Source: a virus (lineage: Duplodnaviria > Caudoviricetes). From it: a stretch of DNA of 64,000 nt. The notes under the pieces are model-generated. The model saw nothing but the letters and a program-made list of their open reading frames with translations, did not search any database and was not told the DNA's origin. Location: IMG/VR virus record IMGVR_UViG_3300020374_000001; one strand, given 5' to 3'. Shown piece by piece: positions 1-64,000 of this stretch (positions within the stretch are counted from its first letter, which is position 1; every line of letters starts with the position of its first letter). The position numbers and the translations under genes are program-made.

Positions 1-554
1 CATTCTATAGCATATTCATCACTAGTTTGTAAAGGTATGTTAACTCTTAATAATTGACAAGTAGGTTCATCAACGTGCCAACCTTTATCGTTAGGTCCTT
101 CTCCATATCCAAAAATATATGCAACTCTACTCCTAGATATATGAAAATTAAATCTATCTAAAAAAAATCCTAGATGTTCTTGTATTGTTTCATCTATCTT
201 TCTAAAACCAAATGTATCATAATAAGTATCTTTTAATTGTGTATGATCTCCTTTGCCTTTTTCTAAACCATAGTATTGATCTAACAATGGCGATCCCCAT
301 ACTTGACTATATCTACTTTCAGATTTATCAAAAAATGTAGGGTTGTAAGTTAACCCAAAACCTTTGTATTTTTGATGAGTTTGATGTTTAGTTCTCCAAC
401 TTGTAAGACCTACTATACTTTCTATTTTTTTAACACCTTCTAGTATCTTGTCTGCTGTAGGAAGACCTAATTCTTCTAAAGTATATTCATTCCAACCAAA
501 ATCTTCTTGTTTTTCATCTACTTTTTTAAAGTAAGATTTCACTTCATTTATCAT
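1..554 (-). CDS. 2OG-Fe(II)/Asp-Asn beta-hydroxylase-like dioxygenase (runs off the window start)
   Basis: Manual minus-strand translation from ATG at 554: MINEVKSYFKKVDEKQEDFGW...SRSRVAYIFGYGEGPNDKGWHVDEPTCQLLRVNIPLQTSDEY. The HxD + RxxIPL signature fits the cupin hydroxylase family. Open to position 1; not in the ORF track. Confidence 0.7.
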   Translation of the reverse strand, partial: MINEVKSYFKKVDEKQEDFGWNEYTLEELGLPTADKILEGVKKIESIVGLTSWRTKHQTHQKYKGFGLTYNPTFFDKSESRYSQVWGSPLLDQYYGLEKGKGDHTQLKDTYYDTFGFRKIDETIQEHLGFFLDRFNFHISRSRVAYIFGYGEGPNDKGWHVDEPTCQLLRVNIPLQTSDEYAIE

Positions 555-559
555 ATCCT

Positions 560-567
560 TATTTATT
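560..567 (-). promoter_or_regulatory. Late promoter variant AATAAATA, 5 nt before the ATG at 554
   Basis: Reverse complement of tatttatt; same spacing as the other NATAAATA-N5-ATG cases. Confidence 0.5.
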
Positions 568-571
568 CTGT

Positions 572-579
572 TATAAATA
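572..579 (+). promoter_or_regulatory. T4-type late promoter TATAAATA
   Basis: Exact consensus upstream of the structural operon; gp55 is present in the window. Confidence 0.8.
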
Positions 580-609
580 TAGTATATATTATAACACGAG
601 GAGAATATA

Positions 610-834
610 ATGTCAATAGTAATAGATGGTAAAGTATATGATGAAACGAAGTTTAGTATAGGATTAAGAAATAGAATCGTTGCTAGACAAGAGATTGAGG
701 CTTCTAAAGTCAGACACAATGTTGAGTTGGAAAAAATTGAAGTTCTTACTGAATTTTATAACAAAAAAATTATAGAATTGATGAAGGAAGAGAAAGTACA
801 ACCAATAAAAGAAGACAATGGCAGCAATAGCTAA
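610..834 (+). CDS. Hypothetical coiled-coil protein
   Basis: 74 aa ORF with GAGGAG RBS. Confidence 0.7.
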   Translation: MSIVIDGKVYDETKFSIGLRNRIVARQEIEASKVRHNVELEKIEVLTEFYNKKIIELMKEEKVQPIKEDNGSNS

Positions 835-1159
835 TTTAATAATAGATCAAGGCGCTAATTTCAGTTCAGACGTAACCGTAAAAGACGCAAACGGAAACGC
901 ATTTAATCTAACTGGATATACAACAGAAGCGAAGATGGCAAAAGGTTATGCGTCAACTAGAACAAGAACGTCATTGACTTCAGTTATTGCCACAGACGCT
1001 ACTTCAGGAGTAGTTGCTCTGTCAATGACGGCTGCTCAAACTGCTGCTTTAGACGCAGAAAGATATGTGTATGATGTAGAAATTACACAGACTTCCACAG
1101 GTACGGTAACTAGAGTAATTGAGGGTTTAATCACGGTAAGACCTAACGTAACTACATAA
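818..1159 (+). CDS. Virion structural protein (BppU N-terminal-like Ig fold)
   Basis: NLIIDQGA...YVYDVE...RVIEG pattern typical of myovirus baseplate/fibre accessory proteins. Confidence 0.6.
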   Translation: MAAIANLIIDQGANFSSDVTVKDANGNAFNLTGYTTEAKMAKGYASTRTRTSLTSVIATDATSGVVALSMTAAQTAALDAERYVYDVEITQTSTGTVTRVIEGLITVRPNVTT

Positions 1160-1168
1160 TAAAAGTAT

Positions 1169-1176
1169 TATAAATA
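1169..1176 (+). promoter_or_regulatory. Late promoter TATAAATA
   Basis: Exact consensus, intergenic. Confidence 0.8.
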
Positions 1177-1195
1177 TAACAAAAGAGAGAGGTTT

Positions 1196-1444
1196 ATGGC
1201 AAGTATTACAGCAAAAATTAATGCTTCTACTGGAAGCGGACCCAAAAAAGTTTCAGTAACCCTGCCTTCAGGTACTTCACTACAAAATAGTTCTCTTTCT
1301 TTAAAATTATTAGGTGACGTTGACGTAACTTCTTTAGATGATGGTGCATTATTACAATACAGAGCTAGTGATGGTAAGTTCGTAAGTAGAAACGAAATTG
1401 TAACCACTACTGGTACTTTAACTTTTAACGGCGGATCATTTTAG
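1196..1444 (+). CDS. Small virion/fibre-associated protein
   Basis: 82 aa; L-x-D-V-D motif; C-terminal GGxF shared with the next ORF. Confidence 0.6.
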   Translation: MASITAKINASTGSGPKKVSVTLPSGTSLQNSSLSLKLLGDVDVTSLDDGALLQYRASDGKFVSRNEIVTTTGTLTFNGGSF

Positions 1445-1454
1445 AGAGTAACAT

Positions 1455-3173
1455 ATGGCAACGGTAATACAGATTAAAAGAAGTTCAGCAACTTCAGCAC
1501 CAGGAACACTTAAACTCGGTGAATTAGCATACACTTATGGAACAGGCGCACAAAACAACCTAGGAGATAGAATCTTTATAGGTGAAGGTGGCGTTGACGG
1601 TAACGGTGACGCAAATAACGTATCAGTAATTGGAGGTCAATATTTTACAGATATGTTAGATCACGTACAAGGTACGTTGACAGGAAATTCAGCTATCATT
1701 GCAGATTCAAACTTAGCAATAGATACATTAAACGTAGGTAACTCACTAACAGCAGGTGGTGAAGTTAGATTTAACGAAGGTACTAATAACGGTACTAACT
1801 ACATAGGAATTAAATCTCCTAATGCAGTAACAGCTTCTCAAACTTTTGTTTTACCTGATGGTGACGGTACTGCTGGTCAGTTCTTAAAAACTGATGGATC
1901 AGGAAATTTAGATTTTACAACCGTTAATCAATTTATTAATTTAGCAGGTGATACAGGAACAGATACTTACAATACTTCCGAAACATTAACTTTCGCAGGT
2001 ACAGGTGGTATGACACAAACGGTTACTGATAATACGGTAACGGTAACTGCTACAGCATTAACAAACGCTAACTTATCTGGTACTGCTGGAATTACAAATG
2101 CTAATATAGCAAATCCTCAAGTATTAATAGGTGGTCAAACAATTACTTTAGGTGCCGCTGCTACAACAGATATTTCAGGTTTAACTTCTTTAGTTGTAGA
2201 TGATCTTACATTAAATGGTCAAACAATAACTACAACAGCAGGTAATAAAGATATTACTTTAACACCTCACGGTACAGGTACGGTAGTTGTACCATCAGGT
2301 TATGAAGACAGAGCAGGATTTACAGATAATTCACTTGCAAACAAAATGTATGTTGACCAAGTTGCACAAGGTTTAGATACTAAACCATCTTGTAAAATTG
2401 CAACAACGGCTAACTTATCAGCAACTTATAATAACGGTACTGCTGGTGTTGGTGCAACATTAACTAATTCAGGCACACAGGCAACATTAACACTTGACTC
2501 AACTGCTGCTAATTTAAACGATAGAGTTTTAGTTAAAGATCAAACAGACGCAAGTGAAAACGGTATTTACACGGTTACAAATGTTGGTAGTGCTTCTACA
2601 AATTGGGTATTAACAAGAGCAACTCCAGAAGATCAACCTGCTGAATTATCAGGTGGTTCTTTTGTATTCGTTGAAGAAGGTGTTTTAAATGCTAACAATG
2701 GTTATACATTTACACATACAGGTGCTCCTACTTTTGGAACAACTAATTTAGATGTATCACAATTCTCTGGTGCAGGTCAAATAACTGCTGGTGCCGCTTT
2801 AACAAAAGACGGTAATCAATTAGATGTTGCAGTAGATGATAGTTCAGTTGAAGTTAGTACAGACGCATTAAGAGTTAAGGCATTAGGTATTACAAATGCT
2901 ATGTTAGGTGGTTCTATTCAAACATCTAAACTTGCAAATCCATTTATAACTTTAACAGATGAAACTTCTACAACAGGAAGAGTTTATTTAGAAGAAAATT
3001 TAGAATTTTTAGCAGGTGAAGGAGTTAACACTATTGTTGATAACAACACAATTAAAATTGAGGGTGAAGACGCTTCAAACTCAAACAAAGGTGTTGCAAA
3101 ATTTAACTCAAATAATTTTACGGTAACTTCAGGTGATGTTGAAGTTAGTACGGTTGACGGAGGTACATTCTAG
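1455..3173 (+). CDS. Tail fibre/structural protein with Mtd-N-like N-terminus
   Basis: MATVIQIKRS...GELAY N-terminus, Gly/Thr-rich body, DRVLVKDQT..ENGIY domain, C-terminal DGGTF. Confidence 0.75.
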   Translation: MATVIQIKRSSATSAPGTLKLGELAYTYGTGAQNNLGDRIFIGEGGVDGNGDANNVSVIGGQYFTDMLDHVQGTLTGNSAIIADSNLAIDTLNVGNSLTAGGEVRFNEGTNNGTNYIGIKSPNAVTASQTFVLPDGDGTAGQFLKTDGSGNLDFTTVNQFINLAGDTGTDTYNTSETLTFAGTGGMTQTVTDNTVTVTATALTNANLSGTAGITNANIANPQVLIGGQTITLGAAATTDISGLTSLVVDDLTLNGQTITTTAGNKDITLTPHGTGTVVVPSGYEDRAGFTDNSLANKMYVDQVAQGLDTKPSCKIATTANLSATYNNGTAGVGATLTNSGTQATLTLDSTAANLNDRVLVKDQTDASENGIYTVTNVGSASTNWVLTRATPEDQPAELSGGSFVFVEEGVLNANNGYTFTHTGAPTFGTTNLDVSQFSGAGQITAGAALTKDGNQLDVAVDDSSVEVSTDALRVKALGITNAMLGGSIQTSKLANPFITLTDETSTTGRVYLEENLEFLAGEGVNTIVDNNTIKIEGEDASNSNKGVAKFNSNNFTVTSGDVEVSTVDGGTF

Positions 3174-3553
3174 TGGCAACCGTAATAAAACCAAAACGAT
3201 CAGAAACACCAAGTCAAATTCCAGGTGCTGCTGCTTTACAAGTACACGAATTGGCAATGAACGTAACAGATGGTAAGTTATATACTAAAACATCTGGAGG
3301 CGTTGTAAAAGAAGTTGGTGGTGCTGGTGCTGTAACTTTACAGGCAGTTACAAATGCAGGTGCAGTTACAAGTAATGATATTACATTAAACGGTGCAAAT
3401 ATAATTTTTGAAGGTTACCAAGAAAACGCATACGAAACAACTCTAACGGTTCAGGAACCTACAGGTGATAGAACAATAACTTTTCCAGACGCAGATGGAG
3501 ATGTTGCTATGCTTGGAGACTCATTAGCGTTTTCAATAGTATTCGGTAGTTAA
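3173..3553 (+). CDS. Tail fibre-associated protein (Mtd-N-like), GTG start
   Basis: MATVIKPKRS...ELAMNVTDGKLYTK, paralogous to the N-terminus of the previous ORF. Confidence 0.7.
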   Translation: MATVIKPKRSETPSQIPGAAALQVHELAMNVTDGKLYTKTSGGVVKEVGGAGAVTLQAVTNAGAVTSNDITLNGANIIFEGYQENAYETTLTVQEPTGDRTITFPDADGDVAMLGDSLAFSIVFGS

Positions 3554-3555
3554 TA

Positions 3556-3903
3556 ATGGCAAGTACATTTAAAAATGCAGGAATAACCGTTCCAGTAGTA
3601 GATACGTCTGCTGGTAATTTATTTACAGCTGGTGCAAGTGCAACTGCTGTAATTCACGCATTATATATTTCAAATAAGAGTACAACTGCTGCTGCTACCG
3701 TAAATGTAAAAGTTACAACTGATGGTGGTTCTACTTTTTATCACATAGGTAAAAGTTTAGAAGTTCCGCCAAACAATACATTAACTTTAGACAAACCAGT
3801 TAATTTAGAGAACAACGATATTGTTAGAATAGTCGCTGACCCAAATCCTGATTCGTCTTCAGTAGATGTTGAGGCATACGCAAGTATCCTTGAATTAACA
3901 TAG
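3556..3903 (+). CDS. Virion structural protein (beta-sandwich)
   Basis: 115 aa in the structural operon; MASTFKNA...ASILE pattern. Confidence 0.6.
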   Translation: MASTFKNAGITVPVVDTSAGNLFTAGASATAVIHALYISNKSTTAAATVNVKVTTDGGSTFYHIGKSLEVPPNNTLTLDKPVNLENNDIVRIVADPNPDSSSVDVEAYASILELT

Positions 3904-3906
3904 AAA

Positions 3907-3914
3907 TATAAATA
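3907..3914 (+). promoter_or_regulatory. Late promoter TATAAATA
   Basis: Exact consensus 6 nt before ATG 3921. Confidence 0.75.
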
Positions 3915-3920
3915 GAGAAA

Positions 3921-4550
3921 ATGGCATATTTAGTAGATCACACACCCGCTGCTTCAGTAAAACAGAAATCTTTTAACGGAATTAGACGAACAAAAGATGG
4001 TATGTTATATCTAACTTCAGTAAATCCTAACAAAGGTAATGAAACAATTGAAGTATCAAAATTTTACGAAGATGGTAAGTCTGATTTTGTAGGAAGATCA
4101 GAAACAGATTATGTAGATGAAAGACTAGAGATGTTTGATGTTAACTATTTTACAACAGATGGTTCAGCATATCAATTTACAATATCAACACCAGTATTAA
4201 ATGAGTCAAGGATTGCAGTATTTTTAGACGGAGTTCAACAAGTTGCGTTTTCAGACTTTACTTTAGTCAATAATACCGTAGTAACTTTCACTCTAATTCC
4301 AAAGACTGGATTGAGTATTGTTATAGGTACGGTTAAGAAAAGATACTACAATAATGATAGTGATAGATTTCAACAAATTAACTTTTCAGTAAATCCTACC
4401 ACTACTTTTCTTATAAATAATACTAGTGGAGATTTAGTAAAAAGAGTAAATGCAGGAGTAACAAGAACCGCTGAGAGTTCAGACGATTTTGATACTTTTG
4501 AAGACACAACGGCAGTTTCTACAACTACATCATATCAAAGTGCAGTATAG
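3921..4550 (+). CDS. Virion structural protein
   Basis: 209 aa; VFLDGVQQ...DFTL beta-repeat motif seen in baseplate/fibre proteins. Confidence 0.6.
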   Translation: MAYLVDHTPAASVKQKSFNGIRRTKDGMLYLTSVNPNKGNETIEVSKFYEDGKSDFVGRSETDYVDERLEMFDVNYFTTDGSAYQFTISTPVLNESRIAVFLDGVQQVAFSDFTLVNNTVVTFTLIPKTGLSIVIGTVKKRYYNNDSDRFQQINFSVNPTTTFLINNTSGDLVKRVNAGVTRTAESSDDFDTFEDTTAVSTTTSYQSAV

Positions 4551-4572
4551 AAATGACTAATTAGGGAAACAA

Positions 4573-7500
4573 ATGGCAGATTTTAAACTAGGACGACTTA
4601 AATTTAAATGGAGAGGTGATTGGACAACTAGTACAGGCTATGTTATAGATGACATAGTTAAGTACGGTGGTAATACATATGTTTGTATATCAAACCATAC
4701 ATCGCCAAATAACGAAAACATATTTTACACATCTCCTGCAACATACACTACAAACTGGCAACTACACGGAGAATCTTTTTACTACAAAGGTGCTTACGCA
4801 AATTCAACTTGGTACAAATTAAACGACCTAGTATCTTATGGTGGTAAACAATACCGAGTTACAACTGCTCATACTTCTTCAAGTGCAGTTTTAGATCAAG
4901 CAAAATTTGAACAATATTCAGACGGTATCACTTTTAGAGGTGATTACGCTTCTTCAACTCAATACAGATTAAACGACCTAGTTAAGTATGGGGGAAGAAC
5001 ATACAGAGTCACAACTGAACACACATCTGCTTCAGGTGGTGACATTAATATAGACTTAGCTAAATTTACACTTTATAGTGAAGGTTTAGCATTTTTAGGT
5101 GATTGGACAACTACACAATATTACAGATTAGATGATATTGTTAAATTTGGTTCTTATCAATATAGATGTACAACTGCTCACACTTCAGGCGCAACTGCTG
5201 ATGATTTTGCTCAGGCAAATTTTTCAATCTATTCTGAAGGTTTACAATTTGAAGATTCTTATAACGCAAGTACCGTTTACTCAAAAGGTGACGTTGTAAC
5301 TTACGGAGGATATTCTTACGTATATGTTGCTGCTGAAGAAGCCTCAGGACAAACACCTGCTGACAATGCTACTTGGGATGTAGTAACAACTGGTTTCAAT
5401 GCAACTGGTATTTACTCTCACGGAACAGCATACAAAACTGGTGATACGGTTCAGTATGGTGGTAATTCATACGTTGCAATTTTAAATGGTACAAATCAAT
5501 ATCCTGCTGATACAGATGGTACCGTAAATTCAACTTATTGGAAAGTTGTCGTAGAAGGATTTAAATGGAGAGGTACTTATGACGCCGCTACAACTTATTA
5601 TGTTGGTGATGTTGTAAGATATTCTTCAAACTCATACATACAATTAAAAGACAGACAAGTAAATGTAACTCCTGGTTCAGACGCAACCGTTTGGACAATT
5701 CTTGCTCAAGGAGATACTGCTGCCGTATTAACTACAAGAGGAGATTTATTATTTGAAAGTTCTGGTGGTGTTGCAAGATTACCTGTCGGTATGCCAGGAT
5801 CAGTTTTAGCAACTGACGGATTAGATGTACTATGGACTGGTGAATCAGGTAAAAATATTTTATGGGTTTCTCCAAGTGGATCAGATAGTAACCCAGGTTC
5901 AGAATCTTTACCTTACAAAACAATTCAATACGCTGCTACTAGAGCAAAAGATAAATCAGTAAGAGAAGTAGAAAATGTAACTGGTGGTACAGGTGGTACT
6001 GCTAATGTTTACAATAATGTTAGAGCAATTGCTTACAAAGAATTAAAAGTTACTTCAGTTACAAATACAACAACTTTTGAAGTACAATTAGGAACATCAA
6101 CTTATACACACACTTATGTTAGTGGTGGTACAATTAAAAAATCAGATAACTCAAATTTAACGGTTACAAACGGACCTTACAATCATACAACAGGTGTTTT
6201 AACAATTACAACTTCAGGTGCTCACGGTTTATCAATCAATGATTTAATAAGAGTAAGAGGTTTAGATTACACTTGTTCTATTGGTGCAAAAACTTATCCT
6301 GCTGTTGGTGCTGACGCTTTCTTTAGAGTAGATACAAATAGTGGTGCTGTTGCTGTAGAAATACAAAATGGTACACACGATCACAATGTTGGAGACAAAT
6401 TATATATTGATGGAACATTGATCGGTAATGCGACTGCTCCTTTATTAATGGATGTTAAATCTGTTGCTGGAGATATTTTAAGAATTAAAAACGGAACATA
6501 TTCAGAAATTTTACCTTTAAGAATTAGAGCAGGTATTTCTGTAATGGGAGAAACTTTAAGAAATACAAGAGTTGGTCCTGCAAGTGGTAACGGTACACAA
6601 ATTAAAACTATGAAGGTGATTAATAATCCATCTTCAGGTAAAACTAATGGAGAGTACAAATATATTCACCCTAGTAAAACTGAAAAACAATTTGCTGTTT
6701 TAAGTACACCAGACTCAACAAATTTCACGTGTAATATCGGTACATCAAGTTTAGTACACACATATGTTAGAGGTGGTACGGTTACAAATGCTGCTTTTGG
6801 ATCATTTACTATATCAAATGTAAGTTACGACAATTCAACAGGTGTTGCTACTATTACAACATCAAGTTCTCACGGATTATCAGTAAGTGATAATGTTAAA
6901 TTAACTGGAATGGATTTCAGTACATTAGAAGGAACATTAACTCTTCCTAGTGTAGGACAAGGTGCAGTATTTAGCATATTAGTTCAAGGTAATACAGCAG
7001 TTGAGTTTAACACATACCACGGTGGTGCAGGATATAGTGTTGGTGATATACTTACTTTAGCGTCTGGAGATACAGGCGGAAGTGGTGATATTACTTTACA
7101 AGTAGGTTCAACAGAATTAAATGCTGCTTCAAATATGTGGTTATGTAATGACTCAAACAACATTAGAAACTTTACATTTACAGGATTAACAAGTAAAAAA
7201 CGTGCTGGTGGTTTATATCAAGTTACGGTTACAAGTGCAAATTCATTTACGGTTCCAACAGCAACAGATGATTTAACACACAACTATGTAAGTGGTGGTA
7301 ATGTTATTATTGAAGGTGCAGAATCAACAGATGTTTCAATTCAAAATTACGCATATGCTCACGCTGCTGGACAGATAACGGTCAATACAGACTCAAATCA
7401 CGGATTAACAACAGGTGATTATGTTACACTTGCAAAAGCAAAATTCAATATTACAGACGTAGGTGAAAGAGTAATACCAAGAGGTGTTCAAATGGCTGCG

Positions 7501-9234
7501 GTTATTTCATTAGACCCTAGTGGTAATATTGCAAAAGCTTCTCCATATATTCAAAACTGCACATCAGCAAACTCTGGTGCTTGTGGTATGCAGATTGATG
7601 GTAACTTGCATAAGAAAACCCATCCATCTTCAAACAAATCAATTTTAGGAAACGACTTTACTCAAATCAATAGTGATGGTATGGGTATTCACATCTTAGG
7701 AAATGGTCGTTGCGAGGCAGTATCAGTATTCGTTTATTATGCTGAGAAGGCCGTATTTGCAGAATCAGGCGGATTTATTAGAGGTCTAAACTGCTCACAC
7801 GCATACGGAGAACGTGCTTGTGTTGCTGCTGGTACAGACGAAGACGAAACACCAGTAAATATTCAAACTAGAGGTTTGATGTTGAAATATAATGCTGCTG
7901 CTATAATATCACCTGCAACTATTTCAGATGTTGAAAATATGATTTCAACACAAGGACAAGGTACTGCTGTTATTCAAGGAGATACTTCAGGCGCAACTGC
8001 TAAAATATTCAGATTTAACACATCTTTACAATACTTACATATAGAAAATATAAGTGGTAATTTCCAAAACGGAGAAACTTGTACAATTGAAAAAGAAGAT
8101 TCATCTACATTCCAAATTACTTTAGATGGTTCTTTTGGTTCACCTGCACAACAAGGTCAAAGAGGACCTTTACTTGCTGTTAAATCAGGTACAACTACAT
8201 TGAACGCAACAGGTTTAATTAAACTTGCTGCTAATATTAAATGTACAGGAGATACAAAATATTATAGAGTTGGGTTAGTATCTGAAGAAGATTTAACTAA
8301 TGGAACGGCAGTAATCAGATTAACTGAAGATATTACATCACTAAAAGCAAAAGGTGATAGTATAGGAACAGATGTTACAACAGGATATTCAAACATTCGT
8401 TTAACAGGCCACGATTTCTTAAATATTGGTACTGGAGATTTCATAACTACAAATTATCCAGGAACACCTACACAACCTGCTGACCAAGATGATGAGATTA
8501 TTGAAGAAGATGGCGGTCGTGTATATTGGGTGTCAACCGACCAACAAGGGGACTTTAGAGTTGGTGATCTATTCAAAATTGAACAGGCAACTGGTACTGC
8601 TACTCTTAACGCAGACGCCTTTAACCTTTCAGGATTAAGTGAATTAAAACTTGGTTCTATCGGTGCAGAATTAGGTGCTTCTGTAAACGAATTTAGTACA
8701 GACGAAACATTAGCAGGAAACTCAAACAATGCTGTTCCTACAGAAAATGCTATATTAGGATATTTAACAAGAGATAAGGCAGGTGTTGGTGCTTGGGTTC
8801 CACCAACAGGAACAACTGCACAAAGACCAATAGGTGGTGCATTGTACACAGGTGCTATAAGATACAATACATCTCTAGTTGCTTGGGAAGGTTATAACGG
8901 ATCAACTTGGACAGGTTTAGGTGGTGGTACACCATACGTAACTATTGTTGGAGATGGTTCTACAATAACCGTTGCAGAAAGTAATCAAAGATTTTTAGTT
9001 AATACTGCTGCTGCTGAGGCAACAATTCAATTACCTAGTGGTCCACTAACTGGAGACGCAGTTACATTTTTAGATTTAAACGGAACATTTGCTACAAACA
9101 AATTAACGGTTGATAGAAACGGAAACGAAATTATGAACCTTGCAGAAAATATGACTGCTGAAACAGATCACGCAGCCTTTACACTAGTTTATACTGGTGC
9201 CGCTAACGGTTGGAAATTATTAGAGGTTGCTTAA
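4573..9234 (+). CDS. Large multidomain tail fibre/depolymerase-like protein
   Basis: 1553 aa: N-terminal tandem CBM5/12-like repeats, pectin-lyase-like beta-helix start (WVSPSGSDSNPG..PYKTI), repeated HxYVxGG/HGL modules, C-terminal gp34/gp9-like domain. Confidence 0.8.
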   Translation: MADFKLGRLKFKWRGDWTTSTGYVIDDIVKYGGNTYVCISNHTSPNNENIFYTSPATYTTNWQLHGESFYYKGAYANSTWYKLNDLVSYGGKQYRVTTAHTSSSAVLDQAKFEQYSDGITFRGDYASSTQYRLNDLVKYGGRTYRVTTEHTSASGGDINIDLAKFTLYSEGLAFLGDWTTTQYYRLDDIVKFGSYQYRCTTAHTSGATADDFAQANFSIYSEGLQFEDSYNASTVYSKGDVVTYGGYSYVYVAAEEASGQTPADNATWDVVTTGFNATGIYSHGTAYKTGDTVQYGGNSYVAILNGTNQYPADTDGTVNSTYWKVVVEGFKWRGTYDAATTYYVGDVVRYSSNSYIQLKDRQVNVTPGSDATVWTILAQGDTAAVLTTRGDLLFESSGGVARLPVGMPGSVLATDGLDVLWTGESGKNILWVSPSGSDSNPGSESLPYKTIQYAATRAKDKSVREVENVTGGTGGTANVYNNVRAIAYKELKVTSVTNTTTFEVQLGTSTYTHTYVSGGTIKKSDNSNLTVTNGPYNHTTGVLTITTSGAHGLSINDLIRVRGLDYTCSIGAKTYPAVGADAFFRVDTNSGAVAVEIQNGTHDHNVGDKLYIDGTLIGNATAPLLMDVKSVAGDILRIKNGTYSEILPLRIRAGISVMGETLRNTRVGPASGNGTQIKTMKVINNPSSGKTNGEYKYIHPSKTEKQFAVLSTPDSTNFTCNIGTSSLVHTYVRGGTVTNAAFGSFTISNVSYDNSTGVATITTSSSHGLSVSDNVKLTGMDFSTLEGTLTLPSVGQGAVFSILVQGNTAVEFNTYHGGAGYSVGDILTLASGDTGGSGDITLQVGSTELNAASNMWLCNDSNNIRNFTFTGLTSKKRAGGLYQVTVTSANSFTVPTATDDLTHNYVSGGNVIIEGAESTDVSIQNYAYAHAAGQITVNTDSNHGLTTGDYVTLAKAKFNITDVGERVIPRGVQMAAVISLDPSGNIAKASPYIQNCTSANSGACGMQIDGNLHKKTHPSSNKSILGNDFTQINSDGMGIHILGNGRCEAVSVFVYYAEKAVFAESGGFIRGLNCSHAYGERACVAAGTDEDETPVNIQTRGLMLKYNAAAIISPATISDVENMISTQGQGTAVIQGDTSGATAKIFRFNTSLQYLHIENISGNFQNGETCTIEKEDSSTFQITLDGSFGSPAQQGQRGPLLAVKSGTTTLNATGLIKLAANIKCTGDTKYYRVGLVSEEDLTNGTAVIRLTEDITSLKAKGDSIGTDVTTGYSNIRLTGHDFLNIGTGDFITTNYPGTPTQPADQDDEIIEEDGGRVYWVSTDQQGDFRVGDLFKIEQATGTATLNADAFNLSGLSELKLGSIGAELGASVNEFSTDETLAGNSNNAVPTENAILGYLTRDKAGVGAWVPPTGTTAQRPIGGALYTGAIRYNTSLVAWEGYNGSTWTGLGGGTPYVTIVGDGSTITVAESNQRFLVNTAAAEATIQLPSGPLTGDAVTFLDLNGTFATNKLTVDRNGNEIMNLAENMTAETDHAAFTLVYTGAANGWKLLEVA
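4600..5715 (+). repeat. About 8 tandem ~45-55 aa carbohydrate-binding-like repeats in the large fibre gene
   Basis: Recurrent xRGxY/W...Y.L.D.V.YGG..Y; DNA-level repeat attaaacgacctag at about 4818 and 4968. Confidence 0.8.
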
Positions 9235-9239
9235 TAGGA

Positions 9240-9247
9240 TATAAATA
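9240..9247 (+). promoter_or_regulatory. Late promoter TATAAATA, 5 nt before ATG 9253
   Basis: Exact consensus. Confidence 0.8.
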
Positions 9248-9252
9248 GACAT

Positions 9253-10743
9253 ATGAGTAAATTAACACAATTCACGGTAACAGGAAAAGAAAAAGATGAT
9301 TTCTACGGTTTTCATATCGCAGGAATTAGTAATCAACAAGTAAGAAAAGTAATTACTAAACTTATTACTGGTACAAATACAAATCATAGTATTTACGAAT
9401 ATACTTTAGGTACTGCATATGATTCTAGTACGGCTACATTTTCTACTTCAACATCTTTAGTTAGAAACAATGCTGAAAACTCTACTCAATCTGGCAAATC
9501 AGACTTACACGGTATTACTTGGAATAACAACGGTACAAAATTATATGCTGTTGATAAGTTTCACGCAAGAATAATACAATACTCTTTATCAAGTGCTTAT
9601 GATGTTACATCAATAAGTTACGAAAAAGAAGTAGATATATCTGCTGAAGGTCAAAGTCCTGTTGCAATGTGTTTTAACAATGACGGTACAAAAATGTTTG
9701 TTAGTGAAATTGGCGGATCAACTGCTGAGGCTTCACCTCAAATTACTGCTGGTAATATTAACGAATATACTCTTTCAGGTGCTTATGATGTATCTACAAG
9801 AACATACTCAAAAAGATTATCTGTTGCTAGTGAAGACGCTAATATGTTAGATTTAGAATTTAATAAAGTTGCTAGAGGTGCTGTAAACCCAGGAGAATTA
9901 TTATTTACGTTAGGTGATGATGGAAATGATGTTAATGAATATCTATTAACAACTGCTTATGATCTTTCAACTGCTTCATTTGTTGACGCACATTCAATTG
10001 CTACTGAAGAATCAGATCCAAGAGGATTAGCATTTGATGATGATGGCGATAGACTTTATGTTGGTGGTAATACTGGTAATGATGTTAACCAATATCCATT
10101 AGTAACTGGTTATGACATATCTACTACACAGGCATTAACTTCAAATACTGCTTTTAGAACAAATAATATTGGTCCTAAAGGACTTTTATTTAATTCAAAT
10201 GGAACAAAAATGTATGTTATCGGTCACGGTGGAACATTATGCGTTGATAATGGTGATGACGAAAAACCAATTACACACATAACTAGAACAAGAAACGATA
10301 TTACATTATACGAAGGATTTACTTATATATTTGATGTATCAGATACTAATTTAACACAATCAGACTTTAAATTTTCAACAACTGCTGGTGGAACAAAGTC
10401 AGGTGGTACTGAATATACAACTAATGTAACAACTAACGGAACAATAGGTACTGCTGGTTCAACGGTAACTATACAAATACCTAAAAAGGGCGTAAGTACG
10501 GTTCCAGGTAGTGCTGTTGCAACATTATATTACTACGAAAGTAATTTTACTGATACTGGTGGTAAACTATACACACCAGAATGGAAAGGTGAATTACAAA
10601 TAACAAAGACCGACGGTAAAGATAACCTAGAAACACGTTTTGAAACTAAAGAACAAGAGGATATATTCAAAAATAGTTTCTTTATGAGGGCTGGTCTGAC
10701 TTTTAGTGTTGATAACGGAGACTTAAAAGTAGAATTAAATTAA
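9253..10743 (+). CDS. Beta-propeller (NHL-like repeat) virion protein
   Basis: Repeats of EY.L..AYD.ST and FN.DGTKM(Y/F)V. Confidence 0.75.
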   Translation: MSKLTQFTVTGKEKDDFYGFHIAGISNQQVRKVITKLITGTNTNHSIYEYTLGTAYDSSTATFSTSTSLVRNNAENSTQSGKSDLHGITWNNNGTKLYAVDKFHARIIQYSLSSAYDVTSISYEKEVDISAEGQSPVAMCFNNDGTKMFVSEIGGSTAEASPQITAGNINEYTLSGAYDVSTRTYSKRLSVASEDANMLDLEFNKVARGAVNPGELLFTLGDDGNDVNEYLLTTAYDLSTASFVDAHSIATEESDPRGLAFDDDGDRLYVGGNTGNDVNQYPLVTGYDISTTQALTSNTAFRTNNIGPKGLLFNSNGTKMYVIGHGGTLCVDNGDDEKPITHITRTRNDITLYEGFTYIFDVSDTNLTQSDFKFSTTAGGTKSGGTEYTTNVTTNGTIGTAGSTVTIQIPKKGVSTVPGSAVATLYYYESNFTDTGGKLYTPEWKGELQITKTDGKDNLETRFETKEQEDIFKNSFFMRAGLTFSVDNGDLKVELN

Positions 10744-10773
10744 AAATTTTTTATAATTGAAGGTATAAACGAT

Positions 10774-10787
10774 TATAAATATAAATA
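10774..10787 (+). promoter_or_regulatory. Two overlapping late promoter boxes TATAAATATAAATA
   Basis: Consensus twice, offset by 6 nt. Confidence 0.8.
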
Positions 10788-10808
10788 GAAATAAGGAAAA
10801 TTAGAATT

Positions 10809-11435
10809 ATGGCAACAATAAATTTAGGTAGAATTAAACCAGTATTTCAAGGTGCTTATAACGCTTCAACTGCTTATGTTGTTGACGATATAGTAACTTT
10901 TGGTGGTGAATCATTCATCTGTATTTTAGCTTCAACTGGTAATGCAACTTCAAACGCAACTTACTGGTCAAAAATCGCTAAAAAAGGTGATGATGTAACA
11001 CAATTAACAACACACGGAGATTTCTTATTTAGAGATGCTACTGGTGTACAAAGACTTGCCGCTGGAACAAGTGGACAAGTATTACAAACTAAAGGTGCTG
11101 GTCAGGATCCTATATGGGCAGACGCAACTTCCATAAATTGGTCTACAAAGACTGCTAATTTTACTGCTGTATCTGGTGGTGCTTACATAGGTAACACAAC
11201 AGACGGTGCTTTTACAATGACTTTACCTGCAAACCCTAATGATAATGATTATGTAATTATTGCTGATGGTTTCGGTAAGTGGGATATTGCAAATTTAACA
11301 ATTGCAAGAAACGGAAACAACATCGCTGGAGAGGCTGCTGATCTAATCGGTGACGCTAAATATGCAAGTGTTAGACTTGTATTTAAAACAACTCCAGACG
11401 TAACATCTTCTTTTATTGGTTGGGTAATAACGTAA
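10809..11435 (+). CDS. Short tail fibre adaptor, miniature paralog of the 1553-aa fibre
   Basis: N-terminal LGRIK..F.GAY repeat, LTT.GD.LF..GV.RL..G..G.VL linker and C-terminal LP..P...D.V...D..G.....L...RNG..I domain all match the 1553-aa protein. Confidence 0.75.
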   Translation: MATINLGRIKPVFQGAYNASTAYVVDDIVTFGGESFICILASTGNATSNATYWSKIAKKGDDVTQLTTHGDFLFRDATGVQRLAAGTSGQVLQTKGAGQDPIWADATSINWSTKTANFTAVSGGAYIGNTTDGAFTMTLPANPNDNDYVIIADGFGKWDIANLTIARNGNNIAGEAADLIGDAKYASVRLVFKTTPDVTSSFIGWVIT

Positions 11436-11453
11436 TATGAAGAAGATAAATAA

Positions 11454-11461
11454 TATAAATA
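11454..11461 (+). promoter_or_regulatory. Late promoter TATAAATA
   Basis: Exact consensus, intergenic. Confidence 0.8.
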
Positions 11462-11491
11462 ATTTAATAGAAAATTCAGGAGATCAATTCA

Positions 11492-12985
11492 ATGGCTAGT
11501 TTATCAAATTTACTTGGCGGATCAAGTGGTGGTGCTGACCACAGAAAAGAGGGACTTCCATTATTCGGAATATGGGGAGATAACTCTGACCAAAACCACA
11601 ACGTCAACTATCGTATTTACGATTCAGGTTTCAATAATGTAGGGTCACCTTGGGCTGCAGTATGTAACTCAACAACTAACTACCGATTCGGTATGTTATC
11701 AGACGCTTCACACTCATATTCTTACAATGACCACGGTACCGATGTATCGCATTGTAATTTAACATCACAAGACTATACGACTTGGACTTGTTACAACAAA
11801 TCAATTTATCAATGTGACCAATATCCTTGGGCACAATATTACACATCATCTAAAGATGGTTTTATATCTTGGCACTCATATCACCAAATGTCCACTTCAT
11901 TTGAATTTACATCTGCTTGGACAAAATTAAATCACGTCCTACCTGAAGGGATCAGACCAAGAAGATTATTTACAAATAGATTACAGACTATGAGAGAAAT
12001 GAACCCAGGACAGGCTGCAGGAAATGGTCAAATAGACTATTACGATTATTCTGCTAAAATGTTAGATACAACTAACACATACTCTACAGGTACTGGATAT
12101 AACGAGAAAAACAAAATGCTTGTTATGGTTCACTCTGCTGATGAAACTAGTGGCACTGCTAAAACAATTCACATTTTCAAATCAAGTAAGTGTTTAAACA
12201 AAGTTGACAGAATTAAAGATTACTTTGACGCTGTAACTTCAACTGAATACTTTACTGACACTTGGACAATTAACAACAACAAAAACATTTGTGTTGCTGT
12301 TGGTAATAACGAGTGGGTTGGTTTTGGATACAAACACGGTAACTCAATGAAATACGTTGCTTACAATTGTAAGAACGGACAATCATTGGGAACTACTGCT
12401 GCTGCTAGAGTTTATATCGGCTTCCAAGATTTTGCTGGTTCAACTACAACATCTTATAGTGCTGAAAACTCTAACTATCTTTACACTAAATTTAATCACA
12501 CTTGGGACGGTACTTGGGGAATGATTTACGGTTCTTATTACTACTACGGAGTTGGTATTAACGGATTCTGTATGAGTTTAGAAAATCCTAGAAAATTCAT
12601 AAGTATTAACCAAACTAAATCAAGTAGGGGAAATCCTTATATGGCTTGGGGTAAAACAGGATTCCACGGTGGTTATTCTGATAACACAGACGGAGAATCT
12701 TGGAGAACATATTGTTGGTCATTTGATCCTAAAGACTCAGATCACACGGTAGATACTAGAGTTTACTACGGAAATGACAATAGTAATACTACAAACCCTG
12801 CTACTAACGGTGCTTCTACATCTACAACGGTTACAAACAAAACAGGTAACTACGGATTAACTTCATCTTACAACTACTTACACGGTGGCTTCTACTCTAC
12901 GGTATATCCTCTAATGTGTCAAATTGATTGGTGGGGTAATTTTGGTAATGGTGATAGTAGATACGGTGGAAAACACGGCGAATAA
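11492..12985 (+). CDS. Putative receptor-binding/adhesin tip protein
   Basis: MASLSNLLGG N-terminus, Tyr/Trp/Asn/Ser-rich, at the end of the fibre module. Confidence 0.55.
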   Translation: MASLSNLLGGSSGGADHRKEGLPLFGIWGDNSDQNHNVNYRIYDSGFNNVGSPWAAVCNSTTNYRFGMLSDASHSYSYNDHGTDVSHCNLTSQDYTTWTCYNKSIYQCDQYPWAQYYTSSKDGFISWHSYHQMSTSFEFTSAWTKLNHVLPEGIRPRRLFTNRLQTMREMNPGQAAGNGQIDYYDYSAKMLDTTNTYSTGTGYNEKNKMLVMVHSADETSGTAKTIHIFKSSKCLNKVDRIKDYFDAVTSTEYFTDTWTINNNKNICVAVGNNEWVGFGYKHGNSMKYVAYNCKNGQSLGTTAAARVYIGFQDFAGSTTTSYSAENSNYLYTKFNHTWDGTWGMIYGSYYYYGVGINGFCMSLENPRKFISINQTKSSRGNPYMAWGKTGFHGGYSDNTDGESWRTYCWSFDPKDSDHTVDTRVYYGNDNSNTTNPATNGASTSTTVTNKTGNYGLTSSYNYLHGGFYSTVYPLMCQIDWWGNFGNGDSRYGGKHGE

Positions 12986-13008
12986 TTAACATAGAAGGAA
13001 CATAAAAA

Positions 13009-13287
13009 ATGGATTATTATTTTAATATTGCAACTAAAGAACCTTTTACTGGTAATACGGTTGCTGGTGATGACGCAGTTGCAAAAGGTATCGCAGTTAA
13101 AAAGACTGGTATTGCTGATGTTGAGTCTTGGAGATTATCTTTAGACGATAGTGGCAATGTAGTTATATTTGCTGAAGGTAAAAACGAAACAGACGCTCAG
13201 ACTCAAAAAGAAGAAGAAAGAGCTGCTGCTACTGCTGCTGACAAGACAAAAGAAACAGAATTAGAAGCTGCAAGAGCGGCAGAATAA
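13009..13287 (+). CDS. Hypothetical protein, possible fibre chaperone
   Basis: 92 aa after the adhesin; charged helical C-terminus. Confidence 0.55.
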   Translation: MDYYFNIATKEPFTGNTVAGDDAVAKGIAVKKTGIADVESWRLSLDDSGNVVIFAEGKNETDAQTQKEEERAAATAADKTKETELEAARAAE

Positions 13288-13317
13288 TTCTAACTTTTAA
13301 ATTGCTGGTTTTATATT

Positions 13318-13980
13318 ATGGCTTATGACATCAAAGAGCTCACAAAAGAGATTCATCAAAACGCAGAGCGACAAGAGTTTGTAAAAACTTTAATGAGTGG
13401 TACGATTCGTCCAGAATTGTACGCTATCTATCTCTATAATCAATTACAATGTTATTCTGTACTAGAAAAGTATGGAATGGCAAATGATTTGTTTAGACAA
13501 ACACCTGGTCTACAAAGAGCAGAAAACATACATAGAGATTACAAAAAGTTGTGGCCTGATCTATCAAATCCACCACAAATAACTCCTAGTACACAAGCAT
13601 ACGTTAAACACATAGAAACTATACAAGACGATCCTGAAAAACTATACGGACATATTTACGTTAGACATTTAGGTGATCTATCTGGTGGTCAAATGATTTC
13701 TAAAAAAGTACCTGTAAAAGGTTATTATGATTTTTTAGGTAAAGGACAAGAATATAAAAGAATAGTTAAAGAAATCATCAATGAATATTTAAACACTTAT
13801 CAAATTAATGTGATGGCTGAAGTAACTTATTGTTTTGAATCTGCTACAGAATTGTTTAAAGAGATGAATGAAATTAATAAACCTTTAGTATTAACTAATG
13901 AAGTTTTTGAATTTACAAGTGATAATAGAGATACCGAAAATGATCCTTTCAAAGGAACAGACATTGAAGGTAAAGATTAA
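13318..13980 (+). CDS. hemO: Heme oxygenase
   Basis: IKELTKEIHQNAE (proximal His) and HIYVRHLGDLSGGQMI distal-helix signature. Confidence 0.93.
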   Translation: MAYDIKELTKEIHQNAERQEFVKTLMSGTIRPELYAIYLYNQLQCYSVLEKYGMANDLFRQTPGLQRAENIHRDYKKLWPDLSNPPQITPSTQAYVKHIETIQDDPEKLYGHIYVRHLGDLSGGQMISKKVPVKGYYDFLGKGQEYKRIVKEIINEYLNTYQINVMAEVTYCFESATELFKEMNEINKPLVLTNEVFEFTSDNRDTENDPFKGTDIEGKD

Positions 13981-14660
13981 TGATTTGGGAAAGATTAATT
14001 AAACTAGAAAAAGAAATCATAGAAGTTTTAGACAAACATTTAACAGAATACAAAGAACCAGGTATGGATAGATTTAATAAACCTGGTTGGACAAATCGTA
14101 CTTGGTCTAATATGAGTATCAGACGAGCACACGTTGATGTAGTTGACGCCAGAGAAACTAAAGGATTATGGATGGCACATATATGTTTATTTCCTATGAA
14201 AAAAAATGGCGGACCTATTTACGGTTTTGATATTATTGCAGGTAAGAATAAAATTACAGGTGCGTTCCACGATTTTTCTCCATTACTAAAGAAAGAACAC
14301 CCATTAACAAGATGGTTTATAGAAGAAAACAAATGGTTTAAACCATCAAAAGTAAGAGAATTACCTGATTGGGCAAAAGCAATCTTTAGTGAAGGTATGA
14401 TTGCTGCTGGTAATGTAAGAGAAGAAAAAGAATTAGAACAAATTTGTACTTTAGCATTATCTAATTTAAACGCATATATTGATAAAATAGGACATTTTAA
14501 TAGTGATTCTAACGAGGAAGATGTCATAAGAGCACAAAATTTTTATTGTGAAAATCAACAAAAGAATCCTCACACCCCTAAAACTATGCAATCACTAGGG
14601 TTACCTGAAGAAGATATTAAGTTGTTTTGTGCTGATAATCTCTTTCCTACCATTAAATAA
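13980..14660 (+). CDS. pcyX: Ferredoxin-dependent bilin reductase, PcyX type
   Basis: RRAHVD, MAHICLFP, PIYGFD, RELPDWAKAIFS, QQKNPHT motifs; Asp53/His67/Asp84 arrangement as in phage PcyX; coupled to heme oxygenase. Confidence 0.85.
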   Translation: MIWERLIKLEKEIIEVLDKHLTEYKEPGMDRFNKPGWTNRTWSNMSIRRAHVDVVDARETKGLWMAHICLFPMKKNGGPIYGFDIIAGKNKITGAFHDFSPLLKKEHPLTRWFIEENKWFKPSKVRELPDWAKAIFSEGMIAAGNVREEKELEQICTLALSNLNAYIDKIGHFNSDSNEEDVIRAQNFYCENQQKNPHTPKTMQSLGLPEEDIKLFCADNLFPTIK

Positions 14661-14664
14661 ATCT

Positions 14665-14672
14665 TATAAATA
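14665..14672 (+). promoter_or_regulatory. Late promoter TATAAATA
   Basis: Exact consensus upstream of gp13. Confidence 0.85.
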
Positions 14673-14693
14673 GTATAAAAGATAAGGATTTTT

Positions 14694-15515
14694 ATGGCAG
14701 TACCAGCTACAAGAGAAACATTAAAGCAATACGCATTAAGAGCATTGGGTAAACCAGTAATTGAAATTAATGCTGATGACGACCAATTAGAAGATAGAAT
14801 AGACGAAGCAGTACAATACTTTCAGCAATTTCATTCTGATGGTATTAGAAGAACATATCTAAAATACAAATTAACTGCTGCTGACAAAGCTCGTTTGTCA
14901 GGTTTAAATCAGGAAAGTGAAACAAAGACAGATTTAAAAGATTCAAGTGTTTCAACAACTTGGTACGAAGATAAGAATTATCTCGTTGTTCCTGAAACCG
15001 TTTTATCTGTAATTAATATATTTCCATTCTCAAATAAAGGTAATATGAATCTATTTGATGTTAGGTATCAATTAAGATTAAATGACCTTTATGATTTTTC
15101 TTCTACATCTATAATCAACTATGATGTTGTATTAAGACATTTAGATTTTTTAGACCATATATTAGTAGGTGAAAAACCTATGAGATTTAATCAACACGAT
15201 AATAGATTATATATTGATATGGATTGGAAAAATGATTTAGACGAAGATGAATGGTTAGTAATAGAATGTTATAGAAGATTAGACCCTAACACTTATACAG
15301 ATATTTTTAATGACATATATTTAAAAAGATATGTAACTGCTTTATTTAAAAAACAATGGGGTGCTAACTTATCTAAATTCAATGGAGTTGCAATGGTTGG
15401 TGGCGTAACTTTAAATGGACAACAAATATATTCTGAAGCACTTACTGATATAGAAAAATTAGAAACAGAAATAAGAACTACTTACGAATTAAACCCAGCC
15501 TTTATGATAGGATAA
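14694..15515 (+). CDS. gp13: Neck protein gp13
   Basis: LRALGKPVIEIN...KKQWGANLSKF..GGVTLNG. Confidence 0.92.
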   Translation: MAVPATRETLKQYALRALGKPVIEINADDDQLEDRIDEAVQYFQQFHSDGIRRTYLKYKLTAADKARLSGLNQESETKTDLKDSSVSTTWYEDKNYLVVPETVLSVINIFPFSNKGNMNLFDVRYQLRLNDLYDFSSTSIINYDVVLRHLDFLDHILVGEKPMRFNQHDNRLYIDMDWKNDLDEDEWLVIECYRRLDPNTYTDIFNDIYLKRYVTALFKKQWGANLSKFNGVAMVGGVTLNGQQIYSEALTDIEKLETEIRTTYELNPAFMIG

Positions 15516-15519
15516 TACT

Positions 15520-16335
15520 ATGCCAGTTAATCATTACTTTCAAGGTGGCAACGGTATAGGTAATCAAAACGAAAAAAGACTTTACGAAGATTTAATTGTA
15601 GAGGGTCTTAAAATTTACGGCCACGATGTTTATTACCTACCGAGAACACTAGTCAATAGAGATTTAATTCTAGGAGAAGATACTACTTCTAGGTTTGATG
15701 ACTCTTGGATGGTTGAAATGTATGTTGAATCAACTGAAGGTTTTGCAGGTCAACAAGAAATAGTTTCAAAATTTGGTTTAGAGATTAGAGAAGATACTAC
15801 ATTTATGGTATCTAAAAGAGCGTGGGAATATCACGTTGGTTTAAAAGATAGTTTAATTGCTACAGGTAGACCAAACGAAGGTGATATAATTTACTATCCT
15901 TTAATGAACTCATTTTTTGAGATTCAATTTGTTGAAGATCAGGAACCTTTCTTTGCATTAGGTCAATTACCAGTTTACAAATTAAGAGTAACACGTTGGG
16001 AATACTCTAGTGAAAAACTAGATACAGGTTTAGAAGTTATAGATGGTGCTGAAGACAAATACACTTTAGATCAATTAAATTATAAGTTTAGTTTAGAAAG
16101 TGGTCAAGTTGCTTTAGATGGTGAAGGATCAATAAGATTAGAACAAGACTTACCTACAGGTGAACCACAATTTTTAATGAACGAAGACTTTACAGCATCC
16201 GTATTACAAACACAATCAGCATATGCGTCTAATACAGATTTAGATACTGAAGCAGGATTTGATACATCATCAGCATTAGATGATATATTAGACTTTACTG
16301 AAAGAAATCCTTTTGGAGATGAGGACTCAGCATAA
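15520..16335 (+). CDS. gp14: Neck protein gp14
   Basis: YYLPR..GED, SKFGLEIRE, RPNEGDIIY, terminal DFTERNPFG. Confidence 0.92.
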   Translation: MPVNHYFQGGNGIGNQNEKRLYEDLIVEGLKIYGHDVYYLPRTLVNRDLILGEDTTSRFDDSWMVEMYVESTEGFAGQQEIVSKFGLEIREDTTFMVSKRAWEYHVGLKDSLIATGRPNEGDIIYYPLMNSFFEIQFVEDQEPFFALGQLPVYKLRVTRWEYSSEKLDTGLEVIDGAEDKYTLDQLNYKFSLESGQVALDGEGSIRLEQDLPTGEPQFLMNEDFTASVLQTQSAYASNTDLDTEAGFDTSSALDDILDFTERNPFGDEDSA

Positions 16336-17138
16336 TGTTAGGTAATAGATTTTATAATCAAAGTTTAAGAAAACTTATTATTGCATTTGGACAAGTGTTT
16401 AATAATATAGTTATACAAAGAACTAATAGTACAGGTGGTGTAACTGCTAGAATAAAAGTACCTCTTGCATATGCACCCAAAGAAAAGTTTATGGTAAGAT
16501 TAGATCAACAAGCAAATTTAAATAGTAGAGAATTTGCAACATCTTTACCTCGTATGGGTTTTGAGATTACAGGTCTTAATTATGACCCTACTAGAAAATT
16601 AACTCGTGTTCAAAAATATTCACAAGTGAAATCAGGTGAAGATGGTAAGAAAGTAAACTTTAATTATACACCTGTGCCATACAATATTAATTTACAATTA
16701 TATCTTTTTACAGCAACTGCTGAAGATGGATTACAAATAGTTGAACAGATTTTACCATACTTTCAACCTGACTATACGGTAACGGTAAATATGGTTCCTA
16801 ATTTAGATATTAAAAGAGATATACCTATTGTATTAGGCAATATTAATTATGAGGATAGTTATGACGGAGATTTTACCACTCGTAGAGCCGTTATATATAC
16901 TATTAACTTTACTGCTAAAACATACTTGTTTGGTCCTATGAACAATCAAGGTGTTATTAAAAAAACACAAGCAGATTTGGGGACAGATACAGAACCTCAA
17001 TTAACAAGGGAAGAAAGAGTTGTAATATTACCTAATCCAACAACTGCTGACGCAGATGATGATTTTGGATTTACAACTACAATTAGTTTCTTTAATGATG
17101 GTAAGAGATATGATCCATCAAGTGGAAGTGATACGTAA
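16335..17138 (+). CDS. gp15: Tail terminator/sheath stabiliser gp15
   Basis: FG..FN.I.I.R, VPLAYAPK, LPRMGFE, QIVEQILPYFQP. Confidence 0.92.
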   Translation: MLGNRFYNQSLRKLIIAFGQVFNNIVIQRTNSTGGVTARIKVPLAYAPKEKFMVRLDQQANLNSREFATSLPRMGFEITGLNYDPTRKLTRVQKYSQVKSGEDGKKVNFNYTPVPYNINLQLYLFTATAEDGLQIVEQILPYFQPDYTVTVNMVPNLDIKRDIPIVLGNINYEDSYDGDFTTRRAVIYTINFTAKTYLFGPMNNQGVIKKTQADLGTDTEPQLTREERVVILPNPTTADADDDFGFTTTISFFNDGKRYDPSSGSDT

Positions 17139-17623
17139 TGAATAAACTTGAAGAAAAAGTAAATGAAATATTAGGTGTTGATACACCTACAAATATACAA
17201 AAAGAATTTAGTCCTCCTGTTGAAAGAAAAGAAGGTCAGTTAGAATTAGCAGTTGAAAAAGATATTAATACAGATTATGATTATAGTAGAGAAAGTTATT
17301 ATAGTCTAATAGAAAAAGGACAAGAGGCAATACAAGGTATACTTGATATTGCAAAAGAAGGTCAACATCCTAGAGCATACGAAGTTGCAGGACAATTAAT
17401 TGGTCAAGTAGGACAAACGGTTGACAAGTTACAAGACTTACAAAAAAAATTAAAAGACCTAAAAGAAGTACCTAATAAAACAAATGCCAATATAAAAAAT
17501 GCTTTATTTGTAGGTTCAACAACTGAACTACAAAAGATGTTAAATAAAAAAACTATTGAAACAAATAGTGAGAGGAAAAGTGAAAATGAAAAATTTGAAG
17601 GTAAAGACATCACACCCAAATAA
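17138..17623 (+). CDS. gp16: Terminase small subunit gp16
   Basis: DYDYSR, HPRAYEV, ALFVGSTTELQK. Confidence 0.92.
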   Translation: MNKLEEKVNEILGVDTPTNIQKEFSPPVERKEGQLELAVEKDINTDYDYSRESYYSLIEKGQEAIQGILDIAKEGQHPRAYEVAGQLIGQVGQTVDKLQDLQKKLKDLKEVPNKTNANIKNALFVGSTTELQKMLNKKTIETNSERKSENEKFEGKDITPK

Positions 17624-17638
17624 CACTTTTAAAACTCT

Positions 17639-17646
17639 TATAAGTA
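17639..17646 (+). promoter_or_regulatory. Late promoter variant TATAAGTA
   Basis: One mismatch; the same variant in the same aaaactWtta context precedes gp20 (23159). Confidence 0.55.
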
Positions 17647-17663
17647 ATAATAAGGAGTTTTAA

Positions 17664-18254
17664 ATGATTGAAGTTAGAGAAATAGATTTACTTTTAGCAA
17701 AGAGTTATCTAAAAGATGAAAAAGGTTTTAGTGATGCTAAAGTACAACAAGAATTGAATAGATTACAATTTGAATTAAATACAAGTGTACTATTAAAAAA
17801 TAAAGATGGTTCACAATCAACTGGTAAAATATTTGAAAAATTTAGAATAGGTGCCTTTCGTTGGTTAGGTGCTTTTGATGGAAATAAATTTGCAGGTATA
17901 CATTGGCATTCCCAAAATTGGCACGCTAATAATTTTGAAAGTGAAAAAAAAGATATTATGGATGGCAACTTACACGCAGATAATGAAGAAGTTGCTATAG
18001 CATTAGATAATAAATTTAAAGAATTAATTAAAGATAAGTTTGTAGTTAATTATGCGTATTGTTTTCCACAAGATCAATTCAATTTAGATTTCAGAAAAAA
18101 ATTAGGATATGTAGTTTGGGCACAATCTAATATAGATGGAGGTATTTTACATTTTCTAAAAAGACTTCCTAATTCTAAAGTCTTATCTCCTGAAGAAGAA
18201 AAACAGGCGAAGATTGACAAATTGAAAAAACAATTGGAGGAGTTAAATGCTTGA
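17664..18254 (+). CDS. Hypothetical protein, possible GNAT-like fold
   Basis: WLGAFDGNKFAG and NLDFRKKLGY resemble GNAT motifs; AAGGAG RBS. Confidence 0.5.
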   Translation: MIEVREIDLLLAKSYLKDEKGFSDAKVQQELNRLQFELNTSVLLKNKDGSQSTGKIFEKFRIGAFRWLGAFDGNKFAGIHWHSQNWHANNFESEKKDIMDGNLHADNEEVAIALDNKFKELIKDKFVVNYAYCFPQDQFNLDFRKKLGYVVWAQSNIDGGILHFLKRLPNSKVLSPEEEKQAKIDKLKKQLEELNA

Positions 18255-18879
18255 AGAACATAAATTTCCATTAGAAAGTTTTATAGGTGGTTGGTATATT
18301 AATCCAAATATATGCTCTGCTCTTATAGATTTATTTCATAAAAATCCTAAACATCATAAACAAGGTGTTATAGGTGGTCCATATAATGTTAATATAGAAA
18401 ATAAAGATTCAATTGATTTAGGAATACATCCAAATTATACTGATCCTGCATTTAAAAATTATAAAAAATCATTAAAACAATGTGTTGAATTATATGAAAA
18501 TAAGTATCCTGAATTAAAAGAATGGAACGCATACGGAATGACCGAAGGTGCTAACATACAATATTATAGACCAGGTGCTGGTTATTTTGCTGAACATTGT
18601 GAGAGAACATCTAAAAATGAAAATCGTTGTCTTGTATGGATGACATATCTAACTGATACTCCAGACGCAGGTACGCATTTTAAATATCAAAATATAACAA
18701 CGCCTTGTAAAAAAGGTTTGACTTTAATTTGGCCAACAGATTTTACACATACACATAGCGGTCAAATATCTGATAAGCACGAAAAATATATTATAACAGG
18801 TTGGTTTGGAGGAAACGGACACACGTATAAAGGATACGATAAACCAAGCGATTATAAAGATCAAGTGTACAATGGCTAA
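18247..18879 (+). CDS. 2OG-Fe(II) oxygenase (prolyl-hydroxylase-like)
   Basis: IQYYRPG.GY..EHCE, WMTYL, LIWP..FTHTH.G, KYIITGW. Confidence 0.88.
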   Translation: MLEEHKFPLESFIGGWYINPNICSALIDLFHKNPKHHKQGVIGGPYNVNIENKDSIDLGIHPNYTDPAFKNYKKSLKQCVELYENKYPELKEWNAYGMTEGANIQYYRPGAGYFAEHCERTSKNENRCLVWMTYLTDTPDAGTHFKYQNITTPCKKGLTLIWPTDFTHTHSGQISDKHEKYIITGWFGGNGHTYKGYDKPSDYKDQVYNG

Positions 18880-20512
18880 TGTAAATGACGCATATTTAGG
18901 TAACCCTAATTTAAAGAAAGTTAACACACCAGTTAGTTTTACTAAAGAACAAATAGTAGAATATCAAAAGTGTGCTAATAATCCTATATATTTTATGGAA
19001 ACCTATATGCAAATTGTTTCCTTAGATGAAGGACTTGTTCCTTTTAAAATGTATGACTTTCAAAAGAAGATAGTTAATACTATTCATAATAACAGATTTA
19101 CAATTTGCAAACTACCTAGACAATCAGGTAAATCAACTACAACGGTTGCTTATCTAATGCACTATGCAATGTTTAATCCAAATACAAATGTTGCTATACT
19201 TGCCAATAAATCTTCTACTGCTAGAGATATATTAGGAAGACTTCAACTTGCATATGAAAATTTACCAAAATGGATGCAACAAGGTGTTATCAATTGGAAC
19301 AAAGGTAATATAGAATTAGAAAACAAATCAACTATTGTTGCCGCTGCTACATCTTCAAGTGCTATTAGGGGTGGTTCATATAATATAATATTCCTTGATG
19401 AGTTTGCTTTCGTACCTACAAACATTGCTGAAATGTTTTTTAGTTCCGTTTATCCTACAATATCTTCAGGACAAAAAACAAAAATGATTATAGTATCAAC
19501 ACCTTATGGTATGAATCAATTTTATAAACTATGGATAGACGCAGAAAAGAAAAGAAACGATTACATACCTATTGATGTACATTGGTCAGAGGTACCAGGT
19601 AGAGATGATGAGTGGAAAGAACAAACAATTAGAAATACATCACCTGAGCAATTTCAACAAGAGTTTGAGTGTGAGTTTTTAGGTTCTGTTAATACACTTA
19701 TTAGTCCTTCTAAAATTAAATCTTTAGTTTATGATACACCTAAAAGATCAAAACAAAGTGTAGAACAATTTGAAGAACCTATTAAAGGTCGTACATATGT
19801 TGTAACCGTAGATGTCGCAAGAGGTGTAGATAAAGATTACTCGGCGTTTGTTGTATTTGATGTAACTAAAATGCCATTTAGAGTAGTTGCAATATATAAA
19901 AATAATGAAGTAAAACCTTTTGTATTTCCTAATATTATATCTGAAATTGCAAAAAGATATAATCAAGCACACATATTAACTGAAGTAAACGATATAGGTC
20001 AACAGATAGCAGAAGCACTACAATATGAGATAGAATATCCTAATGTATTAATGTGTACTCAAAAAGGTCGTGCTGGTCAAATATTAGGTGCTATGTATAG
20101 TGGTCGTGGTTCATCTCTAGGTGTTCGTATGACAAAACAGATTAAACGAGTAGGATGTGCTAATTTAAAGACATTAATTGAAGGAGATAAGTTAATTATT
20201 AACTCTTTCAAAATCATAGAGGAAATGTCAACTTTTGCTAAAAGAGGTCAATCCTGGCAGGCTGAGGACGGTAGCAATGATGATTTGATGATGTGCTTAG
20301 TTATCTTTGGTTGGGTATCAAATCAAGGATACTTCAAAGAATTGACTAATCAAAATGCTCGTATGCAAATGTATGCTGAACAACAAAATTTAATAGAACA
20401 AGATATGGCACCGTTTGGTTTTGTAGATGACGGTGTTAATACTGAAGAAAATGAAGAAACAATAGACGAATATGGAGATAGATGGATACCTGTGGTGCGT
20501 AAAAACCATTAG
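18872..20512 (+). CDS. gp17: Terminase large subunit gp17
   Basis: YLGNPNLKK, PRQSGKST Walker A, FLDEFAF Walker B, DDLMM nuclease motif; start set at ATG 18872. Confidence 0.96.
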   Translation: MANVNDAYLGNPNLKKVNTPVSFTKEQIVEYQKCANNPIYFMETYMQIVSLDEGLVPFKMYDFQKKIVNTIHNNRFTICKLPRQSGKSTTTVAYLMHYAMFNPNTNVAILANKSSTARDILGRLQLAYENLPKWMQQGVINWNKGNIELENKSTIVAAATSSSAIRGGSYNIIFLDEFAFVPTNIAEMFFSSVYPTISSGQKTKMIIVSTPYGMNQFYKLWIDAEKKRNDYIPIDVHWSEVPGRDDEWKEQTIRNTSPEQFQQEFECEFLGSVNTLISPSKIKSLVYDTPKRSKQSVEQFEEPIKGRTYVVTVDVARGVDKDYSAFVVFDVTKMPFRVVAIYKNNEVKPFVFPNIISEIAKRYNQAHILTEVNDIGQQIAEALQYEIEYPNVLMCTQKGRAGQILGAMYSGRGSSLGVRMTKQIKRVGCANLKTLIEGDKLIINSFKIIEEMSTFAKRGQSWQAEDGSNDDLMMCLVIFGWVSNQGYFKELTNQNARMQMYAEQQNLIEQDMAPFGFVDDGVNTEENEETIDEYGDRWIPVVRKNH

Positions 20513-20524
20513 GTTTGTGTTTAT

Positions 20525-20532
20525 TATAAATA
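20525..20532 (+). promoter_or_regulatory. Late promoter TATAAATA
   Basis: Exact consensus upstream of gp18. Confidence 0.85.
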
Positions 20533-20624
20533 TCAGTAAGAATGAAATTTAACTATGGGCGTATGAATAATACGAGTTTTGAATAAAATGACAACTAAAT
20601 TAGCTAATTAGAGGAGAATAACTT

Positions 20625-22562
20625 ATGGCATTTCAAGTATCACCTGGTGTTCTCGTACAGGAAAGAGATTTAACAAGAATCATTCCTGCAGTATCAACTT
20701 CAATCGGTGCAGTTGCTGGACAATTCAGCAAAGGTCCGTTAGATGAGATAGTTTCTATTTCTAGTGAACAAGAACTTGTAGATACGTTTGGTAAACCTGA
20801 TAGTACGAACTTTGAGTATTTTTTCAGCGCTGCTAACTTCTTACAATATTCTAACTCATTAAGAGTAGTACGAGCTACCCAAACAAGTTTAGTCAACGCT
20901 ACCGCTGGTGGCTCTGGTTTGCTTGTAAAAAATAAACAAGACTACGAAGATAATTACTCAACTGGACAAGGTTCAGTAGGTACTTTTGCTGCTAGATCAG
21001 CAGGTGCTTGGGGTAATAGTCTTTCAGTAGCAACTTGTCCAAGTGCTAACGCATTTGAACAAACAACAACTACATCTCAACAAGTAGATGGAGGCGCTTC
21101 TGTTGGTGCAACTACAATAACGGTTGACTCAGACGCAACAAGTTACCTTAATATCGGAGACGTTATTGAGTTTTCTTCAACTGCTTCAGGTGTAGATTTT
21201 ACTACTGGTGAAAAATATAGAGTAACTAACCTTACTTCAACGGTCGTAACAATTGTACAACATCCTAGAGGCGAAGGCGGTTTAATAACTGCTGTTGTAG
21301 ATAACGCAAGAATCAAAAGAAAATGGAGATACGCAGATCAAGTTGATGGCGCTCCAGGAACTTCTGCTTGGACTTCTACAAGATCAGGTTCTGGCGATGA
21401 AATACACGTAGTTGTAATAGATGAAGACGGAGGAGTTTCAGGAGTACCTGGAACGGTTTTAGAATCTTATTCTAAATTATCAAAAGCTTCAGACGCAAAA
21501 TCACCACAAGGAGATGTTAACTACTATCCAAGTGTAATTAGTAACAAATCTAGTTACGTATTTTGGATGGATCATAACACTTCTGGAACCAATTGGGGTA
21601 ACGCAGCCGCAGGAACAACATTTACTGCTGTTGATGTACCTACAAGTGAATCATTATCTGGCGGAGTAGATGGTTCTGCTGCTACTGACGGTCAATTAAA
21701 AACTGCTTACGAGAAGTTTAATGACGCCGACACGGTAGATGTAGGATTATTAATCGCTGGACCAAGTGGTTCTGCTTCACACGTTGAAAGTATGATTACA
21801 ATTGCAGAAAATAGAAAAGATGTAGTTGTATTCGCTTCACCGCAAAGAAGTGATGTGGTTAATGTATCAAACTCAAATACACAAACAAGTAATGTAACTG
21901 GTTTCTTTGATGGAATTAGATCATCTTCTTATGTTGTATTTGATAGTGGTTACAAATATTGCTACGATAGATACAATGATGTGTACAGATATGTACCATT
22001 AAACGGAGACATTGCTGGATTGGCTGCTAGAACAGACATATTAGCGGATTCTTGGTTCTCACCTGCAGGATTAAACCGAGGTGTAATTAGAGGCGCTGCT
22101 AAATTAGCATATAATCCTACAAAATCACAAAGAGATGATCTTTACACAAGTAGAGTAAATCCAGTTGCAACTTTCTCAGGACAAGGAACAATCTTGTTTG
22201 GAGATAAAACTGGTTTATCATCACCGAGTGCATTTGATAGAATCAATGTTAGACGATTGTTCATCACTTTAGAGAAGGCAGTATCAACTGCTTCTAAATT
22301 CCAACTCTTTGAATTTAATGACGAATTTACAAGAGCGAACTTTAGAAACATTGTAGAACCTTTTTTAAGAGAAGTACAAGGTAGACGTGGTATCACAGAC
22401 TTTTTAGTAGTGTGTGATGAAACTAACAACACAGGCGAAGTAATTGATAGAAATGAATTTGTTGCAGAAATTTTTGTAAAACCTGCAAGAAGTATCAACT
22501 TTATCACATTATCTTTTGTCGCAACCAGAACTGGCGTTTCTTTTGAAGAAGTCGCTGGGTAA
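20625..22562 (+). CDS. gp18: Tail sheath protein gp18
   Basis: SPGVLVQERD, WFSPAGLNRG, FDRINVRRLF, KPARSINFI. Confidence 0.97.
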   Translation: MAFQVSPGVLVQERDLTRIIPAVSTSIGAVAGQFSKGPLDEIVSISSEQELVDTFGKPDSTNFEYFFSAANFLQYSNSLRVVRATQTSLVNATAGGSGLLVKNKQDYEDNYSTGQGSVGTFAARSAGAWGNSLSVATCPSANAFEQTTTTSQQVDGGASVGATTITVDSDATSYLNIGDVIEFSSTASGVDFTTGEKYRVTNLTSTVVTIVQHPRGEGGLITAVVDNARIKRKWRYADQVDGAPGTSAWTSTRSGSGDEIHVVVIDEDGGVSGVPGTVLESYSKLSKASDAKSPQGDVNYYPSVISNKSSYVFWMDHNTSGTNWGNAAAGTTFTAVDVPTSESLSGGVDGSAATDGQLKTAYEKFNDADTVDVGLLIAGPSGSASHVESMITIAENRKDVVVFASPQRSDVVNVSNSNTQTSNVTGFFDGIRSSSYVVFDSGYKYCYDRYNDVYRYVPLNGDIAGLAARTDILADSWFSPAGLNRGVIRGAAKLAYNPTKSQRDDLYTSRVNPVATFSGQGTILFGDKTGLSSPSAFDRINVRRLFITLEKAVSTASKFQLFEFNDEFTRANFRNIVEPFLREVQGRRGITDFLVVCDETNNTGEVIDRNEFVAEIFVKPARSINFITLSFVATRTGVSFEEVAG

Positions 22563-22584
22563 TTAGTAGAGGAGAAAAAATAAA

Positions 22585-23112
22585 ATGGCAAACATAAATG
22601 ACTTCAAAGCTAAACTTGCTGGTGGTGGCGCAAGAGCCAATCAGTTTAAGGTAACTATGCCTTTTCCTGGTTACGCACAAGTTGGTGGAGAAATAGAAGA
22701 CTTAGCGTTTCTATGTACAAGTACAACAATACCTGCTATGACGGTAGGTAATGTTAATGTTCCTTTTAGAGGTAGACAGATCAAAGTTGCAGGTGATAGA
22801 ACATTTGCAGATTGGTCAATTACGGTTCTTAACGATACGAACTTTAAGTTAAGAAATGCTTTTGAAAGATGGCAAAATGGTATCAACAATATGTCAGACA
22901 ACGAAGGATTATCAAATCCTGTTGACTATCAAGTTGACGCTTTTGTTGACCAGTTGGACAGAAACGGTAATACATTAAAATCTTATACTTTAAGAGGCGC
23001 TTATCCTGTGGATATAGCGGCTATTGATTTGAATTTTGCAACGAATGACGAAGTTGAAACATTTGGTGTAACTTTCCAATATCAATATTTTGAAACAAAC
23101 ACTACTACATAG
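22585..23112 (+). CDS. gp19: Tail tube protein gp19
   Basis: GGARANQF, FRGR.IK.AGDRTF..W. Confidence 0.96.
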   Translation: MANINDFKAKLAGGGARANQFKVTMPFPGYAQVGGEIEDLAFLCTSTTIPAMTVGNVNVPFRGRQIKVAGDRTFADWSITVLNDTNFKLRNAFERWQNGINNMSDNEGLSNPVDYQVDAFVDQLDRNGNTLKSYTLRGAYPVDIAAIDLNFATNDEVETFGVTFQYQYFETNTTT

Positions 23113-23123
23113 TAGATAAATTT

Positions 23124-23150
23124 AAAGGGCGCCGTCAAAAGCGCCCTTTT
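23124..23150 (+). terminator. Intrinsic terminator after gp19
   Basis: AAAGGGCGC-cgtcaaaa-GCGCCCTTT followed by T. Confidence 0.85.
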
Positions 23151-23158
23151 AAAACTAT

Positions 23159-23166
23159 TATAAGTA
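23159..23166 (+). promoter_or_regulatory. Late promoter variant TATAAGTA
   Basis: Directly after the terminator, upstream of gp20. Confidence 0.6.
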
Positions 23167-23189
23167 TTAGGAGAAACAAAGGATAAATT

Positions 23190-24716
23190 ATGGCAGAGTT
23201 ATTTGGTTTTAATATAACTAGAGTTAAACCACAAACAGATCCAAAACAACAATTCAGTCAACCTCAAGCGGAAGACGGCACACAGGTAGTTGCCGCTGGT
23301 GGTTTCTTTGGTAGTTACCTTGATATGGAAGGTACTGCTAAAACTGAGCAGGACTTAATTAGAAGATATAGAGAAATTGCTTTACATCCAGAATGTGATA
23401 TGGCAATTGAGGATATTGTTAATGAGGCAATTACTTCTAATGAAAATAGACAATCTGTAAAAGTTGTAACTGATGGTTTAGATTATTCTTCAGCTATTAA
23501 ACAAAAAATAGAACAAGAATTTGCTGAAGTATTAAGACTATTACAATTTAACACAAGAGGACACGACCTCTTTAGAAGATGGTATGTTGATGGAAGAATC
23601 TTTTTCCAAAAGGTTATTGACGCTGAAAACACAAAGAACGGTATAACAGAATTAAAGTACCTTGATCCTAGAAAGATTAAGAAGATTAGAGAAGTTAGAA
23701 AGAGAAGACCTGAAGGTATGGTTTCTCCTACTAACATTAATATTGCAGACGAAACGGTAGAATATTTTGTATATAATGAAAGAGGTATACAAGGATCGGC
23801 TGCTATTCAAGGAATTAAAATTGCTGTGGACACTATTGCATTTTGTCCATCAGGAATGATAGATCAGAATAAGAATGGTTTAATATTATCTTATTTACAT
23901 AAGGCAATTAAACCTGTCAATCAGTTAAGAATGATTGAAGACGCTGCTGTGATTTACAGAATCGCAAGAGCACCTGAAAGAAGAATATTTAAGATTGATG
24001 TAGGTAATTTACCTAAGGCAAAAGCAGAATCTTATTTAAGAGATGTTATGGCAAGATATAGAAACAAACTTGTTTATGACGCTTCAACAGGAGAAATAAG
24101 AGATGACAGAAATTATATGTCAATGCTTGAAGACTTTTGGTTGCCAAGTAGAGAAGGTGGTAGAGGAACAGATATTACTACACTTCCAGGTGGTGCTAAT
24201 TTAGGTGAAATAGCAGACATAGAATATTTTAGAGCAAAATTATATAGATCATTAAACGTACCTGTAAGTAGATTAGAGGCAAGTCAAGGTTTCAATCTAG
24301 GTAGATCATCTGAAATTAGTAGAGATGAATTGAAATTTACTAAATTTGTAGGTAGATTAAGAAAGAAATTTACAGAATTGTTTAATGATTTATTAAGAAC
24401 ACAATTAATAATCAAAGGTGTAATTTCTGAAACAGAATGGCCAATGGTTAGAGATAGTATCTTCTACGACTTTTTACAAGACGGTCACTTTGCAGAATTA
24501 AAGAATACTGAAATGTTAAGAGAAAGACTAAACTTGGCAAGAGAAGTAAGAGATTATGTTGGTAAATATTTTTCTGTTAATTATGTTAGAAGAAACATAT
24601 TAAAACAAACAGAATCAGAAATTAAGAAAATGGATGCTGAAATCAAAAAAGAAATTGATGACGGCATAATTTCATCACCTGAAGTACAAACAACAGGTAA
24701 TGATGAATTAATATAG
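23190..24716 (+). CDS. gp20: Portal protein gp20
   Basis: WYVDGR, IYRIARAPERRIFKIDVG, MLEDFWLPSREGGRGT. Confidence 0.97.
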   Translation: MAELFGFNITRVKPQTDPKQQFSQPQAEDGTQVVAAGGFFGSYLDMEGTAKTEQDLIRRYREIALHPECDMAIEDIVNEAITSNENRQSVKVVTDGLDYSSAIKQKIEQEFAEVLRLLQFNTRGHDLFRRWYVDGRIFFQKVIDAENTKNGITELKYLDPRKIKKIREVRKRRPEGMVSPTNINIADETVEYFVYNERGIQGSAAIQGIKIAVDTIAFCPSGMIDQNKNGLILSYLHKAIKPVNQLRMIEDAAVIYRIARAPERRIFKIDVGNLPKAKAESYLRDVMARYRNKLVYDASTGEIRDDRNYMSMLEDFWLPSREGGRGTDITTLPGGANLGEIADIEYFRAKLYRSLNVPVSRLEASQGFNLGRSSEISRDELKFTKFVGRLRKKFTELFNDLLRTQLIIKGVISETEWPMVRDSIFYDFLQDGHFAELKNTEMLRERLNLAREVRDYVGKYFSVNYVRRNILKQTESEIKKMDAEIKKEIDDGIISSPEVQTTGNDELI

Positions 24717-24724
24717 GAGAAAAA

Positions 24725-25039
24725 ATGAGCGAAGAAGTAAAACAATTTATAGATAAGATGGCAAAAAACGATATGGTCGGTGCTGGCGATGCTTTTAAAG
24801 ACGCTTTAAGAGCAAAAGTTGGGGATCAATTAGATGTGAAAAGACAAGATGTTGCTGGAAATATGTTTCAGGCACAACCTCATAGTGATCCAAAACCAGA
24901 GATCGCAGGTACAGGTACTTTTACACAAGATGGACAAGTTGAACCTACAGGTGCAAACGCACAAGAAACACAACCAGAAACACCAGAGGTATCGGATGCA
25001 GAAAGTCAGCCAGCTAATACAGACGCAACAGGCGTTTAA
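24725..25039 (+). CDS. Prohead core-associated protein (gp67-like position)
   Basis: Acidic 104 aa ORF directly after the portal; GGAG RBS. Confidence 0.55.
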   Translation: MSEEVKQFIDKMAKNDMVGAGDAFKDALRAKVGDQLDVKRQDVAGNMFQAQPHSDPKPEIAGTGTFTQDGQVEPTGANAQETQPETPEVSDAESQPANTDATGV

Positions 25040-25235
25040 TAGTAAATCTTATAACGATTTGTCGCCAGTTTTAAAAGAGGCGATTAACGACACAATGAAA
25101 TTAGTTAAGAGTGATGGTAATTTATTATTTAACTTTGAAAATGCAATTAATAAAGTTGCAGAATTTCATAATGTCAACAAAGACGATATTGAAGAATACT
25201 TTGATAACGAATTAAAAGAACAAGTGGGAGAATAA
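24996..25235 (+). CDS. Hypothetical head-module protein
   Basis: Start moved to ATG 24996 (GAGGT RBS): MQKVSQLIQT...; overlaps the previous gene by 44 nt. Confidence 0.55.
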   Translation: MQKVSQLIQTQQAFNSKSYNDLSPVLKEAINDTMKLVKSDGNLLFNFENAINKVAEFHNVNKDDIEEYFDNELKEQVGE

Positions 25236-25236
25236 A

Positions 25237-25470
25237 ATGGCGTGGGTAGATGTACCAGGATCAAATAGTATTTGGCAGTATGATAATGCTGCTACTATTT
25301 CTAATACTTACAAAGATTCAGCAGATGGCAGTAATGTTGCTATCTCTGGTGGTATTAGAACTTTTACTAAACCAGGTGGTGGATCGACTCAAGTTTACAT
25401 AAGAACTAGAAAGAAAGGCGAAACGGTAGAACGAGGCGAACTTTCTAAAACTTTTTATGACGCACAATAG
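25237..25470 (+). CDS. Hypothetical virion protein
   Basis: 77 aa, GGAG RBS. Confidence 0.6.
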   Translation: MAWVDVPGSNSIWQYDNAATISNTYKDSADGSNVAISGGIRTFTKPGGGSTQVYIRTRKKGETVERGELSKTFYDAQ

Positions 25471-25479
25471 GAAATAGAA

Positions 25480-25872
25480 ATGGCAGATATAGTATCAACA
25501 CAAGTATTATCAGACACATCTGGAGTTAAGTACGTTGCAAAATTGACTAACATATCAGATGGTTCTGGTGAATCTTTAGTTAAAAAAATAGACGCTTCAA
25601 GTGCAACTTTTATGACCGAAGATGGTAGTAGAAAGATTGCAAAAATATGGTGGTCTGTTAATACAACAAAATCTAATGCAAGTGTAGAGTTAGTATGGGG
25701 TGGTGAAACAAACGCAACAGCAATGTTATTAAATGGTCAAGGTTATTGGGATTTAAGAACTGCTGGTAATGAGATTGTTAACAATGCTACTACACCTACA
25801 GGTGATGTTTTACTATCTACAAGGGACTTTGTAGTAGGGGATAATTACACGATTTTAGTAGAGTTTAGATAA
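25480..25872 (+). CDS. Hypothetical virion protein
   Basis: 130 aa, TGDVLLST motif, in the head module. Confidence 0.6.
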   Translation: MADIVSTQVLSDTSGVKYVAKLTNISDGSGESLVKKIDASSATFMTEDGSRKIAKIWWSVNTTKSNASVELVWGGETNATAMLLNGQGYWDLRTAGNEIVNNATTPTGDVLLSTRDFVVGDNYTILVEFR

Positions 25873-25879
25873 AAAAAGT

Positions 25880-25887
25880 TATAAATA
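25880..25887 (+). promoter_or_regulatory. Late promoter TATAAATA
   Basis: Exact consensus upstream of gp21. Confidence 0.85.
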
Positions 25888-25904
25888 TACAAGAGAGAGA
25901 ATAA

Positions 25905-26549
25905 ATGAAGTTAATATCCGAAGAAATCACAAACGCAGAATACCTAGTTGAAGAAACTAACGGTAAGAAGAATTATAAAATTAGAGGCGTTTTTCTACAA
26001 TCAGACTTAAAAAATAGAAATGGACGTGTCTATCCCAAAGACATATTGAATAATGAGGTAGAAAGATACAATAGAGAATTTATCAACAAAAAACGTGCAT
26101 TTGGTGAGTTAGGACATCCTGACGGACCAACGGTAAATCTGGAAAGAGTTAGTCATATGATTACTAAACTTGCACCAGATGGACAGAATTTTGTAGGTGA
26201 AGCAAAGATAATGAACACACCATACGGTAAGATTGTAAAAGGTCTTATTGACGAAGGTGCTCAACTAGGAGTATCTAGTAGAGGTATGGGTTCGTTAGAA
26301 ACAAGAGGTGGCGCAAACTATGTAAAAGATGACTTTTACTTGGCAACCGCTGCTGATATAGTCGCAGATCCAAGTGCTCCAGACGCTTTCGTAGAAGGTA
26401 TTATGGAGAGTAAAGAGTGGGTTTGGGACAACGGAGTACTCGTAGAAAAGAGCATAGAATCTTGGAAACGAGAGATAGAAAGTGCGAAAAGACACGCTTT
26501 AGCAGAAGCTAAAATAAAAGTCTTTAAAAACTTTCTTTCAAATCTCTAG
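25905..26549 (+). CDS. gp21: Prohead protease gp21
   Basis: NRNGRVYP, GELGHP, GVSSRGMGS, DIVADPSAP. Confidence 0.96.
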   Translation: MKLISEEITNAEYLVEETNGKKNYKIRGVFLQSDLKNRNGRVYPKDILNNEVERYNREFINKKRAFGELGHPDGPTVNLERVSHMITKLAPDGQNFVGEAKIMNTPYGKIVKGLIDEGAQLGVSSRGMGSLETRGGANYVKDDFYLATAADIVADPSAPDAFVEGIMESKEWVWDNGVLVEKSIESWKREIESAKRHALAEAKIKVFKNFLSNL

Positions 26550-26552
26550 TTT

Positions 26553-26560
26553 TATAAATA
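26553..26560 (+). promoter_or_regulatory. Late promoter TATAAATA
   Basis: Exact consensus upstream of gp22. Confidence 0.85.
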
Positions 26561-26611
26561 TTAACAATTAATTAATTAAAACTAGTTTTAACTATTAAAG
26601 AGGAGATTTCA

Positions 26612-27841
26612 ATGGCCGAAACAGACAAAACACTTGTTGAAGCAGGAAAAGAAGTAATGGAAGCAACAGCTCCAGATGCTCCTAAAAAGAACGCTGTACC
26701 CGCTGAGCCTTCACCGTTAAAAAATGACGCTGAAGATTTAGGCGCAGCTGTAGTAAAACCTACAGACAGCAATCCTGACGCAACAAAAAAAGTTAAAGAA
26801 GTTTCTGGGCAAGCACCTCAAAAATCAGAAGGTGCTCCTGATCCAATGCCAAAAATGGATTCAAAACATCCAGGTAAAGCAATGGAAGCAAAAGAAACTG
26901 ACAAAGATTCGGAAGATAAAGAAATCAAAGAAGGCGAAATGCCTGCAGGTCTTAAAAAGTACCTTGACAAAAAAGACGATAAAAAAGAGTCTATGGACGA
27001 CAAGGAAAAAGAGAAAGTGAATGCTTCATATAAAAAAGAAGACGCAGACGCTGACAAGAAAAAAGAAGAACCTAAGGCAGAAGAAAAAGAAGAAAAGAAA
27101 GATATTGACGTAAAAGAACACGTTGATGCTCTTGTCGCTGGAGAAGATTCATTATCTGAAGAATTTAAAACTAAAGCTGCTACCGTATTTGAAGCTGCGA
27201 TTAAATCTAAAGTAAAAGAAATCGCTGAAGAAATGCAGGCAGATTACGACAAGAAATTAACCGAAGAAACTTCTAAATCTAAAGATGAGTTAGTAGAAAA
27301 AGTTGACTCTTACCTTGCTTACGTAGTGGAAGAGTGGATGAAAGAAAACGAACTTGCTTTAGAAAGAGGAATCAAAGGTGAAATCGCTGAGGACTTTATT
27401 AGTGGTCTTAAAAAATTATTTGAAGATCATTATATTGATGTTCCAGACGAAAAATACAATGTATTAGAAGATCAATCTTCTAAAATTGAGGAGTTAGAAA
27501 AGAAACTTAACGAATCAATTGAAAAGAATGTTGAATTAACTAAAGAGAATGGCGAACACAAAAGACAAGACATCATTGATGAGGCGTCTAAAGAGTTAGC
27601 TGATACTCAAAAAGAAAAATTCAATAAACTTGCCGAAGAAGTTGAATATTCAAACGAAGAAGATTTTAAAACTAAAGTAGCAACTATTAAAGAGAGTTAC
27701 TTTGGTAAAAAAGAATCAACTAGTGAGATAGATGATGTGGCGGCAGAGTCGAATGCTGAGCAACCTCAGGATTTAACTAATGCAATGGCTGCTTATAGTG
27801 CCGCTATAAGTAAAACAAAAGACATTAAGTTGTCTAACTAA
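26612..27841 (+). CDS. gp22: Prohead core scaffold gp22
   Basis: LSEEFK.KA.TVFEAA, VDSYL.YVVEEW..EN, low-complexity acidic N-terminus. Confidence 0.93.
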   Translation: MAETDKTLVEAGKEVMEATAPDAPKKNAVPAEPSPLKNDAEDLGAAVVKPTDSNPDATKKVKEVSGQAPQKSEGAPDPMPKMDSKHPGKAMEAKETDKDSEDKEIKEGEMPAGLKKYLDKKDDKKESMDDKEKEKVNASYKKEDADADKKKEEPKAEEKEEKKDIDVKEHVDALVAGEDSLSEEFKTKAATVFEAAIKSKVKEIAEEMQADYDKKLTEETSKSKDELVEKVDSYLAYVVEEWMKENELALERGIKGEIAEDFISGLKKLFEDHYIDVPDEKYNVLEDQSSKIEELEKKLNESIEKNVELTKENGEHKRQDIIDEASKELADTQKEKFNKLAEEVEYSNEEDFKTKVATIKESYFGKKESTSEIDDVAAESNAEQPQDLTNAMAAYSAAISKTKDIKLSN

Positions 27842-27858
27842 TAGGGAGATAAAAACAA

Positions 27859-29214
27859 ATGTATTTATCAGAACAATACGAAAAAAAATGGCAGCCTGTC
27901 CTAGAACACCCTGACTTACCAAAAGTTACGGATTCTTACAGACGAGCCGTTACAGCTACTATCTTGGAAAACCAAGAAAGAGCTATGAAAGAGGACGCTG
28001 GTTTCTTAAACGAAGCAGCTCCTACAAACTCTACTGGTTCTTCAGTAGCAAATTGGGATCCAATCCTAATTTCACTAGTTAGAAGAGCTATGCCAAATCT
28101 TATCGCATACGATATTGCTGGTGTTCAGCCAATGACTGGACCAACTGGTCTTATCTTTGCAATGAGAAGTAGATACACTTCACAAACAGGAAACGAAGCA
28201 TTATTTGATGAAGCAGATACAGACTTCTCTAGCAGAAACGCTGCTGGTGACTCAAGTCAAGGTGCTGATTCAGGTGCTACTCCTACAGATCATTCAGGAA
28301 CAAACCCAAGCGTATTAAATGACGCTGCTGCTGGTTCAACAGATTATAGTAGAGGTCAAGGTATGACAACTGCTGCTGCTGAAGCACTAGGGGATGCTAC
28401 TGGAAATCAGTTTGCTGAGATGGCTTTCTCAATTGAGAAATCTACGGTTACTGCTAGAAGCAGAGCGTTAAAGGCAGAATACACTATGGAACTTGCTCAA
28501 GACTTAAAAGCAATCCACGGTTTAGATGCTGAAACGGAATTGGCAAACATCTTATCTGCTGAAATCCTTGCGGAAATCAATAGAGAAGTTGTAAGAACAA
28601 TTTACATCAATGCAGAAAAAGGTGCTGCTGTTAACACAACTACAGCTGGTATCTTTGATTTAGACACAGACTCAAACGGAAGATGGTCAGTTGAGAGATT
28701 CAAAGGACTAATGTTCCAATTAGAGAGAGATGCTAATAGAATTGCACAAAGAACAAGAAGAGGAAAAGGTAATATGATTATCTGTTCTGCTGACGTTGCT
28801 AGTGCTCTTCAAATGGCTGGTGTTTTAGATTACACTCCTGCATTAAACAACAATCTATCTGTTGACGATACTGGTAATACTTTTGCTGGTACTCTAAACG
28901 GAAGATACAAAGTATATATTGATCCATACTCAGCTAATTCAGCTGCGAAACAATACTACGTTGTCGGTTACAAAGGTACTTCACCTTATGACGCTGGTAT
29001 TTTCTACTGCCCATATGTACCATTACAAATGGTAAGAGCAGTTGGACAAGATACTTTCCAACCAAAAATTGGTTTCAAAACTAGATACGGTTTAGTTGCG
29101 AACCCATTTGCTGAAACTGGTGCTCAATCAGGTGCTGCTACTGCTGTAAACCACTCTGGTTCTGCAAATAGTAACAGATACTACCAAAGAGTACAAGTTG
29201 CTAACATAATGTAA
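27859..29214 (+). CDS. gp23: Major capsid protein gp23
   Basis: GVQPMTGPTGLIFAMR, ELAQDLKAIHGLDAE, FYCPYVPL, GFKTRYG. Confidence 0.98.
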   Translation: MYLSEQYEKKWQPVLEHPDLPKVTDSYRRAVTATILENQERAMKEDAGFLNEAAPTNSTGSSVANWDPILISLVRRAMPNLIAYDIAGVQPMTGPTGLIFAMRSRYTSQTGNEALFDEADTDFSSRNAAGDSSQGADSGATPTDHSGTNPSVLNDAAAGSTDYSRGQGMTTAAAEALGDATGNQFAEMAFSIEKSTVTARSRALKAEYTMELAQDLKAIHGLDAETELANILSAEILAEINREVVRTIYINAEKGAAVNTTTAGIFDLDTDSNGRWSVERFKGLMFQLERDANRIAQRTRRGKGNMIICSADVASALQMAGVLDYTPALNNNLSVDDTGNTFAGTLNGRYKVYIDPYSANSAAKQYYVVGYKGTSPYDAGIFYCPYVPLQMVRAVGQDTFQPKIGFKTRYGLVANPFAETGAQSGAATAVNHSGSANSNRYYQRVQVANIM

Positions 29215-29246
29215 TATTGGTTGATCGTTGTTTGACGATTACTTTA

Positions 29247-29278
29247 AAGGGGCGGCCTCAAAACCGCCCCTTTTTTTT
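29247..29278 (+). terminator. Intrinsic terminator after gp23
   Basis: AAGGGGCGG-cctcaaaa-CCGCCCCTT plus T tract. Confidence 0.92.
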
Positions 29279-29293
29279 GGCATAAATAAATGT

Positions 29294-29524
29294 ATGATTG
29301 AACAAATTAAGAAGATTGTTATTGGATTGATTGCAATATCTTTGTTTATAGGATGTTTAGCAATTACATTAAACCACTTAAACCCAAAACCCACACTAGA
29401 AGATAACATAAATCAGAAACTAGAAGAGGCAGAAAGCAATCCTCTTACTGATAAAGAGCGTGAATTAGCAACAGAATCACAGACAAAAGAGTGGGAAGAA
29501 GTAGATAAAGAAACAGATAAATAG
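29294..29524 (+). CDS. Small single-pass membrane protein
   Basis: Start at ATG 29294, 5 nt after CATAAATA (29281-29288); hydrophobic IVIGLIAISLFIGCLAITL. Confidence 0.6.
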   Translation: MIEQIKKIVIGLIAISLFIGCLAITLNHLNPKPTLEDNINQKLEEAESNPLTDKERELATESQTKEWEEVDKETDK

Positions 29525-29528
29525 TAGT

Positions 29529-30155
29529 ATGACTACTACAAACTCATATAGAAGGCAACCTACTAAACAGGATTATGCCGATCCTACAAAGTTTAAATTT
29601 AGTATAATTAAACTTCCTAAAGTAGAATATTTTTGTACACAGGTAAATCTACCTGGTATTAGTCTAGCAGATAACTATACACAACCTACACCATTTAGAA
29701 ACATACCTTTACCTGGTGAAAAACTACAATACGAACCTTTGTCTATGACATTTCTAGTAGATGAAAATTTAGAAAACTACCAAGAAATACACGGTTGGTT
29801 AAGAGGTTTAGGTTTTCCTGGTGGACACGAAGAATTTAAGAAACTATTAGATAGTGGGGCAGACAGGTTTCCTACATCTAAAAGTAGTGTATTGCCTGAC
29901 GCTGGAAGATCAAAGTTTGGCGCTCCTAATACTGGTGCTATATTTTCAGACGCAACACTAAACATTTTAACAAGTAAAAACAATCCTGTTACTGAAGTTA
30001 GATTTAGTGATTTGTTTCCTATATCACTATCTGCTTTACAATACAATCAACAAGCAACTGATACTGATTACCTAACAGCAACGGTAACCTTTGAATACAA
30101 ACTATACGATTTTGCGACATCAAACGCAAGTAGAACTACAATAACAACCTCATAA
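29529..30155 (+). CDS. gp3: Tail completion/sheath stabiliser gp3
   Basis: FKFSIIKLPKVEYFC, FLVDENLENYQEIHGW, SDATL.IL; GATAAATA box at 29516-29523. Confidence 0.88.
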   Translation: MTTTNSYRRQPTKQDYADPTKFKFSIIKLPKVEYFCTQVNLPGISLADNYTQPTPFRNIPLPGEKLQYEPLSMTFLVDENLENYQEIHGWLRGLGFPGGHEEFKKLLDSGADRFPTSKSSVLPDAGRSKFGAPNTGAIFSDATLNILTSKNNPVTEVRFSDLFPISLSALQYNQQATDTDYLTATVTFEYKLYDFATSNASRTTITTS

Positions 30156-30158
30156 ACA

Positions 30159-30187
30159 TTGACTTTTTAGTCGGTTTGTGTTATTAT
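30159..30187 (+). promoter_or_regulatory. Sigma70-like promoter of uvsY-uvsW
   Basis: TTGACT-17nt-TATTAT with extended TG. Confidence 0.8.
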
Positions 30188-30196
30188 GGATATATT

Positions 30197-30625
30197 ATGG
30201 ATTTAGAACAATTACAAGAATTAGCAGACAAAGATTTAAAAATTAATGATACTGAATTAGATTTAGAATCATTAAAAACACCTCAACTACATAACAAATA
30301 TTTAAAACATTTAACAAAGTTTAAGTTGTTATTAACTAGAGCGCAAGACGATTTTACTAGAATAAAAAAAGATAAGTGGGAATACTATACTGGTAAGGCA
30401 GACCCAGCAGTATATCAATTAAAACCTTTTAACTTAAAAATATTAAAAGCAGATGTACAGCAATATATCGAATCAGATGAAGAATGGATCAAAGCGAATC
30501 AAAAAGTTAAATACTTGGAAACTATTGTAGATTTTTTAGATAGAACAATAAGACAAATTAGTAATAGAACATTTACTATTAAGAACGCCATTGACTGGAG
30601 AAAGTTTACTAGTGGCGCTATCTAA
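30197..30625 (+). CDS. uvsY: Recombination mediator UvsY
   Basis: LDLESLKTPQLHNKY, KWEYYTGKA, IKNAIDWRKFTSG; start at ATG 30197. Confidence 0.92.
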   Translation: MDLEQLQELADKDLKINDTELDLESLKTPQLHNKYLKHLTKFKLLLTRAQDDFTRIKKDKWEYYTGKADPAVYQLKPFNLKILKADVQQYIESDEEWIKANQKVKYLETIVDFLDRTIRQISNRTFTIKNAIDWRKFTSGAI

Positions 30626-32106
30626 TGACAACCACACGATACCTCATCATAGATAAGAAGAACGAAGTCTATTTAAAGATAGAAGCGGACGCTGATATTC
30701 GTAGAGAATTAGGCGAATACTTTACCTTTGAAGTGCCTGGTTTTAAGTTTATGCCCCAATATAGAAATAGAGTTTGGGACGGTAAAATTAGATTATTCAG
30801 TTATGCAACTGGTCAAATATATGCAGGATTATATCCTTACATAGTAGATTGGTGTAATAAAAATGATATTCAAATAGTAGATGGAACTAAAATAAAAGAT
30901 GTTCCAATGAGTGCTGAAGATACAAATAGATTTCTAAAAGCATTAAAGATACCTAAATTACAAATAAGAGATTATCAAGCAGAAGCATTTGTACACGCAA
31001 TTAAAAAGAGTAGATGTTTATTGTTATCACCAACTGCCTCTGGTAAATCATTAATAGTTTATCTTATATTAATATACAATCTATTGAGATTAAAAGAAAA
31101 GAAACAAGATAAGATATTAATTATAGTACCTACAACATCTTTAGTAGAACAATTATATAAAGATTTTAAAGACTACGGTTATAATAGTGATCGTAATGTA
31201 CATAGAATATATCAAGGACACGATAAAGATACTAATAAAAGAGTAATAATATCTACTTGGCAGTCAATATATAACTTACCTAAAAAATGGTTTAAACAAT
31301 TCGGTATGGTTATTGGTGATGAGGCACATTTATTTAAAGCAGTTTCATTAACAAAGATAATGACAAAACTAGAAAATTGTAAGTATAGAGTAGGACTTAC
31401 AGGTACTTTAGATGGCACTAAAACACATAAACTTGTACTAGAAGGATTGTTTGGTACGGTAAATAAGGTAGTATCTACAAGTGAATTACAAGAAAAGAAA
31501 CAACTTGCTAATCTAAAAATTTTCTGTTTAATTTTACAACACGATAAACACGCAAGAGATTTTATGTTTGGTAAAACTTACCAAGAAGAAATGGATTATT
31601 TGGTTAAGAATGAAAAGAGAAACAAGTATATACGTAATTTAGTTTCATCTTTACAAGGTAATACTTTAGTTTTGTTTCAGTACGTGGAAAAGCACGGTAT
31701 GGAATTAAAGAAACTAATAGAAGAAAAGAATCCTGATAAAAAAGTATTCTTTGTATATGGTGGTGTAGAAGCGGAAGAAAGAGAAAAGATTAGATTTATA
31801 ACTGAAAAATCTGATGGTGCTATCATAGTTGCTAGTTATGGTACTTTTTCAACAGGTATTAATATCAGAAACTTACATAACATAGTTTTTGCAAGTCCTA
31901 GTAAAAGTAGAATAAGAAATTTACAATCTATTGGTCGTGGTTTAAGATTAAAAGATAATGATTCTAATGCTACTTTATATGATATATCAGATGATTTAAC
32001 GCACAATGAAAAAGAAAATTATACTCTTTCTCACTTTAGAGAAAGGATAAATATTTACAACGAAGAGGATTTTGAATATGAAATCCATAATGTGGAGTTA
32101 AAATAA
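30625..32106 (+). CDS. uvsW: RNA-DNA/DNA helicase UvsW
   Basis: WDGKIRLF, SPTASGKS, DEAH, LQSIGRGLR. Confidence 0.96.
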   Translation: MTTTRYLIIDKKNEVYLKIEADADIRRELGEYFTFEVPGFKFMPQYRNRVWDGKIRLFSYATGQIYAGLYPYIVDWCNKNDIQIVDGTKIKDVPMSAEDTNRFLKALKIPKLQIRDYQAEAFVHAIKKSRCLLLSPTASGKSLIVYLILIYNLLRLKEKKQDKILIIVPTTSLVEQLYKDFKDYGYNSDRNVHRIYQGHDKDTNKRVIISTWQSIYNLPKKWFKQFGMVIGDEAHLFKAVSLTKIMTKLENCKYRVGLTGTLDGTKTHKLVLEGLFGTVNKVVSTSELQEKKQLANLKIFCLILQHDKHARDFMFGKTYQEEMDYLVKNEKRNKYIRNLVSSLQGNTLVLFQYVEKHGMELKKLIEEKNPDKKVFFVYGGVEAEEREKIRFITEKSDGAIIVASYGTFSTGINIRNLHNIVFASPSKSRIRNLQSIGRGLRLKDNDSNATLYDISDDLTHNEKENYTLSHFRERINIYNEEDFEYEIHNVELK

Positions 32107-32550
32107 ATGCACCAAAACCAACCACTAATAGGCGTAAAAATCATCAAGTTAATCAATGGCGAGGATGTGGTAACCGTTATACCATCAGGTAAAGATCAGT
32201 TACCAGAAAACTCTCAATTAGTAAGAATACATAAACCTTTACTAATTAAGTATGTTCCTCAAATGACATTAACTGGATTCAAAGATTATATTGCTTTAAT
32301 TAAATGGTGTTCTTATACTTCAGATAAAGTGATTACTATTCCAAAAAATAAGATAATGACAATAACAAATGCGTCACCTGAAATGGTTAAAAGTTATGAA
32401 GGTATTGCTGTGAATTACGACCAAAAACCGATTCCAGTCAGACAACAAAACTATAAACAACATAAGTTTACAGACGCTGAAAGTGAAAAGATACGTGAGA
32501 TATTTGATGATTTTGAAGATGAAGACGAAGGCAACACAACTATACATTAA
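32107..32550 (+). CDS. Conserved T4-like hypothetical protein (Sm-like fold candidate)
   Basis: KIIKLINGEDVV N-terminus shared with ORF 49963; usual position between uvsW and gp55. Confidence 0.6.
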   Translation: MHQNQPLIGVKIIKLINGEDVVTVIPSGKDQLPENSQLVRIHKPLLIKYVPQMTLTGFKDYIALIKWCSYTSDKVITIPKNKIMTITNASPEMVKSYEGIAVNYDQKPIPVRQQNYKQHKFTDAESEKIREIFDDFEDEDEGNTTIH

Positions 32551-32607
32551 TTTATATAATATATTATTTACTATAGCTATATCTCTCGGCAACCCGCTAC
32601 ACGCTCC

Positions 32608-32635
32608 ATTATACACAAAAAAGATAAAAAGTCAA
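32608..32635 (-). promoter_or_regulatory. Orphan antisense sigma70-like promoter
   Basis: Minus strand reads TTGACT-16nt-TATAAT; no convincing ORF downstream. Confidence 0.65.
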
Positions 32636-32679
32636 TGCTCATTTAGAGCAAAAAATGAAACCGAAATTTCGGGATAACA

Positions 32680-32708
32680 TTGACTTTTTTGAAGAAAGAT
32701 GTTATATT
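32680..32708 (+). promoter_or_regulatory. Sigma70-like promoter of gp55
   Basis: TTGACT-17nt-TATATT with extended TG; predicted +1 falls on ATG 32715. Confidence 0.8.
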
Positions 32709-32714
32709 AATATT

Positions 32715-33293
32715 ATGAGAAAAACTACAAAAAAAGAACATTATGTAAACAATAAAGAATTTTTAGCTGCAATGACTGAATATACAAAGAATGTAAATAG
32801 AGCGAAAAGAAACAAACAACCGAAACCGCCTGTTACAGATTACATTGGTAGTTGTTTTTTAAAGATAGCGAATCATCTATCTTACAGACCAAACTTTATT
32901 AATTATACTTTTAGAGATGATATGATTAGTGATGGTATAGAAAACTGCCTACAATACCTAGACAATTTTAATCCTAGAAAATCAAAGAATCCCTTTGCAT
33001 ATTTTACGCAAATTATATATTACGCCTTCATAAGAAGAATACAGAAAGAGAAAAAACAAGTAACTATTAAGAATAGACTTATAACAGAATCTAATTATGA
33101 TGATATGACCTTGCAACCAGGTGAAGACAAAGAGTTTAAAAATCAATTTACAGAATTTCTTAAAAAGAATATGCCAGTTGAAGAACAACAAAAAATTGCT
33201 GATGATTTAGCAAAGAAAAAGAAAAAGAGGAAGAAGAAAAAAAAGAGTAGTTTAGATTACTTTTTGAGTTATGAAGATAGCGCTACTGAATGA
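32715..33293 (+). CDS. gp55: Late transcription sigma factor gp55
   Basis: HYVNNKEFL, IANHLSYRPNFINY, NPFAYFTQIIYYAF.RRI.KEKKQ; start at ATG 32715. Confidence 0.96.
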   Translation: MRKTTKKEHYVNNKEFLAAMTEYTKNVNRAKRNKQPKPPVTDYIGSCFLKIANHLSYRPNFINYTFRDDMISDGIENCLQYLDNFNPRKSKNPFAYFTQIIYYAFIRRIQKEKKQVTIKNRLITESNYDDMTLQPGEDKEFKNQFTEFLKKNMPVEEQQKIADDLAKKKKKRKKKKKSSLDYFLSYEDSATE

Positions 33294-34329
33294 TACACAC
33301 TTCGGATGCCGTAATGACTCACCTGCTTTTATAAATTATCAAAATCGTTTTTATGATGAATTGTTTTTTCCGTACATTATAGAAAATAAGATAGATACAT
33401 TAATACATTTAGGTGATGTGGTTGATAGAAGAAAGTTTATTAACTTTAATACTGCCCACAATTTCCAAAAAAAGTTTTGGAAAAGACTATGGGATTTAAA
33501 AATAGATACACATATTATATTAGGTAACCACGATACTTATTATAAGAACACAAACAAAGTAAACTCTATTCAACAACTATGTACATCTTTTGATGGCATA
33601 AACGAACCTTGGATATATGATGGTCCTAAAGAAGTAGAATTAGGTGGTTGTCGTATGTTATTTTTACCTTGGATATGTGATGATAATTATGATGATTCAA
33701 TACACGCAATAGATCACTCTACTGCTGATATATGTTTTGGTCATTTAGAGATTAAAGGTTTTGAAATGCACAAAGGACATATGAACGAACACGGTTTAGA
33801 TAGAGAACAATTTAAACGATTTGAAAAAGTTATGTCTGGACACTTTCATAAAAAATCAGATGACGGACTTATTTACTATCTTGGTACACAATATCAAATA
33901 ATGTGGTCAGACTACAATTGTCCTAAAGGATTCCATATCTTTGATACAGAAACAAGAGAGTTAGAAAGAATACCTAATGATCTTGCTATATTCAAAAAGA
34001 TAATATATGATGATAGAACAACTGATTATACTAACTTTGATCTTTCACCTTATGAAAATTGTTTTGTTAAAATGTTTGTATCATTTAAAACAAACGAAGA
34101 AATGTACAATAAACTTGTAGAAAGATTTTATACTAATACAAACGTACACGAATTACAAATAATAGAGGATCCAGTAGATATAAAACAAACCGTAAAAGCA
34201 AATATACTAGATCAAGGAGAGGATACTATGACTTTCCTAAATAACTATATTGACCAGATTGATACAGATTTAGATAGAAAAAAATTAAAAGACTTTACTA
34301 AAGAATTATATGTAGAGGCAAATGAATGA
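33271..34329 (+). CDS. gp47: Recombination endonuclease subunit gp47 (Mre11-like)
   Basis: DTHFG, GDVVDRR, GNHD, SGHFH. Confidence 0.95.
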   Translation: MKIALLNDTHFGCRNDSPAFINYQNRFYDELFFPYIIENKIDTLIHLGDVVDRRKFINFNTAHNFQKKFWKRLWDLKIDTHIILGNHDTYYKNTNKVNSIQQLCTSFDGINEPWIYDGPKEVELGGCRMLFLPWICDDNYDDSIHAIDHSTADICFGHLEIKGFEMHKGHMNEHGLDREQFKRFEKVMSGHFHKKSDDGLIYYLGTQYQIMWSDYNCPKGFHIFDTETRELERIPNDLAIFKKIIYDDRTTDYTNFDLSPYENCFVKMFVSFKTNEEMYNKLVERFYTNTNVHELQIIEDPVDIKQTVKANILDQGEDTMTFLNNYIDQIDTDLDRKKLKDFTKELYVEANE

Positions 34330-36041
34330 TAATCTTTAAAAAGATAAAATATAAAAACTTTCTATCAACAGGAAATCAACCAATAGAAATAGAATTAGGT
34401 AAATCACCTACAACACTTATCATAGGACAAAATGGTTCTGGTAAATCAACTTTACTTGACGCATTGTGTTGGGCATTGTTTAATAAACCTTTTAGAATAA
34501 TTAAAAAAGAACAAATGATAAACACTATTAACAATAGTGAATGTGAAGTAGAGATAGATTTTGATGTAGGTACAAAACAATATAAAGTTAAACGAAGTGT
34601 TAAACCTAATCTATTTGAGATATATGAAAACGGACAATTGTTAAATCAAAATGCCTCTAGTATTGACTATCAAAAATATTTAGAACATAATATTATGAAG
34701 TTAAATTACAGATCATTTATTCAAGTTGTTATATTAGGGTCTTCTTCATATGAACCATTTATGAAAATGAAGGCAAGATATAGAAGGGATGTAGTTGAAG
34801 AAATATTAGATGTAAAAGTATTTACACAAATGGATTTAATATTAAGAGATCAACAAGGTCAGTTATCAAAAGAAGTTTTAGAAATTAGACATAAAGGTGA
34901 TCTAATACAAACAAAATATGAAACTGAAATGAAACATTTTAAATCATTATCAGAATTGAATACAAGTGGTATTGATGATAAGAAAGCACAATTAGAAAGT
35001 CATAATAAAGCAAAACAAGAATACACCACAAAGATAGAAAATATAAACAAGTCAATAGAAGAATATAAAAAAGAATTAGAAGGTAAAGAAGAAGCAGATA
35101 GTAAATTAAAACAACTAGAAAAACTAGAAACTAAAATAGAACAAAACATAGACACACATAATAAATCAATAAAGTTTTTTGCTGATAATGATACCTGTCC
35201 TGTGTGTACACAATCTATTGACAAATCATTTAGAGAACAAAAAGGTGAACAACTACATAAAAAATGTGCTGAATTAGAAACAGGCATTAAAAAATTAACA
35301 GGTGAAATTAATAAAGTAGAAGAAAGAATTAATCACTTTGGTGCTATATCTCAAAAGTTATCAGAATTAAAAGTTGATGTTGCAAAAGTAAATACCTCAC
35401 TATGGGAACTGAATAGTTATTGTGATAAAATACACGAAGATATAAAACAACTAGAAAACAAACAAACAGATAGTAAACAAATTGCTACAGATTTACAACA
35501 ATTAAAAGAAGAATTAGAAACAACAAAATTAGAAACAGAAAAATTAACTAATCAAAAGAAATACGTAGATATATTAAGAGAAGTATTAAGTGATAAAGGT
35601 GCTAGAGGACATATAATTAAAAAGTATATACCTATTATAAACAATCTAATTAATCAATACTTACAAGCAATGGACTTCTTTGTATCATTTCATTTAGATG
35701 AAGAATTTAACGAAACGGTAAAGAGTAGGCATAGAGATACATTTAATTATAATAGTTTTAGTGAAGGTGAAAAATTAAGAATAGACCTTGCATTATTATT
35801 TACTTGGAGAACTATTGCTAAAATGAAAAATAGTGTAAACACAAACTTATTAATACTAGATGAGATATTTGATTCTAGTTTAGATCAACAAGGAACAGAT
35901 GATTTCTTTAAGATAGTTAATAAATTAAAAAATGAAAACGTCTTTATTATATCACACAAAGGAGATATACTATTTGATAAGTTTACCAACATATTAAAAT
36001 TTGAGAAATATAAAAACTTTACGAGGTTACAAAATACATAA
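34326..36041 (+). CDS. gp46: Recombination endonuclease subunit gp46 (Rad50-like)
   Basis: GQNGSGKST, CPVC zinc hook, FSEGEK, LDEIFD. Confidence 0.95.
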   Translation: MIIFKKIKYKNFLSTGNQPIEIELGKSPTTLIIGQNGSGKSTLLDALCWALFNKPFRIIKKEQMINTINNSECEVEIDFDVGTKQYKVKRSVKPNLFEIYENGQLLNQNASSIDYQKYLEHNIMKLNYRSFIQVVILGSSSYEPFMKMKARYRRDVVEEILDVKVFTQMDLILRDQQGQLSKEVLEIRHKGDLIQTKYETEMKHFKSLSELNTSGIDDKKAQLESHNKAKQEYTTKIENINKSIEEYKKELEGKEEADSKLKQLEKLETKIEQNIDTHNKSIKFFADNDTCPVCTQSIDKSFREQKGEQLHKKCAELETGIKKLTGEINKVEERINHFGAISQKLSELKVDVAKVNTSLWELNSYCDKIHEDIKQLENKQTDSKQIATDLQQLKEELETTKLETEKLTNQKKYVDILREVLSDKGARGHIIKKYIPIINNLINQYLQAMDFFVSFHLDEEFNETVKSRHRDTFNYNSFSEGEKLRIDLALLFTWRTIAKMKNSVNTNLLILDEIFDSSLDQQGTDDFFKIVNKLKNENVFIISHKGDILFDKFTNILKFEKYKNFTRLQNT

Positions 36042-36694
36042 TGGAAGTTAAAATAACAAAAATGAAAAGTGATCCAAAGAGAACTTTTTTTGCACCTGAA
36101 TATGATTACACTATATTTGAAATGGTTAACAAAGAAGTTAATTTTGAAGAACTAGCAAAGTTTATATTAAGTAAAGAAAAAGAAATAGTAAGTTTACCTG
36201 TAACAGGTGACGCATATACAGGAATGAGAGAAGATAGTACAACTGCTAGATTTGACAAATACAATGTTTTTAAATGGGAAAACAAAAATATAGAAATGTT
36301 AAAACATTTTATTTGTAACTTCCACGATAATATTGTAGGAAAATATTACAAACAAGAACTTCCTAAAGAATTATACATACAATGCTGGGCAAATATAATG
36401 AGAAAAGGAGATCAAATAAAACCTCATTTACACGATATAGGACCAACTTGTTATTTAGGAGGCCATATTTGTGTACAATGTGATGATACATCTACTCATT
36501 ATATTAATCCAATAAATCAAATTAATGACCCTATGACATATGAAAGTAAAAATGATGTAGGTAAAGTATCTATATTTCCAAATAATATACCACACTATAC
36601 AGATATACAAAAATCAGATAAAGAAAGAATAACAATTGCTTTTGATTTAATGATAGAGAATCCAAACAAAGATAATTATATAAGGTTAATATGA
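36041..36694 (+). CDS. 2OG-Fe(II) oxygenase-like protein (HxH type)
   Basis: WANIMRKGDQIKPHLH, IFP....H, RITIAFD. Confidence 0.8.
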   Translation: MEVKITKMKSDPKRTFFAPEYDYTIFEMVNKEVNFEELAKFILSKEKEIVSLPVTGDAYTGMREDSTTARFDKYNVFKWENKNIEMLKHFICNFHDNIVGKYYKQELPKELYIQCWANIMRKGDQIKPHLHDIGPTCYLGGHICVQCDDTSTHYINPINQINDPMTYESKNDVGKVSIFPNNIPHYTDIQKSDKERITIAFDLMIENPNKDNYIRLI

Positions 36695-37230
36695 AAGAAC
36701 TAAAATTAATACCACCAACTGATCCTAGAGTACAATCCGCAATCGCACCTTTTAATAACGATATGTTAAAAGACGAAGGATTTAAAGATAGAAAAGAATT
36801 GTCAGAAGCAATGTTTGACACAATGAAAAAATATGGTGGCATAGGTTTGTCTGCTAATCAAGTAGGATTACCTTTTAATATGTTTGTAGTAGGCGATCAT
36901 CCTGAAATAGAAAAAGGTTTAAAGATGACTTGTTTTAATCCTATGATTATATCAAGTAGTGTAGAGGAAGAAACAATGAAAGAAGGTTGTTTAACTTTTC
37001 CTTTTGTATTTTTAAACATAACAAGACCTCGTAAAGTAGTTGTAAAATATGAAGATGAAAACGGTGATCTAAAAGAAGGTAGTTTAGATGGTATGATTAG
37101 TAGAGTCTTTCAACACGAATACGACCATATGTTAGGCAAAACATTTGTTGACGGTATAAGTAAAATGAAATTAGATATGGCATATAAAAAAGCAGAAAAG
37201 ATGATGAAAAAATATAAAAGGCAAAAATGA
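36691..37230 (+). CDS. def: Peptide deformylase
   Basis: GIGLSANQVG, EGCLT, QHEYDH. Confidence 0.96.
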   Translation: MKELKLIPPTDPRVQSAIAPFNNDMLKDEGFKDRKELSEAMFDTMKKYGGIGLSANQVGLPFNMFVVGDHPEIEKGLKMTCFNPMIISSSVEEETMKEGCLTFPFVFLNITRPRKVVVKYEDENGDLKEGSLDGMISRVFQHEYDHMLGKTFVDGISKMKLDMAYKKAEKMMKKYKRQK

Positions 37231-38042
37231 TAGATAGTGTTCCTTATAGATTTCCTACTGCTGAAGAAAGATGGCCTAGACAAGGTTCAACTATGCCTTA
37301 TAGTTTTCCTAAATTAGTAATAGAAGAACACGAAGGTTTTTATATAGTACGTGATGATTTATTAGAAGGTGGTTCTAAAAGAAGATTTGTAGATAGAATG
37401 ATTAGAGAAGAAATTGCTGAAGGCGCTGAAGAATTTGTTTATGGTGGTTGTCCTGCAAACGGTTATGCTCAACTATCTTTAACACTACAAGCAAAAGAGT
37501 ATGGTAAAAAAGCAGTATTCTTTATGGCAAAAAGATCAATGAATAATTTACACCCTTATCAAAAACAAGCATTAGAATATGGTGCAGATATACGTTGGGT
37601 ACCAAATGGTATGTTATCAGTTACTAAAAAAAGAGCAAGAGATTATTTTTATGAAGACCCAAAAAGAAGAAGATTATTGCCATTAGGTTTAGAAGAAAAA
37701 AGAGTATTTGAAGATATAAGAGATTTAGCAAAAGATATAGAAAAAGATTACAATATTAATATAAGTGAAATATGGTCAGTAGGATCAAGTGGTACATTAA
37801 CAAGAGGATTACAGATGGCATTTCCTGATAAAGATGTTAATGTAGTTTCAGTAGGACACAAAATGAAACAACACGAAATAGGTAGAGCAAAATTATATCT
37901 AACAAAATATAAATTTATGCAAGAGGTAAAAGAAGAAGACAAACCACCTTTTCCATCTGTGCCTACATATGACGCAAAGGCGTGGTCAATAATGAAAAAA
38001 TACGCAAAGAAAGGTAGTCTATTTTGGAATGTAGGAAAATAA
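37227..38042 (+). CDS. PLP-dependent enzyme (fold type II, TrpB/ACC-deaminase-like)
   Basis: VRDDLLEGGSKRR (Schiff-base Lys), VGSSGT phosphate-binding loop, YDAKAW. Confidence 0.8.
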   Translation: MIDSVPYRFPTAEERWPRQGSTMPYSFPKLVIEEHEGFYIVRDDLLEGGSKRRFVDRMIREEIAEGAEEFVYGGCPANGYAQLSLTLQAKEYGKKAVFFMAKRSMNNLHPYQKQALEYGADIRWVPNGMLSVTKKRARDYFYEDPKRRRLLPLGLEEKRVFEDIRDLAKDIEKDYNINISEIWSVGSSGTLTRGLQMAFPDKDVNVVSVGHKMKQHEIGRAKLYLTKYKFMQEVKEEDKPPFPSVPTYDAKAWSIMKKYAKKGSLFWNVGK

Positions 38043-39022
38043 CAATTGCTAGATTAAGAAGTGGTGTCAATTATAAACGACCACTAGATCATATTATAGA
38101 TTCATTTTGTTATCTATTAAAAAGATTTCAAATTAAGAATAGTGAATTTAGATATGGCGTATATAACTATGGTTATGACAAAGCACATAGAAGAATAGCA
38201 GATGATATACCTGATAGTGATATAATTATTATACCTAGTGAGAATGAATTTCATTACCATATACCTAATTATATTGATCCTAAAAATTTAGAAAAATCTA
38301 ATACTGCAATTAAAGAACACTTTAAAGATTTAAAAAATAAACACATTATAATATTAAGATCAGATAGAGGAGATGATGAAGACTTATATAGAAATCATAC
38401 ATTTAGAGATAAACCTATTGGCAAAGTATCTATATTAGATGAAACAGATATACCAGGAAATATACATCAATTAAAATATCATTTTATAAAAGATGAGATA
38501 CCAGATAATGAAACTAATAGACCTTATCTATTTTCATATTGGGGAACAGAAAAAAGACGAGATGTAGGTGGCATAACTAGTGGCGATAACAGACACGAAA
38601 TATTAAAAGAACTACAAGTTGGTATGGGTAAATTTAATACAAGATTCATTGGTAGATTTTCTACGGTTAAAAGAGATATGAAACCAGATAGTATGAGAAA
38701 CATACTACCTATATTAAACAAATCAAAATATACATTATGTTTTAATTGGAAAGATAATAAGGCAACCACAAGTAGATACCACGAGGCACTTGCCTGTGGC
38801 ATTATACCTATGGTTTATAAAGATTATGATTCGACAGGAATACTCGTAAAAGACGAATGGCAAAGAGTAGAAAGTGCTGAAGAATTACATCAAAAGATAA
38901 TGAATAGTGATTATTTTACAAAATATACACAAATCCACAATGCTTATAAGCAATCACTATTGACAAAGGATCAAATATATGATACCTTTGAATCTACATT
39001 ATTCAGAATAATAGGAGAATAA
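38024..39022 (+). CDS. T4 beta-glucosyltransferase-like GT-B enzyme
   Basis: YWG..R, TTSRYHEALACGIIPMVYKDYD...RVESAEELHQKI aligns by eye with T4 BGT TLRVWETMAS...DEEFD...VNNRAELIDRV; TTG start. Confidence 0.7.
   Translation: MECRKITIARLRSGVNYKRPLDHIIDSFCYLLKRFQIKNSEFRYGVYNYGYDKAHRRIADDIPDSDIIIIPSENEFHYHIPNYIDPKNLEKSNTAIKEHFKDLKNKHIIILRSDRGDDEDLYRNHTFRDKPIGKVSILDETDIPGNIHQLKYHFIKDEIPDNETNRPYLFSYWGTEKRRDVGGITSGDNRHEILKELQVGMGKFNTRFIGRFSTVKRDMKPDSMRNILPILNKSKYTLCFNWKDNKATTSRYHEALACGIIPMVYKDYDSTGILVKDEWQRVESAEELHQKIMNSDYFTKYTQIHNAYKQSLLTKDQIYDTFESTLFRIIGE
38960..38988 (+). promoter_or_regulatory. Possible internal sigma70-like promoter
   Basis: TTGACA-17nt-TACCTT with TG extension. Confidence 0.4.
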
Positions 39023-39023
39023 A

Positions 39024-39734
39024 ATGGCGTTAACAGACAAATATCAAAAGATAGAACAAGACGAAGTAAGGTTACAAGGTAATTTAAACTTTGGACCGTT
39101 TTGTGCTTACTTTAGAATACCTCAAAATTTTAGAGAAGGATTACTAAAAAAAGGCAAAGAATTAGAACCAGGAAGTGCTAATCCAAAACTTGTAGGTTTA
39201 ATTGGAGATCAAAGAAGTTATAATATGGAAGATAGAGAATGGTTTATAAAAAAGTTTCAACCTTTTTTAACTGAATATGTACACGGTAAATGCCGATTTG
39301 ATGGTCAGCAGTTTGATCCTAATAACCACTCTACATCATTTACATTAATTAACTTATGGATTAACTATATGAAAGGTGGTGAGTTTAATCCTGAACATAC
39401 TCACTCTGGACAACTTACCTGGGTTATATATTTAAAAGTACCAGATTTAAAAAAAGAACAAAGTGAATTTAAAGGAACTGGTCTTGGACCAGGTTCTATT
39501 GGATTTCATTATGGAGAAGGTGCAACTGGCGATTGGGCACAACATACTTATCAATATCAACCTGAATTAGATGGTATGTGGATATTTCCTGCACAATTAA
39601 GACATAGAGTAAATCCTTTCTATTCAAAAGAACAAGAAAGAATTAGTGTGTCAGGTAATATATTTTTCAATAGACCTAATACACCTTGTTTACCAGAACC
39701 ACCAAAAACACCACCTCCAGGTTGGCAATTTTAA
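39024..39734 (+). CDS. 2OG-Fe(II) oxygenase-like protein (HxH type)
   Basis: WINYMKGGEFNPEHTHSG, FPAQLRHRV.PF, RISVSGN. Confidence 0.85.
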   Translation: MALTDKYQKIEQDEVRLQGNLNFGPFCAYFRIPQNFREGLLKKGKELEPGSANPKLVGLIGDQRSYNMEDREWFIKKFQPFLTEYVHGKCRFDGQQFDPNNHSTSFTLINLWINYMKGGEFNPEHTHSGQLTWVIYLKVPDLKKEQSEFKGTGLGPGSIGFHYGEGATGDWAQHTYQYQPELDGMWIFPAQLRHRVNPFYSKEQERISVSGNIFFNRPNTPCLPEPPKTPPPGWQF

Positions 39735-39739
39735 TTTGA

Positions 39740-40813
39740 ATGGAACTAAAAGAAGTACACGATCTAATAAAGTCTAAAGGGTTTCCCTATTATCCCAAAG
39801 ATGAGAAATGGAGAAACAACATCTATAATATGTTGTTATCATTTAGACGTGATACTATGGTTGACCATAAGAATAAAGTCATAGGACAATCAACACACGG
39901 ATTAAATCTTGCGTGGTCTTTTATGGAACACGCTTGGGGTATTAAGTGTGGTAAGATGAAGACACCTATGGAAATATGGAATGACGAAGAACATTTAAGT
40001 AAAGGTATTAATAAGATACTTACAGGTACTTTCTTCAAAAAGAAACCAGCACACGATATAACAGATTCAGATATGAGATCAATGTTAAGAAGATACTCTG
40101 GCACTCAAATGGTTTCTAACTTTAGACCTACTGCTGCCGCTGCCTTATATGATATTTTTGTAGATAAAGATAGTCCATTAGAAGGTACATCTGCTGGTAC
40201 GGTATGGGATCCTAGTATGGGTTATGGTGGTAGATTACTAGGGGCAATTGCCGCTGGGGTTAATTATATAGGTACTGATCCTTGTATTCCTACATTTAAA
40301 GGTTTAGAACAAATAAGAGATAAGTACGGACATAAACATAAATCATATACACTATTAAGACAAGGTAGTGAAACATACGATCCTGAAGAAGAAAGTTTAG
40401 ACTTTGTATTTACTAGTCCACCTTACTTTGGTTGGGAAGCATATGGTGATGAACCTGAACAATCAAGTATTAAGTTTAATACAAGTGATATGTGGAAAGA
40501 GAAGTTTTTAAAACAGACTATTGCTAACGCATTTAAAGGTCTTAAAAAAGGTAAGAAACTAGCATTGAATGTTGCAAATACAAAACAATATAAAACATTT
40601 GAAGAAGACACGGTACAACTAGCACTAGATGTAGGATTTGAACATACAGATACTTGGTGGTTATCACTATCTACACAACAAGGTGGATCAACTACAACTA
40701 CATTAGACGGTGAATCAGTAGATAAGAAACAAGAGAATCGTTATCTAGGTAAGTTTAAAAGACCGAATCTAACAGGAAGAAAGTTTGAACCTACGTTTAT
40801 TTTTACGAAATAA
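39740..40813 (+). CDS. SAM-dependent amino-methyltransferase-fold DNA modification enzyme
   Basis: Motif I WDPSMGYGGRLLG and motif IV FTSPPY. Confidence 0.85.
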   Translation: MELKEVHDLIKSKGFPYYPKDEKWRNNIYNMLLSFRRDTMVDHKNKVIGQSTHGLNLAWSFMEHAWGIKCGKMKTPMEIWNDEEHLSKGINKILTGTFFKKKPAHDITDSDMRSMLRRYSGTQMVSNFRPTAAAALYDIFVDKDSPLEGTSAGTVWDPSMGYGGRLLGAIAAGVNYIGTDPCIPTFKGLEQIRDKYGHKHKSYTLLRQGSETYDPEEESLDFVFTSPPYFGWEAYGDEPEQSSIKFNTSDMWKEKFLKQTIANAFKGLKKGKKLALNVANTKQYKTFEEDTVQLALDVGFEHTDTWWLSLSTQQGGSTTTTLDGESVDKKQENRYLGKFKRPNLTGRKFEPTFIFTK

Positions 40814-40828
40814 GAACAAAAAGAGAAC
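40814..40828 (+). promoter_or_regulatory. Alphaproteobacterial LexA (SOS) box-like site GAAC-N7-GAAC
   Basis: gaacAAAAAGAgaac in intergenic DNA upstream of an early promoter. Confidence 0.5.
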
Positions 40829-40870
40829 ATTTATCTTCAAAAACCTAGTAAAATCAAGGAAAATTAACGC

Positions 40871-40899
40871 TTGACTTTTAAGTGAAAATGTCCTAGCAT
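40871..40899 (+). promoter_or_regulatory. Sigma70-like early promoter
   Basis: TTGACT-17nt-TAGCAT; predicted +1 at about 40906, next to ATG 40907. Confidence 0.7.
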
Positions 40900-40906
40900 A
40901 TAGAAT

Positions 40907-43192
40907 ATGGACAAAGATACACTTAATATAGATTCAAAATCACAACTAGCAAAACTACTTGCAACCGAAAACATTACGGTTCAACAAAATAATGTTAAAA
41001 CTGCTTCGTTTGATGTAGTTAATAGAATACTTACATTACCAATATTTAAAACAGATTCAAAAGATGTAACTGATATGTTAGTGGCACACGAATGTGCTCA
41101 CGCTTTATTTACACCGACTAATGGTTGGAAAAGAATTGCTGATGATGATGAGTTAAGAGGATATGTTAATGTATTAGAAGATTGCAGAATTGACGCAAAA
41201 GTACAAAAGAAATATCCAGGTGTTATTACTAACTACTTGAATGGTTTTGAAATACTTAACAGACAAAATTTCTTTGGTCTAAAAGATAAAGACTATGATA
41301 AAGACTTAATGTTAATTGATAAAATTAATATATTCTATAAGTCTTCAAAAAAATTATTATTTAACTTTTCAACTGCTGATAGTATATGGTTAAAAAGAGT
41401 TGACGCATTAAAAACTTTTAATGATGTAGTTAAACTTGCTAAAGAGTTATTAGAGTGGCAGAAAAAAGAAGTTAAGAAGATGAAAAAATTACCTGATTTT
41501 GACAATCACATATTAGTTGAAAACTACAATCTAAAGAATAATGAAAACGATTCAAAAGATAGTAAAGATATTGATGGTGATGGTAACAAAGATGATAATA
41601 AAGATAGTGAGTCTAAAGATAAACAAGACGCAACTGAAGGTAAAACAGAATCAGAATCAAAACAAGATAAACCTGCTGTAGGTGATAAGACTGCCAAAGA
41701 TGAAAACTCTAGTGGCGGTGGTGCTGTAGGTTCTGGTGGTGATATGCCACTTACTTCTATTACTAACAATTGGTTTGAAGGTCATAAAGAAAAATTATTA
41801 GATACTAATACAAGTTATTATTATAGATCAATACCAGAACCTATATTAAATAAAGTTATCCATTCAAATAAAGATTTCGTTAATGATATGAAAGCAGCAT
41901 TTATGGCTGATAAGGCAACTGCTAGTAAGTATTTACCTTATCTTAAAAAAGAATATAAAAAGTTTATGAATGATTCTAAAAAAACTATAATGTATCTAGT
42001 TAAAGAATTTGAAATGAAAAAAGCAGCAACTGCTTATAAGAGATCAACTTTAGATAAAACAGGAACTATTGATCCTCTTAAATTACATAGTTATAAATTT
42101 AATGAAGATATATTTAAAAGATTAACTATATTACCAGACGCTAAAAACCACGGTATGATGATGTTGTTAGATTGGTCAGGTAGTATGAGTGATACCATTT
42201 TTAAAACGGTACAACAAACAATTCAGTTAGTATCATTTTGTCAAAAAACAAATATACCTTTTGAGTTATATTTCTTTAGTAGTGAAATGGATAAAAAAGA
42301 TGAAGACTATTCATACAAAAGAAGTAAAAATTTTAAATATAAACCTGGCGATATGGGTATTGATAGAATTAAATTAGTTAATGTTGCAAGTCATAAGTTA
42401 AAGAAAAACAAATTAGAAGAATCTCTAATGTATCTATACCACTTAGCAATGTATTATGAACATAGATATTGTTGGAGAAGTAATAGAGATCCGTATGCTT
42501 TTGATAGACCTGATTCAGTACATATACCTAGTGAGTATTATCTAGGTTCTACACCTTTAAATGAGGCATTAATTGTTATGTTAAAATTAGTACCTTTATT
42601 TAAAAACAAATATAAAATTGAAAAAATGAATTTAATTACTTTAACTGATGGCGGTGGTAACTATGGTTGTTCAGAAACAATGGCAATTGATCCAGAGTCA
42701 AAACAACTTATAGGTACACATCCAGAAAATCAAGGTAATACAGATGTTATGATATATAAAAAGAAATATCATTCCGTTAAAGATGAATTTTATGGTTATA
42801 GATCAACTGGTATAACAGGTACTCTATTGAATATGTTAAGAGATTACCACAATATTACAACTATCGGTTTCTATCTAGTTAAAAGAATAAGAAGGTGGGA
42901 AACTGATATGTATTTCAGACCTCAACACATAAGAGATTATGCTAAAAGAGATCAAATATACTTAAAGAATAGAAGTAAATTTAATAAAGAGAAGGTATGT
43001 GCTGTACCTCAAAAAGGTTATGATGATTATTATATTGTTAATGCTAAAGATATGAAAGTTGAGAATACTGATTTAGATGGTATTAATGATACTATGAAAA
43101 CTGGTAAGATTAAATCTTTATTCAGTAAGAGTATGAAAGGAAGAATCACTTCCAGAGTGCTTTTAAACAAGTTTATTGAGAAGGTTGCATAA
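40907..43192 (+). CDS. Metallopeptidase-like (HExxH) plus vWA domain protein (CobT-like partner)
   Basis: VAHECAHAL, NVLEDCRI, acidic linker, MIDAS LDWSGSM, GSTPL, LTDG. Confidence 0.85.
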   Translation: MDKDTLNIDSKSQLAKLLATENITVQQNNVKTASFDVVNRILTLPIFKTDSKDVTDMLVAHECAHALFTPTNGWKRIADDDELRGYVNVLEDCRIDAKVQKKYPGVITNYLNGFEILNRQNFFGLKDKDYDKDLMLIDKINIFYKSSKKLLFNFSTADSIWLKRVDALKTFNDVVKLAKELLEWQKKEVKKMKKLPDFDNHILVENYNLKNNENDSKDSKDIDGDGNKDDNKDSESKDKQDATEGKTESESKQDKPAVGDKTAKDENSSGGGAVGSGGDMPLTSITNNWFEGHKEKLLDTNTSYYYRSIPEPILNKVIHSNKDFVNDMKAAFMADKATASKYLPYLKKEYKKFMNDSKKTIMYLVKEFEMKKAATAYKRSTLDKTGTIDPLKLHSYKFNEDIFKRLTILPDAKNHGMMMLLDWSGSMSDTIFKTVQQTIQLVSFCQKTNIPFELYFFSSEMDKKDEDYSYKRSKNFKYKPGDMGIDRIKLVNVASHKLKKNKLEESLMYLYHLAMYYEHRYCWRSNRDPYAFDRPDSVHIPSEYYLGSTPLNEALIVMLKLVPLFKNKYKIEKMNLITLTDGGGNYGCSETMAIDPESKQLIGTHPENQGNTDVMIYKKKYHSVKDEFYGYRSTGITGTLLNMLRDYHNITTIGFYLVKRIRRWETDMYFRPQHIRDYAKRDQIYLKNRSKFNKEKVCAVPQKGYDDYYIVNAKDMKVENTDLDGINDTMKTGKIKSLFSKSMKGRITSRVLLNKFIEKVA

Positions 43193-43232
43193 TATGGATC
43201 AAAACATCAATAAAAACAAGGGTTATTACTGC

Positions 43233-43261
43233 TTGACTTTTGAGTCGAATTATGATAGCCT
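43233..43261 (+). promoter_or_regulatory. Sigma70-like early promoter
   Basis: TTGACT-17nt-TAGCCT with TG extension; upstream TAAAAWCAAGG element shared with the 40871 promoter. Confidence 0.65.
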
Positions 43262-43294
43262 ATATGTATATTTAATAAAAGAAAGGACTAATAA

Positions 43295-44500
43295 ATGTTA
43301 TTAAATGATAAACAAAGAAACTTTATAGAACTATGCTATAAAGAGTTTGGTGATATAAAAGAAATCACTAGAACACAACTAGTCAAGGTTGAGAAGAAAC
43401 ACAAAGTTTCTTTTCCACAATGGTTAGTGTCAAATAAAGACCTTAAATTAAAAAAAGGTCTATTCAAAATGCCATCTGGTTCAGATACAGATGTGGAAAA
43501 ACCAAATACTATGGAGAAAGTTGTAAAACCTACAACTGAAAAAGAGGCGGCTTATATCGTTTCTACTCTAACGGACAATGTTGTTCCTAATAAGGATAAA
43601 AACTTTGTAAGTTTTGGTAACTATCCAGACGTAAAATCAATTATTAAATCTAATAGATTTTATCCTGTGTTTATAACAGGTCTTTCTGGTAACGGTAAAA
43701 CTCTTGCCGTGACTCAGGCGTGTGCTGATTTGAAAAGAGAATTAATTAGAGTTAATATAACAATTGAAACAGACGAGGACGATTTGCTTGGTGGTTTCAG
43801 ACTTAAAGACGGACAAACGGTCTGGTCTAATGGTCCGATCATTGAGGCAATGGAGAGAGGTGCTGTTCTTTTACTTGACGAGATTGACCTTGCAAGTAAT
43901 AAGATAATGTGTTTACAACCTGTCCTTGAAGGTTCAGGTATCTTTGTTAAGAAGATTAACAAATGGGTAACACCTAAATCTGGTTTCAATGTAATTGCTA
44001 CTGCAAATACTAAAGGTCAAGGATCCGAAGACGGTAAGTTTATCGGTACTAATGTTCTTAACGAGGCATTCCTTGAAAGATTTCCAGTAACTTTTGAACA
44101 GAAATATCCATCTGTTGCTATAGAAAAAAAGATTTTAAATAATACTTTAAAGTCTTATGGTAAATCAGATGTTAAATTCATTGACAAGTTAACTACTTGG
44201 GCAGATGTAATTAGAAAAACCTACTTTGATGGTGGTGTTGACGAAATTATATCTACAAGAAGACTTGTACATATTACACAGGCATATTCAATCTTTGCTA
44301 ATAAGATGAAGGCAATTCAAATGTGTACAAATAGATTTGATGATGATACAAAAAATTCTTTTGTGGAGTTATATACTAAAGTTGACGCTGGTGCTTCTGC
44401 TGATCAAATTATAGATCAACAGAAAAAGGCAGAACTTGAATCACAAATAGAAGACAACGATAGTGAGTCGGATGAGGAGGATGATTCTGAATCAATCTAA
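43295..44500 (+). CDS. cobS: CobS-like MoxR AAA+ ATPase
   Basis: GLSGNGKT, ETDEDDLLGGFRL, LLDEID, NEAFLERF, ISTRRL. Confidence 0.9.
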   Translation: MLLNDKQRNFIELCYKEFGDIKEITRTQLVKVEKKHKVSFPQWLVSNKDLKLKKGLFKMPSGSDTDVEKPNTMEKVVKPTTEKEAAYIVSTLTDNVVPNKDKNFVSFGNYPDVKSIIKSNRFYPVFITGLSGNGKTLAVTQACADLKRELIRVNITIETDEDDLLGGFRLKDGQTVWSNGPIIEAMERGAVLLLDEIDLASNKIMCLQPVLEGSGIFVKKINKWVTPKSGFNVIATANTKGQGSEDGKFIGTNVLNEAFLERFPVTFEQKYPSVAIEKKILNNTLKSYGKSDVKFIDKLTTWADVIRKTYFDGGVDEIISTRRLVHITQAYSIFANKMKAIQMCTNRFDDDTKNSFVELYTKVDAGASADQIIDQQKKAELESQIEDNDSESDEEDDSESI

Positions 44501-44816
44501 ATCTATCAATCATAGTGTTAGTCCAAAGGAGGCGACTTCGGTCGCCTCTCTAAAAGGTACGGTAACACTAGAACTAAAAAAGAAAACATTACACCAAGTT
44601 TATAATCAAGTTATGATGTGTGAAGAATTAGGGTTTCCAAATTTTGCAAAAGGTGAACCTATCAATAATTTAATGAGAGAGATAAAAAAACAAGTGAAAA
44701 AAAGAAGTAAACAAGATAAAATGGGTTGGAAAGAATTACTAGATTTCTGGCCGTTGAGTATAGTAGTACCTGGTATGTTAATATTAATTATGATGGCGAA
44801 TGTATTTCAATGGTAA
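44463..44816 (+). CDS. Hypothetical protein with C-terminal membrane anchor (start uncertain)
   Basis: Hydrophobic FWPLSIVVPGMLILIMMANVF tail. Confidence 0.5.
   Translation: MSRMRRMILNQSKSINHSVSPKEATSVASLKGTVTLELKKKTLHQVYNQVMMCEELGFPNFAKGEPINNLMREIKKQVKKRSKQDKMGWKELLDFWPLSIVVPGMLILIMMANVFQW
44529..44548 (+). other. C(UUCG)G extra-stable RNA hairpin downstream of cobS
   Basis: GAGGCGAC-TTCG-GTCGCCTC, no U tract. Confidence 0.75.
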
Positions 44817-44835
44817 ATGAAGGGAGGTGTAAGAG

Positions 44836-45045
44836 TTGAGTATTACGATAGAAGTTAGAAGAGGAAATGTTGAACAGGCTATGCGTGTTTTAAAACGTAA
44901 AGTACAAAAGGAAGGCATAGTAAAAGAATTAAGACAAAGACAATATTACGAAAAACCGTCTGCTAAAAAGAGAAGAAAAAGAAAAGAAAATATAGCAAAT
45001 TGTAAAAAATTAAAGAAAAAATTAGAACGATTAAGAGGATATTAA
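44836..45045 (+). CDS. rpsU: Phage-encoded ribosomal protein bS21
   Basis: V..GNVEQAMRVLKRK..KEG....LR.RQYYEKPS.K.R; TTG start with GGAGGT RBS. Confidence 0.93.
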   Translation: MSITIEVRRGNVEQAMRVLKRKVQKEGIVKELRQRQYYEKPSAKKRRKRKENIANCKKLKKKLERLRGY

Positions 45046-45053
45046 GTTTGAAA

Positions 45054-45185
45054 GTTTTGCGTTGGTGATAGATAAATATATAATGTTGGGGCTATTCGTA
45101 AGTCCCCACGCAGAAACCCGATTAAGGAATTAGTCGGTGTCGCAAAACGCAGGTTTGCCACTTACTGCGTGAACAAAAAAGTGGC
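45054..45185 (+). ncRNA. Putative structured RNA: two hairpins plus an H-type pseudoknot
   Basis: Hairpin 45085-45109 (UUCG loop), hairpin 45118-45137 (GGAA tetraloop), pseudoknot ACGCAG/CTGCGT + GCCACTT/AAGTGGC; GATAAATA late box at 45071. Confidence 0.65.
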
Positions 45186-45217
45186 TTGACATTTATATAA
45201 TAATGATTATATAAATA
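45186..45217 (+). promoter_or_regulatory. hsp20 promoter: TTGACA -35 plus an overlapping late box TATAAATA (45210-45217)
   Basis: Both consensus elements are present. Confidence 0.7.
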
Positions 45218-45220
45218 TTA

Positions 45221-45279
45221 GTAGAACGCCATAATGGGTTCTACAAAATGAAACTCGCTTAACAAAGGAGGTTTAAATG
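45221..45279 (+). promoter_or_regulatory. ROSE-like RNA thermometer in the hsp20 5' UTR
   Basis: 5' hairpin GTAGAAC/GTTCTAC, then AAACTCGCTT-aaca-AAGGAGGTTT pairing the SD with a UCGCU motif. Confidence 0.7.
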
Positions 45280-45726
45280 ACCAATAAAGCAATTTCAATT
45301 TTTAATCAGTTAAGACCATTATCAGTAGGATTTGATGATGTATTTGACCACTTTGAGTCAATGTTTAATCATCAATATGATTCTATAAATGTTCCTAACT
45401 ATCCACCATACAACATAATTAAGACAGGTAAGTACACTTATGATATACAAGTGGCACTTGCAGGGTATGGTAAAAAAGATGTAGATGTATCGTTTGAGAA
45501 TAGCATCCTAACAATCAAGTCTGTAAAGGACGAAGATGAAAAAGAAGTATCTGATAATGACGGTGTACTTCATAAGGGTATTGCTAAACGTATGTTTACC
45601 AAGTCTTTCACAATCGCTGATGAGGTAGAAATCAAAGGTGCTGAACTGAAAGATGGTCTTTTATGTGTATCTATGGAAAGAGTTATTCCAGATCACAAGA
45701 AGGCTAGAACTATTAAAATTAAGTAG
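45277..45726 (+). CDS. hsp20: Small heat shock protein Hsp20 (IbpA-like)
   Basis: NYPPYNI, ALAG, HKGIAKR.F..SF, A.LKDGLL. Confidence 0.96.
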   Translation: MTNKAISIFNQLRPLSVGFDDVFDHFESMFNHQYDSINVPNYPPYNIIKTGKYTYDIQVALAGYGKKDVDVSFENSILTIKSVKDEDEKEVSDNDGVLHKGIAKRMFTKSFTIADEVEIKGAELKDGLLCVSMERVIPDHKKARTIKIK

Positions 45727-45739
45727 TTTAAGAGACCAG

Positions 45740-45771
45740 AGGCGAGGCAGCATTGACTTCCTCGCCTTTTT
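45740..45771 (+). terminator. Intrinsic terminator after hsp20, with the next -35 box in its loop
   Basis: AGGCGAGG...CCTCGCCT plus T tract. Confidence 0.85.
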
Positions 45772-45781
45772 AGTATATACT
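45753..45781 (+). promoter_or_regulatory. Sigma70-like promoter of gp45-gp44-gp62-regA
   Basis: TTGACT-17nt-TATACT. Confidence 0.8.
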
Positions 45782-45815
45782 GACACTATATAAATTATGA
45801 AGGAGTGAATATATT

Positions 45816-46481
45816 ATGAACATAAGTACAGACACTTTATCGGTGTTAAAAAACTTTTCAGATATTAACCAGAATATTCTAGTTAAACCTGGAAATAAGA
45901 TTCAGACTATCTCTACAATGAAAAACATCTTGGCAGAAGCAGAGGTGACGGAGAAGTTTGATAGTGAGTTTGCTATATATGACTTGCCAGAATTTTTAAG
46001 AGCAGTTGAGTTATTTGAAAAACCTGCATTAAAATTTAATGGTGGATCAAATGTAACTATAGCATCCGCAAATAATAAACAAGCAATCAAATATTTCTTT
46101 GCTGATAAATCAGTTATTGTTGCACCAACAAAAGCAATCAATATGCCAGATCAGTATGTATCTTTTACTTTAAAGAAAGATGATTTTGCTAGATTACAAA
46201 GAGCAATTACTACATTGAATTTACCAGATGTTGCCGTAGTAGGTGATGGTAAAAACATTAAGTTAGTTGCTACTGATAAGAAAAACAAATCTTCAAATGA
46301 CTATTCTGAAATCATAGGAGAAACTGATAAGAAGTTTAATGCTTACTTTAAAGCAGAAAACTTAAAAGTTATTGGTGACGATTATGATGTAGAAATCTCA
46401 CAACAAAAGATAAGTCATTTTGTTAACAGGAACAAACCTGTACAATACTGGATCGCATTAGAACCTGACTCTGAATTTTAA
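45816..46481 (+). CDS. gp45: Sliding clamp gp45
   Basis: LKNFSDINQNI, FAIYDL..FL, YWIALE. Confidence 0.95.
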   Translation: MNISTDTLSVLKNFSDINQNILVKPGNKIQTISTMKNILAEAEVTEKFDSEFAIYDLPEFLRAVELFEKPALKFNGGSNVTIASANNKQAIKYFFADKSVIVAPTKAINMPDQYVSFTLKKDDFARLQRAITTLNLPDVAVVGDGKNIKLVATDKKNKSSNDYSEIIGETDKKFNAYFKAENLKVIGDDYDVEISQQKISHFVNRNKPVQYWIALEPDSEF

Positions 46482-46492
46482 GGAGTTAGACT

Positions 46493-47437
46493 ATGGCAGA
46501 TTTTTTATGGGTTGAACAATACCGACCTAGAACAATACAGGATTGTATTTTACCAGATCAGACTAAAAAGACATTTTTAGAATTTCTAAAGAAAAAAGAA
46601 ATACCTAATATGTTGTTGTCAGGTACAGCAGGAACAGGTAAGACTACCGTTGCTCGTGCTATATGTGAACAACTAAATGCTGATTATATAGTAATCAATG
46701 GTTCAGATGAAGGTAGACAAATTGATACGTTAAGAAACAAGATTAAGAATTTTGCGTCAACCGTATCTTTCAATAGTGAATCTAAACATAAAGTAGTCAT
46801 AATTGACGAGGCAGACTATATGAATGCTGAGTCAGTACAACCTGCTTTACGTAATTTCATTGAAACATTTTTTGAAAATTGTAGATTTATATTAACTTGT
46901 AATTATCCTTATAAGTTTATTGAACCATTAAGAAGTAGATTTACTCAAATAGATTTTAAGATAGTCAATGGTCAAAAAGTAAAGACAGCAACTGCTTTAC
47001 TTAAAAGACTAGGTGTTATACTTGATGAAAACAAGGTTCCTTATGATAAAAAGGTACTTGCCGAGTTAATCCAGAAGTATTATCCAGACTTTAGAAAGAC
47101 TATTAATGAACTACAAAGATATTCAGTAAATGGTAAAATAGATAGTGGAATCTTTTATAATCAAAAAGAAGCAGATATAAAGAGTTTATTTGCGTCTTTG
47201 AAGAAAAAAGACTTTAACGAAACTAGAAAATGGGTCGTAAACAATTTGAGTTTACAACCAACAGACTTGTTTAGAATGATCTATAACTCATCAAAAGATT
47301 ATCTACAACCTCAATCAGTACCTCAGGCAATACTTTTATTAGCAGGATATCAATATAAATCCGCTTTTGTCGCCGATCAGGAGATAAATATGGTCGCTTG
47401 TTTGACTGAAATAATGGCGACTTGCAAATTTAAATAA
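46493..47437 (+). CDS. gp44: Clamp loader large subunit gp44
   Basis: LWVEQYRP, GTAGTGKTT, IIDEAD, PLRSR. Confidence 0.96.
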   Translation: MADFLWVEQYRPRTIQDCILPDQTKKTFLEFLKKKEIPNMLLSGTAGTGKTTVARAICEQLNADYIVINGSDEGRQIDTLRNKIKNFASTVSFNSESKHKVVIIDEADYMNAESVQPALRNFIETFFENCRFILTCNYPYKFIEPLRSRFTQIDFKIVNGQKVKTATALLKRLGVILDENKVPYDKKVLAELIQKYYPDFRKTINELQRYSVNGKIDSGIFYNQKEADIKSLFASLKKKDFNETRKWVVNNLSLQPTDLFRMIYNSSKDYLQPQSVPQAILLLAGYQYKSAFVADQEINMVACLTEIMATCKFK

Positions 47438-47456
47438 CATAATTAACGAGGATACA

Positions 47457-47597
47457 ATGGCACGAAGAACATTTTGGCGAACTTGCATAGTCAAATTGCG
47501 AATGTGGTATGCTGACATAAGAGGACATCACGGTAAACGATACAATTACGAACCAGGTGATTGGTATATGGGCAGACACAACAGACGCAACAAATAA
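47457..47597 (+). CDS. Small basic protein (46 aa), below the ORF-track cutoff
   Basis: MARRTFWRTCIVKLRMWYADIRGHHGKRYNYEPGDWYMGRHNRRNK; GAGG RBS; stop overlaps the gp62 start (TAATG). Confidence 0.65.
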   Translation: MARRTFWRTCIVKLRMWYADIRGHHGKRYNYEPGDWYMGRHNRRNK

Positions 47598-47989
47598 TGG
47601 CATACGAATTAAAAGATTACTTAAAAGCGATAAATGAGTCTAAACAAGACTTGATGAAATCAGATGAAACCTGGATAAAAAAATATCCAGCATACATAAT
47701 TAATCGTTGTTTATCTATGTTTTGGGATACTCTTCCACAAGCAAATGAAATGAACGGTTATCACTTCCTAGACAATCAGGTCCAATTTCAGTTTTTACTA
47801 AATAGTGTTAGAAGAAAAAAACGGTTTGGTGGCAAATGGTTAAAACAATCCAAATTGAAAGACATAGAGTATATTAAAGAGTATTTTGGTTATAGTAATG
47901 AAAAAGCAAGAGAGGCTTTGAACATACTCACAAAGAAACAAATTGAACATATTAAAGAAACCTTATATAAAGGTGGGAGAAGAAAATGA
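47597..47989 (+). CDS. gp62: Clamp loader small subunit gp62
   Basis: YPAYIINRCLS, ANEMN, YFGYSNEKA; start at ATG 47597. Confidence 0.92.
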   Translation: MAYELKDYLKAINESKQDLMKSDETWIKKYPAYIINRCLSMFWDTLPQANEMNGYHFLDNQVQFQFLLNSVRRKKRFGGKWLKQSKLKDIEYIKEYFGYSNEKAREALNILTKKQIEHIKETLYKGGRRK

Positions 47990-48429
47990 GTGAAGAAATA
48001 CAATGGTCGCCAGAGAGTATGTTAGAGGTCACCATAAAACAACCTGACGATTTCCTAAAAGTTAGAGAAACCCTTACAAGAATTGGTGTGGCAAGTAGAA
48101 AAGATAAGACGTTATTTCAATCTTGTCATATATTACACAAACAAGGTAAATACTATATCGTACATTTTAAAGAACTTTTTGCTTTAGATGGCAAGAAGGC
48201 GACTTTAGTTGAAAATGATATACAAAGAAGAAACACAATCGCTATTTTATTACAAGACTGGAACCTAATTGATATAGTTAAAAAAGAGGATGCGAATAAT
48301 AAAGCACCTTTAAGTCAGATAAAAGTTTTACCATTCAAAGAGAAAAAAGAATGGAATTTATCTGCTAAATATAACATAGGAAAAAAGGTCACAACCGAGA
48401 ATAGCGAAAATGCAAATACCAAAGTTTAA
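47986..48429 (+). CDS. regA: Translational repressor RegA
   Basis: DDFLKVRETLTRIG, QSCHILHKQGKYYIVHFKELF.LDG. Confidence 0.97.
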   Translation: MSEEIQWSPESMLEVTIKQPDDFLKVRETLTRIGVASRKDKTLFQSCHILHKQGKYYIVHFKELFALDGKKATLVENDIQRRNTIAILLQDWNLIDIVKKEDANNKAPLSQIKVLPFKEKKEWNLSAKYNIGKKVTTENSENANTKV

Positions 48430-49906
48430 AGAATTTTTTGTAGAACAAGATTTAGAACGTAAGAAGAAACCTATTACGGTTGCTATTATTACAATAGCAG
48501 ATTCAGACGACCCTAAAGAAAATACAACTGCTGATCTTATATCAAAAGCGTGTAAGAAAAAAGGCATAAAGTGTATTATAGTAAATACAAAAACTTCAAT
48601 CATAACAGATAAAGACGAAGATAAAAATACGTTAACGGTGTATAACTATGATGGTGAAGGTGCTAAACACACTTTCATAGGTAAAGATACCGTTTGTATT
48701 TGTAGAGGTGGTGCTTTACAAGATGAAGGTGGTTTATCTTTAATATCTGCCTTTCAAAACTCACAATCATTTATGTTAAACACAAGAGCGGCAATGCTTA
48801 CTTGTGATAACAAATTAACTTCAGCATTATTATTTGAAAAGTTTGGTATACCTACACCTAGAACAGCGTATGTATCAAACGAAAAGAATTTAAAAACTGC
48901 ATTAGATAAAATCGGTGGTAAGTTTCCTGTCATATTAAAAACATTAACAGGTACACAAGGTGTCGGTGTAATCAAAGTTGAAAGTTATGAAGGTCTTGTT
49001 GCAACCGTTCAGGCAATGTGGAAACTAGAAGCAGAAATGTTAATACAAGAATATATGAAAACTGATTTTGATGTAAGAACTTTTGTAGTAGATAATAAAA
49101 TATTTGCAAGTACAAAAAGAACTCATAGTAGTTATGACTTTAGATCAAATACACATAGAGGTGCTGAGGCAGAACCATATAAGTTAAGTGAAGAAGAAAT
49201 AGAATTAGTTTTAAAAACTGCTAGATTATCCAGAGCATATATGTGTGGCGTAGATCACATAGTTTATAAAAATAAACCATACGTATTAGAAATAAACGGA
49301 AGTCCAGGATCAGGTGCTGACTATGAAGGTTATCAGTACAAAGATTATTATTCTGATCCAGAACCATCAGGCAGAATAGATGGTGAAACTATGATGTCTT
49401 ATGTAATTGATTGGATTGAAGATAGAACTCATTGGGATAGACAATCACTTATAGAATGTGGTTGGTTAGAAACTATGGACGTAGATGAAATAGGAAAAGT
49501 TAGAGTTAAGTTTGATACAGGTAATGGTTCTCAAGCGTGTGCTTTACACGCAGATGAAATTATAGAATCAAAAGGTAAAATTGTAAAATGGAAATACGAT
49601 GGTAAAGTTTATAGTAAACCTAAATTTGGTGTAAGTAAAGTATTCAGATCAAATGCAACTAACGAACCATCTGAAACAAGACCTACCGTAAAAATGGCAC
49701 TTACATTTAATGGATTTACATATCCAGATATAGAAGTAGGATTAGATAGTAGACCTAGATCAGGTTCAGACTTATTAGTTAATAGAGATTTAATGCGACA
49801 GATGAATGTTGCCGTTAATCCTAATAGAACTTTTGTATTAAGTAAACGATTAAGACCTATTGAAAAAGAAGGAAAACAAGACAAAGTTGGATTTGAAAAG
49901 AAATAG
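48410..49906 (+). CDS. RimK-like ATP-grasp ligase fused to a RimK-associated aspartyl-protease-like domain
   Basis: FPVILK...GTQG.GV, QEY...DFDVR, FRSNTH.G, VLEINGSPG; C-terminal KFDTG. Confidence 0.85.
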   Translation: MQIPKFKEFFVEQDLERKKKPITVAIITIADSDDPKENTTADLISKACKKKGIKCIIVNTKTSIITDKDEDKNTLTVYNYDGEGAKHTFIGKDTVCICRGGALQDEGGLSLISAFQNSQSFMLNTRAAMLTCDNKLTSALLFEKFGIPTPRTAYVSNEKNLKTALDKIGGKFPVILKTLTGTQGVGVIKVESYEGLVATVQAMWKLEAEMLIQEYMKTDFDVRTFVVDNKIFASTKRTHSSYDFRSNTHRGAEAEPYKLSEEEIELVLKTARLSRAYMCGVDHIVYKNKPYVLEINGSPGSGADYEGYQYKDYYSDPEPSGRIDGETMMSYVIDWIEDRTHWDRQSLIECGWLETMDVDEIGKVRVKFDTGNGSQACALHADEIIESKGKIVKWKYDGKVYSKPKFGVSKVFRSNATNEPSETRPTVKMALTFNGFTYPDIEVGLDSRPRSGSDLLVNRDLMRQMNVAVNPNRTFVLSKRLRPIEKEGKQDKVGFEKK

Positions 49907-49908
49907 CA

Positions 49909-49937
49909 TTGACATTGGCGTCAATGTGTGATATATT
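49909..49937 (+). promoter_or_regulatory. Sigma70-like promoter overlapped by an inverted repeat CATTGAC-N6-GTCAATG
   Basis: TTGACA-17nt-TATATT with TG extension. Confidence 0.8.
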
Positions 49938-49962
49938 ATAATTACTAATAAGGAGAAATATA

Positions 49963-50286
49963 ATGCAAGAAGTGAAAATAATAAGACTCTCTACTGGCGA
50001 AGATGTAATTGCTAAAGTCGGAGAGAACGATCAAGGATATAGTCTAAAAAATCCTTTCGTAATCATACCTCAACAATCAGCACCAGGACAACCAATATCT
50101 TTAATGATGTCATTGTATAATGCGTATGGCAAAAAAGATACGGTTACTTTGTCCAAGGATAAGATTGTTTTTATGACAGAACCTAAAGACGAAATATTAA
50201 AATCTTACGAACAAAATACAAGTAAGATATTAACACCTAAATCAAGTTTAATAACGGAAACAAATATACCTACATTAAAAAAGTGA
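49963..50286 (+). CDS. Conserved T4-like hypothetical protein (Sm-like fold candidate)
   Basis: KIIRLSTGEDVIA; AAGGAG RBS. Confidence 0.65.
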   Translation: MQEVKIIRLSTGEDVIAKVGENDQGYSLKNPFVIIPQQSAPGQPISLMMSLYNAYGKKDTVTLSKDKIVFMTEPKDEILKSYEQNTSKILTPKSSLITETNIPTLKK

Positions 50287-50612
50287 TAACGGTAAACTTT
50301 ATACGGACAAATAATGATAAAGTCTGTGTTGAAGTAGAAGAAGGAACCACTTTAATGCAGGCAGCAAAACAGGCAGAATTAAAAGAAATCCCTGCTGATT
50401 GTGGTGGTAATATGGCGTGTGCTACTTGTCATATACATTTAAGTAATGCTTGGACACATATTCTTCCTATAAAAGAAAATGGTTTAGAACAATCATTATT
50501 AGAATATGAAAGAGGTTATATTCCAGGTGTAAGTAGATTAAGTTGTCAGATACAATTGACAAAAGAATTAGATAATTTAACGGTGAGATTAAGAGATAAT
50601 GAACTTTTATAA
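50283..50612 (+). CDS. fdx: 2Fe-2S ferredoxin (adrenodoxin/ISC type)
   Basis: CGGNMACATCH...SRLSCQ. Confidence 0.93.
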   Translation: MITVNFIRTNNDKVCVEVEEGTTLMQAAKQAELKEIPADCGGNMACATCHIHLSNAWTHILPIKENGLEQSLLEYERGYIPGVSRLSCQIQLTKELDNLTVRLRDNELL

Positions 50613-53085
50613 AAGTGTAATAGAACATCACGGCAAACTTCTTGTTAGAGGTATACACGAAGGACAAGAATTTAAAGAGAAGATTGATTATAGTCCTACT
50701 CTTTATGCTATCTCACAACAACAAACAGAATTTAAAACACTAACAGGTCAATCTTTAAAACCAATTCAATTCGGTAGTATTAAAAAAGCAAGAGATTTTA
50801 AAAGAAATTACAATACAGAAAATGCACCTATTTTTGGTATGGATCGTTATCAATATCAATATATTGCTGATAATTATTCTGAAGATATACAATGGTCAAA
50901 AGATCATATAAAAATATTCACACTTGATATAGAATGTACTGCTGAAAACGGTTTTCCAGATGTACAAAATCCAATAGAAGAATTACTTTGTATTACGGTT
51001 AAGAATCAATCTAACAAACAGATTATAACTTGGGGTACAGGTGATTTTAAAACTGATAGAACAGATGTAACTTATATAAAATGTAGAAACGAAAAGTCTT
51101 TGATTATGGAGTTTATGAAGTTTTGGATGAAAAACTATCCAGATGTAATCACAGGTTGGAATACAAAGTTTTTTGATTTACCTTATCTATGTAATAGAAT
51201 TAAATTACTTACAGATGAAAAAGTTGTAAGAAGATTATCGCCTTGGAATCTAGTAGGCACCGAAGAAATAACGGTAAGAGGTAGATCGCAATTGTATTAT
51301 GATCTATATGGTATTGCAATGCTAGATTACCTTGACTTATATAAAAAGTTTATACCAGTAAGACAAGAAAGTTATAAGTTAGATCATATAGGTAAAGTTG
51401 AATTGAATTTAGCAAAAGACTCTAACCCTTATGATACATTTAGAGAATGGTATACAAAAGACTTTCAATCGTTTGTAGATTACAATATTAAAGATGTTGA
51501 GATAGTTGACCAACTAGAAGACAAATTAAAACTAATTGAATTAATCTTAAATATGTCCTATGAGGCAAAGATTAATTATCAGGATGTATTTTCACAAGTT
51601 AGATTTTGGGATACATTAATCTATAACTTCTTGCGTAAAGATAACATTGTTATCCCACCAAAAGAAGATAATATAAAAGATGAAAAGTATCCTGGTGCAT
51701 ATGTAAAAGATCCACTCGTAGGTATGCACAACTGGATTGTTTCGTTTGACATTAACTCACTATACCCACATTTGATTATGCAGTATAATATTTCTCCCGA
51801 AAAAATTATTGGTATGAAATCAAATGGTATTACGGTGAATAAAATGTTGAATGAATCAACGCCTCTAACATATCTTAAAACTGAAGGTGCAACGATAACA
51901 CCCAATGGCGCATTATTCAAAACTGATAGTGAAGGTTTTTTACCTAAAGTATTAAGTAAGATGTATAATGATCGTGTATATTATAAGAAAAAAATGTTAG
52001 AGGCGAAAAAAGAATACAACAAATCAAAGGATCCTAAATTACAAAATGAAATATCACGTTGTCATAATATACAATGGGCAAAGAAGATCGCATTGAATAG
52101 TGCTTACGGTGCCATCGGCAATCAATACTTTAGATATTATGATGTAAGACAGGCAATGGCAATCACACTTGCAGGTCAATTTGTTATTCGTTTTATTGAG
52201 AAGAATGTAAATGAATATATGAATAAGATATTAAAGACACACGATAAGATAGATTATATTGTAGCATCCGATACAGATTCAATTTATCTTACAATGGATA
52301 AACTTGTTGAACAAGTATGTAAAGATAAAACAAAAGATCAAACATTAAAGTTTCTAAACAAAGTTGTTGAAAGTAGAATAGAACCTTTCCTAGATAAGTG
52401 TTTCAAACAATTAGCAGAATATACTAACGCATTTGAAAACAAAATGGTAATGAAACGAGAAATTATTGCTGACAAAGGTATATGGACTGCTAAAAAAAGA
52501 TATATGTTAAACGTATTAGATGAAGAAGGTATTACATTTGACGAACCTAAATTAAAGATTATGGGTATTGAGGCAGTTAAATCATCAACACCTGAATATT
52601 GTAGAGGTAAAATTAAAGGGGCAATCAAAATTATAATGTCTAAACAAGAAAGTGATTTACATAAATTTGTTAAAGAAACTAAAGAAGAATTTTTAAAACT
52701 ACCTGCTGAGTCAGTATCATTTCCTAGAAGTTGTAATAATATGAAAAAATATTATAGTAGTAGTAGTGTCTTTATTAAAGGTACACCTATTCACGTTAAA
52801 GGTGCGTTGATATATAATAATCAGATAAAAGAGTTTGGATTAGAAAAGAAATATCCTTTGATACAAGAAGGTGATAAAATTAAATTTGTTAAATTACTAG
52901 AGGCAAATCCATTTAAGTTTGATGTAATTAGTTATGTATCTGAATTACCTAAAGAATTTAAATTAAAAAATTATATTGATTATGAATTACAATTTGAAAA
53001 AACATTCCTTGATCCTATTAGATTTATATTACAACCTATAGGATGGTCACCTGAACCAAAGGCAAGTTTAGAGGCATTTTTTTAA
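50599..53085 (+). CDS. gp43: Family B DNA polymerase gp43
   Basis: LDIE exonuclease motif, SFDINSLYP, KIALNSAYG, SDTDS. Confidence 0.98.
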   Translation: MNFYKSVIEHHGKLLVRGIHEGQEFKEKIDYSPTLYAISQQQTEFKTLTGQSLKPIQFGSIKKARDFKRNYNTENAPIFGMDRYQYQYIADNYSEDIQWSKDHIKIFTLDIECTAENGFPDVQNPIEELLCITVKNQSNKQIITWGTGDFKTDRTDVTYIKCRNEKSLIMEFMKFWMKNYPDVITGWNTKFFDLPYLCNRIKLLTDEKVVRRLSPWNLVGTEEITVRGRSQLYYDLYGIAMLDYLDLYKKFIPVRQESYKLDHIGKVELNLAKDSNPYDTFREWYTKDFQSFVDYNIKDVEIVDQLEDKLKLIELILNMSYEAKINYQDVFSQVRFWDTLIYNFLRKDNIVIPPKEDNIKDEKYPGAYVKDPLVGMHNWIVSFDINSLYPHLIMQYNISPEKIIGMKSNGITVNKMLNESTPLTYLKTEGATITPNGALFKTDSEGFLPKVLSKMYNDRVYYKKKMLEAKKEYNKSKDPKLQNEISRCHNIQWAKKIALNSAYGAIGNQYFRYYDVRQAMAITLAGQFVIRFIEKNVNEYMNKILKTHDKIDYIVASDTDSIYLTMDKLVEQVCKDKTKDQTLKFLNKVVESRIEPFLDKCFKQLAEYTNAFENKMVMKREIIADKGIWTAKKRYMLNVLDEEGITFDEPKLKIMGIEAVKSSTPEYCRGKIKGAIKIIMSKQESDLHKFVKETKEEFLKLPAESVSFPRSCNNMKKYYSSSSVFIKGTPIHVKGALIYNNQIKEFGLEKKYPLIQEGDKIKFVKLLEANPFKFDVISYVSELPKEFKLKNYIDYELQFEKTFLDPIRFILQPIGWSPEPKASLEAFF

Positions 53086-53240
53086 TGAATATAATAGAAG
53101 TAACATTGATAATTGCAATAAGTTTACATTGGGGATTTGCAACAGGTGGATTTTTAGCAATGAAAACTGACTGGTCAATACCTAGATTTATAATTATATG
53201 TTTATTAATGAGATATTTTGTGATGAGTTATGGATACTAA
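53085..53240 (+). CDS. Small two-helix membrane protein (51 aa)
   Basis: MNIIEVTLIIAISLHWGFATGGFLAMKTDWSIPRFIIICLLMRYFVMSYGY; coupled to the gp43 stop (TAATG). Confidence 0.6.
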   Translation: MNIIEVTLIIAISLHWGFATGGFLAMKTDWSIPRFIIICLLMRYFVMSYGY

Positions 53241-53772
53241 TAAAAAATATAATGTAATATATGCTGACCCACCTTGGTCATTTAAAACTTATTCAGATAA
53301 AGGTAAAGATAGAAGTCCTGAAAAACATTATAGTGTTATGAATTTTAAAGATATATGTAATATGCCTATTGATAAAATAGCAAACGATAATTCAGTATTA
53401 TTAATGTGGGTTATTGATCCTTTACTTGACAAAGCATTTGAAGTAATTAATGCTTGGGGTTTCAAGTACAAGACCGTTGCATTTACTTGGGCGAAGACGA
53501 ATAAAACTAAACCTGGTTTCTTTACAGGTCTTGGATACTGGACTAGAGGTAATCCTGAAATGTGTTTACTTGCAACAAAAGGTAAACCTAAACGAATCAG
53601 TAAATCAGTACCTCAATTAGTAGTAGAACAACGTAGAGAACATAGTAGAAAACCTGATATAATGTATAAACATATAGAAGATTTACTAGAAGGACCTTAT
53701 ATAGAATTGTTTGCTAGACAACAAAAAGAAGGTTGGGATAGTTTTGGAAATGAGGTAACAAAGTGGAATTGA
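53230..53772 (+). CDS. MT-A70 family adenine methyltransferase
   Basis: IYADPPW, WGFKY, HSRKP, ELFAR..GW..GNE. Confidence 0.92.
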   Translation: MDTNKKYNVIYADPPWSFKTYSDKGKDRSPEKHYSVMNFKDICNMPIDKIANDNSVLLMWVIDPLLDKAFEVINAWGFKYKTVAFTWAKTNKTKPGFFTGLGYWTRGNPEMCLLATKGKPKRISKSVPQLVVEQRREHSRKPDIMYKHIEDLLEGPYIELFARQQKEGWDSFGNEVTKWN

Positions 53773-53858
53773 CATTAGCAATATTTTATGTTATAATGAT
53801 ATACGCATTTATAGTATGGTTATTACGAAAGTGGAACAATGAAGATATTAAAAGATAG
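53763..53858 (+). CDS. Small single-pass membrane peptide (31 aa)
   Basis: GTG start with GAGGT RBS: MELTLAIFYVIMIYAFIVWLLRKWNNEDIKR. Confidence 0.5.
   Translation: MELTLAIFYVIMIYAFIVWLLRKWNNEDIKR
53769..53797 (+). promoter_or_regulatory. Perfect sigma70 promoter
   Basis: TTGACA-17nt-TATAAT with TGn extension. Confidence 0.85.
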
Positions 53859-54312
53859 TGTAAACGATTTTTTTAAATGGGTAAAAGGTACCGAGTTAGT
53901 AGAACTTGACAACATAGATGTATCTGAGGATCCTGTTAGACCTGAATTAACTCTAGGTTTTAGAATTACAAACGGTAGAAAAATCTTTGGATTAAAATAT
54001 GAAAATGAGATAGAAGCAATTATTTGCGTTGCGTTTTGTCCTGAAGTACCTTACACGGTTAGAGAAATGGATTATATGTCCAGAGTAAAAGATGGCAAAT
54101 GTGCCATTGCATATACGGTATGGTCTCGTAAAAGAGGTGCAGGTAAAGAGATAGTAAAAAAATTAGGTGAGTGGGCAAAGAAACGTAAGATGGAAAGACT
54201 TGTAACTCTATCACCATTAACACCTATGGCAACACACTTTCATATTAAGAACGGTGCTAAACAAGTACATATAAATGATGAAACACAAAACTTTGAATAT
54301 GACATTAAGTAA
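53839..54312 (+). CDS. GNAT-fold protein (malonyl-CoA-decarboxylase-like TLSP motif)
   Basis: YTVWSRKRGAGKEIV (acyl-CoA loop) and LVTLSP. Confidence 0.6.
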   Translation: MKILKDSVNDFFKWVKGTELVELDNIDVSEDPVRPELTLGFRITNGRKIFGLKYENEIEAIICVAFCPEVPYTVREMDYMSRVKDGKCAIAYTVWSRKRGAGKEIVKKLGEWAKKRKMERLVTLSPLTPMATHFHIKNGAKQVHINDETQNFEYDIK

Positions 54313-55561
54313 TTACGCTGACGAAAATGGATTGCCTATTATGGATCAACTCTCTTTTGAGAGAATGACAAATGATATTGGCAAAGAACAATTTAGATTA
54401 GACTTAGCAGAATACATAGAGAAGAATAGACCTAAATTTCCTCTAAAGAAAATAACTTTAGATGATGTAAGAAACTCTTTTTATGATTTACAAAAACAAG
54501 ATATTACAAAGTATTGTAAACTTAATGACAATAATGTTATGGAAAAATATAATGATTACAAATATAATTATAAAGATTATGGTCTAGGTATTATAGACGC
54601 ACCATCAACTTATAATAATGTATCTAATTATTTTCACCAAGAATTAAGATTAAATTGTTCTAGTTATAGTTTCAAAGCACCTTTAGATGTATGGTACAAT
54701 GGTACTGCAAAAGATATATGGCGTTGTCTAGGTCCTATCTGGCGAGGTATCAACAATATGAAGAAGGTTATGGTTGACGGTAAAGAAGAATTAAGAGGTG
54801 GTCAACTATCTGAAGCAAGTTATTTAAGTGCATTTAGATTAGGTACATATATTGCAACTCAATTTAAACCTAATGTTGCTAAAACAATTTACCATTTAAC
54901 CAATGCAAAAAGAGTTTTAGATACAAGTTGTGGATGGGGAGATAGACTTGCTGGTTTCTTTGCCTCAGACGCTGAGGAATATATAGGATGTGATCCTAAC
55001 CCTAATACATATAAACAATATATGAAACAGATAGAAGTATATAATAGTTTTCTATCTAAACCTAAAAAAGTTAAAATATATAATTGTGGTGCTGAAGATT
55101 TACCTTGGGATGAAATAAAAGATATTGATTGTTCATTTACAAGTCCACCATATTTTTCTACTGAAGAATATAATAAAGGTGGTGAGAAAGAAGAAAATCA
55201 ATCGTGGTTTAAATTTAATGAGTATGAAAAATGGCGTGATGATTTCTTTTTACCTGTATCTAAAAAATGTTTTGAAAGATCAAAACATACTATAATTAAT
55301 ATTATGGATCCACAAGTAAAAGGTAAAAGATATAGAAGTTGTGATGAAGTTGTTGATATGTTAAAAGATAATTTTGTAGGTCAAATAGGTATGAGAATTA
55401 TGCAAAGACCTAAATCAGATAAACTATTTGAAACAGAAAAAGATAAGCAAGAGTTTATGAATAAAACATTTATAGAAAATGTATGGTGTTTTTCTAAAGA
55501 TAAAAATGTAGATTTATTTAGCACAGCAAGGAAAGGAACACTTGATAGTTTCTTTTCATAA
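54299..55561 (+). CDS. Second SPPY amino-methyltransferase-fold DNA modification enzyme
   Basis: LDTSCGWGDRLAG motif I, FTSPPY motif IV; start at 54275 or 54299. Confidence 0.85.
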   Translation: MTLSNYADENGLPIMDQLSFERMTNDIGKEQFRLDLAEYIEKNRPKFPLKKITLDDVRNSFYDLQKQDITKYCKLNDNNVMEKYNDYKYNYKDYGLGIIDAPSTYNNVSNYFHQELRLNCSSYSFKAPLDVWYNGTAKDIWRCLGPIWRGINNMKKVMVDGKEELRGGQLSEASYLSAFRLGTYIATQFKPNVAKTIYHLTNAKRVLDTSCGWGDRLAGFFASDAEEYIGCDPNPNTYKQYMKQIEVYNSFLSKPKKVKIYNCGAEDLPWDEIKDIDCSFTSPPYFSTEEYNKGGEKEENQSWFKFNEYEKWRDDFFLPVSKKCFERSKHTIINIMDPQVKGKRYRSCDEVVDMLKDNFVGQIGMRIMQRPKSDKLFETEKDKQEFMNKTFIENVWCFSKDKNVDLFSTARKGTLDSFFS

Positions 55562-55566
55562 ATATT

Positions 55567-55923
55567 ATGATGGCAATAACACAATCAGATTACAACAATC
55601 TAAAAGAGTATTGGGACTATCAAAGAAAAGTTGAGTATAATAAAGAACAAATCTTTATGATGGCAGAAAAGTTTGAAGGTAGAGCATATAATGATTTTGG
55701 TCCTGTACACATAGATGAAATAAAAGAACTCTTATGGAACAAAATAAAACCAGATGAATTTGAAGAACCACCTAGTGATTGGGTTCCTAAAAATGAGAAG
55801 TATAGATTGTGGAATGAAAATGAACCATTGAGGATTTCACCTAAAGCGAGAAAAGTTGTATTGAGAGCAAGAAATACAATAGACAAAGTGCCAAATATAT
55901 TAAATGATGATAACAATATTTAA
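55567..55923 (+). CDS. Hypothetical protein
   Basis: 118 aa; CATAAATA box at 55557-55564 is 5 nt before the second ATG (55570). Confidence 0.6.
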   Translation: MMAITQSDYNNLKEYWDYQRKVEYNKEQIFMMAEKFEGRAYNDFGPVHIDEIKELLWNKIKPDEFEEPPSDWVPKNEKYRLWNENEPLRISPKARKVVLRARNTIDKVPNILNDDNNI

Positions 55924-56077
55924 AGGATATAATAATTACCTAACACATAGTTTTCCTGCTACGGAGCTTGACAATATTAAGAAAGTGTGTTATGATCTAG
56001 GTATCAAATGGTATACAATATCTTATAATGATGAGGAGATGAAAGAATATGAACAATTTTCTAAAAGACATAATTAA
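55904..56077 (+). CDS. Small hypothetical protein (57 aa)
   Basis: [41 protein letters not shown]...; fills the gap before uvsX and overlaps both neighbours. Confidence 0.45.
55968..55996 (+). promoter_or_regulatory. Sigma70-like promoter of uvsX
   Basis: TTGACA-17nt-TATGAT with TGn extension. Confidence 0.8.
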
Positions 56078-57074
56078 AGAAACAGGAAATGAATACGCAG
56101 GACTAGTAAGTGAAGGCGTTGATTCGGCAGATGTAACAAGTTTTATTGATACAGGATCATATTCATTTAATGCTTTACTATCAGGCAGTATATATGGTGG
56201 TATGCCAGGTAATAAAATAACTGCTATTGCAGGTGAGGCCGCTACAGGTAAAACTTTCTTTGCATTAGGTATCTGTAAACATTTTTTAGATACAGATAAA
56301 GACGCAGGAGTTATTTACTTTGAGTCAGAAAGTGCTATTTCAAAATCAATGATTGAGAGTAGAGGTGTTGACTCAACTAGAATGGTCGTAGTGCCTGTTG
56401 CAACCGTACAAGAATTTAGAACACAATCAATAAAAATTTTAGACAAGTATCTGGAACAACCAGAGGATAAAAGAAAACCTTTAATGTTTGTATTAGATAG
56501 TTTAGGTATGTTATCTACAACTAAAGAAATGACAGATACAGCAGAAGGTAAAGAAACAAGAGATATGACTAGATCACAAATAGTCAAATCTACATTTAGA
56601 GTTTTAACACTCAAACTAGGCAAGGCGAATGTGCCTATGATTATGACCAATCACACTTATGATGTTATTGGTTCTATGTTCCCACAAAAAGAAATGGGTG
56701 GCGGTTCAGGTTTGAAATACGCTGCCTCATCAATCATCTATCTAGGTAAGAGAAAAGAAAAAGACGGTACCGAAGTAGTTGGTAATATCATTCATTGTAA
56801 AAATTATAAATCACGGATAACAAAAGAAAATGCTCAAATAGATGTAAGACTTACATACAAACAAGGACTAGATAAACATTATGGTTTATTAGAACTTGGT
56901 GAACAAGCAGGTGTATTTAAAAAAGTATCTACAAGATACGAAATGCCTGATGGTTCTAAAGTATTTGGTAAGTCAATCAATGAGAATCCTGAGAAGTATT
57001 ATACAAAGGAAACATTAGATAAGATTGATGAATATGCCAAAAGAAAATTTACCTACGGATCAGACGAAGAATAG
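56049..57074 (+). CDS. uvsX: RecA-like recombinase UvsX
   Basis: [36 protein letters not shown]. Confidence 0.96.
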
Positions 57075-57351
57075 CAAATACGCTTTTGTACAAAGAGAAG
57101 GTGATGACTTTACTTGTATAAAGTTATTACAAGGTAAGTACAAAGGTGTCATATACAAATACGGTAAAGTCGGTTTTGCAAAAGAAGAAGACGACAAAGG
57201 TAATTTACCTATGAAATTTGATTATGATATTGTATTTAATCCACACGAAGAAACCAGCATTGACAAACAAGAGTTTATAGATTATATTGGTGACATACTA
57301 GTAGAACAATTAGAAAAACAAATACAAGGTGGTAAAGTAGTATATGAATAA
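57034..57351 (+). CDS. Hypothetical protein between uvsX and gp41 (gp40 position)
   Basis: [11 protein letters not shown]...F.Y motif; synteny. Confidence 0.55.
57260..57288 (+). promoter_or_regulatory. Internal sigma70-like promoter for gp41
   Basis: TTGACA-17nt-TATATT. Confidence 0.6.
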
Positions 57352-58714
57352 TGAAAGAATAGAATATACAATATTAAGAAATCTTATATTCAATGAAGAT
57401 TATACTAGAAAAGTTTTACCTTTTATAAACGAAATCTTTTTTCCTAAAAGAGAAGAACAAATTTTATTCCAAGAGATTAATACTTTTGTATTGAAGTATA
57501 AAAATCTGCCATCAAAAGAATCAATATTAATTGAACTAGGCAATCGTAAAGATATAAACGAAGAAGAAAATAGAATAGTAAAAGAGTTAATCAACTCATT
57601 AAATCCTGAAGAAATAGATCAACAATGGTTGTTAGATACAACAGAAAAGTTTTGTAAAGATCGTGCTGTTCATAATGCAGTATTAGACGGTATAAAAATT
57701 TTAGATGGTAAAGATAAAAAGAGAACACAAGAGGCAATACCTAGTATTCTTGCAGACGCATTAGCAGTTAGTTTTGATAAACATATAGGGCACGATTATA
57801 TAGAAGACGCAGACGACAGATTTAAATTTTATCATACAAAAGAGAAGAAGTATCAATTTGATTTATCTTACTTCAACAGAATTACAAAAGGCGGTGTACC
57901 AAGTAAAACATTAAATATTGCTCTTGCAGGTACGGGTGTAGGTAAGTCTTTGTTTATGTGTCATTGTGCTAGTGCTTATTTGGCACAAGGTTTAAATGTA
58001 TTGTATATTACTTTAGAAATGGCGGAAGAAAGAATTGCTGAAAGAATTGACGCAAATTTATTAGATGTATCTATGGATGACTTACATCATTTACCAAAAG
58101 ACTTATATGATTCTAAAATATTAAAAGTAAAAAACAGATCAACTGGTAAATTAATTATCAAAGAATATCCAACTGCGTCTGCTCACGCAGGTCATTTTAG
58201 AGCATTGTTTAATGAACTATCATTAAAGAAAAGTTTTAGACCAGATGTTGTCTTTATAGATTATCTTAATATATGTACTAGTGCTAGATTTAAAGGTGGT
58301 AATGTAGGATCATATTTCTTTATCAAGGCAATTGCTGAAGAATTAAGAGGTCTTGCTGTTGAGTTTAATGTACCAATCTTTAGTGCAACACAAACAACTA
58401 GAACTGGTTATGTATCAACTGATATTGGTTTAGAAGATACGGCAGAGTCTTTTGGTTTACCTGCAACTGCTGACTTTATGTTTGCTTTACAATCAAATGA
58501 GGAACTAGAACAACTAGGTCAAATGAAAGTTAAACAATTAAAGAATAGATACAATGATCCAGGTATTAATAGATCATTTATTATAGGTGTTGATAGGGCA
58601 AAAATGAAATTATATGATGTTGAAAACTCAGCACAAAACATAGTAGATAAAGGAAAGGAACCTGAACTTAAATTAGAAGACCCTTACGATAAGTTTTCAG
58701 ATTTCAAAGTATAA
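57344..58714 (+). CDS. gp41: Replicative helicase gp41
   Basis: AGTGVGKS, LEMAEERIAERIDAN, IDYLNI, ESFGLPATAD, QLKNRY. Confidence 0.97.
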   Translation: MNNERIEYTILRNLIFNEDYTRKVLPFINEIFFPKREEQILFQEINTFVLKYKNLPSKESILIELGNRKDINEEENRIVKELINSLNPEEIDQQWLLDTTEKFCKDRAVHNAVLDGIKILDGKDKKRTQEAIPSILADALAVSFDKHIGHDYIEDADDRFKFYHTKEKKYQFDLSYFNRITKGGVPSKTLNIALAGTGVGKSLFMCHCASAYLAQGLNVLYITLEMAEERIAERIDANLLDVSMDDLHHLPKDLYDSKILKVKNRSTGKLIIKEYPTASAHAGHFRALFNELSLKKSFRPDVVFIDYLNICTSARFKGGNVGSYFFIKAIAEELRGLAVEFNVPIFSATQTTRTGYVSTDIGLEDTAESFGLPATADFMFALQSNEELEQLGQMKVKQLKNRYNDPGINRSFIIGVDRAKMKLYDVENSAQNIVDKGKEPELKLEDPYDKFSDFKV

Positions 58715-58715
58715 T

Positions 58716-58979
58716 ATGCCTAAAAAACAAAGAGTTAGATTTCATAGAGGTGATAGAAAACCTAAATCGGATAAAGAATATGATACTCTATCTTACAAAG
58801 TTAAGATGAAGAAAAAAGGTCGTAAATTTATATGGCAAGTTATAGAAAAACCTAATAACAATGCTGTTGCAGAATACTTTTTTGAAGAAGACGCACAAAA
58901 ACTCGCAGACTTTCAAAACAAACATAGAGTCTGGCAAATGAACGGCGGAATACCACAATTTCTTTGGACCAGGGCTTGA
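58716..58979 (+). CDS. Basic hypothetical protein
   Basis: 87 aa; FEEDA..L..F......GG.PQFL. Confidence 0.6.
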   Translation: MPKKQRVRFHRGDRKPKSDKEYDTLSYKVKMKKKGRKFIWQVIEKPNNNAVAEYFFEEDAQKLADFQNKHRVWQMNGGIPQFLWTRA

Positions 58980-58987
58980 CACTCCCT

Positions 58988-58995
58988 TATAAATA
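58988..58995 (+). promoter_or_regulatory. Late promoter TATAAATA
   Basis: Exact consensus upstream of ORF 59014. Confidence 0.8.
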
Positions 58996-59013
58996 TGTTA
59001 TAGAGAGAGAACT

Positions 59014-60084
59014 ATGGCAGATTATTTACAAGGAGGAGCACAAACAACTATAACAGCAACTATAACGGAGCTGTTTCCAGCATTGTGGTTCAACACTAAA
59101 AACAAAAAACCCACCAACGTAAAAGAACTACAAGATTTCATTTACGATTACGACAATAAAAACAACAAAGCATACATAGACGCACAAGATAATAAAGCAG
59201 GCAAAGATAATATCTCTCTAGCATTTTCTAGGATTAATCCTACATTGTTTAATGAAAAAATGCAAAATGCTTTTGCTATTACTTGTTATCTATTTCATAC
59301 TCACGCAGATAATCCTATTAGTTATGTTGTATGGGGATATAGAAAAAAACCTAAAGGTGTTCCTGAAAATCATTCAGGTGATGTATTCATTATGCACAAG
59401 AATGGAGAGATTACAGGAGTTAGTTTAAAAGCAGGTAAAGAGAAATCTATGGAACCTAAATTAAACACTTATGTAGGAACAACTTTAAGACAACCTTATT
59501 ATAAAGCACTTGACTCTCAAGCAGAAAATAAGTTGAAAAGAAGATTGTGGAATGAAGTATATTCTAAAATTAAAGTACCTAAAACGGTAAATGAAAACAA
59601 TTATTATATGCAAAGTAATGATAGAACAAAACCTAATCCAGATATGGTTTTAAGTTTAGTAGCATTTTTTAAGAGAGATTTTAATAAGTTTGACCAAGGT
59701 TATGGTGTAATGAATAAAGTTTGTAGAGAAGAGGTTGCTAAGATGGTAAATAAAAATGTCAAAGCAACAAAAGAATGGATTACAAAAGAATTTAGATTAC
59801 AGAAAGCACAAAAAGTACCTTTAATAGTTGTTAAAGCAATTAAAGATACATACAAAGAACTAGGTGATCCATTGCCTAATTTTTTACCTAAAGTAACTAA
59901 AGTTAAAGCATACTTAAATACGTCTTCAGTACAAGAATGGTTTATAGATTTAATGAGTAATAAGAAAAAATTAACTTTAAAAATGACTATTAGATCGGAT
60001 GCTGGGTTTAGACCTGAAAAACCTAAAGGTAAATTAGGTAAATTTAATATGTTAAAATTGCAGTATAATGGAGTAAAAAAATAA
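59014..60084 (+). CDS. PD-(D/E)xK-superfamily nuclease-like protein
   Basis: N-terminal helix TE, then SGDVFI..NGEITGVSLK (D...SxK variant). Confidence 0.55.
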   Translation: MADYLQGGAQTTITATITELFPALWFNTKNKKPTNVKELQDFIYDYDNKNNKAYIDAQDNKAGKDNISLAFSRINPTLFNEKMQNAFAITCYLFHTHADNPISYVVWGYRKKPKGVPENHSGDVFIMHKNGEITGVSLKAGKEKSMEPKLNTYVGTTLRQPYYKALDSQAENKLKRRLWNEVYSKIKVPKTVNENNYYMQSNDRTKPNPDMVLSLVAFFKRDFNKFDQGYGVMNKVCREEVAKMVNKNVKATKEWITKEFRLQKAQKVPLIVVKAIKDTYKELGDPLPNFLPKVTKVKAYLNTSSVQEWFIDLMSNKKKLTLKMTIRSDAGFRPEKPKGKLGKFNMLKLQYNGVKK

Positions 60085-60092
60085 CATAAATA
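60085..60092 (+). promoter_or_regulatory. Late promoter variant CATAAATA
   Basis: Intergenic, upstream of ORF 60149. Confidence 0.65.
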
Positions 60093-60148
60093 GTATTATT
60101 GATTTATATGGAAAATGTGATTATATTAATGGAACAAATTGGAGAGAA

Positions 60149-61372
60149 ATGTTTAGTTTTAAAGGTTTTATTACCACAGAAAAGAATACACACCTTGAAC
60201 ATTTAGAAGACGATATAATTAATCGTGGTTCAGATGGTGGACGTAATGCAATAAGTTTTTTAAAGTCAGTAAGAAATATGCTGGCAGGTTCTTCAAGCGG
60301 ACGAGTTAATATGTCTGTTAAGTGGGACGGCGCACCTGCTATTATCGCAGGTAAAAATCCTGAGAACGGCAAATTTTTTGTCGGCACAAAATCAGTCTTC
60401 AACAAAACACCTAAAATCAATTACACACCTGGCGATATTGCAAGAAATCATAGTGGTCCTGTTGCTGCTAAATTACTTGTATGTTTAAGAGAATTAAAAA
60501 GACTAGGTATCAATGGTATCTATCAAGGCGATTTATTATTTACAAAAGGTGATACTAAACTTGCAGGTATAGATGGTCAAAAAATGATAACCTTTACACC
60601 TAATACTATCACATATGCAGTACCAATAAACTCTAGTTTAGGAAGAAGAATTAGCAGAGCAAGATTAGGTATTGTATTTCACACTTACTACACAGGCAAA
60701 AGTATGTCATCACTAACAGCAGGGTTTGGAAGTATTAGTGGTAAGACAGGTTCAACAGCAGTTTATTTAGCAAGTGCAGGATATACTGATACGTCTGGTT
60801 CATCTACATTTACGTCTAGTGAGTTAGCAAGATTTGATGGACTAATAAGAATGGCAGAAGGTTCTTTACTAAAGGCGGCACCATTATTAAATGTTATGAA
60901 ATCAAATGATAGTTTATCAGTAGGGTTTAGATTAAAGTCATTTTTTAATTACTATATAAAATCTTCTAAAGGTAACTCTATGGCAAAAGTTAAAGTATTA
61001 CAAGATATGTTTAGAGAGTATTACGATCAAATTTTAACAGCAGAAATTTCTGATAGAAAAACTGCTAGAGGTAAAGAAAAATATATTAAAGCAAAAGCAG
61101 ATGGTTTAAAATTTATAGATAGAAATAGAAGTGCATTATATTTTGCTATTGCTTCTCACGTAAGTTTAGGTAATGCAAAGAATTATTTAATACAAAAACT
61201 ATCGCAAATACAAAGTATAGGTCATTTTATTAGAACACCTAATGGTTATAGAGTAACTAATCCAGAAGGATTTGTTGCAGTAGATAAAAAAGCAGGTGCA
61301 GTTAAACTTGTAGATAGATTAGAATTTAGTAGAGCAAACTTTACGATTGCTAAAGATTGGGTAAAAGGATAA
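60149..61372 (+). CDS. Conserved marine-myovirus protein with ligase-type covalent nucleotidyltransferase motifs
   Basis: KNTHLEHLED; SVKWDG (motif I KxDG), QGDLLF (III), PEGFV (IV), VKLV (V). Confidence 0.65.
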   Translation: MFSFKGFITTEKNTHLEHLEDDIINRGSDGGRNAISFLKSVRNMLAGSSSGRVNMSVKWDGAPAIIAGKNPENGKFFVGTKSVFNKTPKINYTPGDIARNHSGPVAAKLLVCLRELKRLGINGIYQGDLLFTKGDTKLAGIDGQKMITFTPNTITYAVPINSSLGRRISRARLGIVFHTYYTGKSMSSLTAGFGSISGKTGSTAVYLASAGYTDTSGSSTFTSSELARFDGLIRMAEGSLLKAAPLLNVMKSNDSLSVGFRLKSFFNYYIKSSKGNSMAKVKVLQDMFREYYDQILTAEISDRKTARGKEKYIKAKADGLKFIDRNRSALYFAIASHVSLGNAKNYLIQKLSQIQSIGHFIRTPNGYRVTNPEGFVAVDKKAGAVKLVDRLEFSRANFTIAKDWVKG

Positions 61373-62067
61373 TGAAAAGAACTTTACAAGAAGTTAGAGA
61401 ATACATTAACGAAGGTGTTTACGATCCTGGTATATTCAAAGCATTTTTTCTTGCAGGTGGACCTGGGTCAGGTAAAACTTTTGTAACTTCAAGTGCGTTT
61501 GCAGGTACAGGTTTAAAACTAGTTAATTCAGATGTTAAGTTTGAAAGAGATTTAAGAAAAGCAAATCTATCATTAAAAATGCCAGATGAAGAAAAATATT
61601 TTAGAGATAGAATTAGACAAGGTGCAAAGGCATTTGTAGGTAAACAATTAGATCAATACTTACAAGGTAGATTAGGTATGATTATAGATAGTACAGCAAG
61701 AGATTATTCAGTTATACAAAGACAATATAATTTATTAAGAAACATTGGATACGATTGTTATATGGTATTTGTTAATACAAGTTTAGATGTTGCAATAGAA
61801 AGAAATAGAACTAGAAGTAGATCAATACCTGAATACATAGTACAAAAAAGTTGGAAAGGTGTTCAAGCAAATATGGGTGCGTTTCAAAAAGTATTTGGAC
61901 ATAGTAAAATGTTAATAGTAGATAACAATAGAGATGATAAAGAATTAGTTACACAAACTTTAAATACTGCTTCAAGGTTTATTAGAAGTAGATTAAGAAC
62001 TAAACCAGAAAATGGAATTGCAATGTCTTGGATTAAAAGAGAATTAGAGGCAAAGAAAAGAATATGA
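61372..62067 (+). CDS. P-loop kinase (zeta-toxin/polynucleotide-kinase-like)
   Basis: FLAGGPGSGKT, NSD, IIDST, RNRTRSR lid; start at ATG 61372. Confidence 0.85.
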   Translation: MKRTLQEVREYINEGVYDPGIFKAFFLAGGPGSGKTFVTSSAFAGTGLKLVNSDVKFERDLRKANLSLKMPDEEKYFRDRIRQGAKAFVGKQLDQYLQGRLGMIIDSTARDYSVIQRQYNLLRNIGYDCYMVFVNTSLDVAIERNRTRSRSIPEYIVQKSWKGVQANMGAFQKVFGHSKMLIVDNNRDDKELVTQTLNTASRFIRSRLRTKPENGIAMSWIKRELEAKKRI

Positions 62068-64000
62068 GCATAGGATTTAAAGATTACTTATTTAAATATT
62101 TAAAAGATAAGCAACAAGATGAGGCAGTCATAGATATACCTAGACAGACTTATGCTACAGGTGTGTTCTCTAATCCTGAAGATAAGGATCCAAAAATTAA
62201 ACCTGAAATTATCGGTCAGATAATGAAACAATTTACAGAATTTAAAAAAGAATATCCTATATTAGATTATTCTTTAATAGGTTCTATCTTAACTAAAAGA
62301 TATAGAGATGACGCTGATTTAGATATAAATGTTTTGTTTGATGTACCTAAAGAGAAACAAGAAGAAGAAAGATTAAGATTATCGCAAAAGTTTTTATCTG
62401 CTAAAAATCCTGATAACATACAAGGTAAATTAATACCTGGTACAAGACACCCTATTAATTATTATTTTATTACAGACAAAGAAACTTATGACGATCAGAA
62501 TAAAAAGGCAGACGCAGTATTTGATATAGGTAAAAATAAATTTATTAAACGACCTGAGGATTTTGAATTTGATCCTGCGTTATATGTAAAAGATTTTGAG
62601 AAGAAAGTACAAGAGATAGATGTAATCAAAGGCGAATTAAAAAGAGATATAATAGATTACAAAGAATTAAAAGGACTAAAAACAAATGATGTTTTGAATT
62701 TACAAGATAAAGTAAAAGACAAGTTAGAAGAAATAGAAGATAGTATAGAAGACATTATAAAAATAGGTGATATGGTTGACGCTGAAAGAAGAAAAGCGTT
62801 TGATAGTGATATGTCGCCTGAAGAAATAAGACAATACGGTATAAAAAATAGATTACCTAAAGCAGTAATCTATAAGATGTTAGAGAAATACCATTACATA
62901 ACTTTCTACAAATATTGTAAGAAGATATTAGATGATGGTGTAGTAACTGATAAAGAGATTGACGATTTAGATATAAACGAGGCAAGAAGAAAGTCAATTG
63001 CATTTACATTTGGTAGATTTAATCCACCAACATCTGGACACGAAAAACTAATTAAGAAAGTTGCAAGTGTTAGAGCAGATACTTTTAAAATATATTTAAG
63101 TAGAAGTAATGATCCTAAAAAGAATCCATTATCGCCTAGAACAAAACTAACTCATATGAAAATGATGTTTCCTAGATATAGTAGAAACATTGAAATCAAT
63201 AACACTAATATGATTTTAGATATAGCAAGTAAATTACATAGACAAGGATTTACTGAAATCTTTATGGTCGTAGGTAGTGATAGAGTTAGAGAATTTGAAA
63301 CAATACTTAACAAGTATAATGATGTAAGAAGTAGGCACGGATATTATAACTTTGCTAATATTAATGTATTATCAGCAGGTGAAAGAGATCCAGATTCAGA
63401 AGGTGTATCAGGTATGTCAGCAAGTAAGATGAGGGACGCTGCTACTAAAGATGATTATAACACATTTAAGAAAGGTGTACCTACAGGATATAGAAATGCA
63501 GATGATTTATTTAAAGATGTAAGAAAAGGAATGAGATTAGTAGCAAGTATGGAATACGATACTAACTTTAGACCGATAAAAACTTTACAAGAATTTGAAC
63601 AAAATCAAATAAGAGATTTATATATTAGAGAAATGATCTTTAATATAGGAGACAAAATTAAATATATCAAAGAAGATATTGATGGTAAAGTGATTAGAAA
63701 AGGTACAAATTATATTGTACTAGAAGATAACAACAACAATTTACACAAAGCGTGGATATGGGATTGTTTACCAAATCCAGCAGATAGAGAGGCACAAGTG
63801 AGAGAACACAATTTAGATGTAGATTACGGCTTTACAGCAGTTTCTACTAAAGAAGATATGGATAGGTTGCCACAAGATAAAGACGTTAAGAAAAAAGACG
63901 GAACACAACCTAAAAAGTATTACAAAGATATGTCAAAAGACACAAAATCAAAAAGAGCAGATCATTTTAAAAAGACAGATACTACTAAAAATGACAATGA
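62064..64000 (+). CDS. Fusion protein: Pol-beta-type nucleotidyltransferase + HIGH-superfamily cytidylyl/adenylyltransferase + further domains (runs off the window end)
   Basis: Manual translation: IGSILTKRYRDDADLDINV (GS...DxD), then FGRFNPPTSGH, VGSDR, MSASKMR; open to 64000; not in the ORF track. Confidence 0.85.
   Translation, partial: MSIGFKDYLFKYLKDKQQDEAVIDIPRQTYATGVFSNPEDKDPKIKPEIIGQIMKQFTEFKKEYPILDYSLIGSILTKRYRDDADLDINVLFDVPKEKQEEERLRLSQKFLSAKNPDNIQGKLIPGTRHPINYYFITDKETYDDQNKKADAVFDIGKNKFIKRPEDFEFDPALYVKDFEKKVQEIDVIKGELKRDIIDYKELKGLKTNDVLNLQDKVKDKLEEIEDSIEDIIKIGDMVDAERRKAFDSDMSPEEIRQYGIKNRLPKAVIYKMLEKYHYITFYKYCKKILDDGVVTDKEIDDLDINEARRKSIAFTFGRFNPPTSGHEKLIKKVASVRADTFKIYLSRSNDPKKNPLSPRTKLTHMKMMFPRYSRNIEINNTNMILDIASKLHRQGFTEIFMVVGSDRVREFETILNKYNDVRSRHGYYNFANINVLSAGERDPDSEGVSGMSASKMRDAATKDDYNTFKKGVPTGYRNADDLFKDVRKGMRLVASMEYDTNFRPIKTLQEFEQNQIRDLYIREMIFNIGDKIKYIKEDIDGKVIRKGTNYIVLEDNNNNLHKAWIWDCLPNPADREAQVREHNLDVDYGFTAVSTKEDMDRLPQDKDVKKKDGTQPKKYYKDMSKDTKSKRADHFKKTDTTKNDN

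Follow-up and report, generated by a model that had tools for sequence, protein, structure and literature searches.

In T4, residues 4 and 7 of the internal protein IPIII direct targeting to the head and residues 8 and 10 direct processing, with the protease gp21 cleaving after L/I-x-E (PMC9026906). In marine relatives, the T4-GC190 cyanophage "cytidylyltransferase" is the product of a core cyanomyovirus gene and has been seen in virions (Sullivan 2010; S-SZBM1 2022; S-CREM2 2023), where it was described as an auxiliary metabolic enzyme or an NMNAT homologue; the accessible portions of these papers make no mention of a targeting leader or of a ligase-like neighbour. The window studied here (the whole 64,000-nucleotide stretch of DNA that was analysed) comes from a marine T4-like myovirus whose nearest isolate is pelagiphage HTVC008M, and it was compared with 80 related loci. 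In our tentative reading, held with a little less than even confidence, genes A, B, C, and D/E form a single late unit, transcribed from the box at 58988, that encodes head-packaged enzymes for end healing and sealing.

Gene order and late transcription

The open reading frames (ORFs) of the block and their N termini match those of the initial annotation exactly, and are arranged as follows.

58988..58995, + strand: late promoter box TATAAATA, an exact T4-type match, 18 nt before the gene A ATG
59014..60084, + strand: gene A, 356 aa; phrog_2496 (E 1.7e-62)
60085..60092, + strand: CATAAATA, late-box-like with one mismatch, 56 nt before gene B
60149..61372, + strand: gene B, 407 aa; DUF6267 (PF19782, E 2e-117)
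61372..62067, + strand: gene C, 231 aa; P-loop kinase
62064..63998, + strand: gene D/E, at least 645 aa, running off the window; NTP_transf_2, CTP_transf_like, phrog_395

Two late boxes had been annotated, of which that at 58988 stands as an exact copy of the T4-type sequence, whereas that at 60085 is mismatched and is weak evidence for a promoter, because the same 8-mer recurs at 29281, within an ORF, and at 55557. The 14 copies of TATAAATA in the window are not above chance in number (15.9 expected); all 14 lie on the + strand, nearly all directly 5' of ORF starts. A late box, [TC]ATAAATA, lies no more than 100 nt 5' of the gene A homologue in 3/3 related loci, as an exact TATAAATA in two of them. 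Within the same distance upstream, TATAAATA was found for 38% of the DUF6267 genes of relatives, the corresponding values being 6% for other ORFs and 0% for gp41. Together with the exact box at 58988 and the lack of any terminator-like site in 58600–64000, this supports the late transcription unit originally proposed. Genes B, C, and D/E form a chain in which stop and start codons overlap (the C ATG on the B stop, TAATG, and the D/E ATG on the C stop), and from this arrangement their translation is predicted to be coupled.

Gene A occupies a variable slot upstream of the ligase-like gene and has a homologue in 3 of the 80 related loci. Its earlier assignment as a PD-(D/E)xK-like nuclease was not upheld, with no match in Pfam, NCBIfam, or PDB sequences; what points that way is an ESM Atlas lead, in which 9 of the 30 nearest clusters are RE_HaeIII, a restriction-endonuclease family (score 0.96), and an invariant D123...S137-L-K139.

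The ligase-like enzyme and its partners

The motifs of gene B and of the two domains of gene D/E are located as follows.

60320..60331, + strand: gene B motif I, KWDG, with K58 as the predicted nucleotidyl-lysine
60815..61204, + strand: gene B helical insertion, residues 223–352, between motifs IIIa and IV (AF2 secondary structure)
61265..61318, + strand: gene B motifs IV (EGFVA) and V (AVKLVDR), placed by conservation and alignment with T4 Rnl1
62280..62324, + strand: Pol-beta NTase signature G-S-x10-D-x-D; G73, S74, D85, and D87 invariant in 20 sequences
63030..63041, + strand: HIGH signature T-S-G-H in GRFNPPTSGH; G25 and H26 of alignment A4 invariant
63417..63434, + strand: second HIGH-family signature S-A-S-K-M-R (ISxTxxR type); S152 and R157 invariant, S154 and K155 conserved in at least 90%

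Gene B carries KWDG, QGD, EGFVA, and KLV, as the ligase motifs first noted in it would have it, and across 72 diverse homologues (34–48% identity) K58, D60, G374, and K386 are invariant, with G61, Q126-D128, and E373 conserved in at least 90%. The predicted ligase fold was also borne out by the AF2 model (pLDDT 90), from which an OB domain is absent. VIA-align gave Z scores of 7.6 for both REL1 and NgrRnl, 7.1 for Trl1, 6.8 for T4 Rnl2, and 6.4 for T4 Rnl1, versus 5.5–5.8 for DNA ligases, the whole range of 5.5–7.6 being middling by the tool's own scale. In a comparison with 48,161 PDB chains, all matches with at least 150 aligned residues were ligases, RNA ligases being the highest, and a Foldseek search of the PDB produced no match. 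The sole named matches outside the family in BFVD were RNA ligases (best Atu_ph07, E 7e-4, probability 0.99). Alignment with hhalign pairs PEGFVAV...KLV of motifs IV and V with residues 222–242 of T4 Rnl1 (IEGYVAV...FKIK), and Pfam RNA_lig_T4_1 is touched by 4 of the 72 family members (best E 6e-4). On its conserved motifs and predicted fold, B is placed in the lysine-nucleotidyl ligase superfamily, nearest the RNA ligases. It fits none of the recognised ligase families, as represented by Pfam RNA_lig_T4_1 (Rnl1), RNA_ligase (Rnl2), and two DNA-ligase models, and DUF6267 is, on this placement, a previously unrecognised family of the superfamily.

It is possible, though unlikely, that DUF6267 supplies the DNA ligase otherwise missing from marine T4-like phages, acting on Okazaki fragments, recombination nicks, and nicks in the incoming genome, with the kinase and Pol-beta enzyme in DNA single-strand-break repair and packaging secondary or lineage-specific. 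DUF6267 is present in HTVC008M, S-PM2, P-SSM2, and S-SZBM1, none of which matches DNA_ligase_A_M, DNA_ligase_aden, RNA_ligase, or RNA_lig_T4_1, and T4, with gp30, Rnl1, and Rnl2, is without it, but this complementary distribution is based on five genomes only. The position of gene B, immediately downstream of uvsX and gp41, would suit a DNA ligase, as would the cyanophage copies that are missing the leader; the DNA ligases found among the structural matches are outscored by RNA ligases, which are the sole class named in BFVD. The model without an OB domain, the late promoter upstream of 38% of the relatives' genes, and the head-targeting leader on 45 of 150 family representatives also argue against this role.

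The kinase proposed for gene C, of PNK/zeta type, is supported by Pfam matches to AAA_33 (1.3e-14) and Zeta_toxin (4.7e-10). Together with matches to phrog_505, polynucleotide kinase (4e-8), and to PSTK (TIGR03574, 3.4e-8, under the model cut-off), these predict a P-loop kinase of the PNK/PSTK/zeta type. The fusion of a Pol-beta NTase to a HIGH-type NTase in gene D/E was likewise recovered, with matches to NTP_transf_2 (2.5e-4), CTP_transf_like (2.3e-5), and phrog_395 (3e-65). The Pol-beta domain occupies residues ~20–300 and the HIGH adenylyltransferase-like domain ~307–480, followed by a basic tail, and relatives are 660–953 aa long. A CCA-adding role for the Pol-beta domain was not borne out, the better matches being minimal NTases, aminoglycoside adenylyltransferases, and CD-NTases; the D model matches MNT, AadA, and CD-NTase folds and shows no specific likeness to RlaP or to CCA-adding enzymes.

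The ligase, kinase, and HIGH domains can be assigned to one pathway because gene fusions join them in relatives: HIGH-DUF6267 fusions exist in both orders, an AAA_33 kinase is fused to DUF6267 in P0233, and L012 and L041 carry kinase-PolB-HIGH fusions. That this pathway is instead nucleotide/NAD+ salvage is more doubtful still; here HIGH would act as an NMN adenylyltransferase, with the kinase phosphorylating a nucleoside or nucleotide, so as to replenish NAD+ or adenylates lost to host defences or starvation. In NCBIfam the HIGH domain best matches the NadR NMN adenylyltransferase domain (9.4e-5, far short of the cut-off), and the PDB entries closest to its profile are PPAT, NadR, and archaeal NMNAT (E 0.02–0.12), but every HIGH-family match is weak and indicates no substrate. 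Relatives add an adenylate kinase, which in the close relative L003 is tagged and lies within the block (PF00406, 2.9e-40). Jumbo phages use fusions of HIGH-NTase and P-loop kinase for NAD salvage (PMC7824862), and the S-CREM2 authors propose likewise (PMC10665884). However, the kinase of the window matches PNK, PSTK, and zeta and not the NadR ribosylnicotinamide kinase family, the cluster contains no Nampt, and salvage leaves unexplained the ligase-like enzyme, the tightest-linked partner of the HIGH domain, fitting only if the ligase uses NAD+.

Probable head-targeting leaders

The leaders and related sites in the window are listed below, with ↓ marking the gp21-type position.

60149..60181, + strand: B leader MFSFKGFITTE, CTS-like in F4, F7, and I8 but with no canonical [LI]xE
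61372..61413, + strand: C leader MKRTLQEVREYINE, ending Y-I-N-E↓G, a canonical gp21-type [LI]xE
62064..62123, + strand: D leader MSIGFKDYLFKYLKDKQQDE, with E20 invariant before [AS]-[VI]-I-D-I-P
62973..62981, + strand: I-N-E↓A, a gp21-type site where the D and E domains join
25905..26549, + strand: gp21 prohead protease homologue, Peptidase_S77 (E 5e-34), outside the late block

In the 80 related loci, B, D, E, and their neighbours often start with M-K-x-F-x-x-[FY]-[LI]-x-E↓A. Among homologues, 38% of those of B, 36% of those of D, and 48% of those of E have the strict motif within their first 30 residues, versus 3% of other ORFs, and those others that bear it are neighbours in the same cluster, including adenylate kinase and HAD-like proteins. 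Of 60 unique leaders, 38 have the Glu at position 10 and 18 at position 9, with Ala the commonest next residue, and the leader agrees with the T4 CTS at positions 4, 7, 8, and 10. The HIGH homologue was detected in virions of S-SM1 (T4-GC190, 25 counts; PMC3037559), S-CREM2 (PMC10665884), and, in the accessible part of the report, S-SZBM1 (PMC9146016), all three being cyanophages and none pelagiphage-type. In that part of the S-SZBM1 report the detected HIGH enzyme is tagged (MRFRQFIIE↓A), and the adjacent, untagged DUF6267 protein is not named among those detected. With gp21 in the window, the capsid-targeting leaders of the initial annotation thus hold well for relatives, whose enzymes are well supported as head-packaged cargo.

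For the window itself the likeness is partial, the canonical [LI]xE being found only in kinase C and the pattern being clear only in relatives. The B leader, disordered over residues 1–10 in the AF2 model, keeps F4, F7, and I8 but has T at position 10 and E at 11, with T at P3, where relatives have M-x-x-F-x-x-[FY]-[LI]-x-E and cyanophage copies, without the leader, begin at KNTHLEHLED. The D leader ends in a non-canonical Q-D-E↓A, with Q at P3, and reads F-K-D-[FY]-I-K-E↓S in most relatives (alignment A2). All kinase homologues that start with the kinase domain have [LI]-x-E immediately N-terminal to G-[VLI]-Y/N-D-P/K; since this site adjoins a conserved domain block, it may have a structural role instead of being cleaved. 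Judged by sequence, it is not supported, or at most presumed, that the B and D/E leaders of the window are cleaved. Nearly all D-E fusions have E then A/G ~8–10 residues N-terminal to the HIGH domain, often with I/L/M/V at P3.

The gp21 homologue, the enzyme on which the leaders would depend, is adjoined by gp20, gp22, and gp23, the last of which carries L-N-E↓A at residue 52, shortly ahead of the Gp23 domain, which starts at 63.

The least probable account is that these are ordinary, unpackaged intracellular late proteins, that their N-terminal pattern reflects translation starts or a recombination cassette, and that the enzymes seen in virions were carried over. The non-canonical B and D/E leaders, the S-CREM2 authors' caution that virion preparations may contain co-purified abundant enzymes (PMC10665884), and the undetected HIGH enzyme in the S-PM2 and Syn9 proteomes might suggest this. 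Against it, the leader is at least tenfold enriched over other ORFs, keeps a constant spacing from Met1, agrees with the T4 CTS at each of the four positions defined by experiment (PMC9026906), and occurs as one type on unrelated folds. The HIGH enzyme was detected by three independent proteomes, and tag presence agrees with virion detection in the accessible part of the S-SZBM1 report (PMC9146016).

Proposed pathway and comparison with known systems

Since relatives carry the head-loading tag of T4, the enzymes of the late block are probably injected with the DNA; packaging and cleavage in the source phage, and ejection, are what we infer. As head-packaged end-repair enzymes, they would dock on the prohead scaffolding core through the ~10-residue leader M-K-x-F-x-x-[FY]-[LI]-x-E, like T4 internal proteins and Alt, and the window-encoded gp21 would trim the leader after Glu and may also separate D from E at I-N-E↓A. 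At infection the enzymes would exit the head together with the DNA, and inside the cell broken polynucleotide ends would most likely be healed and sealed: kinase C would rephosphorylate 5' ends, lost nucleotides may be replaced by the Pol-beta enzyme, ligase B would seal the ends, and an adenylylated cofactor or intermediate would be provided or recycled by the HIGH enzyme. The substrate may be RNA ends, DNA nicks, or NAD/nucleotides. No 3'-end-healing enzyme was found in the window's cluster, and we know of no established role for the HIGH domain in end repair.

The block shares with NARP1/NARP2 and the NadR-like systems of jumbo phages a HIGH adenylyltransferase accompanied by a P-loop kinase, fused in relatives. 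It differs from phage NAD+ reconstitution in the family of the kinase, in the lack of Nampt, Adps, and Namat, in its weak NMNAT similarity, and in a ligase-like link that such systems do not explain. A ligase-superfamily enzyme, a PNK-type P-loop kinase, and a Pol-beta NTase encoded together in an operon, with fusions linking them in relatives, recall T4 Pnk with Rnl1/Rnl2, fungal Trl1, bacterial Pnkp/Hen1, baculovirus/iridovirus Pnk-ligase, and RlaP, a Pol-beta NTase that accompanies RNA ligases; HAD-like DxDxT proteins also occur in some related clusters. Unlike the RNA repair ligases, B lies outside the families tested and contains a helical insertion. Neither a phosphatase nor a cyclic phosphodiesterase is encoded in the window, the partner found consistently is a HIGH adenylyltransferase, an enzyme type absent from known RNA repair systems, and the repair enzymes of T4 are not virion cargo.

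With T4 internal proteins and Alt the shared features are a leader of ~10 residues in which positions 4 and 7 are aromatic, position 8 is I/L, and position 10 is E, usually with A next; a genome that also encodes gp21 (Peptidase_S77), the gp22 scaffold, and gp23; enzymes among the cargo, as for Alt; and late expression. Here, by contrast, the cargo consists of nucleotide- and polynucleotide-handling enzymes without sequence relation to the internal proteins or Alt, the window's leaders are partly degenerate, and cleavage and ejection are only predicted. T4-GC190 is similar in its homologous E domain (37–40% identity over ~260 residues), its place after gp41 and DUF6267, and its leader type (MKSFSQFLTE in P-SSM2), whereas the HIGH domain of the window is fused behind a Pol-beta NTase, downstream of a kinase.

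Protein B and the ligase superfamily

The window encodes T4-type head and replication genes, comprising the portal gp20, prohead protease gp21 (Pfam Peptidase_S77, 5e-34), scaffold gp22 (T4_CASP, 2e-73), capsid gp23 (Gp23, 4e-152), UvsX and the gp41 helicase, and has a G+C content of ∼30% and no tRNA genes. Megablast found no close DNA relative of the region among phage records; at the protein level, the closest isolated phage is Pelagibacter phage HTVC008M (∼50% identity), ahead of cyanomyoviruses and the Methylophilales phage Melnitz, all of which are Kyanoviridae-like. The four genes under study lie downstream of gp41:

59014-60084, + strand: gene A, after gp41 and a small ORF
60149-61372, + strand: gene B (DUF6267)
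61372-62067, + strand: gene C (kinase), its ATG overlapping the stop of B (TAATG)
62064 to past the window end, + strand: gene D/E (Pol-beta nucleotidyltransferase, NTase, with a HIGH-type domain), its ATG overlapping the stop of C

By Pfam, protein B is DUF6267 only (2e-117). When 1.84 billion cluster representatives (50% clustering) were scanned in full, 2,765 relatives came to light, and 468 phage records carry a DUF6267 copy. Alignment of 72 homologues (34-48% identity) revealed conserved residues that follow the ligase motif order I, III, IV, V. Motif I, KWDG, occupies residues 58-61, with Lys58 and Asp60 invariant and Gly61 at least 90% conserved, and motifs IV and V have the right order and spacing, with Gly374 and Lys386 invariant and Glu373 at least 90% conserved. 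Gln126-Gly127-Asp128 (at least 90%) and the likewise conserved Phe149, Asn152 and Tyr156 were set against motifs III and IIIa by order only. In the AlphaFold model of B (pLDDT 90, with the first ten residues disordered), a helical insertion, residues 223-352, separates motif IIIa from motif IV; the model stops after motif V and lacks the OB domain of a gp30-type DNA ligase, and no match to PF01068 (DNA_ligase_A_M) was found in the genomes of relatives.

An exhaustive VIA-align comparison of the model with 48,161 PDB chains gave long matches to ligases only, about a dozen of 154-201 residues with Z scores of 5.5-7.6. Trypanosoma brucei REL1 and Naegleria NgrRnl were at the top (7.6), followed by fungal Trl1 (7.1 and 6.9), T4 Rnl2 (6.8), T4 Rnl1 (6.4), archaeal RNA ligases (6.2) and DNA ligases (5.5-5.8), the remaining rows being short helical matches to residues 223-352. 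In a Foldseek search of predicted viral structures (BFVD), RNA ligases were the sole named class after the protein's own family, the best being that of Atu_ph07 (E 7e-4, with near-certain Foldseek probability), along with those of RM378 and giant viruses. Foldseek against the PDB gave no meaningful match, with carbonic anhydrase and ACC filaments on top, and fold support is for this reason considered moderate. Sequence searches of the PDB by phmmer and profile returned nothing relevant, and the ESM Atlas, with the protein's own family skipped, returned unnamed viral clusters only. When the family profile was aligned with T4 Rnl1 by hhalign, PEGFVAV...KLV fell on Rnl1 residues 222-242, which we take to be the stretch with motifs IV and V and the essential Glu227, Gly228 and Lys240; the probability was low, the template being just one sequence.

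The Pfam model of the T4 Rnl1 family (RNA_lig_T4_1), which does find T4 Rnl1 itself, gave no match to B and nothing in the four Kyanoviridae genomes checked (HTVC008M, S-PM2, P-SSM2 and S-SZBM1); it touches 4 of the 72 homologues weakly (best E 6e-4). Taken together, the invariant motif residues, the long structural matches confined to ligases and the BFVD RNA ligases bear out the ligase motifs seen in B by the initial annotation and place it solidly in the covalent nucleotidyltransferase (ligase) superfamily; we conclude that it lies outside every recognised ligase family tested here. In a limited library, no papers on DUF6267 were found, and its ligase nature was unmentioned in the literature that was.

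In P-SSM2 (NC_006883, 58606-59469), the DUF6267 gene is remote from the gp41 region, and its match to the model falls into two parts (1-264 and 312-374), each reported in a 303-aa open frame; the gene may be split, or it may lack most of the helical insertion.

Partner enzymes and the late unit

Protein C, called a PNK/zeta-like kinase by the initial annotation, is indeed of this type, with a Walker A motif (GGPGSGKT, residues 29-36) and matches above cut-off to AAA_33 (1e-14, 55 bits against 27) and Zeta_toxin (5e-10, 39.7 bits against 22.3). Matches to a polynucleotide-kinase phrog (4e-8) and to seryl-tRNA(Sec) kinase (PSTK, 3e-8) are both below the family thresholds.

The D/E protein is, as was proposed, a Pol-beta NTase fused to a HIGH-type NTase. 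Domain D carries the Pol-beta signature G-S-x10-D-x-D with invariant Gly73, Ser74, Asp85 and Asp87 and reaches 21.8 bits against NTP_transf_2 (cut-off 21). With its model (pLDDT 75), the named Foldseek hits in at least the first 33 rows were Pol-beta-fold NTases (MNT, AadA/ANT and CD-NTase), with probabilities up to near certainty. CCA-adding enzymes, the class raised for D initially, rank 35th and lower; this identity is not favored, as minimal NTases, ANTs and CD-NTases match better. Pfam RlaP gave no match to D. Domain E has conserved T-S-G-H and S-A-S-K-M-R signatures, of the (T/H)xGH and ISxTxxR types, and matches CTP_transf_like (25.1 bits, cut-off 21) and phrog_395 (E 3e-65). It is homologous to the cyanophage 'cytidylyltransferase' (37-40% identity), and among solved structures its profile comes closest to PPAT, NadR and archaeal NMNAT (E 0.02-0.12). 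Scores against NMNAT equivalog models were 21.8 bits for nadR_NMN_Atrans (cut-off 341) and 14-16 for the NadD models (112-167); with matches so far below family cut-offs, E was rejected as an identified NMNAT or glycerol-3-phosphate cytidylyltransferase.

Protein A occupies a variable slot, being present in 3 of the 80 related loci compared. The PD-(D/E)xK assignment made for it initially found no support, since neither Pfam, NCBIfam nor PDB sequence and profile searches gave a match. An invariant Asp123...Ser137-Leu-Lys139 is present, and HaeIII-type restriction endonucleases (RE_HaeIII) are among its ESM Atlas (protein language model) neighbors, making a nuclease identity a possible lead.

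The order gp41, DUF6267, (kinase), (Pol-beta) and HIGH is conserved in relatives, and fusions that together take in every partner suggest a single pathway. HIGH-DUF6267 fusions are found in both orders (S-PM2d138, the family representatives P0128, P0165, P0166, P0216 and P0219, and others), an AAA_33 kinase is fused to DUF6267 in representative P0233, and kinase-PolB-HIGH fusions occur in two related loci (L012 and L041). The constant core is a ligase-like enzyme with a HIGH enzyme.

The stretch 58600-64000 was found to hold neither a terminator-like site nor a strong sigma-70-like promoter. An exact late box, TATAAATA, lies at 58988, 18 nt upstream of gene A. The window holds 14 such octamers, a number not above chance, yet all 14 are on the + strand and nearly all lie just 5' of ORF starts, mostly of structural genes. 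Across the 80 related loci, TATAAATA is found within 100 nt upstream of 38% of DUF6267 genes, as compared with 6% of other ORFs and 0% of gp41 genes, and a late unit starting at the DUF6267 region is consequently a family trait. The second late box reported at 60085 is unsupported: the octamer there is CATAAATA, with a mismatch to the late box, and it was rejected as a proven late promoter and not counted because it recurs at two other window sites, one of them inside an ORF. No mention of the transcript timing of a cyanophage homologue was found in P-HM2 and field papers.

A small basic ORF (58716-58979, 87 aa, N terminus MPKKQRVRFHRGDRKPKSDKEY), without a family match, sits between gp41 and the late unit. 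It has the same position in ∼45 of the 80 related loci; it follows gp41 directly in the window, whereas in other genomes inserted genes lie between the two.

Capsid-targeting leaders and virion proteomes

In T4, the first ten residues of the internal protein IPIII, MKTYQEFIAE, load the protein into the prohead, residues 4 and 7 serving targeting and residues 8 and 10 processing, with gp21 cutting after L/I-x-E (PMC9026906). The N termini of unrelated enzymes in the related loci fit this same template. Examples (slash, predicted cut after Glu) are MKSFLQFISE/A and MKTYQRFMTE/R on HIGH enzymes, MRFKDFIKE/S on a Pol-beta enzyme, and MKFTEYLTE/G and MYSFKQYLNE/A on DUF6267 proteins; in kinase homologues, [LI]-x-E always directly precedes a conserved G-[VL]-Y-D block. 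The motif [FYW]..[FYW][ILVM].E, applied as a strict pattern to the first 30 residues, is present in 38% of the DUF6267 proteins, 48% of those with the HIGH domain first and 36% of those with the Pol-beta domain first, as compared with 3% of other ORFs in the related loci, and the 19 leader-bearing ORFs in this last group are neighbors in the same cluster (among them an adenylate kinase, HAD-like DxDxT proteins and small proteins). Both aromatic positions are Phe or Tyr in 60 of 60 unique motif-bearing leaders; in 38 of these the Glu is the tenth residue and in 18 the ninth (56/60), and Ala is the commonest residue next to it.

The initial annotation had ascribed such leaders to B, C and D/E of the window. 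The family enrichment, the presence of the cognate gp21 and gp22, with gp23, in the same window and the canonical gp21-type site of C (Y-I-N-E/G) support this, although the aromatic part of the C leader is Tyr11-Ile12 only. The sites of B and D/E are the weaker part: B keeps Phe4, Phe7 and Ile8 but ends in T-T-E, with Glu at position 11, and D/E has Phe5 and Tyr8 and ends in Q-D-E/A, so that both lack the L/I-x-E that most relatives' leaders do have. The D-E junction keeps an E/A site in relatives, and the window copy, I-N-E/A, fits L/I-x-E. A T4 review was the sole item on capsid targeting sequences in connection with cyanophages that a limited library yielded, and a leader on these enzymes was unmentioned in the literature found.

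Homologues of the HIGH enzyme have been detected in the virion proteomes of three cyanophages, S-SM1 (T4-GC190, 25 counts; PMC3037559), S-SZBM1 (PMC9146016) and S-CREM2 (PMC10665884). The authors of the last study remarked on the repeated finding of cytidylyltransferases and kinases in cyanophage virions and warned of possible co-purification (PMC10665884). T4-GC190 of P-SSM2 was confirmed as an E homologue and has the N terminus MKSFSQFLTE. In S-SZBM1, the virion-detected HIGH enzyme carries the leader MRFRQFIIE/A, whereas the adjacent DUF6267 is leaderless, as are other copies in cyanophages, and the available part of that report does not list it with the proteins detected (PMC9146016); within those limits, this agreement between tag and detection comes from one phage. 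The available parts of the three proteome reports gave no data on N-terminal processing of the HIGH homologues, and homologues of the other module proteins are not among the virion detections there. Collectively, packaging of these enzymes is likely, and the recurrence of a 'metabolic' enzyme in cyanophage virions would be accounted for by its head-loading tag.

Several further proteins were observed at these loci. In close relatives, DUF6267 and the PNK-type kinase are separated by an adenylate kinase gene (PF00406, 2.9e-40) whose product has a canonical leader; the window lacks it. In other lineages, HAD-like DxDxT proteins (GGLTIFDIDDTLF) with canonical leaders lie just 3' of DUF6267 and could be the 3'-phosphatase missing from the window. 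A ∼455-aa hypothetical protein, encoded directly 3' of the HIGH enzyme in S-SZBM1 and with no canonical leader, was also detected in the S-SZBM1 virion proteome. By locus, these are:

L003:7783-8346, L004:6636-7256, L007:6064-6651: leader-bearing adenylate kinase
L068:8483-9202, L069:5785-6537, L065:2744-3493: HAD-like DxDxT proteins
S-SZBM1 L084:5804-7177, P-SSM2 L083:9431-10786: ∼455-aa hypothetical protein

In the window itself, a 498-aa ORF (48410-49906), RimK-like according to a separate initial annotation, has a leader-like N terminus, MQIPKFKEFFVE, one position off the strict pattern, and gp23 (27859-29214) has F-L-N-E/A at residues 49-53, just before the start of the Pfam Gp23 domain (63), which fits a putative gp21-cut propeptide shorter than the 65 residues of T4.

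Function of the module

The initial annotation, largely right in what it observed, proposed a repair kit made late, packaged in the head and injected. Likely packaging and membership of the ligase superfamily support this proposal in part; the repair function we infer from the ligase-kinase fusion, the PNK-type kinase, the Pol-beta NTase and the HAD-like neighbors, which would suit a set of enzymes that heal and seal polynucleotide ends. The closest structural relatives of B are RNA ligases. DUF6267 may instead be the DNA ligase of these phages, because four recognised ligase families were all without a match in four Kyanoviridae genomes that have DUF6267, and T4 shows the reverse pattern. A kit for salvage of NAD or nucleotides also fits, given the HIGH domain, protein C and the adenylate kinase found in relatives.

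Returning to end repair, a possible but rather doubtful reading of the whole is that marine T4-like phages, pelagiphages and cyanophages alike, kept T4 capsid targeting to inject a multi-enzyme kit in which DUF6267 would be a new RNA-ligase family with an obligate HIGH partner; acting in the first moments of infection, before phage genes are expressed, such a kit would mend RNA or DNA ends or renew the nucleotide cofactor of the ligase, as a pre-emptive counter-defence. One idea is that the HIGH enzyme would make the ligase's adenylyl donor, for example the dinucleotide NAD+; use of its partner's dinucleotide product by the ligase would explain the frequent ligase-HIGH fusion.

Marine T4-like phages count among the ocean's most abundant viruses, and DUF6267 with its adenylyltransferase partner is found in most of them. 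The ligase identity of DUF6267 would fill a gap, as no recognisable DNA or RNA ligase was found in these phages (four families, four genomes). Repair of RNA or DNA ends on entry, if true, would amount to a novel type of pre-packaged counter-defence and might supply biotechnology with new ligases. We know of no repair system that explains the constant pairing of the ligase with a HIGH adenylyltransferase. The Pol-beta NTase RlaP accompanies RNA ligases (PMC7824862), and D of the window is, by comparison, a Pol-beta NTase beside a ligase-like enzyme. The head-loading tag, for its part, would extend the cargo delivery of T4 to a distant family and make other injected proteins predictable.
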